Shown one piece after another: positions 1-64,000 of a stretch of DNA of 64,000 bases. Numbering within the stretch: position 1 is the stretch's first letter; the number at the start of each line of letters is the position of its first letter. The notes under the pieces were generated by a model that had not been told where the DNA came from, made no database searches, and was given only the letters and a program-made list of their open reading frames with translations. This DNA comes from Escherichia coli (GTDB lineage Bacteria; Pseudomonadota; Gammaproteobacteria; Enterobacterales; Enterobacteriaceae), in NCBI RefSeq assembly GCF_003334785.1, contig NZ_QOWV01000002.1. The stretch is one strand, 5' to 3'. Both the position numbers and the translations under genes were made by a program.

Positions 1-370
1 AAGAAACACCTTCCACTAAGGTTTTATCATTCACCATAGAACCCGCTGCCGCGCCTACAGCTCCGCCGCCAACTGCACCTGCCGTCGTTCCGGAATTGCT
101 GCCAGACCCGACGTTGTGGCCGATAACACCGCCAGCGACTGCGCCAATAAGCGCGCCGAAGGCTTGTGCGTTCCGTTTATTTTGGGAGTTGTCTACGGCA
201 ACTTTTGCGGGAAGAATGGAAATAATATTAACGGTTTTAGTTTCTTGTTTGGTATTCAGTTGATCGGTTTGATAAACATCGGCAGCATGATCGTCAGCAT
301 TTGACTGGCATCCTGCCAGAGTGAATGACGCTAACATTGCCACAGGCAGAAGACATTTTTTAAATTTCAT
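1..370 (-). CDS. yfgH: Outer-membrane lipoprotein YfgH, N-terminal ~123 codons; gene runs off the window start
   Basis: Minus-strand translation from the ATG at 368-370 gives MKFKKCLLPVAMLASFTLAGCQSN... with a lipobox (LAGC) and a Gly/Ala-rich glycine-zipper segment; AAGGA RBS upstream. Not in the ORF track because it has no in-window stop. Confidence 0.8.
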   Translation of the reverse strand, partial: MKFKKCLLPVAMLASFTLAGCQSNADDHAADVYQTDQLNTKQETKTVNIISILPAKVAVDNSQNKRNAQAFGALIGAVAGGVIGHNVGSGSNSGTTAGAVGGGAVGAAAGSMVNDKTLVEGVS

Positions 371-683
371 CACTATTCCTTGTTATACACATTACGAAAA
401 ATAAGACATTTAAGATCATCAAAAGAGGAAAGTAAATGTATTGCGTATAAAGGGATAGATTAAATTTATTAAAATTCACGCAGGGAATAATTTATAAAAA
501 TATATCATTACAACATATATATTAATTTTATATTTATTTCGCAGCCAAACAGGATAAACATCAGTCAGGATAAAGACGTAAAATTTAAGATGAAAGAATA
601 TCTGCCGCTTTGATAATCCCAAACAGCAAAAGCATCCGACAGCGAAGTGCCGTTATGTTCTGTGAAAGTGGAGAAGGTAACCG

Positions 684-875
684 CTAACGTTGTACCGGTG
701 ATTCGACGGAGAGTGTGGATTGCTGAGCTTCTTTTTTGCTCTGATGGTGCTGCCAGGCACCGACGGACGAGTAGATAAAACGGCCAAAGAAGAAGATAAA
801 GCTGATGAGCAGTACGATACGGGTCATGCGACTGTTAAATCGGTGTCGTTTTCGCATACTGGTTGCCTGACTCAC
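684..875 (-). CDS. yfgG: Small membrane protein YfgG (63 aa)
   Basis: ORF-track 63 aa product with one hydrophobic helix (IVLLISFIFFFGRFIY); position between yfgH and pdeF matches E. coli synteny. Confidence 0.75.
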   Translation of the reverse strand: MSQATSMRKRHRFNSRMTRIVLLISFIFFFGRFIYSSVGAWQHHQSKKEAQQSTLSVESPVQR

Positions 876-1085
876 AAAAGGTTCCTTGAAGTATGTCCCA
901 CGCTGTGGACGGTACTTACATTAAGGCACAACAGGACAAAATGGTCAATTCTTCGTTATGTAAAAAAGCGTCAGTGGATACATATTTTAATGTTATGGAA
1001 GTTAATTTAATTATTTACAATGATGATGTAATAATGATGAATTAACATGATAAACGTAATAATTCATTAATCAGGGTTATTTTGT

Positions 1086-1099
1086 TTGATATATATCAA
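1086..1099 (+). promoter_or_regulatory. FNR box (TTGAT-ATAT-ATCAA) of a class II promoter for pdeF
   Basis: Perfect match to the FNR consensus TTGAT-N4-ATCAA; a TAGAAT -10-like hexamer at ~1121-1126 puts the box centre ~41.5 bp upstream of the implied transcription start; ~130 bp upstream of the pdeF ATG. Confidence 0.7.
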
Positions 1100-1226
1100 T
1101 TGGTACTTTCATATGACACTTAGAATCAATGCTCTCTATAGTGATGAATAATCATCATTCGAAGTCAGGTGGGATGCCTGTCTGAATACACCTCCTTCAG
1201 GATGTGGGGGATTCTGCTGAGCATCT

Positions 1227-3470
1227 ATGAAACTGAATGCAACTTATATAAAAATACGTGATAAATGGTGGGGGCTTCCGCTGTTCCTGCCTTCTTTAAT
1301 CTTGCCCATTTTCGCCCACATTAATACTTTCGCGCATATTTCTTCCGGTGAGGTTTTTCTCTTTTATCTGCCTCTGGCACTGATGATCAGCATGATGATG
1401 TTTTTCAGCTGGGCGGCATTGCCAGGGATCGCCTTAGGGATTTTTGTCCGCAAATATGCAGAGCTGGGTTTTTACGAAACGCTATCATTAACGGCTAATT
1501 TTATTATCATTATCATTCTCTGTTGGGGCGGTTACAGGGTCTTTACTCCCCGGCGTAACAACGTTTCACATGGTGATACCCGTTTAATTTCCCAGCGTAT
1601 ATTCTGGCAGATTGTGTTTCCTGCAACGCTGTTTCTGATACTTTTCCAGTTTGCTGCATTTGTAGGATTACTGGCGAGCAGAGAAAATCTGGTCGGTGTC
1701 ATGCCTTTTAACCTCGGGACTTTAATCAATTATCAGGCCTTACTGGTGGGTAATCTGATCGGTGTCCCGCTGTGCTACTTCATCATTCGGGTAGTGCGAA
1801 ATCCATTTTATTTACGTAGCTATTATTCGCAATTAAAACAGCAGGTTGATGCCAAAGTCACCAAAAAAGAGTCCGCGCTCTGGCTACTGGCATTAGGTGC
1901 TTTATTGTTGCTGTTATGCATGCCGTTAAATGAAAAAAGCACAATTTTTAGCACCAATTATACCTTGTCATTATTGCTGCCCCTGATGATGTGGGGAGCG
2001 ATGCGCTATGGTTATAAGCTGATTTCGCTGCTCTGGGCGGTCGTGTTGATGATCAGCATCCACAGCTATCAAAATTACATTCCCATTTATCTTGGCTATA
2101 CCACGCAGCTGACCATAACCTCCTCCAGTTATCTGGTATTCTCTTTTATTGTCAATTATATGGCTGTACTGGCAACCCGTCAGAGAGCGGTAGTCAGACG
2201 CATTCAGCGGCTTGCGTATGTGGACCCGGTGGTTCATCTGCCAAATGTTCGCGCCCTGAATCGCGCGTTGCGTGATGCCCCCTGGTCTGCGCTTTGTTAT
2301 TTACGCATCCCTGGCATGGAAATGCTGGTTAAGAACTATGGCATCATGCTGCGGATTCAATACAAGCAAAAACTTTCTCACTGGCTGTCACCCTTGCTGG
2401 AACCGGGTGAAGATGTTTATCAGCTTTCGGGTAACGATCTCGCGCTGCGACTGAATACAGAATCGCACCAGGAGCGCATTACCGCACTGGATAGCCATCT
2501 CAAGCAATTTCGTTTCTTTTGGGATGGCATGCCGATGCAACCGCAGATTGGCGTCAGTTACTGCTATGTGCGCTCGCCAGTGAATCATATCTACCTGCTG
2601 CTGGGAGAGCTAAATACGGTCGCCGAACTTTCCATCGTGACCAACGCCCCGGAAAATATGCAGCGTCGCGGGGCAATGTATTTGCAACGCGAATTGAAAG
2701 ATAAAGTCGCGATGATGAATCGACTACAGCAGGCGCTGGAACACAACCATTTTTTCCTGATGGCCCAGCCGATTACCGGTATGCGTGGTGATGTTTACCA
2801 TGAAATTCTTCTGCGCATGAAAGGTGAGAATGATGAACTGATCAGCCCCGATAGCTTCTTGCCGGTCGCGCACGAATTTGGTTTATCGTCGAGTATCGAC
2901 ATGTGGGTCATTGAGCATACGCTGCAATTTATGGCTGAAAACAGAGCGAAGATGCCCGCTCACCGTTTTGCTATTAATCTGTCTCCAACCTCGGTATGTC
3001 AGGCTCGTTTTCCTGTTGAAGTCAGTCAGTTGCTGGCTAAATATCAGATTGAAGCGTGGCAACTTATTTTTGAAGTCACCGAAAGTAATGCTCTGACCAA
3101 TGTTAAGCAGGCGCAAATCACCTTGCAGCATCTTCAGGAATTAGGCTGCCAGATTGCGATTGATGATTTCGGCACCGGCTACGCCAGCTATGCGCGGCTT
3201 AAAAATGTGAATGCCGATCTGCTTAAAATTGACGGCAGTTTTATCCGCAATATTGTGTCAAATAGTCTGGATTATCAGATAGTGGCATCGATTTGCCACC
3301 TGGCGCGAATGAAGAAAATGCTGGTAGTGGCAGAGTACGTTGAAAACGAAGAGATCCGCGAGGCGGTGCTCTCTTTGGGGATCGATTATATGCAGGGTTA
3401 TCTTATTGGTAAGCCGCAGCCGTTAATTGATACGCTGAATGAAATCGAACCCATTCGCGAAAGTGCCTGA
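1227..3470 (+). CDS. pdeF: Cyclic-di-GMP phosphodiesterase PdeF (YfgF): N-terminal multi-pass membrane (MASE1-like) region, degenerate GGDEF, C-terminal EAL domain
   Basis: 747 aa ORF; hydrophobic N-terminal third; EAL-domain motifs (EVTES, DDFGTGYAS, KIDGSFI) in the C-terminal part. Confidence 0.9.
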   Translation: MKLNATYIKIRDKWWGLPLFLPSLILPIFAHINTFAHISSGEVFLFYLPLALMISMMMFFSWAALPGIALGIFVRKYAELGFYETLSLTANFIIIIILCWGGYRVFTPRRNNVSHGDTRLISQRIFWQIVFPATLFLILFQFAAFVGLLASRENLVGVMPFNLGTLINYQALLVGNLIGVPLCYFIIRVVRNPFYLRSYYSQLKQQVDAKVTKKESALWLLALGALLLLLCMPLNEKSTIFSTNYTLSLLLPLMMWGAMRYGYKLISLLWAVVLMISIHSYQNYIPIYLGYTTQLTITSSSYLVFSFIVNYMAVLATRQRAVVRRIQRLAYVDPVVHLPNVRALNRALRDAPWSALCYLRIPGMEMLVKNYGIMLRIQYKQKLSHWLSPLLEPGEDVYQLSGNDLALRLNTESHQERITALDSHLKQFRFFWDGMPMQPQIGVSYCYVRSPVNHIYLLLGELNTVAELSIVTNAPENMQRRGAMYLQRELKDKVAMMNRLQQALEHNHFFLMAQPITGMRGDVYHEILLRMKGENDELISPDSFLPVAHEFGLSSSIDMWVIEHTLQFMAENRAKMPAHRFAINLSPTSVCQARFPVEVSQLLAKYQIEAWQLIFEVTESNALTNVKQAQITLQHLQELGCQIAIDDFGTGYASYARLKNVNADLLKIDGSFIRNIVSNSLDYQIVASICHLARMKKMLVVAEYVENEEIREAVLSLGIDYMQGYLIGKPQPLIDTLNEIEPIRESA

Positions 3471-3475
3471 ATAAT

Positions 3476-3502
3476 GCGGGCCGACATTTCTCGTCGGCCC
3501 GC
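3476..3502. terminator. Bidirectional hairpin between convergent pdeF and ppx
   Basis: Perfect 10-bp inverted repeat GCGGGCCGAC / GTCGGCCCGC with a 7-nt loop in the 38-bp convergent spacer. Confidence 0.6.
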
Positions 3503-3508
3503 AAAGTA

Positions 3509-7121
<3,613 letters not shown>

Positions 7122-7292
7122 TACCACTTTTACTCCGTTTTATTCACGGGACACTGCCTGGATATTATGGCGAGCAATATTGGCAGATGTCCAACTATGC
7201 CAGAAAAGGGGGAAAAAAACTGCTGGAGCTTGCGATTTACAGGTGAATTGAAAAACGCCAGCGGCAGAGCTGGCGCTTTAATTACGGGGGTA

Positions 7293-7930
7293 TTACTCGT
7301 CGGCAGCGTAGCCCTGCGGCGGCAGACGTTGACCATCCAGCCACGCGGCGTTTTCGTGCATTTTCAGACGACCATCGGCAAACCAGCTAATCACCAGTGG
7401 ATAAATGGCGTGTTCCTGGGTTTGCACGCGGGCGGTGATGTCATCTTCCGAATCACCAGCAAATACCGGGACTTTCGCCTGTAAAATAACCGGGCCACCG
7501 TCCAGTTCATCGGTGACGAAATGCACCGATGTACCGTGCTCTTCATCGCCATTTTCCAGCGCCTGACGATGGGTGTGTAATCCGGGATATTTCGGCAGCA
7601 GAGAAGGGTGAATGTTCAGCAAACGCCCGGCATAGTGGGAGACAAACGCCGGGCTGAGAATGCGCATAAAACCAGCCAGCACGACCACATCGGGTGCGTA
7701 CATGTCGATTTCATGAATCAACTCCCGGTCATAGGCTTCACGACTGTCAAACGCGCTGGCGATGAGCGTATGCGTTGCAATACCCGCCTGGCGGGCGCGT
7801 TCAAGGCCGAACGCGTCGGCCTTATTGCTGAAAACTGCCCGTACGGTGCCTTTAATTTTGTTGGTTTTACAGGCGTCAATAATTGCCTGTAAATTACTTC
7901 CGTTGCCGGAAATAAGCACCACAATATTCA

Positions 7931-7931
<1 letters not shown>
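7293..7931 (-). CDS. purN: Phosphoribosylglycinamide formyltransferase (GAR transformylase)
   Basis: 212 aa; formyltransferase motifs (NIHPSLLPKYPGLHTH); immediately downstream of purM with 1-nt overlap. Confidence 0.92.
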
Positions 7932-8986
<1,055 letters not shown>

Positions 8987-9030
8987 TTACTTGCGGTAGA
9001 AAAATAAAATTCGGCGCAATTCTAACAGGG

Positions 9031-9046
9031 AAAGCAAACGTTTGCG
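9031..9046. promoter_or_regulatory. PurR operator (pur box) for purMN
   Basis: aaGCAAACGTTTGCga contains the palindromic PurR core GCAAACGTTTGC; lies in the purM-upp divergent spacer upstream of purM. Confidence 0.7.
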
Positions 9047-9243
9047 AGACTGCTTTACACAACCTTTTTGCACGTCTTTTCCCCAGGCGCGCGGCGAAAG
9101 AAGACTTGTGCCAGGGTAAAGGTTAGTTTTCGGATGGAATAATCTTCTTTCATAACCATCTGAATATAAAATAACTTTATCTCAAACCGTTATCATTTTG
9201 ACTAAAGTCAACGAAAAGAATATTGCCGCCTTGAAGAAAGGAG

Positions 9244-9267
9244 GTATAATCCGTCGATTTTTTTTGT
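9244..9267 (+). promoter_or_regulatory. upp promoter -10 (TATAAT) followed by the initially transcribed T-tract (GATTTTTTTTG)
   Basis: TATAAT hexamer then a run of about 8 T ~30 nt upstream of the upp ATG; matches the known UTP-sensitive reiterative-transcription control of upp. Confidence 0.65.
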
Positions 9268-9292
9268 GGCTGCCCCTCAAAGGAGAAAGAGT

Positions 9293-9919
9293 ATGAAGAT
9301 CGTGGAAGTCAAACACCCACTCGTCAAACACAAGCTGGGACTGATGCGTGAGCAAGATATCAGCACCAAGCGCTTTCGCGAACTCGCTTCCGAAGTGGGT
9401 AGCCTGCTGACTTACGAAGCGACCGCCGACCTCGAAACGGAAAAAGTAACTATCGAAGGCTGGAACGGCCCGGTAGAAATCGACCAGATCAAAGGTAAGA
9501 AAATTACCGTTGTGCCAATTCTGCGTGCGGGTCTTGGTATGATGGACGGTGTGCTGGAAAACGTTCCGAGCGCGCGCATCAGCGTTGTCGGTATGTACCG
9601 TAATGAAGAAACGCTGGAGCCGGTACCGTACTTCCAGAAACTGGTTTCTAACATCGATGAGCGTATGGCGCTGATCGTTGACCCAATGCTGGCAACCGGT
9701 GGTTCCGTTATCGCGACCATCGACCTGCTGAAAAAAGCGGGCTGCAGCAGCATCAAAGTTCTGGTGCTGGTAGCTGCGCCAGAAGGTATCGCTGCGCTGG
9801 AAAAAGCGCACCCGGACGTCGAACTGTATACCGCATCGATTGATCAGGGACTGAACGAGCACGGATACATTATTCCGGGCCTCGGCGATGCCGGTGACAA
9901 AATCTTTGGTACGAAATAA
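9293..9919 (+). CDS. upp: Uracil phosphoribosyltransferase
   Basis: 208 aa from [14 protein letters not shown]; PRPP-binding motif [12 protein letters not shown]; the ORF track extends 9 codons upstream from a GTG. Confidence 0.93.
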
Positions 9920-9935
9920 AGAATAAAAATAATTA

Positions 9936-9964
9936 AAGCCGACTTTAAGAGTCGGCTTTTTTTT
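9936..9964 (+). terminator. Hairpin plus T-run between upp and uraA (intra-operon terminator or attenuator)
   Basis: AGCCGACT-ttaag-AGTCGGCT followed by TTTTTTTT. Confidence 0.6.
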
Positions 9965-10004
9965 GAGTAAAGCGCCTATAACACATAATACAGAGGATAA
10001 TACT

Positions 10005-11294
10005 ATGACGCGCCGTGCTATCGGGGTGAGTGAAAGACCGCCACTTTTACAGACAATCCCGCTTAGTTTGCAACATTTGTTCGCCATGTTTGGTGCAACC
10101 GTCCTGGTGCCCGTCTTATTTCATATTAACCCGGCGACTGTACTGTTATTTAACGGTATTGGAACGCTGCTGTATCTCTTCATCTGTAAAGGGAAAATTC
10201 CGGCTTATCTTGGTTCCAGCTTTGCCTTTATTTCACCGGTATTGTTACTGTTGCCGTTAGGGTATGAAGTCGCGCTGGGCGGCTTTATTATGTGCGGCGT
10301 GCTGTTCTGCCTGGTTTCTTTTATCGTGAAGAAAGCGGGGACCGGCTGGCTGGACGTGCTGTTTCCACCTGCGGCAATGGGCGCAATCGTTGCCGTCATC
10401 GGTCTGGAGCTGGCGGGCGTAGCTGCCGGTATGGCGGGTTTACTCCCGGCTGAAGGGCAAACGCCAGACTCCAAAACCATCATCATCTCTATTACCACCC
10501 TGGCGGTCACGGTTTTAGGTTCCGTGCTGTTTCGTGGTTTCCTGGCAATTATCCCGATTTTAATTGGCGTGCTGGTGGGGTACGCGCTCTCTTTCGCAAT
10601 GGGAATTGTCGATACCACGCCGATTATTAATGCTCACTGGTTTGCGCTGCCAACCCTCTATACGCCGCGCTTCGAGTGGTTTGCCATTCTGACTATTCTG
10701 CCAGCGGCGTTAGTGGTTATTGCCGAACACGTAGGGCACCTGGTAGTAACGGCTAATATCGTCAAAAAAGATCTGCTGCGCGATCCAGGTCTGCACCGTT
10801 CGATGTTTGCTAATGGCTTGTCGACCGTGATTTCCGGCTTCTTTGGCTCTACGCCAAATACTACTTACGGAGAAAACATTGGCGTGATGGCGATCACCCG
10901 TGTTTACAGTACCTGGGTTATCGGCGGGGCGGCGATTTTCGCTATCCTGCTTTCCTGCGTCGGTAAACTGGCTGCCGCTATCCAGATGATCCCATTGCCG
11001 GTGATGGGCGGCGTTTCGCTGCTGCTTTATGGTGTCATCGGTGCTTCCGGTATTCGTGTTTTGATCGAATCGAAAGTGGATTACAACAAAGCACAGAACC
11101 TGATCCTGACTTCCGTGATTTTGATCATCGGCGTCAGTGGCGCGAAGGTAAACATCGGCGCGGCGGAGTTAAAAGGTATGGCGCTGGCGACCATCGTCGG
11201 TATCGGCTTAAGTTTGATCTTCAAACTGATCAGTGTGCTGCGCCCTGAAGAAGTGGTGCTGGACGCAGAAGACGCGGATATAACAGACAAATAA
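10005..11294 (+). CDS. uraA: Uracil permease (NCS2/NAT family)
   Basis: 429 aa from [36 protein letters not shown]; multi-pass membrane protein; the ORF track is extended by 14 codons. Confidence 0.92.
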
Positions 11295-11388
11295 TGTACC
11301 GACCGGGCAGTGTTGCTGCCCGGTTCAAACATCATGGGATTCTGTGGTAAACTTCTCGCGATTTTGTGAAATCCTGGTTGAGGTATCT

Positions 11389-12090
11389 CTGAACACACCG
11401 GCACAGCTCTCTTTGCCACTTTATCTTCCTGACGACGAAACCTTTGCAAGTTTCTGGCCGGGGGATAACTCCTCTTTACTGGCCGCGCTGCAAAACGTGC
11501 TGCGTCAGGAACATAGCGGTTACATCTATCTCTGGGCACGCGAAGGCGCGGGGCGCAGCCATCTGCTGCACGCGGCTTGCGCGGAATTGTCGCTGCGTGG
11601 CGATGCGGTGGGCTATGTCCCGCTGGATAAACGCACCTGGTTTGTTCCGGAAGTGCTCGACGGTATGGAGCATTTGTCGCTGGTCTGTATCGACAACATT
11701 GAGTGTATTGCAGGCGATGAGTTGTGGGAGATGGCGATTTTCGATCTCTACAATCGAATTCTGGAATCGGGCAAAACACGGTTGTTGATCACCGGCGATC
11801 GTCCACCGCGGCAGTTGAATCTGGGATTACCGGATCTCGCGTCGCGACTCGACTGGGGGCAGATCTACAAATTGCAGCCACTTTCTGATGAAGATAAGTT
11901 GCAGGCGCTACAGTTACGCGCGCGTTTGCGTGGTTTTGAACTGCCGGAAGATGTGGGGCGTTTCTTGCTGAAGCGGCTCGACAGAGAAATGCGCACGCTA
12001 TTTATGACGTTGGATCAGTTGGATCGTGCGTCGATTACCGCGCAACGTAAGCTGACCATTCCGTTTGTGAAAGAAATTCTGAAGTTGTAG
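11389..12090 (+). CDS. hda: DnaA-inactivating AAA+ protein Hda (regulatory inactivation of DnaA)
   Basis: DnaA-like AAA+ core ([27 protein letters not shown]); the mature N-terminus ...[18 protein letters not shown] aligns with an in-frame CTG (233 aa); the ORF-track GTG at 11344 would give 248 aa. Confidence 0.85.
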
Positions 12091-12104
12091 ATAAGGTGTT
12101 TATT

Positions 12105-12201
12105 GTCGGATGCGGCGCGAACGCCTTATCCGAACTACGCGAAGTTAATCCATAGTATTCGTAGGCCGGATAAGACGTGGCAAGCGTCGCATCCGGCAAT
12201 G
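12105..12201. repeat. REP/BIME: two inverted REP units between convergent hda and yfgD
   Basis: gtcGGATGCGGCGcgaacGCCTTATCCGaa and GCCGGATAAGacgtggcaagCGTCGCATCCGGCA; the canonical E. coli REP palindrome. Confidence 0.8.
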
Positions 12202-12227
12202 TGCTTCAACTAGCGATGGAGCACATC

Positions 12228-12587
12228 TTAACCCACGATTTCCAGTACCTGCTCCGGTGGACGACCAATCCGCGCTTTGCCATTCGCGACCACAATCGGG
12301 CGCTCCATCAGCTTCGGATTATCCACCATTGCCTGAATCAGCGCCTCTTCGCTAAGCGAACTGTCAGCCAGGTTCAGTTCTTTATAAAGATCCTCTTTCT
12401 GGCGCATCAATTCACGGGCGCTATTCATCCCCAGTATTTTCAGCAAATCGCGCAGCGTTGCCGCATCGGCGGGTGTCTCAAGGTAGAGCACCACTTCTGG
12501 CTCCACGCCGTTTTCTTTCAGCAGGTTCAGCGTTTCCCGGCTCTTTGAACAGCGTGGGTTATGGTAGATTTTTACCTGTTTGGTCAT
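12228..12587 (-). CDS. yfgD: ArsC/Spx-family small thiol protein YfgD
   Basis: 119 aa; N-terminal CxxS motif (HNPRCSKSRETL) typical of the ArsC family. Confidence 0.85.
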   Translation of the reverse strand: MTKQVKIYHNPRCSKSRETLNLLKENGVEPEVVLYLETPADAATLRDLLKILGMNSARELMRQKEDLYKELNLADSSLSEEALIQAMVDNPKLMERPIVVANGKARIGRPPEQVLEIVG

Positions 12588-12607
12588 TGTTCTTCCTTTA
12601 ATGCGAA

Positions 12608-14071
12608 TTACATCTTGGTATAAGGCTTAAAGCGTTCCTGCAGCTGGCGCAACTGGTCGATGCGCGCATCGTAACGCGCTTGTTGCAGGCTGCCTAATTT
12701 CACCTGCGAACTGGCGCTACTCAACAGCGAAATGGCCTGATCGAGTCGTCCGGCGAGCGCATAACCTTCTGCTCGCGCAGCCAGCTCCTGATCGCGGTTA
12801 TTTAGCGCGGCTTCCGCCTGTGCCAGCAAATCCCAGCCGTTGCTGTCATCTTTATTATTAAAGGTGTAGCGATTCAGAATATTGGCCGCTTCTTGTGGTT
12901 GACCGCCTTGCAAATAAGCGTTCGCCAGGTTGAGCTGCAACACCGGATTGGTGCGTAAATCGCGGGCATTTTTCAGACGATTGATCGCCTCATTGGCTTT
13001 GTTTTGCCCAAGATCGATATCAGTAGCCAGATCGAGATACCATGCGTTGCCAGGTTCTGCCGCCAGTAACGGTTGCAGCGTTTTACGCGCCTCGTCGTAT
13101 TTATTGGCTTCCATCGCCTGTAAAGCACGACCATATTGTGCTGCTCGTTGCTGACGAACGTTTCCTTTCGCCCATTCATCCAGCAAATCACTGGTGAGCT
13201 GGTTACGTCCGGAATTATACATCCCCAGTGTGCGCGCTTTCGCCAGATAGAAATCTTCCGACGACTGCACCACCATCGGGCGCATCTGATTAGCACGGTT
13301 GCGGGCATCTGCCAGACGACTTTCCGGCAACGGGTGAGTCAATAAAATTTCCGGCGGGCGCGAGGAGTAACGCGCCTGATCGAGTAATTTTTCGAGGAAG
13401 GTTGGCATCGCCTGCGGATCGAATCCCGAGCGTTGCAGCACCTGAATACCAATGCGGTCCGCTTCCTGTTCATTTTGCTGGGTGAAACTGATCATCCCCT
13501 GACGCGTTCCCGCCAGTGTACCGGTCAGCGCCGCCATCCCCGCCTGCGGACTGGCCATCGCCAGTAAAATAGAACCTAACGCGCCGACCCAGGTCAGCGG
13601 CGCGCTGCGCTGCTGATCTTCCATCGCTCGCGCCAGGTGACGTTGGGTGACGTGGGAGATTTCGTGCGCCATAACTGAAGCCAGTTGACTTTCGTTATCG
13701 GAATAACGGAACAGGGCAGAGTGCAGCACCACGTTGCCGCCAAAGAAAGCAAAGGCGTTAATTTCGTCGTTGTTGATCAGAAAAAAATGAAACGGTGTCT
13801 TAACCGAATTGGCATGCGAAACCAGACGCATCCCCAGCGAATTAATATATTGCGTTAACAGCGGGTCATTAATTAACGGCGCGCTGCCGCGTAGCTGGCG
13901 GACATAATAGTCGCCCATCTGCATTTCCTGACCAATGGAAAGCGTGCTTCCTGCGGAGGTTCCCATATCCGGCAAGGTGTCTGCGCTGTCGGCAAACGCC
14001 GGGGCTACCTGACCAATGGTCATAGCAGCAATGAGGGTTGCAACCAGGTTTTTTTTCAACTGCCTGAACAT
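12608..14071 (-). CDS. bepA: Periplasmic M48 metalloprotease/chaperone BepA (YfgC) with TPR domain
   Basis: 487 aa; signal peptide; HEISH zinc motif ([11 protein letters not shown]); TPR-like C-terminal half. Confidence 0.9.
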
Positions 14072-14283
14072 AACCTCTATCCTGTATTTCTGGAGATAGT
14101 CATTTGACCGATACTGTGAAATATCGTTCCCACCGCGCCGCCTTTGAGTGTAACGGCGAAGATTAGCCCACTCAAATGACTTTTCAGTTTCCTGAATCCG
14201 TCATAAAAAGCGAAGTCTTTTTTGTGACATTTCGATACAATTGCGGATCGCAATCCCGCTCTTGAGGTTCAGGGAAGGTCTTT

Positions 14284-15345
14284 ATGCTCGAAATGTTGAT
14301 GCAATGGTATCGCCGCCGTTTTAGCGACCCGGAAGCGATTGCCTTGCTGGTTATTTTAGTTGCCGGATTTGGCATTATCTTTTTCTTTAGTGGCCTGCTT
14401 GCTCCGTTGCTGGTGGCTATTGTGCTGGCCTATTTGCTGGAATGGCCAACCGTGCGTCTGCAATCTATTGGCTGCTCCCGCCGCTGGGCGACGTCGATTG
14501 TATTGGTGGTTTTCGTCGGTATATTGCTACTGATGGCGTTCGTGGTACTGCCTATCGCCTGGCAACAGGGCATCTACTTAATCCGCGATATGCCGGGGAT
14601 GCTCAATAAGCTTTCTGACTTTGCCGCCACGTTGCCGCGCCGCTATCCGGCGTTAATGGACGCGGGCATTATTGATGCAATGGCCGAAAATATGCGCAGT
14701 CGGATGCTGACCATGGGCGATTCGGTGGTGAAAATTTCCCTCGCCTCGCTGGTCGGTTTGCTGACCATAGCCGTCTATCTGGTGCTGGTGCCATTGATGG
14801 TCTTCTTCCTGCTGAAAGACAAAGAGCAGATGCTGAACGCCGTTCGCCGGGTGCTGCCGCGTAACCGTGGGCTGGCAGGACAGGTGTGGAAGGAGATGAA
14901 TCAACAAATCACCAACTATATCCGCGGCAAAGTGCTGGAGATGATCGTGGTGGGGATCGCCACCTGGCTGGGGTTCTTGCTCTTCGGGCTGAACTATTCG
15001 CTGCTGCTGGCAGTGCTGGTCGGCTTCTCGGTTCTTATTCCGTACATTGGCGCATTTGTGGTGACCATTCCGGTGGTTGGCGTGGCGCTATTCCAGTTTG
15101 GCGCAGGTACTGAATTCTGGAGCTGCTTCGCGGTGTATCTGATTATTCAGGCGCTGGACGGCAACCTGTTAGTGCCGGTGTTGTTCTCCGAAGCGGTTAA
15201 CCTGCATCCGCTGGTGATTATTTTATCGGTGGTGATCTTCGGTGGTTTGTGGGGATTCTGGGGCGTATTCTTCGCCATTCCGTTGGCGACGCTGATCAAA
15301 GCCGTGATTCATGCCTGGCCCGATGGGCAAATCGCGCAAGAATAA
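14284..15345 (+). CDS. perM: AI-2E/PerM-family permease (YfgO)
   Basis: 353 aa polytopic membrane protein with the conserved C-terminal motif typical of the family. Confidence 0.85.
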   Translation: MLEMLMQWYRRRFSDPEAIALLVILVAGFGIIFFFSGLLAPLLVAIVLAYLLEWPTVRLQSIGCSRRWATSIVLVVFVGILLLMAFVVLPIAWQQGIYLIRDMPGMLNKLSDFAATLPRRYPALMDAGIIDAMAENMRSRMLTMGDSVVKISLASLVGLLTIAVYLVLVPLMVFFLLKDKEQMLNAVRRVLPRNRGLAGQVWKEMNQQITNYIRGKVLEMIVVGIATWLGFLLFGLNYSLLLAVLVGFSVLIPYIGAFVVTIPVVGVALFQFGAGTEFWSCFAVYLIIQALDGNLLVPVLFSEAVNLHPLVIILSVVIFGGLWGFWGVFFAIPLATLIKAVIHAWPDGQIAQE

Positions 15346-15349
15346 TCTT

Positions 15350-15384
15350 CAGCCCGACGAACTGTTTCGCCGGGCTGATTTTTC
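15350..15384 (+). terminator. Hairpin plus T-run after perM in the perM/focB convergent spacer
   Basis: AGCCCG ... CGGGCT stem followed by GATTTTT. Confidence 0.5.
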
Positions 15385-16231
15385 AGGGTTCCTGACGTAA
15401 ATAAATAGCCCGATAACACATACTCACCAGCACCGCACCGCCGATAATATTACCCAGCATCACCGGGAGCAGATTGGCGGTAATAAAATGGCTGACCGTC
15501 AGTGCCGGAAAATTGTCTGCGCTACTGTGCGCCAGCTGCCAGAAGGGGGGAGGGGCGAAATGGCGAATGGCAATGGCGAACGGAATCACAAACAAATTGG
15601 CGATACAGTGCTCAAAGCCACTGGCGACAAACAGGGTGATGGGCAAAACCATGGCGACGATTTTGTCGCATAACGAACGCCCGCAATAACTCATCCACAG
15701 CGCCAGGCAAACCATCAGATTGCACATAATGCCGAGGCTGACAGATTCAGTAAATGTATGATGCATTTTGCCCTCGGCGCAGTGTAAAACCGCGACTCCC
15801 CACATCGCGTTTTCACTCATCACCAGCCCGGAAAACCAGATTAACAAACTGAAACAGGCAATACCTGCCAGATTACCGCAGGCCACCAGAAGTGCGTTAA
15901 TCAGCCAAGTTCGCCAACTAATAACGCCCCGACTTTTTGCCATCACCGTCATTACCGACGAGGTGAACAGGCTGGTGCCGCAAACCGCCAGCAAAATAAA
16001 GCCGAGTGTAAAGCAAAGGCCGCCCACCAGATGGGTTAATGCCTGTGAAGACGGGGCATCGGCGATAACGGAAAGGTAAAAAGTAAATCCGATCGCCATA
16101 AACACGCCAGCGGACATCGCCATTAAAAAGACCGACACTTTACTGCGGGCAATTTTATGGGCGGCAATCCGTTCAGCGATTGCCGCTTTTCTGGCGCTCA
16201 ACTGCAAGTCGAAAGAGAGTTTGTTTCTCAT
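15383..16231 (-). CDS. focB: Formate channel FocB (FNT family), last gene of the hyf operon
   Basis: 282 aa formate/nitrite-transporter-family membrane protein immediately downstream of hyfR. Confidence 0.9.
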   Translation of the reverse strand: MRNKLSFDLQLSARKAAIAERIAAHKIARSKVSVFLMAMSAGVFMAIGFTFYLSVIADAPSSQALTHLVGGLCFTLGFILLAVCGTSLFTSSVMTVMAKSRGVISWRTWLINALLVACGNLAGIACFSLLIWFSGLVMSENAMWGVAVLHCAEGKMHHTFTESVSLGIMCNLMVCLALWMSYCGRSLCDKIVAMVLPITLFVASGFEHCIANLFVIPFAIAIRHFAPPPFWQLAHSSADNFPALTVSHFITANLLPVMLGNIIGGAVLVSMCYRAIYLRQEP

Positions 16232-16252
16232 GCATACTCCTGCAAAAGCAGA

Positions 16253-18265
16253 TTACAACACCTCGCGAACCGAGATCCCCAGCCGCTGCATTCGTGACAG
16301 CAGCGTGGTGCGCTTCATCCCTAATCGCGTCGCTGCGCCACGGGGCCCGGCAACAATGCCATTGGTTTCTCGCAATACCTGAACAATGCGCTGACGTTCT
16401 TCTTCGTCATTCTCTGGCGTCGTCGGGTGCAGTAACTGCGCCATTGAACTGCGAAGCGCTGAATCTTCATTTAGCGTCGGCAGTAAACGGCTTTGTCGGA
16501 CATTTAGATGTAAATTCAGACTGTTACCACGAGTCAACAGTACCGCCCGCTCAATCACGTTTTCCAGCTCGCGCACGTTGCCCGGCCAATCCCACGACAT
16601 CAACTGGCGTAGTGCCTCGGTCGGGATGGCGTCAATTGCGCGATTCATATGGCGCGCCATTTTTTGCGTGAAATGTTTTGCTAAAAGAGGGATATCTTCC
16701 GGACGGTCGCGTAGCGGCGGCAATTCCAGTGGGAAGACATTCAGGCGATAAAAGAGATCGCTGCGAAACTGGCGATCTTCAACCATTTGCCACAAATCAC
16801 GGTTGGTGGCGGCAATGACTCTGACATTCACCGGGATCGTTCTACTCCCGCCGAGACGCTCAATCTCCCGCTCCTGCAATACGCGCAGCAGTTTAGGCTG
16901 AAGTTCTAACGGCAGATCGCCAATTTCATCGAGAAACAACGTGCCGCCATCGGCAATTTCAAAACGACCACGATGGGTATTAATCGCACCAGTAAACGCC
17001 CCTTTGTCATGACCGAATAACTCACTTTCCAGAAGACTGGCGGGGATGGCAGCGCAGTTGATTTTGACCAGCGGCTTGTCGCGTCGCGGGCTAAGTTGAT
17101 GGATCGCTCTGGCGATCACCTCTTTGCCAGTTCCGGTTTCACCACAAATCAACACCGTACTGTCGCTCTTCGCCACAATATCTACCTGCTGGAGCAGGTC
17201 TTCCATTGCCTGGCTTTGATAGATAATGTCACCGATGCCCAGATTCGAAAGGAGCTGCTCGCTAAGCTGGTGGTTTTCTTGCTGCAAACTTTCCTGCAAA
17301 TCGGTCATGCTACGCCAGGCATCGGCATTGCCAACGGCAATAGCGATGCGATCGGCTATGTGTTGTAGTAGCTGGCAGTTTTCCTCACTAAAGAGAGTGG
17401 AAGAGGTATGCGCCAGCAACAATGCACCCGGTGTATGGTTGCCAAAGGTAAGCGGTATAAGGAGCGCAGATTCGCAGCCGTTAGATGCAAGTAAGAGTAA
17501 TAACGGGTCGCGTTGCCAGAGAAACAGATCATCTGCACGGTGCGTCAAGGTCGGTTGTCGGGTTTGTAGCGTTTGTGTCAGCAATACACTTTCGCCAGGC
17601 ATACAGCGTGGCAGACACGCACAATGTGAGGCAGAAAGATCGCTGCACCACAGGCTGAACTTCTCGTTCTTTCGATGATCGCCCAGTACCATACTGACTG
17701 AAGCCAGACCGAAAAAATGATGGATCTCACGAGCGACGTCAGCGATCAGATCGTCGAGATCAAGATGTGACAGCACTGCATTAGTAATATCAACCAGTAC
17801 CCGATGATGATCGCGATCTTTCTCCAGCAAACGCAGCGCCACCTGCTGTTCTTCATCATTGAGCCATGATTGCAGAACCGGGGTGATTATCCGCGCCAGC
17901 CAGTTAAACAGTGTGCAATCCTGGGAAGTAAAACGACTGCCGTGGGTGCGAATAAAGCGTAGCTCCGCCATTCCACTACTGCCGAGAAGGACGGCGTGAC
18001 GCGAATAATCGACCATCTCGCCCTGATACTCTGTTGTTGCCGTCACATCGCTGCCATCATCATGGTAGCGGTAATAGAAGTTGCTTTTGAGAACATGCAG
18101 TTCAATAAGTTGTACCGGGCTGAACGGCGGCGGCAGCGGGATGAAGGCGCGTAATAAAGACGCCTTGCCGTGTTTCTGTGCTAACCGCTCCGCGAGCATT
18201 CCGTTTACCGCTTCAATTGTTATTCCTTGTGGCGGGGCAAACATCGCCTCGTCTGACATAGCCAT
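16253..18265 (-). CDS. hyfR: Sigma-54-dependent transcriptional activator HyfR (FhlA paralogue)
   Basis: AAA+ sigma-54 interaction domain (GETGTGKE Walker A, GAFTGA motif in [15 protein letters not shown]), N-terminal GAF-like region, C-terminal HTH. Confidence 0.9.
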
Positions 18266-18294
18266 CAACAGTCCTTATTAATGAGAAATCCTTC

Positions 18295-18708
18295 TCACGC
18301 AATTTTTCTGGCCATCAGATAGATGGCCGGTTCCTGCACAATTTCATCCAACAGATGAATGAATTGAATGCTACGCGCCTGCCACACAGACGTCGCGTCA
18401 TCCGCCAGTGGCGCGAATGCCCGGGTCAACAGGGCGGTGTGGCTGGCGTCAATAACAATCTCACCAAAAGTCATCACCCCCAGCATCTTACGTCGGGCTT
18501 GCTCCTCTTCGACCAGTGCAAGCCAATCTTCGTATTCCGTCAGTGGGCAGCGGAAGGCGACATTCAGACAATCAATCACGCCAACGTGATGGCCGATAGC
18601 TAGCGAGTAATACATTACCTGAGAGCTGTGTTCCGGCATCTCGTCGCTACTGGCGACAAACTTTTTTCGCAGCGTCCAGAAAACAATTTCCCCGCACTCT
18701 TCAGTCAT
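18295..18708 (-). CDS. hyfJ: Hydrogenase-4 maturation/assembly protein HyfJ (HycH-like)
   Basis: 137 aa from [17 protein letters not shown]; the ORF track is extended by 21 codons. Confidence 0.8.
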
Positions 18709-19459
18709 GTAACCCCCGGAGTACGCGAAAGAGTTGCTGAACGATACTATTGAGACGTGGATCGTCGGCATCGCGCAACCAGGTGTTAACCCGATTTCCT
18801 GTAGGATCGTCGCTTAAATGGCGCAGGAGCCGATCGCAAATTTCTCGCCCCTGACGATAGCCCGCCAGCCGCCGCGCTTCTCGCTCAATGGCGATACGCT
18901 GTGATGGCGGGATCTGCGGCCACAACGGTTGCATAGTCACCCCGGTGGGATCGCGATAATCCACAGCGTGAATCTTCTGTTGCAGCAAACCGAGCGCCAC
19001 GGCGAAACCGTGAATGGTGGCGGCCGGTGTTGGCGGGCAGCCGGGGATCCAAACATCAATGGGGACAATGGTGTCGCTACCGCCCCAGACGCTGTAGAGA
19101 TCGTGGAAAATACCGCCGCCGACACCGCACGCGCCGTAGGAAACACAAATTTTATGATCGGGGGCAGACTCATACGCCCGAAGTGCAGGCATACGCATCG
19201 CCCGGGTGACTGCGCCAGTAAATAACAAAATATCGGCGTGACGCGGTGATGAAACAACCTTAATGCCAAAACGTTCTGCGTCGAATACTGGTGTAATGGC
19301 AGCAAAAATTTCGATTTCACAGGCGTTGCAGCCGCCGCAATCGACGCGATAAACGTAAGCCGAGCGACGGATATCCTGTAGCAAATGCCGCTTCATCTTT
19401 TGCGTTTGCTCGTCCAGCGTGATGGGCTGGCTGACATGTTGTGTAAGCACTGGACTCAT
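18701..19459 (-). CDS. hyfI: Hydrogenase-4 small subunit HyfI (NuoB-like)
   Basis: 252 aa; NuoB-type Cys pattern ([16 protein letters not shown]). Confidence 0.9.
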
Positions 19460-20001
19460 AGCTGCTCCTTAGCCACCAGCAGTACATCTGTATCGTCGTT
19501 GATCAGCGTCGCGCGTTGTTTGCATTCCGGGCAGACGCTCGCTTGCGCCCACAACATTTCGCGGTTTTGTGGCGCATTTTGTTGCTGTGCTAACAATTCA
19601 GCAGCCAGTGCGATGGTTTTTTGCGGGGCAAACGGGCGTTCGCAACGGCTGCAACGTTGTAGATGGAACGTCGCGCGGGTATAGAGATCGGCTTTATTGG
19701 TGACGGTCAGTTCAAAGTTATTGGTAAGCTGGATGGCTCTGGTCGGGCACACTTCTTCACAACGTCCGCAGTAAATACAACGCCCCAGATAGAGCTGCCA
19801 GGTGCGCGAATTTTGCTGGTCGTCGGTCTGGATAGTCAGCGCATTTGCCGGACAAGCACAGGCGCAGGCACCGCAGGCAATACATTGGCTGGGCATCAGG
19901 TCCGGTTTTCCGCGAAAGCCAGGGCTGACCTCCAGTGGCGCGAAGGGATATTTCACCGTCGCGGTTCCGGCGCGCATAATAGTTTTCAGTAACTTCAGCA
20001 T
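19456..20001 (-). CDS. hyfH: Hydrogenase-4 2x[4Fe-4S] ferredoxin subunit HyfH
   Basis: 181 aa with CxxCxxCxxxCP motifs ([24 protein letters not shown]). Confidence 0.9.
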
Positions 20002-20010
20002 CTTCTGTCC

Positions 20011-21678
20011 TTACTTCAGCGGCGAACGGTTACGATCAATGCCGTAGCGTTCGATCTCTTTATACGGCACGGTTTTTGACTGGCGCTTGCGCACATCTAC
20101 CAGCGTCACACGGTCGGTACAGGAGTAGCAGGGATCAAGGCTACCGATAATCAGCGGTGCGTCAGAAACGGTATTGCCGCGCAGCATGTAACGCAACACC
20201 GGCCAGTTGGCGTAGGTGGCGGCACGGCAGCGCCAGCGGAACAATTTTTGGTTATCACCGAGCATGCTCCAGTGCACGTCTTCACCGCGTGGCGCTTCAA
20301 CAAAGCCCAGCGCGAATGCGTGAGGTTTATAGCTAAAGCCTTCGGTCAGCAGTGGGGTATCCGGCATGTTGTCGAGGGCAAATTCCAGCATTGCCAGCGA
20401 ATCAAACGTCTCTTTGACACGGACCATCACGCGGGAGAAAACATCGCCGCCGGTAAAGGTAAACAGTGTTTTTGGAATATTGCCGTAGTCGGCGTAGGGG
20501 TGATCAAAGCGCAAATCACGGGCGATTTGTCGGTCGAGAATGCCAATGCCCTGAGTGCGTTGTTCCATATTCGGCGTAGCAAGCAGCATCTCTACCAGCT
20601 CCGACACGTCGGCGCGCATCTCGCGCACCAGTTTCAGCGTTTGCAGACGTTGCTCTTTGAGAATATCGCGGCGAACACCACCAATCAGATTCAGACCGTA
20701 GGTTTTACGCGACCCGATCAGCAATTCCGCCATCGTCATCGACTTTTCCCGCACGCGGAAAAATTGCATAAAGCCGGTATCAAAACCAACGAAATGGCAG
20801 GAGAGGCCAAGGTTAAGCAAATGACTGTGTAGCCGTTCGACTTCCAGCAGAATCGAGCGAATAGTATGTGCTCGTTGCGGCACCTCAATCCCCAGTGCAT
20901 TTTCAACCGAATTGGTATAGGCCACACTGTGGGCAAAACCGCAAATCCCACACACGCGGTCCGATAAGAAGGTCACTTCGTTGTAGCCCATCCGCGTTTC
21001 TGCCAGTTTCTCCATGCCGCGATGGACATAAAACAGGCGGTAATCAGCATCGACAATTTGCTCGCCATCCACAAACAAGCGGAAGTGACCCGGTTCATCG
21101 GAGGTGATATGCAGCGGGCCGACAGGGATCACCCGCGCATCGCTGTTGCCCTCATTGATAAACGGATACGTTTCGGAATCAGTCGTCGGTTCAGGGCGCA
21201 GTCGATAATCCATCGCATCTTTGCGCAGCGGATGCATATCTTCCGGCCAGTCATCGGGCAACACCAGGCGACGCTGATCCGGCAGGCCAACCGGAATCAG
21301 CCCGTACATATCGCGAATTTCTCGCTCGCCCCAGACCGCGGCAGGGACGCGCGGTGTGACTGACGGAAACTCCCGACTGTCGGCATCGACCAGCGCCTTC
21401 ACCACAATCCAGCATTTTTCGGCCCCTTCCATTGAAAGGGCATAATAAACCGCGTAATGACCGTTAAGTGTCCGCTCGTCGTTGCCAAACAGGACCGGAA
21501 GCCAGCCATCATGTTGATAATAAAGATACTGTACAACGTCAGGCAGCAGATTGATTTTCACCGTAATGGTGACCTGTTCAGGCGTTTGTCGCTCTTCATC
21601 CAGCACCGCGCCGGGGAACTGCGTTTTCAGGGCGGCGAGAATCGCTTCGCCACGATTTGACGATGAATTAACGTTCAC
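20011..21678 (-). CDS. hyfG: Hydrogenase-4 [NiFe] large subunit HyfG (NuoD-like)
   Basis: N-terminal Ni-binding [11 protein letters not shown] and C-terminal DPCYSCTDR; start called at the GTG giving [14 protein letters not shown] (555 aa) with a GGAG RBS, overlapping the hyfF stop. Confidence 0.88.
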
Positions 21679-23248
21679 TGTGTTTCTCCGAAACAGATGC
21701 GGTGCCTGAAGGCAAAAAATCATGCCAGGTGCTACGTTGTGCAGGCAGATCGTGCGTCCCTGAGAGGACTATAGTGGAAGCGCCCGCCAGGATCCTGATG
21801 ACAGGTTGTGGAATATGCGTTCCCATCGCCAGCATCATGACCAGCAGAATCACCATTGGCGAGGTGGTCAACCAGCCGAGATCACCCCGGTTAACGGCCT
21901 GCGGCGGTTTCGCCATTAACACCCGCGCAGCCATCCGTACCAGGCCCGCCAGCACCAGCGTTAACAGCAATAACAGCAGGACGATAATCAGCAGGTGATT
22001 ACGTGCCAGTCCGGCGGTAATGGTCATAAATTCGCTAAGAAAAATGTTGAAGGGCGGCATCCCTGCCAGCGCCAGCGCACCGCCGCCAAACAGCACGGCG
22101 GTAAATGGCATGATTTTGAGCATCCCACAGACGACGTTGAGATCGCGCGTGCCGTACTTGAGCAGTACATTGCCGGAACCGCAGAACAGCAGCGTTTTTG
22201 CCAGACTGTGGTTTAAGATGTGCAGCAGCGCGGCAAAAATTCCCAGCGGCCCGCCAATGCCTAGCTCCACCGCGACCAGCCCCATGTTCTCCACGCTGGA
22301 GTACGCCAGCAGACGCTTAATGTCCCGCTGTACCAGAATGAAAAATGCCGCCACGGCAACCGACAACATGCCGAAGATGAGCAACAACCGGTTGGGGAAA
22401 TCGCTGCCGATGGCTTGGCAAATAATGATGTAATAGCGAATCAGCACCAACAGCGCGCAGTTCAGCAATACGGCGGAGAGCAGGGCGCTGACCGGACTCG
22501 GCGCTTCACTGTGAGCATCCGGCAGCCAGGCGTGCATGGGAAATAGCCCGGTTTTGGTACCAAAGCCAATTAGCAAAAACACAAAGGCCAACAGCATTAA
22601 TGTTGGGTCAAGCAAGGACGATTGCTTAAGAACCTCGCTCCAGAATATCGCCATTTCTGCCTGCGGCATAACGCTGGCGGCGTTGGCGTATACCAGCACG
22701 GTACCGAACAGACCAAAAGCGACACCAACAGTACAAATAATGATGTACTTCCATGCAGCTTCCAGCGATGAACGCTGACCGTAAATGCCTACCAGAAACG
22801 CCGAGCTTAAGGTGGTGGCTTCGATCGCCGCCCACATCACAATCAGGTTATTGCTGGTAACAACCAGCAGCATGGTGAACAAAAACAGATGGAAGAAACC
22901 GTAGTAATCGCACAGCGTAACGGGTGAAAGCTCGCCGTGTGCCACTTCATGACGCATGTAGCCAATCGAGTAAATACCGGTGAGAAAGCCAATCACACCA
23001 AGAATGGCGAGGAACAAACCGCCCAGACCATCAATATGAAGCCACAGTCCCGCAGCGAATATTTCTCCTGCATCAGCGGCAGTTTGGACCACCCAGAGTG
23101 CCAGAATCAGCAGCAGTATGATCCCTAAGCTATGTAATACGGTCACCGTGCGAGTCGCAGAAAGTCTCCGTTTCCGGCAGGCAAAACAGAGCAGCGAAAA
23201 AAGCAGCGGCGTGAGCAGGAGTAAAGCGAACATCACAGAATAACTCAT
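21668..23248 (-). CDS. hyfF: Hydrogenase-4 membrane subunit HyfF (NuoL/M/N antiporter-like)
   Basis: 526 aa polytopic membrane protein of the complex I antiporter family. Confidence 0.9.
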
Positions 23249-23252
23249 CTCA

Positions 23253-23903
23253 TTATCCCTTCAGCGCGGTCAAGTTGTTCACGTCCAGCGTGCCGTGGGT
23301 ACGCCATATTTTTCTTGCCAGTAACACCATCACAATGACGGCGAAGATGGCGTCGGTAGCGATACCTATTTCCACCAGTTCCGGTGCTCGCCAGGCAAGA
23401 AGCGCCAGCACCAGATGGGAGCCGTTTTCCATCAGGCAGTAACCAAAAATTTGCCGCAGGATATTGCGCTGGCTGACAATGCACAGCAGGCCAAGCAGAA
23501 AATGACCTAACGCTACCGCCAGCGCCGGTTTCAGCCCGGTAGCCATCGGTAGCTTCACGGGCTGAACGACAAATGCGCAAAGCAGGACAATTAACGCCGC
23601 GAGCAGTGCCATCATTGCCGGACCGAATAACGCTTTTTCCGGGATGTTCTGGGGAATATTTCGTGCAGCGTAAGTCATGATTAACGGTACCAGCAGCACT
23701 TTGGTGATAAAGGCGCTGGCGGACCAGATCAGCAGTTGCTCTGCGGCGAACAGGCACGAGAGAGTGGCGAAAATAGACACCAGCACCAGTGACTGGCAGG
23801 CGTAAAATCCGCATGACAGGCGATAGCTTTTGACGCTAATCACAAACAGCGATGTCAGCATCATCAGTCCCGCCAGATTATTTACGATCATAGAACCGGT
23901 CAT
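23253..23903 (-). CDS. hyfE: Hydrogenase-4 membrane subunit HyfE
   Basis: 216 aa hydrophobic protein between hyfD and hyfF. Confidence 0.85.
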
Positions 23904-23914
23904 TCATCATCTCC

Positions 23915-25354
23915 TTACTGCAACCAGGTCGCGGCGATTACGCTGGAAATCAGCGACATCACAATCAGTACAATCAACACCAGGCGCATTGATCCTGGCA
24001 GCGGTGCGGCATCGGCGACGGCCTCGCTCGGTTTGCCAGGCACAACGCGACCAAACCAGCGAATAAACCAGGCGAAACTGGCGACCGATTCAATCATCAG
24101 AAGAATCATGGCGGGCAGCAGGATCCAGTACTCCACTGACAACGCAAAACCGGCAGCAAACAGCGGGAATTTACTGAAGAAGCCGTTGAACGGCGGCACG
24201 CCGGTAATCGCCAGCGCTGCCACGCAGAAACCCACGCCTGGCAACGGCAGGGTGTGCAATACGCCACGCAGACGCGGCAACAAGCGCGTGCCGCAGCTGT
24301 AACTCAGCGCACCTGCTACAAGGAAAAACAGGCTTTTAGCGAACGCGTGGTTGACGATGTAGGCGATGCTGCCCTCCAGCGCCAGCCGCGAGCCGAAGAT
24401 GGAGAGCGACAAGCCGAAGAACATCCAGCCAAGTTGAGTGATGGTCGACCAGGCTAGCAACCGCTTCATATCCTGCTGTGGCAAATACATCAGAAAGCCA
24501 TAAAGAATGGTGACCAGTGCCATGACCATGCCAACGCCGCCAATCACATGCGGGATATTGCCGCCGTCGATAATAGCGCGGGCAAAAATGTAAACGCCCA
24601 CTTTCACCATCGATGCGGCGTGGAGATAGGCGCTGATCGGTGTTGGCGCTTCCATTGCGTCCGGTAGCCACGCTTGCATCGGTAGCTGGGCCGATTTCCC
24701 CCACGCGGCAAACAGGATGCCGCCATAAACCAGATAACGTGCGTCGCCGTGTAACTCGCTCATCGCGCTAAGCGCAAACGTTCCGGTCTGCAAAAACAGC
24801 GTGGCGGCGGCAAGATACAACCCCAACGAGCCGATATGAGTGATAAGTAACGCTTTTAGTGCTGAACGCTGCGCTTTATCGCTCTGGTAATAACTGATCA
24901 ACGCCCAGGAGCAGCCGCCTGTAATTTCAAAAAACAACAACTGACCGAGCAGCGTCGAGGAGAGTACCAGTCCCGCCATCGCGCCGATAAACACCAGTAA
25001 AAATGCGTAATAACGATTCGTGCCGTTATGCGGGTGTTCGCGATTTTTATCCGTCAGATAACCCGTGGAGTAGATCGTGACCAGCAAACCGAGAAACACC
25101 ACCACAAACAGAATCAGCGTACTCACGCGATCAATGACCAGGCCAAACAACGCCACATCCCCCACGTTGACCAACGTCAACGTGACGGCAACTTTATCGG
25201 CCTGATAAAACGCGGAGATCAGTGACAACATGCACAGCGTGGTCAGCGCGGCGAACAAAACCCCCCATTCGGCGGCCCGACGTTGTGGCGAAAACGAAAC
25301 GACCAGTGCGCCGATAAAAGGCAGCAATAACGTCGTCAGAGCAAGATTTTCCAT
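23915..25354 (-). CDS. hyfD: Hydrogenase-4 membrane subunit HyfD (NuoL/M/N antiporter-like)
   Basis: 479 aa antiporter-like membrane protein. Confidence 0.9.
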   Translation of the reverse strand: MENLALTTLLLPFIGALVVSFSPQRRAAEWGVLFAALTTLCMLSLISAFYQADKVAVTLTLVNVGDVALFGLVIDRVSTLILFVVVFLGLLVTIYSTGYLTDKNREHPHNGTNRYYAFLLVFIGAMAGLVLSSTLLGQLLFFEITGGCSWALISYYQSDKAQRSALKALLITHIGSLGLYLAAATLFLQTGTFALSAMSELHGDARYLVYGGILFAAWGKSAQLPMQAWLPDAMEAPTPISAYLHAASMVKVGVYIFARAIIDGGNIPHVIGGVGMVMALVTILYGFLMYLPQQDMKRLLAWSTITQLGWMFFGLSLSIFGSRLALEGSIAYIVNHAFAKSLFFLVAGALSYSCGTRLLPRLRGVLHTLPLPGVGFCVAALAITGVPPFNGFFSKFPLFAAGFALSVEYWILLPAMILLMIESVASFAWFIRWFGRVVPGKPSEAVADAAPLPGSMRLVLIVLIVMSLISSVIAATWLQ

Positions 25355-25370
25355 ATTCCGTCAGTGCTCC

Positions 25371-26318
25371 TTACAGACCGGTTAACCAGAAGACCCATGC
25401 AAGCGCAGCAAGGCTGAAGCCAAGCCAGGTCACATGGTGAATGAGTAAAAAACGCCCGCGTGCCAGCGTGTTTTCTGCGATTGAGGCCAGTACAAAAATC
25501 AGCAAAACCTTGAGCAGCGTAACGACAAGTGAAGTCAGCAGGCAGGCGAGAGAAAGTTCTTGCGCGCGCCCAAAGGGTAGAAACAGGGCCACAAACAGTG
25601 ATGCCATCACGACCTGTTTCAGCCCCAGCCCCCATTTCGCTAGCGCCAGCCCGGCACCGGAATATTCGGTCAGCGGGCCTTCCTGTAATTCCTGTTCTGC
25701 TTCAGCAACATCAAAGGGAATTTTTCCCATCTCAATGAAGCAGGCAAAACCACAGGCCAGTAACGCCAGTACGGTGGTTAGCGGCGAGTTCCAGCCCATC
25801 GCCAGCGTATTGCTGATCATCTCGATATGCGTGGAACCTGCTATCAGCGCCAATACCAGCAGTGAGAGAATAAGCATTGGTTCGACCAGAATGCCGAGCG
25901 TCAACTCGCGACTGGCACCGACTCCCGCAAACGGACTTCCGGTATCCAGCCCGGAAAGAGCAAAGAAAAAACGAAACAGGGCAAGAAGATAGATAAGGGT
26001 GATCAGATCGCCGCCGCCCGCAAAAGGGGAAACGGTAATAAACAGTGGTAAGGCCATCGCCAGCACCAGCATGCTGCTGATTAATACCCACGGCATCAGG
26101 CGGAACATCAGACCTGAAGATGTCGGCGCAACTTCCTGGCGTTTAAACAGTTTGTGGATATCGCGATAATCCTGCCAGATCCCCGGCCCGCGGCGGGAGT
26201 GCATACGCGCGCGTATCTGCCGGGAAATACCCGTAAAAAGTGGGGTTAGCATCAGCAGAATCACGGCCTGTGCTAACGCAAAAATGACCAGATATCCGTC
26301 GCAAAGAGTTTGTCTCAT
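25371..26318 (-). CDS. hyfC: Hydrogenase-4 membrane subunit HyfC (NuoH-like)
   Basis: 315 aa from MRQTLCDGYLVIFALAQAV; NuoH-like membrane protein. Confidence 0.88.
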   Translation of the reverse strand: MRQTLCDGYLVIFALAQAVILLMLTPLFTGISRQIRARMHSRRGPGIWQDYRDIHKLFKRQEVAPTSSGLMFRLMPWVLISSMLVLAMALPLFITVSPFAGGGDLITLIYLLALFRFFFALSGLDTGSPFAGVGASRELTLGILVEPMLILSLLVLALIAGSTHIEMISNTLAMGWNSPLTTVLALLACGFACFIEMGKIPFDVAEAEQELQEGPLTEYSGAGLALAKWGLGLKQVVMASLFVALFLPFGRAQELSLACLLTSLVVTLLKVLLIFVLASIAENTLARGRFLLIHHVTWLGFSLAALAWVFWLTGL

Positions 26319-26328
26319 GGTGATTTCC

Positions 26329-28347
26329 TTAGACGGCAATAGCGATTAGCAGCACAACCAGTGCGGCGACCACATACAGGCAATAGAGACGAAAGTCGCC
26401 GCTTTGCAGATGCTGTATTTCTTTGGCCAGCCGTTGGGTGGCGCTCACGATGGGGCGGATCACCCGCTCATCCCAGAAGGGTTCTGTGCTCTGAGCCCTG
26501 GCGGTGACGTGCGCAAGACCTTTATTTAGCCTCAGCGTAGGGTCGAGCTGTTGTCGTAGACGAAATAGCGCAGAAAAGACCACACGCAGCGGCTGCATCA
26601 CGCCATTGCCTGACGGGGCCATCGCATTTTCCCAGCCGTAGCCGCATGCCCAGGCATCTCCTGTGCGACGAAACGCTGCGCGGCGCGAACGACACCACAG
26701 CCAGTAAAGGCCAGGCAGCAAAGGCATCGCCAGTAGTAACAGCAACAGTAATGAGGGGGTGACCTGTGTATGAAACGTGCCGGGTACAAGTGCTATTCCG
26801 CTGGCGACAGTGGCGGGAGGGGTATTGGTAAACGCATGGGCAATATGCATTATCTTCGGTGCCAGCCAACTGGCACTAAGCGCAATTAATACGCAGAGTG
26901 CCGCGAGCAGTAGCATGGCGACGATCATCGTATTTGGCACTTCCTGTGCCTCTTCAGCGTGTGTACTGCGCGGCGCACCACAGAAAGTAATACCGTACAT
27001 TTTTACGAAGCACATTACTGCCAGCCCACCAGTGACTGCCAGCATTACCATAGCAATAGGACCCGCAAGTTGTAGCGCTACGGCTTCCACACGACTTAGT
27101 GAGAACAGCGACTGCCAGGTGTACCATTCGCTGATAAAACCATTCAGCGGAGGAATGGCTGATATCGCGAGGCAACCAATCAGGCATGCTGCGGCTGTCC
27201 ACGGCATCCGTTTCGCTAGTGCCCCCATTTTTTCCATGTCGTGGGTATGCAAACGCGAAATAATCGCTCCCGCGCCGAGAAATAGCAGCCCTTTGAACAG
27301 CGCATGGTTGAGCAGATGAAACAGTGCGCCGAGCAGTCCAACCACGGTGAGCAGCGGGTCGTGCAGTGACAGACCGACCATCGCCACACCGACTGCCAGC
27401 AAAATAATGCCGACGTTTTCGACGGTACTCCAGGCCAGCAGCCGTTTGATATCCTGTTCCGCCAGCGCATATAGCACGCCCAGGAGCGCGGAGATTGCGC
27501 CGATCGCCATCACCAGAATGCCCCACCACAGAGGCAAACCCGTTTGCGCCAGCAGATCCATCGCTACTTTCAGGATGCCGAAAATACCTATTTTGACCAT
27601 TACGCCAGACATCAACGCCGAAGCGTGCGATGGTGCGGCAGGGTGAGCGCGCGGCAACCAGCTGTGCAACGGCATCATCCCGGCTTTCGCGCCAAAACCG
27701 AAAAAGGCCAGCAGGAACACCGCCGACGCCAGCCCCGGAGAAAGTGAAAGCGTGCGGAAACTGGCAAAATCGAGGCTGCCGCTTTCGCGCCCCATCAGCA
27801 AGAAGGCGATCATTATCAGCACCGATCCGGCGTGGGCGATAAAAAAGTAGAGCATGCCAGCGTTGATCGACGTTTTATCCTGCCTGGCAATGACCAGAAA
27901 CCAGGAAGACAGCGACATCATTTCAAACAGCACGATGAACCAAAAAGCGTTGTCCATCACCAGCAGGGCAACCATCGATGCGATGAAAATATTCATAAAG
28001 AAGCCCATCGCCGCCGCGCCTTTGCCCTCGTATTCGCGCATATAAGTCAATGAATAGAGAGAACAAACCACCACCAGCAAGGAGATAACCAGCACCATAA
28101 ATGCCGAGAGGCTATCCATTCGCAGGGTTAAATCGGCAAATTCAAAAGGGGTGGCAAAACGGGCGACTAAAGTTACACCAGCATGTAATTGCGTAATTCC
28201 GCTGATGATGCCAATCACGCCGCCCACCAGCGATGTGATGCCGGAAAGCTTAATAGCCAGTCTGTCCAGACCGAGTAAAAACAGCGAAGCCAGACTAGCA
28301 AACAGATAGAGAATCAGCGACCAGGTTAATAATTGCAGGGCATCCAT
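26329..28347 (-). CDS. hyfB: Hydrogenase-4 membrane subunit HyfB (NuoL/M/N antiporter-like)
   Basis: 672 aa antiporter-like membrane protein. Confidence 0.9.
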   Translation of the reverse strand: MDALQLLTWSLILYLFASLASLFLLGLDRLAIKLSGITSLVGGVIGIISGITQLHAGVTLVARFATPFEFADLTLRMDSLSAFMVLVISLLVVVCSLYSLTYMREYEGKGAAAMGFFMNIFIASMVALLVMDNAFWFIVLFEMMSLSSWFLVIARQDKTSINAGMLYFFIAHAGSVLIMIAFLLMGRESGSLDFASFRTLSLSPGLASAVFLLAFFGFGAKAGMMPLHSWLPRAHPAAPSHASALMSGVMVKIGIFGILKVAMDLLAQTGLPLWWGILVMAIGAISALLGVLYALAEQDIKRLLAWSTVENVGIILLAVGVAMVGLSLHDPLLTVVGLLGALFHLLNHALFKGLLFLGAGAIISRLHTHDMEKMGALAKRMPWTAAACLIGCLAISAIPPLNGFISEWYTWQSLFSLSRVEAVALQLAGPIAMVMLAVTGGLAVMCFVKMYGITFCGAPRSTHAEEAQEVPNTMIVAMLLLAALCVLIALSASWLAPKIMHIAHAFTNTPPATVASGIALVPGTFHTQVTPSLLLLLLLAMPLLPGLYWLWCRSRRAAFRRTGDAWACGYGWENAMAPSGNGVMQPLRVVFSALFRLRQQLDPTLRLNKGLAHVTARAQSTEPFWDERVIRPIVSATQRLAKEIQHLQSGDFRLYCLYVVAALVVLLIAIAV

Positions 28348-28964
28348 TAGCGTTGCTCCTGAGTGAGGGAAAGGGGATCCTCCCCGCCATTGGCAAACCA
28401 GCTTGCGGCAAGGCGCTGTTTTTCTTTCATCTGACGTTGCAGGCTATCACCGGTGATCAGCCGTAACGCCTGATTCGGGCAAGCGCGAACGCAGGCCGGA
28501 CCTTCTGGCAAGAAATCACACAGGTCGCATTTCACCGCGACGGTCTGGACACCAGGTTCCCAGCGCAGCAAAGCATGTTGTGTTGGCGCGTTTTCTTCGC
28601 CGTCTTTGAGTGAGCCTTCAGCCTGAAAAACATATTGCGCATGGGCATTCACCGGACGGCTTCCTGAAGCGCTGATTGCGCCAAATGGGCAGACCACGGC
28701 GCAAAGCTTGCAGCCAATACAGAGGCTTTCGTTGAGTTGGATCGCATCATCCCTCTGAGAGATGGCATTGACCGGGCAGACCTGCAGGCAAGGGGCTTCC
28801 TCACAGTGATGACACACGACAGGGGCAGTGATTGTTGACGTCTTCGCCAGGGCCAGGCGCGGGTGTTGCTGTAAACCTTGCGTTTTATGCACGTCCGAAC
28901 AGGCAGCGAGACAGGTATTACATCCTGTACACCACAGTGGTTCGGCCACCACAAAGCGGTTCAT
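28347..28964 (-). CDS. hyfA: Hydrogenase-4 Fe-S subunit HyfA (4x[4Fe-4S] ferredoxin)
   Basis: 205 aa from MNRFVVAEPLWCTGCNTCLAACS; multiple CxxCxxCxxxC clusters; the ORF track is extended by 13 codons. Confidence 0.9.
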   Translation of the reverse strand: MNRFVVAEPLWCTGCNTCLAACSDVHKTQGLQQHPRLALAKTSTITAPVVCHHCEEAPCLQVCPVNAISQRDDAIQLNESLCIGCKLCAVVCPFGAISASGSRPVNAHAQYVFQAEGSLKDGEENAPTQHALLRWEPGVQTVAVKCDLCDFLPEGPACVRACPNQALRLITGDSLQRQMKEKQRLAASWFANGGEDPLSLTQEQR

Positions 28965-29005
28965 GTCGGCTCCTTGAAAATGATATGAAACATTGCATTT
29001 CATAT

Positions 29006-29021
29006 TGCATAAAGGATGCCA
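29006..29021 (-). promoter_or_regulatory. Sigma-54 (-24/-12) promoter of the hyf operon
   Basis: Minus-strand TGGCATcctttATGCA matches the TGGCAC-N5-TTGCA consensus with GG and GC at the correct spacing, ~45 bp upstream of the hyfA ATG; the operon encodes a sigma-54 activator (HyfR). Confidence 0.7.
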
Positions 29022-29216
29022 TTCTGATTAACTCAATATATTCAATAAGTTATGTATTAACTGGATTCTGAACGGTACAAAAATGATGGTCATTAACGTT
29101 CAGCAAAAAATGGATTCGACACCCGTGTCGCAGGGGAAAGCGAGAATGTGATCTTGATCACGAGAAGTGAGGTATGCTGGCCGCAAGCGCAGCCAGCACG
29201 GAATGGAGCAAAGTAA

Positions 29217-29687
29217 TCAGGCGTGTTCTTTCAGCCAGTTCAGCACAACGTCGTGGTGATTGCTGGTTTTGAAATCGTCAAAGACATGTTCGATTTTGCC
29301 ATCAGCGTCAATCAGGAAGCTGATGCGATGAATGCCATCGTAGGTTTTGCCCATGAAGGACTTTTCACCCCAGACGCCGAATTGTTCGCACACCTGGTGG
29401 TCCTCATCAGACAGGAGCGTAAAGTTAAGCAGCTCTTTTTCCGCAAAACGGGAGAGTTTTTCGGGTTTATCGGTGCTGATACCCAGCACATCAACGCCCG
29501 CTTTTTTCAACTCATCCATGTTATCGCGTAAGCCGCAGGCCTGTACGGTACAGCCGGGGGTCATGGCTTTCGGGTAGAAATAAACCAGAACACGCTGTCC
29601 CTGGAAGTCGGTCAAATTAACTTGTTCTCCGTCTTGATCCGGCAAGCTAAATTTCGGTGCGATATCACCGGCTTTCAGTGGATTCAT
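29217..29687 (-). CDS. bcp: Thiol peroxidase Bcp (peroxiredoxin)
   Basis: 156 aa; peroxidatic Cys in MTPGCTVQACG; its start overlaps the gcvR stop. Confidence 0.92.
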   Translation of the reverse strand: MNPLKAGDIAPKFSLPDQDGEQVNLTDFQGQRVLVYFYPKAMTPGCTVQACGLRDNMDELKKAGVDVLGISTDKPEKLSRFAEKELLNFTLLSDEDHQVCEQFGVWGEKSFMGKTYDGIHRISFLIDADGKIEHVFDDFKTSNHHDVVLNWLKEHA

Positions 29688-30259
29688 TACTTAACTCCAT
29701 CCTGTTCATCATGTTGGGAATAATTGACGACGTTAATACTGCCTTGTGCATTGAGTTCTGTACATAGGGCTTTGAACGCTTGCTCAATATTTGCTGCGTC
29801 CGCAGATGCGGGGCTGTGGGCGGTTATCTGAATATGCAACTGCGCAGCCCGTTCATTTTCAGCAGGTTGCGTGCGCGACACCAGCTCCGCAATGTTCATA
29901 TGATGCGCGTCGAAAAGTGCTGTGAAGCGTTCAATTAAATGCGGGGAGTCTGCCACATCGACCTGAACCCAGACAGATGCTGGCATTGGCGGACGCGGAC
30001 GCGCCGTCGTGCGCTTCATCACGATTAAAAGATCCAGTTCGGCACCTTTCAACGGTAACGTTGATTCAATCAGAGTAATGGCATTCCATGAACCGGAAAG
30101 CAGCATAATAAACGTGAACTCTTCTCCCAGCATCGCCAGGCGACTGTCTTCAATATTACAGCCGCAACTACTGACATGACGGGTGATGGTGTTCACAATT
30201 CCAGGGCGATCGGCACCCAACGCAGTGATCACCAGATAATGTTGCGATGACAGTGTCAA
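29687..30259 (-). CDS. gcvR: Glycine cleavage system transcriptional repressor GcvR
   Basis: Tandem ACT-like domains; the remembered N-terminus MTLSSQHYLVITALGADRPGIV corresponds to an in-frame TTG (190 aa), the ORF track extends 22 codons upstream. Confidence 0.85.
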   Translation of the reverse strand: MTLSSQHYLVITALGADRPGIVNTITRHVSSCGCNIEDSRLAMLGEEFTFIMLLSGSWNAITLIESTLPLKGAELDLLIVMKRTTARPRPPMPASVWVQVDVADSPHLIERFTALFDAHHMNIAELVSRTQPAENERAAQLHIQITAHSPASADAANIEQAFKALCTELNAQGSINVVNYSQHDEQDGVK

Positions 30260-30404
30260 ACTGGTTATTCCTTTAAGGGGTGAGTTGTTCTTAAGGAAAG
30301 CATAAAAAAAACATGCATACAACAATCAGAACGGTTCTGTCTGCTTGCTTTTAATGCCATACCAAACGTACCATTGAGACACTTGTTTGCACAGAGGATG
30401 GCCC

Positions 30405-31283
30405 ATGTTCACGGGAAGTATTGTCGCGATTGTTACTCCGATGGATGAAAAAGGTAATGTCTGTCGGGCTAGCTTGAAAAAACTGATTGATTATCATGTC
30501 GCCAGCGGTACTTCGGCGATCGTTTCTGTTGGCACCACTGGCGAGTCCGCTACCTTAAATCATGACGAACATGCTGATGTGGTGATGATGACGCTGGATC
30601 TGGCTGATGGGCGCATTCCGGTAATTGCCGGGACCGGCGCTAACGCTACTGCGGAAGCCATTAGCCTGACGCAGCGCTTCAATGACAGTGGTATCGTCGG
30701 CTGCCTGACGGTAACCCCTTACTACAATCGTCCGTCGCAAGAAGGTTTGTATCAGCATTTCAAAGCCATCGCTGAGCATACTGACCTGCCGCAAATTCTG
30801 TATAATGTGCCGTCCCGTACTGGCTGCGATCTGCTCCCGGAAACGGTGGGCCGTCTGGCGAAAGTAAAAAATATTATCGGAATCAAAGAGGCAACAGGGA
30901 ACTTAACGCGTGTAAACCAGATCAAAGAGCTGGTTTCAGATGATTTTGTTCTGCTGAGCGGCGATGATGCGAGCGCGCTGGACTTCATGCAATTGGGCGG
31001 TCATGGGGTTATTTCCGTTACGGCTAACGTCGCAGCGCGTGATATGGCCCAGATGTGCAAACTGGCAGCAGAAGGGCATTTTGCCGAGGCACGCGTTATT
31101 AATCAGCGTCTGATGCCATTACACAACAAACTATTTGTCGAACCCAATCCAATCCCGGTGAAATGGGCATGTAAGGAACTGGGTCTTGTGGCGACCGATA
31201 CGCTGCGCCTGCCAATGACACCAATCACCGACAGTGGTCGTGAGACGGTCAGAGCGGCGCTTAAGCATGCCGGTTTGCTGTAA
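30405..31283 (+). CDS. dapA: 4-hydroxy-tetrahydrodipicolinate synthase
   Basis: 292 aa from [17 protein letters not shown]; DHDPS motifs (VGTTGES). Confidence 0.93.
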
Positions 31284-31299
31284 AGTTTAGGGAGATTTG

Positions 31300-32334
31300 A
31301 TGGCTTACTCTGTTCAAAAGTCGCGCCTGGCAAAGGTTGCGGGTGTTTCGCTTGTTTTATTACTCGCTGCCTGTAGTTCTGACTCACGCTATAAGCGTCA
31401 GGTCAGTGGTGATGAAGCCTACCTGGAAGCGGCACCGCTTGCGGAGCTTCATGCCCCGGCTGGAATGATTTTGCCGGTGACCTCCGGTGATTATGCAATC
31501 CCGGTGACCAACGGTAGTGGTGCTGTCGGTAAGGCGCTGGACATTCGTCCACCAGCCCAGCCGCTGGCACTGGTTTCTGGCGCGCGTACCCAGTTCACGG
31601 GCGATACCGCTTCATTGCTGGTGGAAAATGGTCGTGGCAATACTCTGTGGCCGCAGGTGGTTAGCGTGCTGCAGGCGAAAAACTACACCATCACCCAACG
31701 TGATGATGCTGGTCAGACACTGACCACCGATTGGGTACAATGGAACCGTCTGGACGAAGACGAGCAGTATCGTGGTCGTTATCAAATCTCTGTTAAGCCG
31801 CAGGGTTATCAGCAGGCGGTTACGGTTAAACTGCTGAACCTGGAACAGGCGGGCAAACCGGTTGCAGACGCGGCTTCCATGCAGCGTTACAGCACGGAGA
31901 TGATGAACGTTATTTCCGCCGGTCTGGATAAATCTGCCACTGACGCCGCGAACGCTGCGCAAAATCGTGCCTCCACCACTATGGACGTACAAAGTGCAGC
32001 TGATGACACCGGTTTACCAATGCTGGTCGTACGCGGGCCGTTCAATGTGGTTTGGCAACGTCTGCCAGCGGCGCTGGAAAAAGTGGGCATGAAAGTGACC
32101 GACAGCACCCGTTCGCAGGGCAACATGGCCGTAACTTATAAGCCGCTGTCTGACAGCGACTGGCAGGAACTGGGCGCGAGCGATCCAGGCCTGGCATCCG
32201 GTGACTATAAACTGCAGGTTGGCGATTTAGATAACCGCAGCAGCCTACAGTTCATCGATCCGAAAGGTCATACTCTGACTCAGAGTCAGAACGACGCGCT
32301 GGTAGCTGTCTTCCAGGCTGCGTTTAGCAAGTAA
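31300..32334 (+). CDS. bamC: Outer-membrane protein assembly factor BamC (NlpB) lipoprotein
   Basis: 344 aa; signal peptide with lipobox LLAACSS; 16 bp downstream of dapA. Confidence 0.92.
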
Positions 32335-32377
32335 AAATACAGGGCTGGAATCATCCGGCCCTTTTTTCTGATATGAT

Positions 32378-32393
32378 ACGCAAACGTGTGCGT
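32378..32393. promoter_or_regulatory. PurR operator (pur box) for purC
   Basis: ACGCAAACGTGTGCGT, a near-perfect PurR palindrome in the bamC-purC spacer. Confidence 0.7.
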
Positions 32394-32438
32394 CTGCAGG
32401 AAAACGCGATTTTAGCGGTAATTCGCACGAAATTTGTT

Positions 32439-32483
<45 letters not shown>

Positions 32484-32546
32484 ACATCCGGCACACCAGA
32501 CAGCAAAAGATTTTAAAACGTTAATTCACACCCAGGAGTGATAAAG

Positions 32547-33260
32547 ATGCAAAAGCAAGCTGAGTTGTATCGTGGTAAAGCGAAAACCGTATACAGCACG
32601 GAAAACCCGGACCTGTTGGTGCTCGAATTCCGCAATGATACGTCAGCAGGGGATGGCGCGCGCATTGAGCAGTTTGATCGCAAAGGTATGGTGAACAACA
32701 AGTTCAACTACTTCATTATGAGCAAACTGGCTGAAGCGGGTATCCCGACTCAAATGGAGCGTCTGCTCTCCGATACCGAATGTCTGGTGAAAAAGCTGGA
32801 TATGGTGCCGGTTGAGTGTGTCGTGCGTAACCGTGCTGCTGGCTCTCTGGTGAAACGTCTTGGAATCGAAGAAGGTATTGAGCTGAACCCGCCGCTGTTC
32901 GATCTGTTCCTGAAAAACGACGCCATGCACGATCCGATGGTCAACGAATCTTACTGCGAAACCTTTGGCTGGGTGAGCAAAGAGAACCTGGCGCGTATGA
33001 AAGAGCTGACCTACAAAGCGAACGACGTGCTGAAAAAACTGTTCGATGATGCTGGTCTGATTCTGGTCGACTTCAAGCTGGAATTTGGTCTGTACAAAGG
33101 CGAAGTGGTACTGGGTGATGAGTTCTCCCCGGACGGTAGCCGCCTGTGGGACAAAGAAACGCTGGAGAAAATGGACAAAGACCGTTTCCGCCAGAGCCTC
33201 GGTGGCCTGATCGAAGCCTATGAAGCCGTCGCCCGCCGCCTGGGTGTACAGCTGGACTGA
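32547..33260 (+). CDS. purC: Phosphoribosylaminoimidazole-succinocarboxamide (SAICAR) synthase
   Basis: 237 aa from [28 protein letters not shown]. Confidence 0.93.
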
Positions 33261-33427
33261 TTTTTCTGTTCATCATCTTGCCGTGCAGCTGGCACGGCAA
33301 GACAACCGCTCTCGGAATATATGCATTGAACGCTCATTCCTCCGCCATTTCATCCCGCTTTCCTGTGGTAATCTTCCTCTGAACCACCTACGATCATTTC
33401 TATAATGAATATATTGTTGAGGTATCT

Positions 33428-34291
33428 ATGCGTTGGCAAGGGCGACGTGAAAGTGACAATGTTGAAGACAGGCGCAACAGCTCTGGTGGTCCATCTATGG
33501 GCGGTCCCGGTTTTCGCCTGCCAAGCGGTAAAGGCGGGCTGATTTTACTGATAGTCGTGCTGGTTGCAGGCTACTATGGTGTTGATTTAACCGGGTTGAT
33601 GACCGGGCAGCCGGTTTCCCAACAACAATCAACGCGGTCAATTAGCCCAAATGAAGACGAAGCCGCAAAATTCACCTCGGTGATTCTGGCAACCACGGAA
33701 GACACCTGGGGACAACAGTTCGAGAAGATGGGTAAGACCTATCAGCAACCGAAGCTGGTCATGTACCGTGGAATGACGCGTACCGGCTGCGGGGCGGGCC
33801 AGTCCATAATGGGGCCGTTCTATTGCCCGGCGGATGGCACGGTTTATATCGATCTCTCCTTCTATGATGACATGAAAGACAAACTTGGCGCGGATGGCGA
33901 TTTTGCCCAGGGGTACGTTATCGCCCATGAAGTCGGTCATCATGTGCAGAAACTGTTAGGCATCGAGCCGAAAGTTCGTCAACTGCAACAAAACGCGACG
34001 CAGGCGGAAGTAAACCGCTTATCTGTGCGTATGGAACTCCAGGCCGACTGTTTTGCCGGTGTCTGGGGGCATAGTATGCAGCAGCAAGGCGTTCTGGAAA
34101 CCGGCGATCTGGAAGAGGCGCTGAACGCGGCGCAGGCCATCGGCGATGACCGTTTACAACAGCAAAGTCAGGGGCGAGTAGTACCAGACAGTTTCACTCA
34201 TGGCACTTCTCAGCAACGCTACAGCTGGTTGAAACGTGGTTTCGACAGCGGCGATCCGGCACAATGCAATACTTTTGGTAAAAGCATTTAA
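33428..34291 (+). CDS. ypfJ: Putative zinc metallopeptidase YpfJ
   Basis: 287 aa; N-terminal membrane anchor; HExxH zinc motif ([11 protein letters not shown]). Confidence 0.85.
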
Positions 34292-34305
34292 CTTCCGGGG
34301 CAGGG

Positions 34306-36321
34306 ATGGCTGAACTGACTGCGCTTCACACATTAACAGCGCAAATGAAACGTGAAGGGATCCGCCGCTTGCTGGTGTTGAGCGGGGAAGAGGGTTGGTG
34401 TTTTGAGCATACTCTTAAGTTGCGTGATGCCTTACCTGGCGACTGGCTGTGGATTTCGCCGCGGCCAGATGCTGAAAACCACTGTTCTCCCTCGGCACTA
34501 CAAACTTTACTTGGGCGCGAGTTCCGGCATGCGGTATTCGACGCCCGCCACGGCTTTGATGCCGCTGCCTTTGCCGCACTTAGCGGAACGTTGAAAGCGG
34601 GAAGCTGGCTGGTTTTGTTACTCCCTGTATGGGAAGAGTGGGAAAACCAACCTGATGCCGACTCGCTGCGCTGGAGTGATTGCCCTGACCCTATTGCGAC
34701 GCCGCATTTTGTCCAGCATCTCAAACGCGTACTTACGGCGGATAACGAGGCTATCCTCTGGCGGCAAAACCAGCCATTCTCGTTGGCGCATTTTACTCCC
34801 CGTACTGACTGGTACCCCGCGACTGGCGCACCACAACCAGAACAACAGCAACTCTTAAAGCAGCTAATGACCATGCCGCCGGGCGTGGCAGCGGTAACGG
34901 CTGCGCGTGGGCGCGGTAAGTCGGCGTTGGCAGGGCAACTCATTTCTCGTATTGCGGGCAGAGCGATTGTCACCGCGCCCGCAAAAGCGTCAACGGATGT
35001 ACTGGCACAATTTGCGGGCGAGAAGTTTCGCTTTATTGCGCCGGATGCCTTGTTAGCCAGCGATGAGCAAGCCGACTGGCTGGTGGTCGATGAAGCCGCA
35101 GCCATACCTGCGCCATTGTTGCATCAACTGGTATCGCGTTTTCCTCGAACGTTGTTAACCACTACGGTGCAGGGCTACGAAGGCACCGGACGTGGTTTTT
35201 TGCTGAAATTTTGCGCTCGCTTTCCGCATTTACACCGTTTTGAACTGCAACAGCCGATCCGCTGGGCGCAGGGATGCCCGCTGGAAAAAATGGTCAGCGA
35301 GGCACTGGTTTTTGACGATGAAAACTTCACCCATACACCACAAGGCAATATTGTCATTTCCGCATTTGAACAGACGTTATGGCAAAGCGATCCAGAAACG
35401 CCGTTAAAGGTTTATCAGCTCTTGTCTGGTGCGCACTATCGGACTTCGCCGCTGGATTTACGCCGGATGATGGATGCACCAGGGCAACATTTTTTACAGG
35501 CGGCTGGCGAAAACGAGATTGCCGGGGCGCTGTGGCTGGTGGATGAGGGTGGATTATCTCAACAACTCAGTCAGGCGGTATGGGCAGGTTTTCGTCGCCC
35601 GCGGGGTAATCTGGTGGCCCAGTCGCTGGCGGCGCACGGCAACAATCCACTGGCGGCGACATTGCGTGGACGGCGGGTCAGCCGGATAGCAGTTCATCCG
35701 GCTCGTCAGCGGGAAGGCACAGGGCGGCAACTTATTGCTGGTGCTTTGCAATATACGCAAGACCTCGACTATCTTTCGGTGAGTTTTGGTTACACCGGGG
35801 AGTTATGGCGTTTCTGGCAACGCTGCGGTTTTGTGCTGGTGCGGATGGGTAATCATCGGGAAGCCAGCAGCGGTTGCTATACGGCGATGGCGCTGTTACC
35901 GATGAGTGATGCGGGTAAACAGCTGGCTGAACGTGAGCATTACCGTTTACGTCGCGATGCGCAAGCTCTCGCGCAGTGGAATGGCGAAACGCTTCCTGTT
36001 GATCCACTAAACGATGCCGTCCTTTCTGACGACGACTGGCTTGAACTGGCCGGTTTTGCTTTCGCTCATCGTCCGCTATTAACGTCGTTAGGTTGCTTAT
36101 TGCGTCTGTTACAAACCAGTGAACTGGCATTACCGGCGCTGCGTGGGCGTTTACAGAAAAACGCCAGTGATGCGCAGTTATGTACCACACTTAAACTTTC
36201 AGGCCGCAAGATGTTACTGGTCCGTCAGCGGGAAGAGGCCGCGCAGGCGCTGTTCGCACTTAATGATGTTCGCACTGAGCGTCTGCGCGATCGCATAACG
36301 CAATGGCAATTATTTCACTGA
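34306..36321 (+). CDS. tmcA: tRNA(Met) cytidine acetyltransferase TmcA (YpfI)
   Basis: 671 aa; Walker A (ARGRGKSAL) helicase-like domain plus C-terminal GNAT acetyltransferase region. Confidence 0.88.
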   Translation: MAELTALHTLTAQMKREGIRRLLVLSGEEGWCFEHTLKLRDALPGDWLWISPRPDAENHCSPSALQTLLGREFRHAVFDARHGFDAAAFAALSGTLKAGSWLVLLLPVWEEWENQPDADSLRWSDCPDPIATPHFVQHLKRVLTADNEAILWRQNQPFSLAHFTPRTDWYPATGAPQPEQQQLLKQLMTMPPGVAAVTAARGRGKSALAGQLISRIAGRAIVTAPAKASTDVLAQFAGEKFRFIAPDALLASDEQADWLVVDEAAAIPAPLLHQLVSRFPRTLLTTTVQGYEGTGRGFLLKFCARFPHLHRFELQQPIRWAQGCPLEKMVSEALVFDDENFTHTPQGNIVISAFEQTLWQSDPETPLKVYQLLSGAHYRTSPLDLRRMMDAPGQHFLQAAGENEIAGALWLVDEGGLSQQLSQAVWAGFRRPRGNLVAQSLAAHGNNPLAATLRGRRVSRIAVHPARQREGTGRQLIAGALQYTQDLDYLSVSFGYTGELWRFWQRCGFVLVRMGNHREASSGCYTAMALLPMSDAGKQLAEREHYRLRRDAQALAQWNGETLPVDPLNDAVLSDDDWLELAGFAFAHRPLLTSLGCLLRLLQTSELALPALRGRLQKNASDAQLCTTLKLSGRKMLLVRQREEAAQALFALNDVRTERLRDRITQWQLFH

Positions 36322-36394
36322 CTCCTTCAATTTTATCTCATGGTCATTGTGAGTCAGCGGCGTAAAATTAATGACATCAGTTAAGGAGTTCGCC

Positions 36395-37093
36395 ATGAAA
36401 CATGACCATTTTGTTGTTCAAAGCCCGGATAAACCTGCGCAACAGTTGTTACTGCTTTTCCACGGTGTCGGGGATAACCCGGTGGCAATGGGGGAAATAG
36501 GCAACTGGTTTGCACCGCTGTTTCCTGATGCGCTGGTGGTGAGTGTCGGTGGCGCGGAGCCGAGCGGTAATCCGGCGGGGCGTCAGTGGTTTTCGGTGCA
36601 GGGTATTACGGAAGATAATCGCCAGGCGCGTGTGGATGCGATCATGCCGACGTTTATTGAAACGGTGCGCTACTGGCAGAAACAGAGCGGAGTAGGGGCT
36701 AACGCCACGGCGCTCATCGGTTTCTCTCAAGGCGCGATTATGGTGCTGGAGAGCATTAAAGCCGAACCGGGCCTTGCTTCACGCGTCATTGCTTTTAACG
36801 GACGCTATGCGAGCCTGCCGGAAACTGCGTCTACAGCCACGACAATTCACCTGATTCATGGCGGTGAAGATCCGGTTATCGATCTGGCGCATGCGGTTGC
36901 TGCGCAGGAAGCGTTAATCAGTGCCGGTGGTGACGTGACGCTGGATATCGTGGAGGATTTAGGCCATGCGATCGACAATCGCAGTATGCAATTTGCCCTG
37001 GATCACTTGCGTTATACCATTCCGAAACATTATTTCGACGAAGCGCTAAGTGGCGGTAAGCCTGGCGATGATGATGTGATTGAAATGATGTAA
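36395..37093 (+). CDS. ypfH: Alpha/beta-hydrolase esterase YpfH
   Basis: 232 aa from MKHDHFVVQ; GxSxG nucleophile elbow (GFSQG). Confidence 0.85.
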   Translation: MKHDHFVVQSPDKPAQQLLLLFHGVGDNPVAMGEIGNWFAPLFPDALVVSVGGAEPSGNPAGRQWFSVQGITEDNRQARVDAIMPTFIETVRYWQKQSGVGANATALIGFSQGAIMVLESIKAEPGLASRVIAFNGRYASLPETASTATTIHLIHGGEDPVIDLAHAVAAQEALISAGGDVTLDIVEDLGHAIDNRSMQFALDHLRYTIPKHYFDEALSGGKPGDDDVIEMM

Positions 37094-37104
37094 AAGACAG
37101 ATTA

Positions 37105-37190
37105 CCTGGCCTGATAAGACGCGTGAGCGTCGCATCAGGCATCGTTCACCATTGCCGGATGCGGCGTTAACGCCTTATCCGGCCTACGGT
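37105..37190. repeat. REP/BIME: two inverted REP units between convergent ypfH and ypfN
   Basis: GCCTGATAAGACGCGtgagCGTCGCATCAGGC and GCCGGATGCGGCGttaaCGCCTTATCCGGCCTAC. Confidence 0.8.
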
Positions 37191-37202
37191 TGAGCACTCA
37201 GC

Positions 37203-37403
37203 TTACTTCTTCGGTTGATCCTTTTTCGGCCAGTCGTCGTCATCGTCCCACTTATCGTTGAAATCACGATGCGGGGGAAGCTCCGGCTTGTTGGCGAGAA
37301 ATTTCTTATGGTCGACGCGCTTGAGATCTTTAATCACGTTCAGCAGGACGCCTACCAAAAAGACAATCACCAGAATCCACCAATATTTAGCCAGCCAGTC
37401 CAT
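37203..37403 (-). CDS. ypfN: Small membrane protein YpfN (66 aa)
   Basis: [23 protein letters not shown] single TM helix followed by a charged tail ([14 protein letters not shown]); the ORF track is extended by 8 codons. Confidence 0.75.
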
Positions 37404-37430
37404 GCTTATTTCCTCTTGCAGAACCACTCA

Positions 37431-38558
37431 TCAGGCGACGAGCTGTTCCATGATACGTTGATACATACGGGCAAGTAGCTGCAGGTCGGCAGCGTTCACA
37501 CATTCATTAATTTTATGAATAGTGGCATTGACCGGCCCGAGTTCCACCACCTGCGCCCCCATGCGGGCAATAAAGCGCCCGTCGGACGTTCCGCCTGTGG
37601 TCAGTAGCTGCGGTTTAATTTCATTATAGTGCTCAACCGCGTTAACGACCGCATCCACCAGTTTACCGCGCGCGGTCAAAAATGGCTGCCCGGAAAGCCA
37701 CCAATCCACCGTATAGCGCAGTTGATGTTTTTCAAGCAGGGCAAGCACCTGCGCTTTGATCATCTCATCAGTCAGTTCGGTGCTGAAGCGGAAGTTAAAC
37801 TGCACAAACAGTTCACCCGGAATAACGTTGTTACTGCCCGTTCCCGCCTGAATATTGGCAATCTGCATACTGGTCGCCGGGAAGAATTCATTGCCCTGAT
37901 CCCACTCAATAGCCACTAATTCATTAAGGAAAGGTGCTGCGCGATGTACCGGATTGTCAGCCAGATGTGGGTAGGCAACATGCCCCTGAACGCCATGAAT
38001 GGTAAGGTTGCAGGTTAATGATCCGCGACGACCATTTTTCACCACATCACCTACCACTTCGATACTCGACGGTTCGCCAACCAGGCAGTAATCGAGACGC
38101 TCATTACGTGCCATTAACGCTTCGACGACTTTTACCGTACCGTTGTGGGCACTGGCTTCTTCATCAGAGGTGATCAGAAATGCCAGTCGCCCCGTATGGT
38201 TGGGATGTTGTGCGACAAAACGTTCTGCCGCCACCACCATCGCCGCCAGCGAGCCTTTCATATCTGCCGCACCGCGCCCGAATAACATGCCGTCACGAAT
38301 GGTGGGTTCAAACGGGGGATTGATCCAACGATCGGCGTCGCCAGGCGGCACCACGTCGGTATGCCCGGCAAAGGCTAACGTTTCACCCTGCCCACGCCAT
38401 GCCCAAAAATTCTGCGTATCGGCAAAGTCCATGCGTTCAACGGTAAAACCGATCGCCTGCAAACGTTCAATCAACAAAGCCTGGCATCCTGCATCATCAG
38501 GACTCAGGGAAGGGCGGCGAATAAGCTGTTGTGTCAGCTCAATAACCGGGCACGACAT
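37431..38558 (-). CDS. dapE: Succinyl-diaminopimelate desuccinylase (M20 peptidase)
   Basis: 375 aa; M20 family metal-binding motifs ([15 protein letters not shown]). Confidence 0.93.
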
Positions 38559-38561
38559 AGA

Positions 38562-38936
<375 letters not shown>

Positions 38937-39298
38937 TTATGAGAATAAATACTCATTTAAGGGTGAAAACATTTTGCCTGCAAATGATTATCAGGAAATA
39001 TAACATTATCGAAGTATTCAAATTAACAACTATTAAATAATATTAAACATTTTTAACGTAAACATTAAGAATATTCATCTTGTTATCTGTCTGTATTTTA
39101 ACCAGAATTAAATCAGTATTAGATGCCGTATGAATATCTCGAAATGTTGCTGTGTATCACATACAAATCATCACCGCAGGACCATAGTATTTACATAAGA
39201 TTTGTCCCCCGGAGGTAGTCATCGCAGCAATCGAGTAAATTAGCTTCACCACGGTATATTGTTTCCGTAGAATACCCATAATTATAAGAGAGGTTGTT

Positions 39299-39358
39299 AT
39301 GATTGAACGTGAACTGGGGAACTGGAAAGACTTTATCGAAGTTATGCTTCGTAAGTAA
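39299..39358 (+). CDS. ypfM: Very small protein YpfM (19 aa)
   Basis: atg att gaa cgt gaa ctg ggg aac tgg aaa gac ttt atc gaa gtt atg ctt cgt aag taa translates to MIERELGNWKDFIEVMLRK; AGAGAGG RBS 6 nt upstream; followed by hairpin terminators; absent from the ORF track because it is under 60 aa. Confidence 0.75.
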   Translation: MIERELGNWKDFIEVMLRK

Positions 39359-39419
39359 TTCCTGAGACAAAGTACAAACAGCAAGAACCCGCTGAGCAGG
39401 TTCTTAATCGGAAAGTTGA

Positions 39420-39452
39420 AAAAGGCGACACATTGGCATGTCGCCTTTTTTA
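39420..39452. terminator. Bidirectional rho-independent terminator between ypfM and the acrD 3' end
   Basis: GGCGACA-cattggca-TGTCGCC followed by TTTTTT on the plus strand, with an A-run on the other side. Confidence 0.65.
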
Positions 39453-39456
39453 TTGC

Positions 39457-42400
39457 TTATTCCGGGCGCGGCTTCAGCGGGAAGCGGCGGCGCACCAGCA
39501 CAAAGAACAGCGGCACGAAGTAAATAGCCAGAATAGTGGCCGAAATCATCCCGCCCATTACGCCAGTACCCACCGCATGCTGACCACCGGAACCGGCACC
39601 CGTGCTGGTTGCCATTGGCAATACGCCGAAGATAAATGCCAGCGAGGTCATCAGAATCGGGCGTAAACGCTGACGGCAGGCGTGGAGCGTCGCTTCAAAC
39701 AGGTCGTGGCCTTTTTGGTTCATCTCGTTAGCAAACTCGACGATCAGGATGGCGTTTTTCGCCGATAAACCAATGACCGTTAACAGGCCCACCTGGAAGT
39801 AAACGTCGTTTTCCAGCCCGCGCATCCAGGTTGCCAGCAGCGCGCCGATTACCCCCAGCGGCACGACCAGCATTACCGAGAACGGCACCGACCAGCTTTC
39901 ATACAACGCAGCCAGACACAGGAATACCACCAGCAAGGAAATGGCGTACAGCGCCGGAGCCTGCGCGCCGGAAAGCCGCTCCTGATACGACATCGCCGTC
40001 CACTCCAGACCAAAGCCGTTTGGCAGCTGCTTCACTAACGATTCCATAATATCCATCGCCGTACCGGTACTGACCCCCGGTGCGGCTTCCCCAACAATCT
40101 CAACCGCAGAATAACCGTTATAGCGTTCCAGACGCGGCGAGCCTGTTTCCCAGCGTGAGGTCGCGAAAGCAGAGAAGGGCACCATGCCGCCATCTTTATT
40201 TCGGACATACCAGAGATTGATGTCATCTGGCAGCATGCGATACGGCGCAGCTGCCTGCACATAGACTTTCTTCACGCGACCGCGATCCATAAAGTCATTC
40301 ACATAGCTCGAACCCCAGGCGGTTTGCAGTGTGTCGTTAATATCGTCGATAGCAACGCCCAGCGCCTGAGCTTTACGCTGGTCGATATCAATCTGCAACT
40401 GCGGACTGTCGTCGAGGCCGTTATGGCGCACACGGGTTAGCTCCGGGTTTTCCGCCGCCAGCGCCAGCAACTGATTACGTGCTGCCATCAGCGCATCGTG
40501 ACCCGCTCCAGCGTGGTCCTGCAACTCCATATCAAAACCTGCAGAACTACCAAGACCGCTAATTGCTGGCGGGCTGCTGGCGATAACGCGAGCTTCTTTA
40601 ATTTGGTTAAACGCCTTCGTTGCACGCTCGATAATGGCAAACGAGGTGCCGGTCTTACTGTCGCGTTCGCTCCAGTCTTTCAGGCGGATAAACATTCGCG
40701 CCACGTTTTGCCCGTTACCCCCAGGGCCAGAACCAACGGTGGCAAACACCGACATGATGTTGTCTTTTTCATGGGTGAAGTAGTATTTCTCGATTTGCTC
40801 AACGACTTTCAGGGTCTGTTGTTGCGTTGAACCGCTGGGCAACTGTACCGAGGTAGTAAACATGCCACGGTCTTCCAGCGGTAAGAACGACGTCGGCAAA
40901 CGCAGGAACAGGAACACCATGCCGCCAAGCAGCAGGACATAAATCACAATCCAGCGCAGGCTACGGTGGAGAATTTTCGCCACCCCTTTTTCGTAGCGTT
41001 CGGCGTTGCGGTTAAACATCTGGTTAAACCAGGCAAAAAAGCCTTTTTGCCCATGATGCTCACCTTTTTTCAGTGGCTTAAGTAGTGTGGCACACAGAGC
41101 CGGAGTGAGGATCATCGCTACCAGTACTGACAGCACCATCGCCGCAACAATGGTAATAGAGAACTGGCGATAGATGGCACCGGTGGTGCCGCCGAAGAAG
41201 GCCATTGGTACAAATACCGCCGAAAGAACCATCGCAATCCCGACCAGTGCCCCCTGGATCTGCCCCATCGATTTACGTGTGGCTTCGCGAGGAGTGAGTC
41301 CTTCCTCACTCATAATACGTTCGACGTTTTCCACCACCACGATGGCGTCATCCACCAGCAGACCGATCGCCAGCACCATCGCGAACATGGTTAAGGTGTT
41401 GACGCTGTAACCGAAGGCGTAAAGTACGGAGAAGGTTCCCATCAACACCACCGGCACGGCGATAGTGGGTATCAGCGTGGCGCGGAAGTTTTGCAGGAAC
41501 AGATACATAACGAGGAAAACCAGAGCGATAGCTTCCAGCAGCGTTTTCACCACGTCTTCAATGGAGGCTTTAACAAACGAGGTGGTTTCATACGCCACCT
41601 TGTATTCCAGTCCATGCGGGAAATACTGCGCCAGCTCGTCGAGACGATTGAGCACCAGCTCCGCTGTCGCCATTTCGTTAGCGCCGGAGGCCAGTTTTAC
41701 CCCCAGCCCGGAGGCTGGCTTACCATTGAAGCGGCTAAGATAATCGTATTTCTCCGCCCCCATTTCGACGGTGGCGACATCGCCCAGCCTTACCTCTGAG
41801 CCGTCCTGATTGACCCGCAAGGTGATATCGCGGAACTGTTCTGGTGTTTGCAGCAGTGACTGGGCGTTAATGGTGGCGTTGAGCGCCTGCTTATCGACGG
41901 AAGGTGTACCACCAAGTTGCCCAACCGCAATCTGCGCGTTCTGTGACTCAATGGCATCAGTGACATCTTTAGCCGTCATCTGGAAACTGTTGAGTTTCGC
42001 CGGGTCCAGCCAGATACGCATGGAATATTGCGAACCATAGGCATCGATATCCCCGACGCCATTCACGCGGCTTAACGGGTCCTGAATATTACTGGCAACA
42101 TAATCAGCAATATCCTGTTTATCCATCGAACCATCGGTAGAGACGAAGGCAATGGTCAGAATGTTGGTATCGCCGGTTTTACGCACCGTCACGCCCTGAT
42201 TTTGCACCGCCTGCGGTAACTTTCGCATGGCTGATTGCAGCTGGTTTTGTACTTGCTGCACGGCTTCGTCCGGATCGGTGCCTGCTTTAAAACTTAAAGT
42301 GACAGATGCCTGACCGGTGCCACTGCTCTGAGATGACATATACATGAGATTATCGAGGCCGGTCATATTTTGCTCGATAACCTGGGTCACGGTGTTTTCC

Positions 42401-42570
42401 AGCGTCTGGGCCGATGCGCCGGGATAGTTAGCGGTCACTCGCACATTCGGTGGCGCGAGATCGGGGTATTGTTCAACGGGCAATGAAAAAATCGCCAGGG
42501 TACCTGTCAGACACAACAGGATTGCCAGCACCCAGGCAAAAATGGGGCGATCAATAAAGAAATTCGCCAT
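39457..42570 (-). CDS. acrD: RND aminoglycoside/multidrug efflux pump AcrD
   Basis: 1037 aa RND transporter with 12 TM segments and two large periplasmic loops; N-terminus [23 protein letters not shown]. Confidence 0.93.
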
Positions 42571-42733
42571 TAAAAGAGGACCTCGTGTTTCTGCGTATCG
42601 TTGTAGGCTTGACTTGCTTCACTGTAGCGGCAAGGTACGAGCCAATCGTGGAGAAAAAAAGGAGTTAATGTAAATTATCATGCCCTTTTATACTGAACCT
42701 TAAGTGCAAGTATTCTTTGGTCAGTAGGAGGCA

Positions 42734-44434
42734 TTACATTAACTGACTTTCCTCACCCTCCGCAGAGCGAAAGCTAATACTCACTAACGTGCCGCCGCCG
42801 GAAGGTTGTGAAAAAGTCAGCGTCCCACCTAGCCGTTCCGCGCGTTCGCGCATGATATTCAGACCATAATGACCTTCGGGTTCTTTCGGTTCACCGATAC
42901 CAATCCCGTTATCACGGATATAAACCGTGTGATTGCCGTCCGGCGCGGTGACGCAACTGACGGCGATTTCGCTGGCGTTGGCGTGCTTCATCGCATTCAG
43001 CACCGCTTCGCGAATAATTTGCAACAAATGCACCTGCATTTGCGCATCCAGTGCCAGGGTTGGCAGACGGCAGTCGAGGGTCAGTTTGGCGCTGGTTTGA
43101 TTTTGTAACGTATCCAGCATTTCCCTCAATGCGGAGGGGAGATCCGCCTGCTGCAGCGTCAGGCGGAAAGTAGTCAACAGCTCGCGTAACTGCCGATAAG
43201 CATCATTCAACGCCTGGGAAAAATCGGCCATGATACTTTGTGCGGTGGCGTTATCTTCCGGTATCGAACGCTTCAGTAACGTCAACTGGATACGTAAGTA
43301 AGAAAGTACCTGAGCCAGCGAGTCGTGCAATTCGCGGGCGATGGTCGCACGTTCTTCCATCAACAATAATTGCTGAAAATGCTTCTGCGCCTGATTAAAG
43401 TACAAACCGCGTCCCAGCATCGACGAAACGCTGTTAAGCAGCGGTTCTGATGATGAAACGTGACTATTTTGCCAGTGCAGTTCGCCGTAAACCGTCTCTT
43501 GCATTGTCACCGGTAAAATCTGCATCGGCAATTCCGGGTTTGGTTGCCCTTCGCTAATCCGCCAGTTTTCACCGACATTTAACTCCAGATATTCAGCCGC
43601 TTCATTGTCGCGAACAATCTGCAAAATATGGCGGAAACAATGCACATCAATCTGGCTAGTGTTCAGCGCCTGCGAACACTGATACAACACCTCCAGACGA
43701 CGCTTGGCCTCGTGGAGATCGCGGGTCTTTTCTTCTACTGACGCTTCCAGCGAACGGTACAATTTATGCAGCTCGCTCGACATCTGGTTAAAGGTTTTTG
43801 CAAGCAGACCAAGCTCATTCGGCAGGTTGGTATCCAGCGGCGGCGAGTCGAACTGCCCGTGTTCAATACGCTGACTGGCGGTAACCAGCTGATTCAGCGG
43901 GGCAACCACCTGATGGCGTATGCGGCGCAAAGTAAAAAAGACCAGCGTGAAAATACCGATGCCGCCAGCCAGGGAAATCGCCACCACCAGCAGCATTTTG
44001 CGTTCAGCGTAGTGCTGTAAAGCCAGTACGAACAGGTCTATCTGATTAACATAATTATTAATATTGGCCTGATACCACGGCAAATCGCCCTTGCTGAGCC
44101 GATTATTCATCTCCAGCCAGTTGGCATTCAGATGCGCATAGCGAGTTTTTACTGCTTCTGGCACATACCAGACGTTGAGGTTGGTTAATACCGGTGAATG
44201 CAGTGCCTGCTGAAATAACTGGCGATGTGCATTGAGTTGTGGACTGCCACTTTGCAAGTCGTAGCCCAGGCGGTAACTCTGCATACGCAGCGATCCGGCA
44301 ATATTGATAGCCTCAGCGTCGCGCAAACTGCTCGCCAGAGTTAGCAGAGCGATACCCGTGGAAAGAATCGACAGCAGCACAATGTAAAAAAAGGCCCGGG
44401 CCAGACTGGCCGAGACGGGTCGTTTAACAATCAC
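42734..44434 (-). CDS. narQ: Nitrate/nitrite sensor histidine kinase NarQ
   Basis: HAMP domain, H-box (LHDSLAQ), HATPase region (IRDNGIGIG); remembered start MIVKRPVSASLARAFFYIV = second in-frame GTG (566 aa); the ORF track begins 5 codons upstream at another GTG. Confidence 0.88.
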   Translation of the reverse strand: MIVKRPVSASLARAFFYIVLLSILSTGIALLTLASSLRDAEAINIAGSLRMQSYRLGYDLQSGSPQLNAHRQLFQQALHSPVLTNLNVWYVPEAVKTRYAHLNANWLEMNNRLSKGDLPWYQANINNYVNQIDLFVLALQHYAERKMLLVVAISLAGGIGIFTLVFFTLRRIRHQVVAPLNQLVTASQRIEHGQFDSPPLDTNLPNELGLLAKTFNQMSSELHKLYRSLEASVEEKTRDLHEAKRRLEVLYQCSQALNTSQIDVHCFRHILQIVRDNEAAEYLELNVGENWRISEGQPNPELPMQILPVTMQETVYGELHWQNSHVSSSEPLLNSVSSMLGRGLYFNQAQKHFQQLLLMEERATIARELHDSLAQVLSYLRIQLTLLKRSIPEDNATAQSIMADFSQALNDAYRQLRELLTTFRLTLQQADLPSALREMLDTLQNQTSAKLTLDCRLPTLALDAQMQVHLLQIIREAVLNAMKHANASEIAVSCVTAPDGNHTVYIRDNGIGIGEPKEPEGHYGLNIMRERAERLGGTLTFSQPSGGGTLVSISFRSAEGEESQLM

Positions 44435-44639
44435 ACGCGTCTTCTCCACAAAAAATCATTAATGTTCCAGTTCGCTGAAACGCAATTTAGTCAGTGATGG
44501 GATTATTTGATCTGCCACAGTTTATAGCGAAATAGTTACTTATTCTGGGCACATGAACATTGCCGATTCCCCTGTAAGTCGGGTAATAACAACACTCATA
44601 TAAAGAATAAGGTTTTTACAACCAAAAAAGAAGGTCGTT

Positions 44640-46619
44640 ATGAATCGTTTTATTATGGCCAACAGTCAGCAATGTCTGGGTTGTCATGCTTGTGAAATCG
44701 CCTGTGTCATGGCTCACAATGATGAGCAACATGTCCTGAGCCAACACCATTTTCATCCCCGAATTACGGTTATCAAACATCAACAGCAACGTAGTGCAGT
44801 GACCTGTCACCATTGTGAAGATGCGCCCTGCGCCCGTAGCTGCCCTAATGGCGCAATCAGCCACGTTGATGACAGCATTCAGGTCAATCAGCAAAAGTGT
44901 ATTGGCTGTAAATCCTGCGTGGTGGCCTGTCCTTTTGGTACGATGCAAATCGTCCTGACACCCGTCGCGGCAGGAAAAGTAAAAGCCACGGCGCATAAAT
45001 GCGACCTTTGTGCGGGGCGCGAAAACGGTCCTGCCTGTGTTGAGAATTGCCCGGCGGACGCGCTGCAACTGGTCACTGACGTCGCACTCTCCGGCATGGC
45101 GAAATCCCGCCGCTTGCGCACCGCGCGTCAGGAACATCAACCGTGGCATGCCAGTACCGCGGCGCAAGAAATGCCGGTAATGAGTAAAGTCGAACAAATG
45201 CAGGCAACGCCCGCGCGTGGCGAGCCGGATAAACTGGCGATTGAAGCGCGCAAAACCGGTTTTGATGAAATTTATCTGCCATTTCGCGCCGACCAGGCAC
45301 AACGGGAAGCCTCGCGCTGCCTTAAGTGCGGCGAGCACAGCGTTTGTGAATGGACCTGCCCGCTGCATAACCATATACCGCAGTGGATTGAACTGGTGAA
45401 AGCCGGAAACATCGACGCCGCCGTCGAGCTTTCTCACCAGACCAACACCCTGCCGGAAATTACCGGACGCGTTTGTCCGCAAGACCGTTTGTGTGAAGGT
45501 GCCTGTACTATTCGCGATGAGCACGGCGCGGTAACTATCGGCAACATTGAACGCTACATTTCAGATCAGGCGTTGGCGAAAGGTTGGCGTCCTGACTTAA
45601 GCCATGTCACCAAAGTGGACAAGCGGGTGGCGATTATCGGTGCAGGTCCGGCAGGGCTGGCCTGTGCGGATGTTCTGACCCGCAATGGCGTGGGGGTGAC
45701 GGTGTACGATCGCCATCCAGAAATCGGTGGCTTGCTCACTTTCGGCATTCCTTCTTTCAAACTGGATAAATCCCTGCTGGCACGCCGTCGGGAAATCTTC
45801 AGCGCGATGGGGATTCACTTCGAACTCAATTGTGAAGTGGGTAAAGATGTCTCTTTGGATTCGCTTTTGGAACAATACGACGCGGTCTTCGTTGGCGTAG
45901 GCACTTACCGTTCCATGAAAGCGGGTTTACCCAATGAAGATGCGCCGGGCGTTTATGACGCGCTGCCGTTCCTCATTGCCAACACTAAACAGGTGATGGG
46001 GCTCGAAGAGCTACCGGAAGAGCCGTTTATCAATACCGCCGGACTTAACGTCGTGGTACTGGGCGGCGGCGACACCGCGATGGACTGTGTGCGTACCGCA
46101 CTGCGCCACGGCGCGAGTAACGTCACCTGCGCTTATCGTCGTGATGAAGCTAACATGCCAGGCTCGAAGAAAGAAGTGAAGAACGCCCGCGAAGAGGGGG
46201 CCAACTTCGAATTTAACGTCCAGCCGGTGGCGCTTGAGCTGAATGAACAAGGTCACGTCTGCGGGATTCGTTTCCTGCGCACGCGTCTTGGAGAGCCGGA
46301 TGCCCAGGGGCGTCGGCGTCCAGTGCCGGTGGAAGGCAGTGAATTTGTCATGCCAGCCGACGCGGTGATTATGGCGTTTGGCTTCAATCCGCACGGGATG
46401 CCGTGGCTGGAGTCGCACGGTGTAACGGTAGACAAATGGGGCCGCATCATCGCGGATGTGGAAAGCCAGTACCGTTACCAGACCACCAATCCGAAAATCT
46501 TCGCTGGTGGTGACGCCGTGCGTGGTGCGGATCTGGTGGTTACCGCAATGGCAGAAGGACGTCATGCGGCACAGGGGATTATTGACTGGCTGGGGGTAAA
46601 ATCAGTCAAATCTCACTGA
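44640..46619 (+). CDS. aegA: Anaerobically expressed Fe-S/FAD oxidoreductase AegA (N-terminal ferredoxin domain fused to a GltD-like domain)
   Basis: 659 aa; multiple CxxCxxCxxxCP clusters at the N-terminus; dinucleotide-binding GxGxxG motifs (IIGAGPAGLA, VVLGGGDTA). Confidence 0.88.
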   Translation: MNRFIMANSQQCLGCHACEIACVMAHNDEQHVLSQHHFHPRITVIKHQQQRSAVTCHHCEDAPCARSCPNGAISHVDDSIQVNQQKCIGCKSCVVACPFGTMQIVLTPVAAGKVKATAHKCDLCAGRENGPACVENCPADALQLVTDVALSGMAKSRRLRTARQEHQPWHASTAAQEMPVMSKVEQMQATPARGEPDKLAIEARKTGFDEIYLPFRADQAQREASRCLKCGEHSVCEWTCPLHNHIPQWIELVKAGNIDAAVELSHQTNTLPEITGRVCPQDRLCEGACTIRDEHGAVTIGNIERYISDQALAKGWRPDLSHVTKVDKRVAIIGAGPAGLACADVLTRNGVGVTVYDRHPEIGGLLTFGIPSFKLDKSLLARRREIFSAMGIHFELNCEVGKDVSLDSLLEQYDAVFVGVGTYRSMKAGLPNEDAPGVYDALPFLIANTKQVMGLEELPEEPFINTAGLNVVVLGGGDTAMDCVRTALRHGASNVTCAYRRDEANMPGSKKEVKNAREEGANFEFNVQPVALELNEQGHVCGIRFLRTRLGEPDAQGRRRPVPVEGSEFVMPADAVIMAFGFNPHGMPWLESHGVTVDKWGRIIADVESQYRYQTTNPKIFAGGDAVRGADLVVTAMAEGRHAAQGIIDWLGVKSVKSH

Positions 46620-46686
46620 TAGCCTGCGCAGACAAACCCGACTTCACAGCGTAAGATAATTGTTCATTTCGCGCTGTGGAGTCGGT

Positions 46687-47262
46687 ATGACGCAACAAAT
46701 CACCCTCATTAAAGACAAAATTCTCTCCGATAACTATTTCACCCTGCACAACATTACTTACGATCTCACGCGCAAAGACGGCGAAGTTATCCGCCATAAA
46801 CGTGAAGTGTACGATCGCGGCAATGGTGCGACGATCCTCCTGTACAACACGAAGAAAAAGACCGTGGTTCTGATTCGTCAGTTCCGTGTCGCTACCTGGG
46901 TTAATGGCAATGAAAGCGGGCAGCTGATTGAAAGCTGCGCCGGGCTGCTGGATAACGACGAACCGGAAGTGTGTATTCGCAAAGAAGCGATTGAAGAGAC
47001 GGGCTATGAAGTGGGTGAAGTGCGCAAATTATTTGAACTGTATATGTCGCCAGGCGGTGTGACTGAGCTAATCCACTTTTTTATCGCCGAATACAGTGAC
47101 AATCAGCGCGCTAACGCCGGTGGCGGTGTCGAAGATGAAGATATTGAAGTGCTCGAGCTGCCGTTCAGCCAGGCGCTGGAGATGATCAAAACCGGCGAGA
47201 TACGTGACGGTAAGACGGTGTTATTGCTTAACTATTTGCAAACGTCACATTTAATGGACTGA
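46687..47262 (+). CDS. nudK: GDP-mannose pyrophosphatase NudK (Nudix hydrolase)
   Basis: 191 aa from [13 protein letters not shown]; Nudix box ([22 protein letters not shown]). Confidence 0.88.
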
Positions 47263-47387
47263 AAAATAACAATAATATTTCGTTGTTTATTATTGGCTCA
47301 ATCCGACAAATCCGATTGAGCCGCGCTACCTGCGCAACGAAGATACGACTTGTGCTGTTTGTTTGAACTTCTGGGGTCGTACCGTCC

Positions 47388-48431
47388 ATGCGCTATCGCA
47401 TTTTCCTTCTCTTTTTTTTCGCTTTGTTGCCGACGTCTTTGGTGTGGGCGGCACCAGCGCAACGGGCGTTTTCCGACTGGCAGGTCACCTGTAATAACCA
47501 AAATTTCTGCGTGGCGCGTAATACGGGCGATCATAATGGACTGGTGATGACCCTGAGCCGCAGCGCCGGGGCGCATACCGATGCCGTTTTACGTATTGAG
47601 CGCGGCGGATTGAAGTCGCCGGAGGCGTCAGAAGGGGAGATAGCGCCACGGCTGCTGTTAGATGGCGAGCCGTTGGCGTTAAGTGGTGACAAGTGGCGGA
47701 TTTCACCATGGTTATTAGTAACCGATGATACGGCAACCATCACCGCGTTTTTGCAGATGATTCAGGAAGGGAAGGCAATCACCTTACGCGATGGCGATCA
47801 GACCATTTCTCTGAGTGGCTTAAAAGCAGCGTTGTTGTTTATTGATGCTCAGCAAAAGCGCGTTGGCAGTGAAACCGCGTGGATCAAGAAAGGGGACGAA
47901 CCGCCGCTCAGCGTACCGCCCGCGCCTGCGCTGAAAGAGGTCGCGGTGGTTAACCCAACGCCGACGCCACTCTCACTCGAAGAACGCAACGATTTGCTGG
48001 ATTATGGAAACTGGCGGATGAATGGTCTGCGCTGCTCGCTTGATCCATTGCGTCGTGAGGTGAATGTCACTGCGCTGACTGATGATAAAGCGCTGATGAT
48101 GATTAGCTGTGAGGCAGGGGCCTATAACACCATTGATTTGGCATGGATTGTGTCGCGTAAAAAGCCACTAGCTTCGCGCCCGGTTCGGTTGCGTTTGCCG
48201 TTCAACAACGGTCAGGAGACGAATGAACTGGAACTGATGAACGCAACATTTGATGAGAAATCGCGTGAACTGGTGACCTTAGCGAAAGGGCGCGGATTAA
48301 GCGATTGTGGCATTCAGGCGCGCTGGCGCTTTGACGGTCAGCGTTTTCGCCTGGTGCGTTACGCCGCAGAACCCACCTGCGATAACTGGCATGGGCCAGA
48401 CGCCTGGCCCACGTTGTGGATCACCCGTTAA
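47388..48431 (+). CDS. ypfG: Periplasmic DUF1176 protein YpfG
   Basis: 347 aa; cleavable signal peptide (MRYRIFLLFFFALLPTSLVWAAPAQ). Confidence 0.8.
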   Translation: MRYRIFLLFFFALLPTSLVWAAPAQRAFSDWQVTCNNQNFCVARNTGDHNGLVMTLSRSAGAHTDAVLRIERGGLKSPEASEGEIAPRLLLDGEPLALSGDKWRISPWLLVTDDTATITAFLQMIQEGKAITLRDGDQTISLSGLKAALLFIDAQQKRVGSETAWIKKGDEPPLSVPPAPALKEVAVVNPTPTPLSLEERNDLLDYGNWRMNGLRCSLDPLRREVNVTALTDDKALMMISCEAGAYNTIDLAWIVSRKKPLASRPVRLRLPFNNGQETNELELMNATFDEKSRELVTLAKGRGLSDCGIQARWRFDGQRFRLVRYAAEPTCDNWHGPDAWPTLWITR

Positions 48432-48445
48432 ACAAAATGGCGGGA

Positions 48446-48520
48446 CATGTAGGCCGGATAAGACGCTGTAGGCCGGATAAGACGCGTCAGCGTCGCATCC
48501 GGCAATCAGCATCCGGCAAT
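48446..48520. repeat. REP/BIME cluster between ypfG and the tktB 3' end
   Basis: GTAGGCCGGATAAGACGC occurs twice in tandem, followed by CGTCGCATCCGGCAATCAGCATCCGGCAAT. Confidence 0.8.
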
Positions 48521-48525
48521 CACCA

Positions 48526-50529
48526 TCAGGCACCTTTCACTCCCAGCACCTTATGCGCTTTTGCCACAATATTCTCGGCGGTAAAGCCAAAGAACGGGAA
48601 CAGCTTATCCGCCGGAGCAGATTCCCCGTAACCCGTCATCCCGACAATTGCCCCTTTCAGACCAACATACTTGTACCAGTAATCGGCAATACCTGCTTCC
48701 ACCGCCACGCGAGCCGCAACGTTAGAAGGCAACACCGACTCCCGATATTCCTCATCCTGGGCGTCGAAAATATCGGTCGAGGGCAGGGAAACTACGCGTA
48801 CATTGCGACCTTCTCCTGCTAATTTCTCTGCCGCTTGCAGGGTAATTTCCATCTCTGAACCGGTGGCAATCAGAATAATATCTGGCTTACCGCCGCTGTC
48901 TTTCAGCACATAACCGCCACGAGCAATCTCTTTAACCTGATCCGGCGTACGTTCCACCTGGGCCAGATTCTGCCTTGAGAGGATCAGTGCCGTCGGTCCG
49001 TTGTGGCGCTCAACCGCCAGCTTCCAGCCCACCGCCGCTTCCACCTGATCGCACGGTCGCCAGGTGCTGAAATTTGGCGTTAAGCGCAGGCTGGCCAGTT
49101 GCTCAACAGCCTGGTGCGTCGGACCATCTTCGCCCAGGCCAATTGAGTCGTGGGTATAAACCATAATCTGCCGCGCTTTCATCAGTGCCGCCATCCGCGC
49201 GGCGTTACGGGCGTATTCAACAAACATCAGGAACGTCGCGGTATACGGCACAAAGCCGCCGTGGTGCGCGATGCCGTTGGCGATAGCGGTCATGCCAAAT
49301 TCACGCACCCCGTAGTGAATGTAGTTGCCCGCTGGATCTTCCTTCAGCGAAACAGAACCTTTCCAGATGGTCAGGTTGCTGGGAGCCAGATCCGCCGAAC
49401 CGCCGAGCAACTCAGGCAGCATCGGCCCGTAAGCGTTAAGCGTATTTTGCGAAGCCTTACGGGTAGCGATTTTCGCCGGATTTGCCTGTAACTCATTGAT
49501 ATATTTCTGAGTCGTTTTCTCCCAGTCCTTCGGTAAACCACCGCTCATCCGTCGGGTAAACTCTTCTGCCAGTTGCGGATGAGCCTTTTTATAGGCGGCA
49601 AACTTCTCATTCCAGCTCTGCTGCGCTTTTTCGCCTTTTTCACGGGCATCCCAGGCGTGATAAATCTCTTTAGGGATCTCAAATGGCGGATGGTGCCAGC
49701 CCAGTTTTTGCCGTGCCAGCGCCACTTCTTCTTCCCCCAGTGGTGCGCCGTGCGCCTCTTCCTTACCTGCTTTATTCGGCGAACCAAAGCCAATCACCGT
49801 ACGGCAGATAATCAGCGACGGCTTATCTTTCACGCTTTGCGCTTCAAGGATCGCTTCCTTCACCGCCTGCGGATCGTGACCGTCGATTTCATGGATCACA
49901 TGCCAGTGATAGGCTTCAAAACGTTTTGCCGTATCGTCGGTAAACCAGCCTTCTGTTTCACCGTCGATGGAAATACCGTTGTGATCGTAAAAACCAATCA
50001 GCTTGCCCAGTCCCAGCGTGCCTGCCAGCGAACAGACTTCGTGGGAAATACCTTCCATCAGGCAGCCGTCGCCCATAAACACATAGGTGAAGTGATCGAC
50101 GATCTCATGGTCTGGCTGGTTAAACTGCGCCGCCAGTGTACGCTCTGCTATCGCCAGCCCGACGGCGTTCGCCAAACCTTGTCCAAGCGGGCCGGTGGTG
50201 GTTTCAACGCCTGGCGTATAGCCAATCTCCGGGTGGCCTGGGGTTTTCGAATGCAACTGACGGAAGTTCTTCAGTTCTTCCAGCGGCAGGTCGTAACCGG
50301 TCAGATGTAGCAAACTGTAGAGCAGCATCGACGCGTGACCGTTGGAAAGAATAAAGCGGTCGCGATCATACCAGGTTGGGTCGGTAGGGTTATGTTTAAG
50401 AAAATCGTTCCACAGCACTTCGGCAATATCAGCCATGCCCATCGGCGCGCCGGGATGACCAGAGTTGGCTTTTTGTACCGCATCCATACTGAGTGCGCGA
50501 ATCGCATTGGCAAGGTCTTTTCGGGACAT
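48526..50529 (-). CDS. tktB: Transketolase 2
   Basis: 667 aa from [35 protein letters not shown]; TPP-binding motifs; the ORF track is extended by 21 codons. Confidence 0.92.
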
Positions 50530-50548
50530 ATAACACTCCGTGGCTGGT

Positions 50549-51499
50549 TTATAGTTTGGCGGCAAGAAGATCTTCCAGTTTGCGTTGATCAACGGCGAAC
50601 AGACGAATGCCTTCAGACAGTTTTTCTACCGCCATCGCATCCTGATTGTGCTCCCAACGGAACTCCGCTTCGCTCATGGGAGCTGGGCGTGGGAACGTCT
50701 GAGAAGGTGGGATTAATTTACGTACCACTGGCGAAACTTTTTCCTGCAGCTCCTTCAGTAAATTCGGTGCGATAGTCAGTCGATCGCAGCCGGTTAAGGC
50801 GAGGATTTGTTCGGTGCGACGGAAGCTCGCGCCCATCACAATGGTTTCATAGTGGTGTTGCTTATAGTAGTCGTAGATATTGCGCACCGATTTAACGCCC
50901 GGATCTTCTTCCACCACATACGGGTCCATCGGCTTGCGTGCCTGATACCAGTCATAAATACGCCCGACAAACGGCGAAATCAGAAAAACGCCTGCTTCCG
51001 CACAGGCCCGTGCCTGTGCAAAAGAAAACAGCAGCGTCAGGTTGCAGTTAATACCTTCTTTTTCCAGCTCTTCTGCCGCGCGAATTCCTTCCCAGGTCGA
51101 AGCCAGCTTGATCAGAATGCGTGATTTCTCAACGCCTTGTTGCTGATACAAGTCCACCAGATGGCGCGCCTTCTCAATACTCTTTTCTTTATCAAAAGAG
51201 AGGCGTGCATCAACTTCTGTTGACACGCGACCGGGTACGATTTTGAGGATTTCAGCACCGAAATTGACCGCCAGTTTGTCACACGCTGCGACCACCTGTT
51301 GTTCCTGGGTCTTGCCATTTTTTTTACCCCAGGCGATAGCATCGTCTATTAAATGCTCATATTGTGATAATCCGGCAGCTTTGAGTAACAGCGAAGGATT
51401 GGTGGTGGCATCCTGGGGATGATAATGGCGAATGGACTCAATATCGCCGCTGTCTGCCACGACAGTGGTGAACTGTTTGATGCCGTCTAACTCGTTCAT
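50549..51499 (-). CDS. talA: Transaldolase A
   Basis: 316 aa class I transaldolase; upstream of tktB in a talA-tktB operon. Confidence 0.92.
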
Positions 51500-51787
51500 A
51501 GGAAATACTCCTTGAAAAGTAAAGTGTTAGATGAGTGCGTTAATTCACACTTCTGAGAAATTTCGCTAAACGCATCAAAAAAGCATAGCAGACAGGCATG
51601 GTATTGCTGGATTAAGCAGGTAACATCAGTGTTATAGGATTATTACCAAAACATTATATTAATGGTGAGAGTTTGGACTTGCTCAAAGTCTGTAGACTCC
51701 GGCAGGGTAATAATGTGCGCCACGTTGTGGGCAGGGGCTGTTGCCCACACACTTTATTTGTGAACGTTACGTGAAAGGAACAACCAA

Positions 51788-54067
51788 ATGGATGACCAGT
51801 TAAAACAAAGTGCACTTGATTTCCATGAATTTCCAGTTCCAGGGAAAATCCAGGTTTCTCCAACCAAGCCTCTGGCAACACAGCGCGATCTGGCGCTGGC
51901 CTACTCACCAGGCGTTGCCGCACCTTGTCTTGAAATCGAAAAAGACCCGTTAAAAGCCTACAAATATACCGCCCGCGGTAACCTGGTGGCGGTGATCTCT
52001 AACGGTACGGCGGTGCTGGGGTTAGGCAACATTGGCGCGCTGGCAGGCAAACCGGTGATGGAAGGCAAGGGCGTTCTGTTTAAGAAATTCGCCGGGATTG
52101 ATGTATTTGACATTGAAGTTGACGAACTCGACCCGGACAAATTTATTGAAGTTGTCGCCGCGCTCGAACCAACCTTCGGCGGCATCAACCTCGAAGACAT
52201 TAAAGCGCCAGAATGTTTCTATATTGAACAGAAACTGCGCGAGCGGATGAATATTCCGGTATTCCACGACGATCAGCACGGCACGGCAATTATCAGCACT
52301 GCCGCCATCCTCAACGGCTTGCGCGTGGTGGAGAAAAACATCTCCGACGTGCGGATGGTGGTTTCCGGCGCGGGTGCCGCAGCAATCGCCTGTATGAACC
52401 TGCTGGTAGCGCTGGGTCTGCAAAAACATAACATCGTGGTTTGCGATTCAAAAGGCGTTATCTATCAGGGCCGTGAGCCAAACATGGCGGAAACCAAAGC
52501 CGCATATGCGGTGGTGGATGACGGCAAACGTACCCTCGATGATGTGATTGAAGGCGCGGATATTTTCCTGGGCTGTTCCGGCCCGAAAGTGCTGACCCAG
52601 GAAATGGTGAAGAAAATGGCTCGTGCGCCAATGATCCTGGCGCTGGCGAACCCGGAACCGGAAATTCTGCCGCCGCTGGCGAAAGAAGTGCGTCCGGATG
52701 CCATCATTTGCACCGGTCGTTCTGACTATCCGAACCAGGTGAACAACGTCCTGTGCTTCCCGTTCATCTTCCGTGGCGCGCTGGACGTTGGCGCAACCGC
52801 CATCAACGAAGAGATGAAACTGGCGGCGGTACGTGCGATTGCAGAACTCGCCCATGCGGAACAGAGCGAAGTGGTGGCTTCAGCGTATGGCGATCAGGAT
52901 CTGAGCTTTGGTCCGGAATACATCATTCCAAAACCGTTTGATCCGCGCTTGATCGTTAAGATCGCTCCTGCGGTCGCTAAAGCCGCGATGGAGTCGGGCG
53001 TGGCGACTCGTCCGATTGCTGATTTCGACGTCTACATCGACAAGCTGACTGAGTTCGTTTACAAAACCAACCTGTTTATGAAGCCGATTTTCTCCCAGGC
53101 TCGCAAAGCGCCGAAGCGCGTTGTTCTGCCGGAAGGGGAAGAGGCGCGCGTTCTGCATGCCACTCAGGAACTGGTAACGCTGGGACTGGCGAAACCGATC
53201 CTTATCGGTCGTCCGAACGTGATCGAAATGCGCATTCAGAAACTGGGCTTGCAGATCAAAGCGGGCGTTGATTTTGAGATCGTCAATAACGAATCCGATC
53301 CGCGCTTTAAAGAGTACTGGACCGAATACTTCCAGATCATGAAGCGTCGCGGCGTCACTCAGGAACAGGCGCAGCGGGCGCTGATCAGTAACCCGACAGT
53401 GATCGGCGCGATCATGGTTCAGCGTGGGGAAGCCGATGCAATGATTTGCGGTACGGTGGGTGATTATCATGAACATTTTAGCGTGGTGAAAAATGTCTTT
53501 GGTTATCGCGATGGCGTTCACACCGCAGGTGCCATGAACGCGCTGCTGCTGCCGAGTGGTAACACCTTTATTGCCGATACATATGTTAATGATGAACCGG
53601 ATGCAGAAGAGCTGGCGGAGATCACCTTGATGGCGGCAGAAACTGTCCGTCGTTTTGGTATTGAGCCGCGCGTTGCTTTGTTGTCGCACTCCAACTTTGG
53701 TTCTTCTGACTGCCCGTCGTCGAGCAAAATGCGTCAGGCGCTGGAACTGGTCAGGGAACGTGCACCAGAACTGATGATTGATGGTGAAATGCACGGCGAT
53801 GCAGCGCTGGTGGAAGCGATTCGCAACGACCGTATGCCGGACAGCTCTTTGAAAGGTTCCGCCAATATTCTGGTGATGCCGAACATGGAAGCTGCCCGCA
53901 TTAGTTACAACTTACTGCGTGTTTCCAGCTCGGAAGGTGTGACTGTCGGCCCGGTGCTGATGGGTGTGGCGAAACCGGTTCACGTGTTAACGCCGATCGC
54001 ATCGGTGCGTCGTATCGTCAACATGGTGGCGCTGGCCGTGGTAGAAGCGCAAACCCAACCGCTGTAA
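51788..54067 (+). CDS. maeB: NADP-dependent malic enzyme (malic enzyme domain fused to a C-terminal phosphotransacetylase-like domain)
   Basis: 759 aa; N-terminal malic enzyme/NAD(P)-binding region and PTA-like C-terminal half. Confidence 0.93.
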
Positions 54068-54085
54068 TTTTTTTTAACTCTCACG

Positions 54086-54109
54086 CTTACCCTGAATATT
54101 CAGGGTAAG
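54086..54109. other. Perfect 24-bp palindrome CTTACCCTGAATATTCAGGGTAAG downstream of maeB (terminator hairpin or operator-like site)
   Basis: Exact reverse-complement symmetry about the central AATATT; lies 19 bp after the maeB stop and ~250 bp upstream of eutS. Confidence 0.5.
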
Positions 54110-54359
54110 CAGTTTAGCTGCAATATATTAGTAAAGCTTATTACTGAGTTTGCGAATAATAAAAAAAAGCAGTCTATATAATATCTCGATATTATTTTAT
54201 TTATATTCATGCGTTGCATATGAAAGTTTATGCACCACAGCGAATATCTCTCCATTCTTAGTGATCTACCTCACCTTTTAAACGCGCTTGCCGAATTTTG
54301 TTATTTACTCTGACGAAAAATTGTCACGATACACGAAAGTTTTTCACAGGCGGCGACTC

Positions 54360-54695
54360 ATGGATAAAGAACGCATCATTCAGGAATTTGTGCCCGGCAA
54401 ACAGGTCACACTGGCGCATCTCATCGCGCATCCCGGTGAGGAACTGGCGAAGAAAATCGGCGTTCCGGATGCGGGCGCAATTGGCATTATGACGCTAACT
54501 CCCGGCGAAACGGCGATGATCGCCGGTGATTTAGCGCTGAAAGCCGCTGATGTGCATATCGGTTTTCTCGACCGATTCAGCGGTGCATTGGTGATTTATG
54601 GCTCGGTGGGCGCAGTAGAAGAAGCGTTATCACAAACCGTCAGCGGTTTAGGTCGCTTATTAAATTATACGCTTTGTGAAATGACCAAAAGTTAA
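54360..54695 (+). CDS. eutS: Ethanolamine microcompartment shell protein EutS (permuted BMC domain)
   Basis: 111 aa from [32 protein letters not shown]; the ORF track is extended by 24 codons. Confidence 0.9.
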
Positions 54696-54707
54696 TACGA
54701 GGCATTC

Positions 54708-55187
54708 ATGAAACGAATTGCGTTTGTGGGTAGCGTCGGGGCAGGAAAAACAACGTTATTTAATGCGTTGCAGGGGAATTATACCCTCGCCAGAAAAACA
54801 CAGGCCGTGGAATTTAATGATAAGGGCGATATTGATACGCCGGGTGAATATTTTAACCATCCCCGCTGGTATCACGCCTTAATTACCACGCTACAGGATG
54901 TAGACATGCTGATCTATGTCCATGGCGCAAATGACCCGGAAAGTCGGTTGCCTGCCGGGTTGCTGGATATTGGCGTCAGCAAACGGCAAATCGCCGTCAT
55001 CAGTAAAACGGACATGCCAGATGCTGACGTCGCCGCAACGCGAAAGTTATTGCTTGAGACGGGCTTCGAAGAGCCGATTTTCGAGCTAAACAGCCACGAC
55101 CCGCAAAGCGTGCAGCAACTGGTGGATTATCTGGCATCTCTCACCAAACAGGAGGAAGCAGGTGAAAAAACTCATCACAGCGAATGA
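54708..55187 (+). CDS. eutP: Ethanolamine utilisation P-loop NTPase EutP
   Basis: 159 aa; Walker A (GSVGAGKTTLFNAL). Confidence 0.9.
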   Translation: MKRIAFVGSVGAGKTTLFNALQGNYTLARKTQAVEFNDKGDIDTPGEYFNHPRWYHALITTLQDVDMLIYVHGANDPESRLPAGLLDIGVSKRQIAVISKTDMPDADVAATRKLLLETGFEEPIFELNSHDPQSVQQLVDYLASLTKQEEAGEKTHHSE

Positions 55188-55863
55188 TATTCGTGAAGTA
55201 CACGCGCGCGGCGAACAGGCAATGTCCGTGGTTCTGCGCGCCAGCATTATTACCCCGGAAGCCCGTGAAGTGGCGGATCTACTGGGTTTTACCATCACCG
55301 AATGTGATGAATCGATCCCGGTAACGGCGTCCGTGCCCGCCAGCGTGCCAGCCGACAAAACCGAAAGCCAGCGCATCCGCGAAACCATCATTGCCCAGCT
55401 GCCGGAAGGCCAGTTTACCGAAAGCCTGGTCGCACAGCTGATGGAAAAAGTGATGAAGGAAAAACAGTCGCTGGAGCAGGGCGCAATGCAGCCGAGCTTC
55501 AAATCGGTGACCGGCAAAGGCGGCATCAAAGTGATTGATGGCAGTAGCGTCAAGTTTGGTCGTTTCGACGGCGCAGAGCCGCATTGCGTGGGCTTGACTG
55601 ATCTTGTGACCGGAGACGACGGCAGCAGCATGGCCGCCGGTTTTATGCAGTGGGAGAACGCATTCTTCCCGTGGACCCTGAACTACGACGAAATCGACAT
55701 GGTGCTGGAAGGGGAGCTGCATGTTCGCCACGAAGGCCAAACCATGATCGCCAAAGCAGGCGACGTGATGTTTATCCCGAAAGGCTCCAGCATCGAATTT
55801 GGTACGACATCCAGCGTGAAATTCCTGTATGTCGCCTGGCCGGCTAACTGGCAATCCCTATGA
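55162..55863 (+). CDS. eutQ: Ethanolamine utilisation cupin-fold protein EutQ
   Basis: 233 aa from MKKLITANDIREVH; C-terminal cupin barrel; overlaps eutP by 26 nt. Confidence 0.88.
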   Translation: MKKLITANDIREVHARGEQAMSVVLRASIITPEAREVADLLGFTITECDESIPVTASVPASVPADKTESQRIRETIIAQLPEGQFTESLVAQLMEKVMKEKQSLEQGAMQPSFKSVTGKGGIKVIDGSSVKFGRFDGAEPHCVGLTDLVTGDDGSSMAAGFMQWENAFFPWTLNYDEIDMVLEGELHVRHEGQTMIAKAGDVMFIPKGSSIEFGTTSSVKFLYVAWPANWQSL

Positions 55864-56663
55864 AAGATTTCATCACCGAAGCATGGCTAAGAGCGAACCA
55901 TACGCTCAGCGAAGGCGCAGAGATCCATCTCCCTGCGGACAGTCGCCTGACGCCCTCTGCCCGGGAGTTGCTGGAAAGCCGCCATCTGCGCATCAAGTTT
56001 ATTGACGAGCAGGGCCGCCTGTTTGTTGACGATGAACAGCAGCAGCCGCAGCCCGTTCATGGGCTGACCAGTAGCGATGAACATCCGCAGGCGTGCTGCG
56101 AACTGTGTCGCCAGCCGGTGGCAAAAAAGCCGGATACGCTGACTCACCTGTCGGCGGAAAAAATGGTCGCCAAAAGCGATCCGCGTCTGGGTTTTCGCGC
56201 GGTTCTCGACAGCACCATTGCGCTGGCAGTGTGGCTGCAAATTGAACTGGCGGAACCGTGGCAGCCGTGGCTGGCGGATATCCGTTCGCGTCTTGGCAAC
56301 ATTATGCGCGCCGATGCGCTGGGGGAACCGCTGGGCTGCCAGGCGATTGTCGGGCTTTCTGACGAAGATCTGCATCGGCTTTCTCATCAGCCGCTGCGCT
56401 ATCTCGACCACGATCATCTGGTGCCGGAAGCCAGCCACGGGCGCGATGCTGCGTTGCTCAATCTGCTACGCACCAAAGTGCGGGAAACCGAAACCGTAGC
56501 GGCGCAGGTCTTTATCACCCGCAGCTTTGAAGTATTACGCCCGGACATTTTGCAGGCGCTGAACCGCCTTTCGAGCACGGTCTACGTGATGATGATCCTG
56601 AGCGTAACGAAGCAGCCGCTAACGGTGAAGCAGATCCAACAACGACTGGGGGAAACGCAATGA
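55860..56663 (+). CDS. eutT: EutT-type corrinoid cobalamin adenosyltransferase
   Basis: 267 aa; Cys-rich motif ([13 protein letters not shown]); ATGA overlap with eutQ. Confidence 0.9.
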
Positions 56664-57676
56664 TTATTGAACGTTGTCGTGAACTGGCGTTGCGAGCGCC
56701 CGCCAGAGTGGTTTTTCCGGATGCGTTAGACCAACGTGTGCTGAAAGCCGCGCAATATTTACATCAACAAGGTCTGGCAACGCCCATTCTGGTCGCCAAT
56801 CCGTTTGAACTTCGTCAGTTTGCGCTCAGTCACGGCGTGGCGATGGACGGGCTACAGGTGATTGATCCGCATGGCAACCTCGCAATGCGGGAAGAATTTG
56901 CTCATCGCTGGCTGGCCCGCGCGGGCGAAAAAACGCCGCCGGATGCGCTGGAAAAACTTACCGACCCTCTGATGTTCGCCGCAGCAATGGTCAGCGCCGG
57001 TAAAGCGGATGTCTGTATCGCGGGCAACCTCTCTTCCACGGCAAATGTGCTGCGTGCCGGATTACGCATTATCGGCTTGCAGCCAGGCTGTAAAACGCTC
57101 TCTTCCATTTTCCTGATGTTGCCACAGTACAGCGGCCCGGCGTTGGGCTTTGCCGATTGCAGCGTGGTGCCACAGCCGACGGCGGCGCAGCTGGCGGATA
57201 TCGCGCTTGCCAGTGCCGAAACCTGGCGCGCCATCACCGGAGAAGAGCCGCGCGTGGCGATGCTGTCGTTTTCCAGCAATGGTAGCGCCCGTCACCCCTG
57301 TGTTGCTAACGTCCAGCAGGCGACAGAAATCGTCCGTGAGCGCGCACCAAAGCTGGTGGTGGATGGCGAGTTACAGTTTGACGCCGCCTTCGTGCCGGAA
57401 GTGGCGGCGCAAAAAGCGCCTGCCAGCCCGCTACAGGGCAAGGCCAATGTGATGGTTTTTCCGTCGCTGGAAGCCGGAAATATTGGTTACAAAATCGCAC
57501 AACGACTCGGCGGATATCGTGCCGTCGGGCCACTGATACAAGGACTTGCCGCGCCGATGCACGATCTCTCTCGTGGTTGTAGCGTGCAGGAAATTATCGA
57601 GCTGGCGCTGGTGGCAGCTGTGCCGCGTCAGACAGAAGTGAACCGCGAAAGCAGTTTACAAACACTGGTTGAATGA
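56660..57676 (+). CDS. eutD: Phosphotransacetylase EutD (EutI)
   Basis: 338 aa PTA-family enzyme; ATGA overlap with eutT. Confidence 0.9.
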
Positions 57677-57714
57677 ACGGTCCCGTTCTGGACCCTGATA
57701 AAGAGGAAAGCACA

Positions 57715-58008
57715 ATGGAAGCATTAGGAATGATCGAAACCCGGGGCCTGGTTGCACTGATTGAGGCTTCTGACGCGATGGTGAAAGCTGCGCGCGTCAA
57801 GCTGGTTGGTGTTAAGCAGATTGGCGGCGGCCTGTGTACTGCCATGGTTCGTGGTGATGTTGCAGCCTGTAAAGCCGCGACCGATGCAGGTGCCGCAGCG
57901 GCACAGCGTATCGGCGAGCTGGTATCTGTACACGTTATCCCGCGTCCGCACGGCGACCTGGAAGAAGTCTTCCCGATCGGCCTGAAAGGCGATAGCAGCA
58001 ACCTGTAA
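57715..58008 (+). CDS. eutM: Major hexameric shell protein EutM (BMC-H)
   Basis: 97 aa from [28 protein letters not shown]; canonical BMC domain; the ORF track is extended by 14 codons. Confidence 0.92.
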
Positions 58009-58114
58009 TCACCCTGTGTGACGTCGATTCGGGCGTCACGCTCTCTCCTTTTTCATTTTACCTTCTGCGGAGGGTAGGGGGAGCTTTTACCTGAAATACG
58101 CCACGGAGGCGGGT

Positions 58115-58402
58115 ATGAAACTGGCAGTCGTCACTGGACAAATTGTTTGTACCGTACGCCATCACGGACTGGCGCATGACAAATTGCTGATGGTGGAAAT
58201 GATTGATCCACAAGGTAATCCTGACGGGCAATGCGCCGTCGCCATCGACAATATTGGCGCGGGAACCGGGGAGTGGGTGTTACTGGTGAGTGGCAGTTCC
58301 GCCCGCCAGGCGCATAAAAGCGAAACGTCACCGGTCGATCTGTGCGTGATTGGCATTGTCGATGAGGTGGTGTCTGGCGGTCAGGTAATTTTCCACAAAT
58401 AA
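58115..58402 (+). CDS. eutN: Pentameric vertex shell protein EutN (EutN/CcmL family)
   Basis: 95 aa from MKLAVVTGQIVCTVRHHGLAHDKLLMVEM. Confidence 0.9.
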   Translation: MKLAVVTGQIVCTVRHHGLAHDKLLMVEMIDPQGNPDGQCAVAIDNIGAGTGEWVLLVSGSSARQAHKSETSPVDLCVIGIVDEVVSGGQVIFHK

Positions 58403-58413
58403 GGCAGAACATC

Positions 58414-59817
58414 ATGAATCAACAGGATATTGAACAGGTGGTGAAAGCGGTACTGCTGAAAATGCAAAGCAGTGACACGCCGTCCGCCGCCGTTCATGAG
58501 ATGGGCGTTTTCGCGTCCCTGGATGACGCCGTTGCGGCAGCCAAAGTCGCCCAGCAAGGGTTAAAAAGCGTGGCAATGCGCCAGTTAGCCATTGCTGCCA
58601 TTCGTGAAGCAGGCGAAAAACACGCCAGAGATTTAGCGGAACTTGCCGTCAGTGAAACCGGCATGGGGCGCGTTGAAGATAAATTTGCAAAAAACGTCGC
58701 TCAGGCGCGCGGCACACCAGGCGTTGAGTGCCTCTCTCCGCAAGTGCTGACTGGCGACAACGGCCTGACCCTAATTGAAAACGCACCCTGGGGCGTGGTG
58801 GCTTCGGTGACGCCTTCCACTAACCCGGCGGCAACCGTAATTAACAACGCCATCAGCCTGATTGCCGCGGGCAACAGCGTCATTTTTGCCCCGCATCCGG
58901 CGGCGAAAAAAGTCTCCCAGCGGGCGATTACGCTGCTCAACCAGGCGATTGTTGCCGCAGGTGGGCCGGAAAACTTACTGGTTACTGTGGCAAATCCGGA
59001 TATCGAAACCGCGCAACGCTTGTTCAAGTTTCCGGGTATCGGCCTGCTGGTGGTAACCGGCGGCGAAGCGGTAGTAGAAGCGGCGCGTAAACACACCAAT
59101 AAACGTCTGATTGCCGCAGGCGCTGGCAACCCGCCGGTAGTGGTGGATGAAACCGCCGACCTCGCCCGTGCCGCTCAGTCCATCGTCAAAGGCGCTTCTT
59201 TCGATAACAACATCATTTGTGCCGACGAAAAGGTACTGATTGTTGTTGATAGCGTAGCCGATGAACTGATGCGTCTGATGGAAGGCCAGCACGCGGTGAA
59301 ACTGACCGCAGAACAGGCGCAGCAGCTGCAACCGGTGTTGCTGAAAAATATCGACGAGCGCGGAAAAGGCACCGTCAGCCGTGACTGGGTTGGTCGCGAC
59401 GCAGGCAAAATCGCGGCGGCAATCGGCCTTAAAGTTCCGCAAGAAACGCGCCTGCTGTTTGTGGAAACCACCGCAGAACATCCGTTTGCCGTGACTGAAC
59501 TGATGATGCCGGTGTTGCCCGTCGTGCGCGTCGCCAACGTGGCGGATGCCATTGCGCTAGCGGTGAAACTGGAAGGCGGTTGCCACCACACGGCGGCAAT
59601 GCACTCGCGCAACATCGAAAACATGAACCAGATGGCGAATGCTATTGATACCAGCATTTTCGTTAAGAACGGACCGTGCATTGCCGGGCTGGGGCTGGGC
59701 GGGGAAGGCTGGACCACCATGACCATCACCACGCCAACCGGTGAAGGGGTAACCAGCGCGCGTACGTTTGTCCGTCTGCGTCGCTGTGTATTAGTCGATG
59801 CGTTTCGCATTGTTTAA
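58414..59817 (+). CDS. eutE: CoA-acylating acetaldehyde dehydrogenase EutE
   Basis: 467 aa aldehyde dehydrogenase family protein with an N-terminal encapsulation-like extension. Confidence 0.9.
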   Translation: MNQQDIEQVVKAVLLKMQSSDTPSAAVHEMGVFASLDDAVAAAKVAQQGLKSVAMRQLAIAAIREAGEKHARDLAELAVSETGMGRVEDKFAKNVAQARGTPGVECLSPQVLTGDNGLTLIENAPWGVVASVTPSTNPAATVINNAISLIAAGNSVIFAPHPAAKKVSQRAITLLNQAIVAAGGPENLLVTVANPDIETAQRLFKFPGIGLLVVTGGEAVVEAARKHTNKRLIAAGAGNPPVVVDETADLARAAQSIVKGASFDNNIICADEKVLIVVDSVADELMRLMEGQHAVKLTAEQAQQLQPVLLKNIDERGKGTVSRDWVGRDAGKIAAAIGLKVPQETRLLFVETTAEHPFAVTELMMPVLPVVRVANVADAIALAVKLEGGCHHTAAMHSRNIENMNQMANAIDTSIFVKNGPCIAGLGLGGEGWTTMTITTPTGEGVTSARTFVRLRRCVLVDAFRIV

Positions 59818-59827
59818 GGAGTAACAG

Positions 59828-60664
59828 ATGGCGCACGACGAACAATGGCTCACCCCACGTCTGCAAACGGCGGCAACGCTGTGTAACCAGACGCCCGCCG
59901 CGACGGAATCTCCGCTGTGGCTGGGGGTGGATCTGGGCACCTGCGATGTGGTGTCGATGGTTGTCGACCGCGACGGTCAGCCAGTGGCGGTATGCCTCGA
60001 CTGGGCCGATGTGGTTCGCGACGGCATCGTCTGGGATTTCTTCGGCGCTGTCACCATTGTTCGTCGCCATCTCGACACGCTCGAGCAGCAATTCGGTCGT
60101 CGTTTTAGCCATGCGGCGACTTCATTTCCTCCAGGTACGGACCCGCGTATTTCCATCAACGTGCTGGAATCTGCCGGACTGGAAGTGAGCCATGTGCTGG
60201 ATGAGCCAACCGCAGTTGCGGATCTGCTGCAACTGGACAACGCCGGTGTAGTGGATATCGGCGGCGGCACTACCGGCATTGCCATCGTGAAAAAGGGCAA
60301 GGTGACGTACTCGGCGGATGAAGCCACCGGCGGACATCACATCTCTCTGACTCTCGCCGGAAATCGCCGTATTTCGCTGGAAGAGGCGGAGCAGTACAAG
60401 CGCGGTCACGGTGAAGAGATTTGGCCTGCGGTGAAACCGGTGTACGAAAAAATGGCGGACATTGTCGCCCGGCATATTGAAGGGCAGGGCATTACTGATT
60501 TATGGCTGGCGGGCGGCTCTTGTATGCAACCGGGCGTGGCGGAACTGTTTCGCAAACAATTCCCGGCGTTACAGGTGCATTTACCGCAGCACAGTTTGTT
60601 TATGACCCCGCTGGCGATCGCCAGTAGTGGGCGAGAGAAAGCGGAGGGGCTATATGCAAAATGA
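59828..60664 (+). CDS. eutJ: Hsp70/actin-fold chaperone-like protein EutJ
   Basis: 278 aa; ATPase fold motifs (LGVDLGTCDV, VVDIGGGTTGIAIV). Confidence 0.88.
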   Translation: MAHDEQWLTPRLQTAATLCNQTPAATESPLWLGVDLGTCDVVSMVVDRDGQPVAVCLDWADVVRDGIVWDFFGAVTIVRRHLDTLEQQFGRRFSHAATSFPPGTDPRISINVLESAGLEVSHVLDEPTAVADLLQLDNAGVVDIGGGTTGIAIVKKGKVTYSADEATGGHHISLTLAGNRRISLEEAEQYKRGHGEEIWPAVKPVYEKMADIVARHIEGQGITDLWLAGGSCMQPGVAELFRKQFPALQVHLPQHSLFMTPLAIASSGREKAEGLYAK

Positions 60665-61841
60665 ATTGCAGACCGCGCTCTTTCAGGCGTTCGATACCCT
60701 GAATCTGCAACGGGTAAAAACATTTAGCGTTCCACCGGTGACGCTTTGCGGTCCGGGCTCGGTGAGCAGTTGCGGACAGCAAGCGCAAACGCGTGGGCTG
60801 AAACATCTGTTCGTGATGGCAGACAGCTTTTTGCATCAGGCAGGGATGACCGCCGGGCTGACGCGTAGCCTGACCGTTAAAGGTATCGCCATGACGCTCT
60901 GGCCATGTCCGGTGGGCGAACCGTGCATTACCGACGTGTGTGCAGCCGTGGCGCAGTTGCGTGAGTCAGGCTGTGATGGGGTGATCGCGTTTGGCGGCGG
61001 CTCGGTGCTGGATGCGGCGAAAGCCGTGACGTTGCTGGTGACGAACCCGGATAGCACGCTGGCAGAGATGTCAGAAACCAGCGTTCTGCAACCGCGCTTG
61101 CCGCTGATTGCCATTCCAACTACCGCCGGAACCGGCTCTGAAACCACCAATGTAACGGTGATTATCGACGCGGTGAGCGGGCGCAAGCAGGTGTTAGCCC
61201 ATGCCTCGCTGATGCCGGATGTGGCGATCCTCGACGCCGCATTGACCGAAGGTGTGCCGTCGCATGTCACGGCGATGACCGGCATTGATGCGTTAACCCA
61301 TGCCATTGAAGCATACAGCGCCCTGAACGCTACACCGTTTACCGACAGTCTGGCGATTGGTGCCATTGCGATGATTGGCAAATCGCTGCCGAAAGCGGTG
61401 GGCTACGGTCACGACCTTGCCGCGCGCGAGAGCATGTTGCTGGCTTCATGTATGGCGGGAATGGCGTTTTCCAGTGCGGGTCTTGGGTTGTGCCACGCGA
61501 TGGCGCATCAGCCGGGCGCGGCGCTGCATATTCCGCACGGTCTCGCGAACGCCATGTTGCTGCCAACGGTGATGGAATTTAACCGGATGGTTTGTCGTGA
61601 ACGCTTTAGTCAGATTGGTCGGGCACTGCGAACTAAAAAATCCGACGATCGTGACGCTATTAACGCGGTAAGTGAGCTGATTGCGGAAGTTGGGATTGGT
61701 AAACGACTGGGCGATGTTGGTGCGACATCTGCGCATTACGGCGCATGGGCGCAGGCCGCGCTGGAAGATATTTGTCTGCGCAGTAACCCGCGTACCGCCA
61801 GCCTGGAGCAGATTGTCGGCCTGTACGCAGCGGCGCAATAA
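60654..61841 (+). CDS. eutG: Iron-containing alcohol dehydrogenase EutG
   Basis: 395 aa from MQNELQTALFQAFDTLNLQ; Fe-ADH motifs (GGGSVLDAAKA); overlaps eutJ by 11 nt. Confidence 0.88.
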   Translation: MQNELQTALFQAFDTLNLQRVKTFSVPPVTLCGPGSVSSCGQQAQTRGLKHLFVMADSFLHQAGMTAGLTRSLTVKGIAMTLWPCPVGEPCITDVCAAVAQLRESGCDGVIAFGGGSVLDAAKAVTLLVTNPDSTLAEMSETSVLQPRLPLIAIPTTAGTGSETTNVTVIIDAVSGRKQVLAHASLMPDVAILDAALTEGVPSHVTAMTGIDALTHAIEAYSALNATPFTDSLAIGAIAMIGKSLPKAVGYGHDLAARESMLLASCMAGMAFSSAGLGLCHAMAHQPGAALHIPHGLANAMLLPTVMEFNRMVCRERFSQIGRALRTKKSDDRDAINAVSELIAEVGIGKRLGDVGATSAHYGAWAQAALEDICLRSNPRTASLEQIVGLYAAAQ

Positions 61842-62030
<189 letters not shown>

Positions 62031-62057
62031 AATAACAACTAACAGGGAGTAAAGGCG

Positions 62058-63284
62058 ATGGGAATTAACGAAATCATCATGTACATCATGATGTTCTTTA
62101 TGCTGATAGCTGCCGTAGACAGGATCCTGTCGCAGTTCGGCGGTTCTGCTCGTTTCCTCGGTAAGTTCGGTAAAAGTATCGAAGGATCAGGCGGTCAGTT
62201 CGAAGAAGGCTTTATGGCAATGGGCGCACTGGGCCTGGCGATGGTCGGTATGACCGCGCTGGCACCGGTACTGGCTCACGTTCTCGGGCCGGTAATTATT
62301 CCGGTTTACGAAATGCTCGGCGCTAACCCATCGATGTTCGCCGGAACACTGCTGGCGTGCGATATGGGCGGCTTCTTCCTCGCCAAAGAGCTGGCGGGCG
62401 GCGACGTAGCCGCGTGGCTATACTCTGGGTTAATTCTCGGGTCGATGATGGGGCCAACGATTGTGTTTTCCATTCCGGTGGCGCTCGGCATTATCGAACC
62501 TTCTGACCGTCGTTATCTGGCGCTCGGCGTGCTGGCGGGCATTGTGACCATTCCGATTGGTTGTATCGCTGGTGGTCTGGTTGCTATGTACTCCGGTGTG
62601 CAGATCAACGGCCAGCCGGTGGAATTCACTTTCGCCCTGATCCTGATGAACATGATCCCGGTGATCATTGTTGCGATTCTGGTGGCGCTGGGGCTGAAAT
62701 TCATCCCGGAAAAAATGATCAACGGCTTCCAGATCTTCGCCAAATTCCTCGTTGCATTGATCACCCTCGGTCTTGCCGCTGCGGTAGTGAAATTCCTGCT
62801 TGGCTGGGAACTGATCCCCGGTCTGGATCCTATCTTTATGGCCCCTGGCGATAAACCCGGTGAGGTGATGCGCGCCATTGAAGTTATCGGTTCTATCTCC
62901 TGCGTTCTGTTAGGGGCGTATCCGATGGTGCTGCTGCTGACTCGCTGGTTTGAAAAACCGCTGATGAGCGTCGGTAAAGTACTGAATATGAACAACATCG
63001 CGGCAGCCGGCATGGTGGCAACGCTTGCCAACAACATCCCGATGTTCGGCATGATGAAGCAGATGGATACCCGCGGCAAAGTCATCAACTGCGCCTTCGC
63101 CGTTTCCGCTGCTTTCGCCCTGGGCGACCACTTAGGCTTCGCCGCTGCCAACATGAACGCCATGATCTTCCCGATGATTGTCGGCAAGTTGATCGGCGGC
63201 GTAACGGCGATTGGCGTGGCGATGATGCTGGTGCCAAAAGAAGACGCGACCGCGACTAAAACCGAAGCGGAGGCACAATCGTGA
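62058..63284 (+). CDS. eutH: Ethanolamine permease EutH
   Basis: 408 aa polytopic membrane protein; GGAG RBS upstream. Confidence 0.9.
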   Translation: MGINEIIMYIMMFFMLIAAVDRILSQFGGSARFLGKFGKSIEGSGGQFEEGFMAMGALGLAMVGMTALAPVLAHVLGPVIIPVYEMLGANPSMFAGTLLACDMGGFFLAKELAGGDVAAWLYSGLILGSMMGPTIVFSIPVALGIIEPSDRRYLALGVLAGIVTIPIGCIAGGLVAMYSGVQINGQPVEFTFALILMNMIPVIIVAILVALGLKFIPEKMINGFQIFAKFLVALITLGLAAAVVKFLLGWELIPGLDPIFMAPGDKPGEVMRAIEVIGSISCVLLGAYPMVLLLTRWFEKPLMSVGKVLNMNNIAAAGMVATLANNIPMFGMMKQMDTRGKVINCAFAVSAAFALGDHLGFAAANMNAMIFPMIVGKLIGGVTAIGVAMMLVPKEDATATKTEAEAQS

Positions 63285-64000
63285 ACACTCGCCAGCTATT
63301 GAGCGTCGGTATCGATATCGGCACCACCACCACCCAGGTGATTTTCTCCCGGCTGGAGCTGGTTAACCGTGCGGCGGTGTCGCAGGTGCCGCGCTACGAA
63401 TTCATTAAACGCGAAATTAGCTGGCAAAGTCCGGTGTTCTTTACCCCTGTCGATAAACAGGGCGGTTTAAAAGAAGCGGAACTGAAAACCTTAATACTCG
63501 AGCAATATCATGCTGCGGGTATTGAGCCGGAAAGCGTTGATTCTGGTGCCATCATCATCACCGGTGAAAGCGCGAAAACCCGCAATGCTCGCCCGGCGGT
63601 GATGGCGCTCTCTCAGTCGCTGGGCGATTTTGTCGTTGCCAGCGCCGGGCCGCACCTCGAATCCGTGATCGCCGGTCACGGAGCCGGGGCACAAACCCTT
63701 TCTGAACAACGGCTGTGTCGGGTACTGAATATCGACATCGGCGGTGGCACCGCGAACTACGCCCTGTTCGATGCCGGAAAAATCAGCGGCACTGCCTGCC
63801 TCAACGTCGGTGGTCGCCTGCTGGAAACCGACAGCCACGGGCGCGTGGTTTACGCTCATAAACCGGGGCAGATGATTGTGGATGAGTGCTTCGGTGCAGG
63901 CACCGACGCCCGTTCGCTGACCGGCGCGCAGCTGGTGCAGGTGACCCGGCGGATGGCAGAACTGATTGTCGAAGTGATTGACGGAACGCTCTCACCGCTC
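63281..64000 (+). CDS. eutA: Ethanolamine ammonia-lyase reactivase EutA, 5' ~240 codons; gene runs off the window end
   Basis: GTG start overlapping the eutH stop (GTGA) gives MNTRQLLSVGIDIGTTTTQVIFSRLEL; the frame is open to the window end; ASKHA-type ATPase motifs (IDIGTTTT, IDIGGGTAN). Confidence 0.85.
   Translation, partial: MNTRQLLSVGIDIGTTTTQVIFSRLELVNRAAVSQVPRYEFIKREISWQSPVFFTPVDKQGGLKEAELKTLILEQYHAAGIEPESVDSGAIIITGESAKTRNARPAVMALSQSLGDFVVASAGPHLESVIAGHGAGAQTLSEQRLCRVLNIDIGGGTANYALFDAGKISGTACLNVGGRLLETDSHGRVVYAHKPGQMIVDECFGAGTDARSLTGAQLVQVTRRMAELIVEVIDGTLSPL

Follow-up and report, generated by a model that had tools for sequence, protein, structure and literature searches.

Hfq sites in mRNA leaders, such as those of ompA and sodB, consist of an A/U-rich single strand and a flanking stem-loop, and leader attenuators such as those of pyrBI, thr and trp combine a G+C-rich stem-loop with a T-rich stretch. 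Small RNAs may also derive from 5' UTRs, as described for ChiZ and IspZ (PMC7815308). The leader of maeB, the NADP-malic enzyme gene of Escherichia coli, resembles each of these systems in part. As in the attenuators, a G+C-rich leader stem-loop is followed by a T-rich stretch, and an upstream pairing that would exclude the stem can be drawn; as in the ompA and sodB sites, the stem-loop and then a U-rich strand lie 5' of a site complementary to the small RNA Spot 42 that overlaps the ribosome-binding region; and as in ChiZ and IspZ, a long 5' UTR (121 nt) contains an internal hairpin with a U-rich tract, and its very conserved 5' segment might in principle provide an sRNA seed. Unlike the attenuators, the maeB leader has its U-tract off the stem and contains neither a conserved leader peptide nor a sensing element, no 3' end is recorded and the competing helix lacks covariation, and the stem is polymorphic within E. 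coli and replaced or absent in other genera. Unlike at ompA and sodB, binding of Hfq is only putative, Klebsiella keeps the pairing site without the U-run, and an ARN-rich Shine-Dalgarno region provides an alternative candidate Hfq site. Finally, unlike ChiZ and IspZ, the leader has no 3' end in the curated tables of PMC7815308 and gives no sign of a stable short RNA.

The window that we have analyzed is a stretch of 64,000 nucleotides of E. coli DNA. It contains tal/talA on the minus strand (50549-51499) and maeB on the plus strand (51788-54067), with a divergent spacer of 288 bp between them that is present in 5425 of the 5426 complete genomes of E. coli, as a single copy in each. A genome-wide map of transcription starts (Kim 2012) lists a single maeB start, at NC_000913.2 position 2576520, supported by 611 reads and giving the 121-nt 5' UTR (PMC3415461); the last letter of the 51-mer listed upstream of this start corresponds to window position 51667 (PMC3415461, supplementary file 2). 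The experimentally mapped start is thus at 51667 on the plus strand (PMC3415461), preceded by the -10 hexamer TATATT at 51655-51660 (-12 to -7), a sequence not kept in other genera. Since transcription begins here, the hairpin is located at +60 to +83, inside the transcribed leader. A sequence-only reading of this DNA had placed it there, and the published start does precede the stem rather than lying downstream of it.

The same reading had described a stable hairpin in the talA/maeB divergent spacer, and we confirm both its sequence and its coordinates. Arms and loop can be read directly from the letters, and folding agrees: the stem-loop occupies 51726-51749 on the plus strand, where the 5' arm T51726-A51733 (TGTGGGCA) forms 8 perfect pairs with the 3' arm T51742-A51749 (TGCCCACA) around the loop 51734-51741. 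A possible G51734.U51741 wobble would extend the stem to 9 bp and shorten the loop to 6 nt. With 8-9 bp, 5 of them G-C pairs, and a loop of 6-8 nt, the structure falls within the range of terminator-type stems (∼5-14 bp, 3-8 nt loop). It is followed directly by CACTTTATTTG, and the maeB ATG (51788) is 38 nt past its end. The T-rich stretch that had been noted after the stem is also present, though offset by CAC and interrupted, and corresponds to the U-rich tract CACTTTATTT at 51750-51759 (plus strand), recognized both in the sequence and in the comparison across genera. Further downstream is the maeB Shine-Dalgarno sequence AAGGA (51775-51779, plus strand), 8 nt before the ATG and not paired with the hairpin.

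Folded alone, the stem has an energy of -14.3 kcal/mol, and within the full mapped leader its pairs form with probabilities of 0.73-0.99. In a 43-nt context the energy is -15.9 kcal/mol, corresponding to z = -1.44, with 18 of 200 shuffled sequences folding equally well, and a 48-nt leader segment that includes the hairpin gives z = -0.82. Perfect 8-bp hairpins are not rare in the 64-kb window, where ∼19 distinct examples (32 raw) compare with ∼11 raw in Markov-simulated windows; the chance of such a stem in a 290-nt spacer is a few percent. The hairpin is real, but statistically only weakly above chance. A scan with the covariance models of Rfam 15 gave no relevant family, the best hits reaching 11-14 bits (E-values 4-6.5) where the gathering scores are 40-80; an IS128 match at 51488-51574, with 13 bits and a gathering score of 80, is noise. 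A dispersed repeat of the REP/BIME or ERIC kind was ruled out with blastn (word size 11), as a 60-nt query matched a median of one place per genome in the 5425 E. coli genomes.

The account that we favor, and to which we give about even odds, is that the hairpin is an ordinary, autonomous and evolutionarily labile leader stem-loop and not a switch, with at most a small passive effect. RNA polymerase would start maeB at 51667, as in the published mapping, and the stem, transcribed at +60 to +83, is predicted to fold locally with a probability of ∼0.99. Polymerase would then presumably read through, the U-run being interrupted and offset by CAC. Since the stem is predicted to contact neither the Shine-Dalgarno sequence nor the start codon, its effect on maeB would be small, at most a passive contribution to structure or stability. 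The stem would then be the E. coli-specific occupant of a helix/U-rich-tract position that appears to be loosely maintained in the Enterobacteriaceae. The suggestions that the hairpin might act as an attenuator or modulate translation find no support, given the geometry, the 3'-end data, the variation in the population and the comparative analysis, each of which is considered below.

With respect to translation, both the Shine-Dalgarno sequence and the start codon are outside the stem, the former starting 24-25 nt past its end, so that neither is paired within the structure. The mean unpaired probability over 51773-51780 is 0.66 when the stem is present and 0.68 when the allele G51731A abolishes it, while for the Spot 42 site the accessibility is 0.59 with the stem and 0.55 without it. 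The translation-modulating role proposed earlier is therefore not borne out by the distance or by the predicted accessibility, nor by the occurrence of the stem-breaking allele in 558 of 5426 genomes.

This allele deserves some comment. In the segment 51716-51775, 4249 of the 5426 complete genomes are identical to the window and 1177 differ. G51731A, found in the type strain ATCC 11775 and in Nissle 1917 among others, turns a central G-C pair into an uncompensated A.C mismatch and lowers the probability of the stem to 0.01-0.02. Strains of phylogroup-B2 type that carry it, Nissle 1917 for example, are natural stem-disruption mutants. A second common substitution, C51752A, occurs in 561 E. coli genomes and is located outside the stem, in the CAC spacer before the U-run. 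Some features of the E. coli data count against an ordinary hairpin: the perfect stem is kept in 90% of E. coli genomes, the divergent E. coli RMDEC465 keeps the stem via a G.U wobble with a changed loop, and the chance occurrence of an 8-bp stem is, as given above, no higher than a few percent.

The comparison beyond E. coli included 14 species among the genome-scan matches listed, 44 unique metagenome leaders gathered by a conserved-box pattern, and named Klebsiella records; it was made without Salmonella, E. albertii and E. fergusonii. The leaders are modular: after a conserved box come 17 nt of variable spacer and GATACT, then a structured block that varies, a T-run, CCGATACGTGAAAGGAA and the ATG. 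None of Citrobacter, Enterobacter, Leclercia and Klebsiella has the E. coli stem sequence. In Citrobacter werkmanii an interrupted stem of 11 bp, unrelated to it, precedes CAC-U6 (z = -1.8), and in the Enterobacter-, Kosakonia- and Leclercia-type leaders a GGGUG...CACCC helix closes a loop of 17-21 nt ahead of U5. The counterparts of the U-tract are accordingly CAC-T6 in Citrobacter and CACCC-T5 in Enterobacter-type leaders; Klebsiella-type leaders have CCCCUACGA in place of the U-run, and in three lineages (L093, L107 and L149) the whole block is deleted.

Across 33 non-E. coli leaders the pairing of the helix is 94%; both partners have changed in 2 of its pairs, and there is one clean compensation from U-A to C-G (L112), but the GGG:CCC core is invariant. 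The covariation score of this helix was matched by only 4 of 500 shuffles of the 33 leaders. The RNAalifold consensus energy is only -1.04 kcal/mol, and z-scores for 20 lineages range from -2.1 to +0.5 (mean ∼-0.65), no lineage being clearly more structured than its shuffles. We also considered whether the E. coli stem might be homologous to the GGGUG/CACCC helix. A covariance model built from the non-E. coli leaders scores the E. coli leader at 36.7 bits, by way of the flanks, and puts the stem in the loop, so that strict homology is tentative. Judged by these alignments, the leaders appear to share a loosely maintained position in which a helix is followed by a U-rich tract, and not a well-supported conserved RNA structure. 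Against lability, the recurrence of helix and U-rich tract with different stems, the compensation and the result with 4 of 500 shuffles hint that there may be some structural selection. One record stands apart. The plasmid NZ_CP069915.1 (19.7 kb, listed as 'Klebsiella oxytoca plasmid'; hit H71) matches the talA-maeB spacer of E. coli and the 5' end of maeB at 100% identity, as compared to ∼75% for genuine Klebsiella. The record probably contains E. coli DNA that was recently transferred or was introduced by contamination or misassembly.

In order to judge the hairpin as a terminator we have looked at its tail and at the recorded 3' ends. The stem is followed by CAC-UUUAUUU, that is, by 3 non-U bases and then an interrupted U-run, and not by an uninterrupted U-tract within 0-2 nt of the stem base. 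A d'Aubenton-Carafa-style calculation gives a tail score of 2.15 and a discriminant of -20, among the lowest of the hairpins scored, as compared to 4.66 and +24 for the hairpin at 9935, which is the window's one clear terminator. This measure is only comparative, as the hairpins 3' of maeB and tktB have discriminants below zero too. A simple terminator scan does flag the hairpin, and it is unspecific, because sites within the talA and maeB coding sequences are flagged as well. The Term-seq tables of Adams 2021 (PMC7815308) list no 3' end in the spacer (25783xx-25785xx); talA, maeB and tktB are also absent from these tables, and since even the 3' ends of maeB and tktB are missing, the negative result is a weak one, maeB maybe being too weakly expressed. 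Among the papers searched, none ties maeB to attenuation.

Two upstream segments can compete with the stem. Segment 1, GC(G)CCAC (51717-51723, plus strand), is able to pair with GTGGGC (51727-51732) according to thermodynamic folding, forming a small hairpin with a probability of ≤0.01 in the full leader and ∼0.5 in nascent RNA. The second, GGGUAAUA (51705-51712, plus strand), can pair with UGUUGCCC (51739-51746), as predicted by thermodynamics only, and in nascent RNA with its 3' end at 51749 this fold has a probability of 0.51 vs 0.44 for the stem; in the full leader the stem prevails. The near-even competition calculated for nascent RNA is the sole positive hint of a switch. An antiterminator hairpin formed by segments 1 and 2 was considered and rejected: it is 64-81% paired in two registers, with covariation not above shuffles. 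The leader can also be read as containing a 16-codon uORF, MCATLWAGAVAHTLYL, that runs across the hairpin (51713-51763, plus strand) behind a weak Shine-Dalgarno sequence, CAGGG. Both common E. coli SNPs are non-synonymous in it, and as a leader peptide it was discarded, being frameshifted in E. coli RMDEC465 and reduced to 4 codons in Citrobacter L002. With its poor tail, no listed 3' end, no covariation of the competitors and no conserved uORF, the attenuator that had been proposed is not supported.

Downstream of the U-rich tract is a sequence complementary to Spot 42 (spf was identified). This site, ACGTTACGTGAAA (51764-51776, plus strand), ends 11 nt before the ATG and pairs with region III of the small RNA, UUCACGUAAUCGG; its position is kept across Enterobacter-, Klebsiella-, Citrobacter- and Leclercia-type leaders, as CCGATACGTGAA. 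The duplex with region III has an energy of -13.2 kcal/mol, which is not significant as 482 of 1000 shuffled leaders do as well. Pairing on energy alone was thus set aside, and a calculation with the full-length duplex is meaningless. A published reanalysis, available as a secondary report, gives a 2.1-fold decrease of maeB on spf overexpression and a RIL-seq contact between Spot 42 and maeB (PMC8534726). On the basis of position and literature 51764-51776 is likely the Spot 42 pairing site. The arrangement is that of an sRNA-target module, with the pairing site near the ribosome-binding site and the stem and U-rich tract (51726-51759) adjacent to it.

The leader also contains a conserved architecture at its very 5' end. 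Starting at the maeB transcription start, E. coli has GAGAGTTTGG-N6-TCAAAGTCT-N17-AATAAT (51667-51714, plus strand), defined by comparison of 47 distinct sequences, and the other genera have GAGAGTTTGG-N6-TTCAAAGTTT-N17-GATACT, in which the 17-nt spacing is invariant and free of indels throughout the 47 (L002-L015, L086-L157). RNAalifold gives 0 pairs for the box on these 47 sequences, and an architecture that is kept in this way and has no conserved RNA structure suggests a signal at the level of DNA. From its sequence and spacing, box-N17-GATACT might represent either a second promoter or a binding site for a transcription factor. A conserved 5'-terminal stem-loop of the box (51667-51700, -11.5 kcal/mol in E. 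coli) was examined and rejected, with 64.7% pairing and the covariation score reached by 196 of 500 shuffles. By eye, the N6 of the box and the spacer seemed to covary (GGCAGCC/GGCUGCC), an impression that the helix test does not support. The box and GATACT may also be read in a sigma-28-like manner, the halves resembling the consensus with a spacing of 14 and not 11.

With this evidence in hand the other explanations of the hairpin can be weighed. The stem together with CACUUUAUUU might constitute a weak intrinsic terminator, or attenuator, that halts a fraction of polymerases, with the GGGUAAUA (51705-51712):UGUUGCCC (51739-51746) and CCAC:GUGG pairings as antiterminator, so that maeB mRNA would result from read-through and a short leader RNA from termination. 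We consider this unlikely. A G+C-rich stem with a T-rich tail, flagged by the simple scan, a nearly equal competition with the alternative fold in nascent RNA (0.44 vs 0.51) and a helix plus U-run that recurs in Citrobacter and Enterobacter-type leaders would all fit. However, CAC intervenes between the stem and a broken U-run, with the low tail score and discriminant given above, the scan also marks the talA and maeB coding sequences, the Term-seq tables list no 3' end (PMC7815308), the competing helix lies upstream without covariation, there is no conserved leader peptide and no Rfam family, Klebsiella lacks the U-run and some lineages the whole block, and the stem is broken in 10% of E. coli genomes. 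Were there attenuation, a post-initiation control point would be added to NADP-malic enzyme, a carbon/NADPH node whose transcriptional control is poorly described; the evidence against it spares a futile follow-up of the hairpin. A more elaborate proposal, in which helix and U-tract act as a conditional premature terminator, modulated by pairing with Hfq/Spot 42 or by CreB at the cre tag described below, and release a trans-acting RNA of ∼90 nt, strikes us as very improbable; the ultra-conserved 5' segment GAGAGUUUGG...UUCAAAGU would in that case act in trans, and the E. coli hairpin would represent the module at its strongest. Doubtful as well, to our minds, is that stem-loop and A/U-rich strand form a docking module for Hfq that helps Spot 42 to repress maeB at times of glucose supply. 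A stem-loop with an A/U-rich single strand is the classical context for Hfq and is found here directly 5' of the Spot 42 site, the complementarity stays 11 nt from the ATG in the different genera, the drop in maeB on spf overexpression and the RIL-seq contact come from the secondary report (PMC8534726), most lineages have a U-rich tract beside a helix, and the lineages in which the block is deleted (L093, L107 and L149) also have a weakened site, ACGTAAAAGG. On the other hand the duplex energy is no better than that of shuffled leaders (482/1000), Klebsiella-type leaders retain the site without the U-run, L112 and L134 retain the module though the site is weakened, and the predicted accessibility of the site is unchanged by the stem. 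Judging from the sequence, the ARN repeats (AGG-AAC-AAC) of the Shine-Dalgarno region could be the Hfq site instead.

Two further explanations invoke the DNA. In one, the NATAMT hexamer (AATAAT, 51709-51714) would be the -10 element of a second maeB promoter with a start at ∼51720, placing the stem 4-6 nt from the 5' end of the transcript, where it would protect against 5'-end-dependent decay and slow it. The invariant 17-nt spacing and the hexamer kept in 47 distinct sequences, a box without RNA structure, which favors a DNA-level signal, and stem probabilities of 0.95-0.97 from starts near 51720 make the proposal worth stating; we nevertheless find it quite improbable, since Kim 2012 lists only one maeB start, 51667 (PMC3415461), the -35 position is occupied by a non-canonical AAGTCT/AAGTTT and a promoter scan was empty, and genera with the same hexamer lack a conserved stem. 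From the mapped start the stem begins at +60, and so is not a 5'-terminal hairpin of the ompA type. In the other, the palindrome TGTGGGCA-N8-TGCCCACA would be an operator that binds a dimeric transcription factor, either as a roadblock to maeB transcription at +60 to +83 or acting on talA from upstream. An inverted repeat of 8 perfect base pairs around an 8-bp spacer, situated in a divergent regulatory spacer and beside a cre tag, has the appearance of such a site. Its sequence is, however, not conserved outside Escherichia, 10% of E. coli genomes have a mutation in one half-site, the palindrome is single-copy with nothing similar elsewhere in the genome, and we know of no transcription-factor consensus that matches it; this explanation seems to us very improbable. 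We thus return to the ordinary leader stem-loop, and to its surroundings, which are in fact the more rewarding part of the spacer. The strongly conserved sequence that adjoins the stem is probably regulatory. On the downstream side it comprises the Shine-Dalgarno sequence and the likely Spot 42 site, with the cre tag in E. coli, and on the upstream side GAGAGTTTGG...TTCAAAGTTT-N17-GATACT. A map of the talA-maeB spacer that shows the transcription start, the likely Spot 42 site, the cre tag abutting the ribosome-binding site and box-N17-GATACT offers better experimental targets than the stem.

The cre tag is a perfect match to the CreB consensus, TTCAC-GTAACG-TTCAC (TTCACGTAACGTTCAC), at 51760-51775 on the minus strand, that is, the talA strand. 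It is the sole TTCAC-N6-TTCAC match in the 64 kb, where 0.09 are expected. It begins 10 nt beyond the 3' end of the hairpin, and 12 nt separate it from the maeB ATG. The direct repeat is specific to E. coli, other genera having GACCGATACGTGAA. Published work has established talA as a CreBC-activated gene and member of the Cre regulon, and the position of the tag, read from the sequence, suggests that CreB could also affect maeB.

In the non-E. coli genera (L002-L157, for example L004:1340-1379) a further palindrome, TGTTAT-AAATTG-ATAACA, is found upstream of the box, after GGTAACAT. It overlaps the expected maeB/talA promoter region, is degenerate in E. coli (TGTTATAGGATTATTACCA, 51630-51648), and is probably a candidate operator for some regulator. 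A 2025 preprint based on a reporter assay includes talA among the candidate targets of an osmotic-stress activator, the right half of whose motif resembles TCCTAAAAT; by eye, TCCTATAAC on the talA strand (51633-51641, minus) is similar to this motif. Two other hairpins of the window may be mentioned, one right after the maeB stop codon (54085-54110; 11 bp, perfect, -18 kcal/mol) and one after tktB (48392-48411, minus strand; 8 bp, perfect). Both are likely 3'-end hairpins, each with a poor U-tail.

Follow-up and report, generated by a model that had tools for sequence, protein, structure and literature searches.

A perfect palindrome between maeB and eutS of Escherichia coli is most likely a 3′ stem-loop of the maeB transcript

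The window considered in this work, a stretch of 64,000 nucleotides, comes from E. coli K-12: MG1655-type genomes match its segment 53900-54500 at 100% identity, and in them RefSeq annotates maeB and eutS on the flanks. The gene identities (maeB, eut) proposed in an earlier sequence-only reading of this DNA are borne out by that annotation. The maeB coding sequence (b2463, NADP-dependent malic enzyme) occupies 51788..54067 on the plus strand, according to the open reading frame list and to the RefSeq annotation of the identical MG1655, and terminates with a TAA codon at 54065-54067. On the same strand, the RefSeq annotation of the MG1655-identical sequence places eutS at 54360..54695, with its ATG at 54360. 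The corresponding coordinates in NC_000913.3, obtained as 2630165 - x for window position x, are 2576098..2578377 for maeB and 2575470..2575805 for eutS, both on the minus strand.

Several segments succeed one another between these two genes. The maeB stop codon is followed on the plus strand by a T-rich linker of 17 nt devoid of G (TTTTTTTTAACTCTCAC, 0% G, 54068..54084), by a perfect palindrome able to form an RNA hairpin (54085..54110) and by a tail resembling a degenerate U-tract (AGUUUAGCUG, 54111..54120). Then comes a variable AT-rich spacer (54121..54244, to which no strand is assigned), which is specific to Escherichia and absent in Citrobacter and in the Klebsiella oxytoca group. The eutS promoter and 5′ UTR block, on the plus strand, was delimited by alignments and covers 54245..54359, identity starting from ~54245 in strain 1428 and from ~54258 across genera. 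The AT-rich DNA described earlier as reaching up to eutS is confirmed, GC content being 33.7% for 54111-54359 vs 52.7% for the whole window, and this richness in AT resides mostly in 54111-54244 (27.6% GC). As for coding capacity, the palindrome contains the end of a minus-strand ATG open reading frame of 51 aa (54100..54255). Other E. coli strains have truncations or frameshifts in this frame and other Escherichia lack it, so that it is very likely spurious. A plus-strand open reading frame of 43 aa was also considered as a small protein, from its translation only.

The sequence-only reading had noticed a perfect palindrome of 24 bp near the maeB stop codon. The 24-mer CTTACCCTGAATATTCAGGGTAAG is indeed present at 54086-54109, its first base being the 19th past the stop, and it matches once in the window and never in 100 shuffled versions. 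Its length was underestimated: the true perfect palindrome is the 26-bp GCTTACCCTGAATATTCAGGGTAAGC (54085-54110), which starts 17 nt past the stop codon. This size exceeds chance expectation. The next-longest perfect palindromes of the 64-kb window are 14 bp long, and in 200 dinucleotide-preserving shuffles the longest palindrome reached 24 bp once and 26 bp never. On the plus strand, the corresponding RNA folds into a hairpin with an 11-bp stem (46% GC) and an AUAU loop, of -18.0 kcal/mol. In a 91-nt context, folding energy is -24.1 kcal/mol (z = -4.0), with none of 200 shuffles folding as well. A stable stem-loop on the coding strand shortly past the stop codon, as expected of intrinsic terminators, is therefore present.

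Of 5426 complete E. coli genomes, 5410 have the element, at a single locus and without annotation. The two matching places obtained per genome presumably correspond to both strands of the palindrome, and no second near-full copy exists either in the window (allowing up to 3 mismatches) or in the 5426 genomes. Like REP/BIME elements, it is an extragenic palindrome lying just past a stop codon; unlike them, it occupies one locus per E. coli genome, by which membership in this type of repeat family is ruled out. An Rfam search at permissive E-value returned chance-level matches only, none of them near gathering scores.

A minority of strains carry the K-12 form, approximately 1195 of 5411 records (about 22% of complete genomes) being identical to it over 54076-54120. 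At position 54111, K-12 carries an A and most E. coli strains a G. With G at this position, the palindrome extends to 28 bp and the RNA stem to 12 bp, spanning 54084-54111, with an energy of -20.4 kcal/mol. All other Escherichia examined have G at 54111 too; with the A of K-12, the basal C-G pair is lost and the GUUU tail context becomes shorter.

To look beyond E. coli, we turned to representative genomes and compared 80 of their loci coding for the C-terminus of MaeB; E. albertii, E. fergusonii and Shigella are not among these loci. Three non-coli Escherichia lineages retain the stem at the same 17-nt offset. Their loops are GAUUAUU, AGUAAUU or the K-12 form, their elements measure 27-29 nt, and their right arm carries a G where K-12 has an A. 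Across 10 distinct Escherichia sequences, pairing is kept in 97.5% of stem cells and seven stem pairs are invariant. One-sided variation affects four pairs, in five variant types, of which four produce G·U; the fifth leaves the loop-proximal pair of strain MSB1_4I unpaired. The basal stem pair is broken in K-12 and ST540. Double-sided pair changes were not found in these 10 sequences, in which divergence is low and a shuffle control is uninformative. Since divergence within Escherichia is too small, structural support comes from the G·U changes and from the replacement observed across genera (see below), not from covariation.

The same substitutions have a different meaning at the DNA level, as a G·U pair fits an RNA helix and breaks DNA dyad symmetry. 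Five of the 10 sequences lose the DNA palindrome through such one-sided changes (T·G). In addition, two sequences have a base inserted at the centre, and odd-length centres shift the half-sites relative to one another. In two of the three non-coli lineages, conservation is higher in the hairpin than in the spacer next to it, with identities of 86% vs 68% and 96% vs 46%; the third shows 83% vs 87%.

The sequence downstream of the stem is more variable. In K-12, the tail AGUUUAGCUG contains 3 U in 8 nt, where at least five would be expected of a U-tract, and a consensus scan of 53700-54700 returned neither a terminator nor a sigma-70 promoter. Relatives carry GUUUUAUUG or AUUUUUAUAU instead, and the tails of E. 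whittamii (ATTTTTATAT) and of Escherichia sp. MOD1-EC7003 (GTTTTATTGC) pass the consensus terminator scan. The earlier statement that no U-tract follows on either strand is therefore correct for K-12 but not for these U-rich relatives. Because at least 5 U in 8 nt occur in both E. whittamii and MOD1-EC7003, the ancestral element probably had a U-tract of this quality. Using a classical terminator discriminant with ViennaRNA energies, we obtained about -33 for K-12, -18 for the major E. coli allele and -3.5 for E. whittamii, vs +30 to +55 for the maeB terminators of Citrobacter, Klebsiella and Salmonella. With this formula, every Escherichia version falls below the threshold, and the K-12 hairpin is therefore not convincing as a stand-alone terminator.

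These other genera display a different element at the same place. At ~23 loci from Citrobacter, the Klebsiella oxytoca group, Pseudocitrobacter and Salmonella, maeB is followed by an unrelated GC-rich hairpin, GGCGCGGG-loop-CCCGCGCC (in Salmonella, GGCGCAGG), and then by T5-6. In nearly all of them this hairpin starts 17-20 nt past the maeB stop codon. It is preceded in Citrobacter and Klebsiella by a linker, TTTCACTTTAATTAATTC, with which the E. coli linker aligns loosely. Where eutS is adjacent in those genera, the gap between the two genes amounts to ~158-161 nt and the terminator U-tract abuts the eutS regulatory block. The Escherichia element resembles these canonical intrinsic terminators of maeB by its stable single hairpin and by an offset that agrees within a few nt, and the same hairpin followed by a U-rich tail exists in E. 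whittamii and MOD1-EC7003. It differs from them by the three U of the K-12 tail and by a longer (11-12 bp) and less GC-rich (46%) stem. The K-12 hairpin has no sequence similarity to the Citrobacter-type one, and is called neither by the scan nor by the discriminant.

In Intestinirhabdus alba, the maeB-proximal hairpin GGCCCUUAUCCC-GGCA-GGGGUAAGGGCC (3265-3292 of the locus) has a 12-bp stem and lacks a U-tract, and shares with the E. coli stem a 7-bp core, CUUAYCC/GGGUAAG; no eutS was present within 2.5 kb. The two hairpins are possibly homologous, in which case a U-less maeB hairpin would predate the genus Escherichia. Recurring-type palindromes, CCCTCTCCC...GGGAGAGGG or GTCGGGTGGCGC..., lie in one or more copies within the 110 nt that follow maeB in many genomes of Enterobacter, Leclercia, Pluralibacter and their relatives, and Kosakonia also figures among the genomes carrying such palindromes there. 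In these loci, eutS was not found in the 2.5 kb fetched.

Rearrangements of the locus indicate to which gene the hairpin belongs. In E. coli strains 1428 and MSB1_4I, similarity to K-12 past maeB stops 12 bp after the hairpin. In strain 1428, the AT-rich spacer is replaced by a 2-kb island carrying two glycosyltransferase genes on the opposite strand (717-2703 of the locus). The eut operon is intact beyond the island, and identity with K-12 is recovered ~115 bp upstream of eutS. MSB1_4I has the same divergence point, with a glycosyltransferase gene downstream. In strain PRO_A-1482-6W-A, an IS1 is inserted in the 3′ arm of the hairpin with a 9-bp target duplication, CAGGGTAAG (1531-2300 of the locus). 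In the island and IS1 cases alike, the hairpin remains by maeB and the promoter block by eutS.

Other observations concern the same junction. In strain 1428, the stop codon of the convergent island gene is 3 nt from the hairpin, and the stem lies there between two convergent genes. Strain 300081 likewise has an IS1 within the maeB-eutS intergenic region. In Salmonella enterica subsp. diarizonae, ~2.1 kb separate the maeB terminator from eutS, and this insert contains a minus-strand open reading frame of 413 aa (3803-5044) with a CxxxCxxC motif, radical-SAM-like by eye only. In subsp. arizonae, eutS is absent from the 2.5 kb fetched past maeB. Taken with the E. coli island and the IS1, the Salmonella insert makes the maeB-eutS junction look like a place where insertions recur.

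The control region of eutS is distinct from the palindrome. An alignment of eutS upstream sequences from 13 taxa revealed conservation across genera from K-12 position ~54258 to the ATG, the conserved block reading TTAGTGATCTACCTCACCTTTTAAA...TTGCCGAATTTTGTTATTTACTC... Within it, AGTGATCTACCTCACC (54260-54275) and TTGCCGAATTTTGTTATTTACTC (54288-54310) hardly vary between Escherichia, Klebsiella, Yokenella and Salmonella. We take AGTGATCTACCTCACC to be a CRP-like box from its resemblance to TGTGA-N6-TCACA, and the two elements are presumably the CRP and the EutR/promoter core of eutS. The palindrome lies far upstream: some 216 bp separate its centre from the inferred eutS start, and the distance to the conserved block is ~150 bp or more. 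In Salmonella, the eutS RNA probe begins at ACAAAAAATTGCCACG, equivalent to K-12 position 54313 (PMC10433801), and EutR is described as acting on, or binding, the promoter just before eutS (PMC10433801, PMC4643982).

Published transcriptome data locate a Rho-dependent step in this region. In Supplementary file 2 of Adams et al. 2021 (eLife, PMC7815308), one Rho termination region has the minus-strand coordinate 2575860. This corresponds to window position 54305, ~195 nt past the hairpin and within the eutS promoter block. There, the 3′-end reads upstream/downstream are 161/21 without bicyclomycin and 195/140 with the drug (Adams et al. 2021, PMC7815308). The Rho score of 5.5 (p = 1.5e-13; same source) is derived from 800-nt windows and is coarse, and transcripts initiated in the spacer could contribute to it beside maeB read-through. 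A rut-like stretch on the plus strand in which C exceeds G, defined by GC skew, extends over 54210..54350, with a skew minimum of -0.375 at 54230-54309, just before the Rho coordinate. This C > G stretch begins 100 nt and ends 240 nt downstream of the hairpin; the first 100 nt are AT-rich and not rut-like (C 10%, G 12%).

Concerning the 3′ end itself, the curated Term-seq ends in the complete files of Adams et al. 2021 (LB at OD 0.4 and 2.0; M63) include none in 2575xxx-2578xxx; therefore no dominant end at the hairpin was called in those conditions. The supplements of TERMITe 2025 contain no maeB entry. In the published reports searched on the maeB 3′ end, 3′ UTR or Rho, nothing specific was found except a sigma-S holoenzyme SELEX peak between eutS and maeB (PMC5493296), and the palindrome core string had no match in the paper texts searched.

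Altogether, the palindrome most likely acts as RNA and not as DNA, in the form of a 3′ stem-loop of the maeB transcript. Of the two roles offered by the sequence-only reading, the terminator stem is favoured by the offset from the stop codon, by the G·U changes, by the U-tails of sister species and by the terminators that other genera have at this place. The operator of eutS is disfavoured, given that the dyad is not conserved, lies far from the eutS block and stays with maeB. The opinion that sequence could not decide between them was too pessimistic, as comparative sequence does discriminate. The reservation expressed there about the lacking U-tract is justified and has weight, since published data point to a need for Rho downstream in K-12. 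More precisely, we consider it probable that the hairpin is a leaky maeB terminator and a protective 3′ stem-loop, with Rho as a back-up.

In this model of a leaky hairpin backed up by Rho, the Escherichia hairpin occupies the place of the canonical Rho-independent terminator of other enterobacteria. Its tail is still U-rich in some Escherichia species and has decayed to UUU in K-12, where the basal pair is lost as well (A54111). The K-12 hairpin would halt only part of transcription. Polymerases that have passed it would meet Rho before they reach eutS, and would be terminated in the untranslated spacer, in which C is in excess over G. The stem, being stable, may then block 3′-to-5′ exonucleases, and would in this way set and stabilise the 3′ end of the maeB mRNA. 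Hairpin and Rho jointly would keep transcription of maeB from running into the EutR-controlled eut operon. Ethanolamine together with B12 induces Eut proteins without inducing MaeB alongside them (PMC11334477), which is consistent with transcriptional insulation.

These properties echo those of a known class of transcripts. Dar and Sorek 2018 (NAR, PMC6061677) described Rho-terminated E. coli mRNAs ending at stable U-less stem-loops that shield the transcripts against PNPase and RNase II. The maeB element resembles this class (PMC6061677) by its stable U-poor stem-loop, with bicyclomycin-sensitive read-through and a C > G stretch downstream. What defines the class is a steady-state 3′ end mapped to the base of the stem, together with rut sites immediately downstream, and the K-12 element departs from this definition in that the Term-seq table of Adams et al. 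has no 3′ end called there and that C > G begins only ~100 nt past the stem.

Alternatively, the hairpin could be a self-sufficient intrinsic terminator in spite of its weak U-tract, the downstream Rho signal then arising from other transcripts, for instance from spurious starts in the spacer, where RNA polymerase binding has been reported. We regard this as unlikely, yet as the most serious competitor. It accounts well for an offset matching that of the canonical terminators of other genera, for the strength of the stem (-18 to -20.4 kcal/mol) and for the U-rich tail of sister species, and most E. coli strains do combine a 12-bp stem with a GUUU(U) tail. Against it stand the 3 U in the first 8 nt of the K-12 tail and the failed consensus scan, the discriminant of about -33 in K-12 vs +30 to +55 for canonical terminators, and a hairpin devoid of a called Term-seq 3′ end. 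Moreover, the bicyclomycin-sensitive step maps a short way before the inferred eutS start, as would fit transcripts that come from further upstream.

The hairpin might also be a functionless leftover, such as the scar of the rearrangement through which the ancestral terminator was replaced and the AT-rich spacer acquired, and its conservation within E. coli would then reflect recent common descent only. Near-universality in one species indeed says little about selection, and the junction has been recurrently hit by insertions (the island, IS1 and the 2.1-kb Salmonella insert). This view is improbable in light of the persistence of the stem in at least 4 Escherichia lineages, next to a spacer that goes down to 46-68% identity, of stem changes that keep RNA pairing and of a related stem core after maeB in Intestinirhabdus.

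Least probable of all is a DNA operator for a dimeric transcription factor regulating eutS, or maeB from downstream: although a perfect dyad of 26-28 bp is unusual in the window and sits in the maeB-eutS intergenic region, it is lost in other Escherichia through one-sided substitutions and a centre spacing off by 1 nt, the sequence is absent from other genera having the same maeB-eutS order and the conserved eutS promoter, its distance from the inferred eutS start and from the conserved block is that given above, it stays with maeB when the 2-kb island or IS1 displaces eutS, near-full copies of it are found nowhere else, be it in the window or in E. coli genomes, and it appears in no paper text searched. 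The operators of dimeric repressors and activators, as in lac and gal, share with this element perfect dyad symmetry only; it is unlike them in its unconserved dyad, in having no promoter nearby, in being single copy and in following the upstream gene. The half-site of the palindrome is CTTACCCTGAAT, and we know of no E. coli motif with a TGAA-N2-TTCA spacing. A relation to the TGAA half-site of the Cra/LacI family was rejected, the half-site spacing being 2 bp shorter and the centre unconserved.

Returning to the leaky hairpin with Rho as a back-up, Escherichia has apparently swapped a canonical terminator for a U-poor hairpin needing Rho. A bolder extension, which we hold to be quite improbable, is that the trade of a strong intrinsic terminator for a leaky hairpin plus Rho has made the insulation of eut conditional, so that read-through primes low expression of eut and EutR. 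If true, read-through under high maeB transcription or weak Rho activity, as in acetate or gluconeogenic growth or under stress, would prime eut and EutR, and maeB, considered as an ‘ancillary’ EUT1 gene, would be functionally coupled to ethanolamine use.

The element is most likely an ordinary terminator-type stem-loop of an mRNA 3′ end, of a well-known kind, and it matters little beyond annotation. It also provides an example of a perfect DNA palindrome past a stop codon that could be told from a protein site by comparative sequence alone. The tell-tale signs were that changes were limited to G·U, that the loop varied, that the element was linked to the gene before it and that other genera had a non-homologous terminator in this position. 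A conspicuous unannotated palindrome of the best-studied bacterium is hereby assigned to the 3′ end of maeB, and its candidacy as an operator of the eut operon is removed.

Follow-up and report, generated by a model that had tools for sequence, protein, structure and literature searches.

A conserved double hairpin downstream of eutM in Escherichia coli: a candidate protective 3' structure within the eut operon

Between eutM, which encodes the major shell protein, and eutN, which encodes the vertex protein, the eut operon of Escherichia coli carries a 106-nt spacer that is predicted to fold into two hairpins in the sense mRNA. The reading that we favor, tentatively and at a probability of roughly 0.42, is that this double hairpin works like a REP, as a protective 3' structure that blocks mRNA decay. 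The module can only contribute a few-fold at most to the EutM:EutN ratio, at the RNA level, and is not its main determinant; any transcription termination at either hairpin is weak, that of a leaky terminator at most. The conserved double hairpin is a candidate for an element not yet described in the eut operon (a literature search found no paper describing a hairpin between eutM and eutN), and the kind of operon fine-tuning that it would represent is ordinary.

The window, by which we mean the entire 64,000-nt stretch of E. coli DNA that was analyzed, has the following features in and around the spacer:

57715..58008, + strand: coding sequence of eutM (97-aa major hexameric shell protein; TAA stop at 58006-58008; the matched region is annotated eutM in RefSeq)
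58009..58114, + strand: 106-nt spacer between eutM and eutN (unannotated; one copy per genome)
58016..58041, + strand: hairpin 1, predicted 10-pair stem (58016-58025 with 58032-58041), 6-nt loop GAUUCG, dG -16.2
58041..58060, + strand: C/U-rich tract CTCTCTCCTTTTTCATTTTA, initially annotated as a T-tract; hairpin 1 tail and hairpin 2 5' arm plus internal loop
58043..58083, + strand: hairpin 2, with an outer helix pairing 58043-58049 to 58077-58083 and an inner helix pairing 58059-58065 to 58070-58076
58085..58098, + strand: UUUUACCUGAAAUA, single-stranded tail after hairpin 2, followed by the eutN Shine-Dalgarno sequence GGAGG
58105..58117, + strand: eutN Shine-Dalgarno sequence GGAGG (58105-58109) and ATG (58115-58117), predicted to be largely accessible
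58115..58402, + strand: eutN coding sequence (pentameric vertex protein, 95 aa)

The flanking genes are eutD, which ends at 57676, and eutE, which begins at 58414. Over the 730 bp of eutM-eutN the window matches K-12 derivatives with 100% identity, and this stretch was found in 5407 of 5426 complete E. coli genomes. Gene boundaries and repeat positions confirmed the initial annotation of a 106-bp spacer at 58009-58114 containing GTGACG (58018-58023) and CGTCAC (58034-58039); with a gap of 4-30 nt allowed, this exact inverted repeat occurs once in the 64-kb window, against 0.06 occurrences expected by chance. The accompanying description of the spacer as unusually long holds against most other junctions of the operon, which overlap or measure 10-38 nt, but not against the eutG-eutH spacer of 216 nt. 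Searches in blastn mode, even at E <= 10, placed the spacer at a single location in each of 5408 of 5426 E. coli genomes, and it is therefore not a dispersed repeat. Rfam 15 covariance models applied to 57000-59000 at E <= 10 returned only a chance match (E = 9.9) inside eutD, and a scan of the spacer for internal promoters found none on either strand. Two promoter candidates picked out by eye were rejected: TGAAAT does not have the A at position 2, and TAAAAT on the minus strand is not accompanied by a -35 element.

In the predicted fold, hairpin 1 begins 7 nt from the eutM stop codon, and 6 of its 10 stem pairs are G-C, giving the G+C-rich stem and short loop sought in a terminator. Hairpin 2 is predicted to span 41 nt, with a 9-nt internal loop, an apical UGCG loop and a dG of -16.8 to -18.7. 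The T-rich tract initially annotated behind the hairpin did not hold up; CTCTCTCCTTTTTCATTTTA is C/U-rich, as opposed to a U-run, and is itself predicted to form part of hairpin 2. The minimum free energy of the whole spacer is -43 kcal/mol (z = -3.2), a stability reached by 2 of 200 shuffles, and the reverse strand is less stable (-31.8, z = -2.1). G.U pairs account for 5 of the 24 hairpin pairs, and the U always lies in the 5' arm, so that the fold would form only in the sense RNA; a DNA palindrome or an antisense structure is accordingly a poor reading of the repeat.

In order to gain insight into conservation, one genome per species was searched; 48 loci around eutN were recovered, and 42 of them gave an eutM-eutN spacer. 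The two-hairpin layout recurs in Escherichia, the Citrobacter freundii group and Klebsiella spallanzanii. When 16 sequences from Escherichia, Citrobacter and K. spallanzanii were aligned, 91.5% of pair cells held standard pairs, compared with 45-60% when the 3' partners were slid by 1-3 columns. The core stems are invariant in this alignment, and covariation is therefore uninformative there; the inner helix of hairpin 2 shows two-sided changes, AU to GC three times and CG to UA twice. Hairpin 1 extends further, to Buttiauxella, Entomohabitans and Yokenella. Its 8 consensus pairs are intact in every one of 17 sequences, which represent seven genera, and none is broken; the core UGACG/CGUCA is invariant in the seven genera, and two-sided changes occur at two pairs (G-C to A-U in Yokenella at one, and C-G, U-G and U-A at the other). 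The loop ranges from 4 to 23 nt in these 17 sequences and measures 6 nt only in Escherichia.

Outside the hairpin 1 loop, the spacer of E. coli is 81-87% identical to those of Citrobacter and K. spallanzanii, whereas synonymous third positions of eutM and eutN in the same comparisons are 61-73% identical; the excess of spacer identity over synonymous sites has p values of 1e-6 to 7e-4 (tested against 0.66). The best conserved part is the tail UUUUACCUGAAAUA, which is matched at 14 of 14 positions in most rows of Citrobacter and K. spallanzanii, and at 13 of 13 in the Citrobacter R56 group, which has a 1-nt deletion; its ACCUGAA core is present in Buttiauxella and Entomohabitans as well. A sample of three E. 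coli strains and E. whittamii yielded five SNP sites in the spacer, which either fall in loops (58028, 58056 and 58066) or retain pairing (58014 C>T, giving a U-G pair, and 58080 G>A, converting U.G to U-A). As judged from these comparisons, the eutM-eutN spacer is under purifying selection.

The octamer TTTTACCT occurs twice in the spacer, at 58056-58063 in the internal loop of hairpin 2 and at 58085-58092 just past hairpin 2, and in Buttiauxella A111 the motif lies directly 3' of hairpin 1. This repeat and the Buttiauxella arrangement suggest that hairpin 2 may have been inserted or duplicated into an older layout of 'hairpin 1 + UUUUACCUGA'. In E. coli strain 90-1 (NZ_CP050047.1; L052:2580-3840) the spacer carries an IS911 element, at the equivalent of 58084-58086 in the window, with a 3-bp CTT duplication; the element sits between hairpin 2 and the eutN ribosome-binding site and leaves eutM and the hairpins ~1.25 kb from eutN.

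The same conservation pattern bears on the notion of a role at the DNA level or in trans, in which GTGACG...CGTCAC would serve as a protein-binding site on the DNA, or the module would be released as a small RNA derived from the 3' end of eutM. The half-sites are strictly conserved. Hairpin 2 with its following UUUU would resemble the 3' end of an Hfq-type small RNA, and pairing of the C/U-rich stretch with Shine-Dalgarno-like sequences is conceivable. Yet the gap between the half-sites varies from 4 to 23 nt, ill-suited to a dimeric DNA-binding protein, and the G.U pairs tie the fold to the sense RNA; for a released RNA, there was no Rfam match, no 3' end in uninduced Term-seq data and no such RNA in the literature searched. 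We regard a role of this sort as highly improbable.

The 42 orthologous spacers, which range from 52 to 211 nt, differ in what occupies the junction: hairpin 1 in 24, 1-3 REP units instead in 14, and other GC-rich hairpins in 4. REP-type spacers, which hold no trace of hairpin 1, were found in Salmonella, the Klebsiella pneumoniae and oxytoca groups, C. amalonaticus, C. koseri, C. sedlakii, Pseudocitrobacter and Pluralibacter; the other-hairpin spacers belong to Intestinirhabdus, Pseudomonas and two Rhodocyclaceae. With a REP unit defined as a ~35-nt imperfect palindrome of consensus GCCGGATG...CTTATCCGGCCTAC, each of the 14 REP-type spacers contains 2-6 motif matches. All 42 spacers have a hairpin with a dG of at most -11.9 kcal/mol that starts no more than 30 nt from the eutM stop codon, and the median z-score of their folds is -2.1. 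T-tail scores run from 0.7 to 3.6 in hairpin-1 spacers and are near zero in most REP-type spacers; Yokenella, Entomohabitans and the REP-type spacers lack a U-tail. The trait common to the lineages is a stable stem-loop 3' of eutM, not a terminator. The E. coli spacer was also considered as a REP or BIME element in its own right and rejected as such, as hairpin-1-type spacers have no REP motifs and the E. coli spacer is single copy, as opposed to the many dispersed copies of REP elements.

We consider the replacement of a lineage-specific hairpin by REP units across genera to be the most interesting aspect of the junction, and the presence of REP units in place of the double hairpin in sister genera is the strongest circumstantial support for a protective structure. 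K. spallanzanii (L042) has the Escherichia/Citrobacter-type double hairpin and an EutM C-terminus of SSNL, as in E. coli, whereas the other Klebsiella (L028-L030 and L035) have REP-type spacers and EutM endings of SNI; this contrast suggests that the eutM-eutN region of the operon has been exchanged laterally. Elsewhere in the window, no spacer in the visible part of the operon is longer than that between eutG and eutH (61842-62057, 216 nt), which is made up of four REP units in two BIME-like pairs that are nearly identical (GCCGGATGCGACGCTTGCCGC.TCTTATCCAGCCTAC and GTAGGGCGGATAAGGCGTT.ACGCCGCATCCGCC).

An opposing account of these observations is that the spacer has no dedicated function, being a tolerated remnant that collects palindromes and REPs, with only the eutN ribosome-binding region under selection. 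The stretch 58085-58114, which comprises the tail and the ribosome-binding site, is the best conserved, so selection could act on eutN translation initiation instead of on a protective structure; the hairpin sequences are freely exchanged for mobile REP elements, which may accumulate wherever a spacer tolerates them, with no selection involved; and one E. coli strain carries IS911 inside the spacer. Set against this, the stem of hairpin 1 is either unchanged or altered with compensation across seven genera that have a synonymous identity of only ~50-70%, while its loop is free to change, compensatory changes are seen in hairpin 2, and a hairpin is never lost altogether among the 42 lineages. 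We think an absence of function improbable.

Published expression data were consulted for the genes on either side of the spacer. RNA-seq of AIEC strain LF82 (PMC6379400), a single study at gene resolution, gave the following RPKM values in minimal medium and with bile salts:

eutD: 108 minimal medium, 357 bile salts
eutM: 55 minimal medium, 177 bile salts
eutN: 5 minimal medium, 62 bile salts
eutE: 14 minimal medium, 149 bile salts
eutJ: 13 minimal medium, 147 bile salts
eutG: 35 minimal medium, 168 bile salts
eutH: 106 minimal medium, 514 bile salts
eutB: 61 minimal medium, 358 bile salts

From eutM to eutN the signal drops 11-fold in the basal and 2.9-fold in the induced state (PMC6379400), although comparable steps are seen between other genes of the operon (eutT at 83 versus eutD at 357), so that the dip at eutN may be noise. 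The basal state has a step at the spacer; once the operon is induced, only eutN remains low, and the genes beyond it are at the eutM level or above (eutE, eutJ and eutG at ~0.85 of eutM, and eutH, eutA, eutB and eutC higher; PMC6379400). The top eut gene in this data set is eutH (514 RPKM), which lies just 3' of the eutG-eutH REP units. In LF82, eutM exceeds eutN under both conditions. No sense-strand 3' end or Rho-termination region was reported at the spacer in Term-seq of uninduced MG1655 (Adams et al. 2021 supplements); the TERMITe supplements, data in which the eut operon is silent, likewise list no 3' end at the spacer. The Term-seq data do contain a weak 3' end antisense to eutM, at 57938 of the window on the minus strand (MG1655 2572217 +; Adams et al. 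2021, supplementary file 1), which is located 11 nt beyond the minus-strand hairpin that the inverted repeat 57949-57965 / 57968-57984 makes. As this end is located inside eutM, the antisense transcript crosses the eutM 3' end and possibly the spacer.

At the protein level, the relative abundances reported for E. coli K-12 W3110 grown on ethanolamine plus B12 (PMC11334477) were:

EutQ: 100
EutM: 96
EutL: 39
EutB: 37
EutE: 27
EutD: 10
EutN: 1

EutM was the most abundant and EutN the least abundant shell protein, and EutE, which is encoded directly after eutN, was 27 times as abundant as EutN (PMC11334477); the EutN figure may be an underestimate, given that it comes from mass spectrometry of a 95-aa protein. 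The induced eutM:eutN ratio is ~3 for RNA and ~100 for protein, so most of the protein ratio arises elsewhere. Similarly, eutD RNA exceeds eutM RNA but EutD protein is ten times lower than EutM, which indicates that translation dominates Eut stoichiometry. A role of the hairpin in setting the EutM:EutN ratio is not supported by these figures, neither by the RNA and protein ratios nor by the 27-fold excess of EutE over EutN, and the ratio cannot be due mainly to termination.

Another possibility is that the spacer is a translational insulator, a long structured stretch that uncouples eutN from the very high ribosome flux over eutM. Ribosomes finishing at the eutM stop codon would be unable to slide to eutN or re-initiate there, EutN synthesis would rely on the eutN initiation region alone, and the vertex protein would stay rare. 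An RNA ratio of ~3, far below a protein ratio of ~100, would place control mainly at translation. The spacer lies exactly between EutM (96) and EutN (1), with EutE at 27 just downstream, whereas most other junctions of the operon overlap or measure 10-38 nt; a hairpin with no U-tail is the sole feature common to 42 of 42 orthologous spacers, and both the position and this rule fit an insulator equally as well as a decay barrier. The eutN initiation region itself speaks against it. The Shine-Dalgarno sequence is strong (GGAGG, duplex -9.5 kcal/mol), and the predicted unpaired probabilities are 0.59 for the Shine-Dalgarno sequence and 0.77 for the AUG, with an opening energy of 12-14 kcal/mol, in the middle of the range for the operon and no worse than for other eut genes. 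Occlusion of the ribosome-binding site by a long-range helix (58011-58014 with 58111-58114) was examined and rejected, as the Shine-Dalgarno sequence and AUG are predicted to be mostly unpaired and the pattern is inconsistent across species. With a strong ribosome-binding site that is predicted to be open, the spacer alone does not account for low EutN, the level of which is perhaps underestimated by mass spectrometry. Insulation by the spacer is, in our estimation, unlikely.

The possibility of a leaky intrinsic terminator was weighed on the same data. By this account, some RNA polymerase would dissociate after eutM, either at hairpin 1 and the C/U-rich tract behind it or at hairpin 2 and UUUUA, and transcription of eutN and later genes would be reduced. 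A consensus scan flagged 58016-58041 as terminator-like; a pyrimidine- or U-rich tail follows hairpin 1 in Escherichia, Citrobacter and Buttiauxella, one Buttiauxella tail (UUUCUUUAA) scoring an nT of 3.6; UUUU is invariant after hairpin 2; and the uninduced LF82 values fall from 108/55 for eutD/eutM to 5/14/13 RPKM for eutN/E/J. The scan, however, yielded 20 sites in 14 kb against 17.7 in shuffled sequence, and a single match consequently carries little weight. The tails have nT values of 2.0 (hairpin 1, UCUCUCCUUUUU) and 3.2 (hairpin 2, UUUUACCUG), and the combined scores are below the discriminant: d'Aubenton-Carafa-type d scores were -20 for hairpin 1 and -18 for hairpin 2, as compared to +17 to +39 for three references (trp t, the his attenuator and lambda tR2), the calibration being rough. 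A U-tail is not conserved among the orthologous spacers, induced eutE, eutJ and eutG remain at ~0.85 of eutM with eutH, eutA, eutB and eutC higher, the EutE, EutB and EutL proteins are abundant, and the Term-seq study, in which the operon was uninduced, reported neither a sense 3' end nor a Rho-termination region. Partial termination as the role of the spacer is unlikely. The initial annotation had offered termination or stabilization of transcripts after eutM as alternatives; the stabilizing half fits a genuine sense-RNA structure under purifying selection with REPs in sister genera, and the terminating half is undercut by the sub-threshold scores, the unconserved U-tail and induced eutE, eutJ and eutG levels close to that of eutM.

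We reasoned that a protective 3' structure would account for these observations as follows. An endonuclease would cut downstream, either within eutN, where translation is sparse, or at the single-stranded GC/UUUU just past hairpin 2 (the slash marking the cut), and PNPase and RNase II, which proceed 3' to 5', would degrade back until one of the two hairpins halts them. The mRNA next to eutM, which is heavily translated, would thereby outlive the eutN segment, the thinly translated RNA 3' of the structure being open to RNase E. An RN/WUU-like site (GC/UUU, 58083-58087) is single-stranded after hairpin 2 in the predicted fold, and several such motifs are present in eutN, the motif being low in information. 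Terminating ribosomes probably melt the base of hairpin 1, which lies only 7 nt past the stop codon, and hairpin 2, 35 nt downstream, would therefore be the safer barrier.

Protective 3' structures, including that at malE-malF, stabilize the operon gene that is more needed and more densely translated, and they are conserved (PMC5927463); differential decay affects at least 12% of E. coli operons, the malE-malF element being the founding case (Dar & Sorek 2018; PMC5927463). The eut spacer resembles these elements in having a stable structure at the 3' boundary of eutM, the more abundant RNA segment in LF82, and in its conservation among related species. Protein output stands at 96 for EutM and 1 for EutN. 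The term 'eut' occurs 0 times in the published decay data set (PMC5927463), the operon being silent under the conditions used. Counting against a protective structure, the related pdu operon has no comparable spacer after pduA: in both Salmonella and E. albertii this gene shares 4 nt with pduB. A general rule of a hairpin after the major BMC-H gene was discarded on these grounds, and the hairpin is, as judged from the pduA-pduB junction, not a general feature of microcompartment operons.

Among described systems, the closest likeness is to the malE-malF REP/BIME of malEFG (PMC5927463), likewise a conserved intercistronic stem-loop just 3' of the most heavily translated gene, whose product is required in excess; the eutM-eutN spacers of Salmonella, Klebsiella and several Citrobacter even contain actual REP units. 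The E. coli eut element differs in being non-REP and single copy, with a sequence of its own and two hairpins. In the puf, pap and cfa operons, the gene for a structural protein made in excess (the antenna protein or the major pilin) precedes a hairpin at the boundary of a long-lived mRNA segment, and minor components are encoded on the unstable segment. The Rhodobacter capsulatus pufBALMX, papBA and cfaAB operons are listed as examples of differential decay (PMC5927463). The position of eutM, an excess structural gene upstream of a hairpin, is alike; the systems and hairpin sequences are unrelated, and eutE to eutK are themselves required at fair levels and well expressed, so that only eutN appears depressed.

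The operon-internal attenuators of E. coli, rpsU-dnaG-rpoD T1 and rplL-rpoB, are documented partial terminators. They share with the eut spacer a hairpin and a U-containing tail between highly and less expressed genes of one operon, but the terminator scores at the eut spacer are sub-threshold and the downstream RNA recovers to the upstream level. Hairpins inside a eut cluster, in a two-hairpin arrangement, are also known from Enterococcus faecalis, in which terminators controlled by the ANTAR protein EutV precede eutP, eutG, eutS and eutA and require EutV/EutW (PMC5821096). An ANTAR substrate has two hairpins, each with a hexanucleotide loop, of which the second overlaps a true terminator; the eut operons of enterobacteria have EutR as their regulator (PMC5821096). 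The spacer was ruled out as an ANTAR substrate by its loops (4-23 nt in hairpin 1 and 4 nt in hairpin 2), its position and the EutR-type locus.

A broader proposal is that the eutM-eutN junction constitutes a selected 'structure slot' in enterobacteria and some other Proteobacteria, at which a stable hairpin is always kept and the fillers (double hairpin, domesticated REPs or GC-rich stems) are interchangeable, and which would set facet:vertex stoichiometry post-transcriptionally through segmental mRNA decay, ribosome uncoupling or both. In this full form we hold the proposal to be quite unlikely; if true, it would be a natural case of REPs replacing a lineage-specific RNA element of the same function. 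Unequal output of shell proteins from a single microcompartment transcript is mostly attributed to ribosome-binding-site strength, and a conserved structure 3' of the main shell gene, swapped for REPs in sister genera, is an easily mutated candidate for a post-transcriptional contribution. In practical terms, eutM cloned with or without its 3' spacer may differ in expression, which matters for re-engineering of the eut shell. The expected effect is modest and the principle, as in malEFG, puf and pap, is decades old; the spacer would be an added example and not a new concept.

At the other end of the operon, the maeB-eutS intergenic region (54068-54359) is very A+T-rich and contains a perfect 24-nt palindrome, CTTACCCTGAATATTCAGGGTAAG, at ~54087-54110, just past the maeB stop codon; this region presumably combines the maeB terminator and the eut promoter region.
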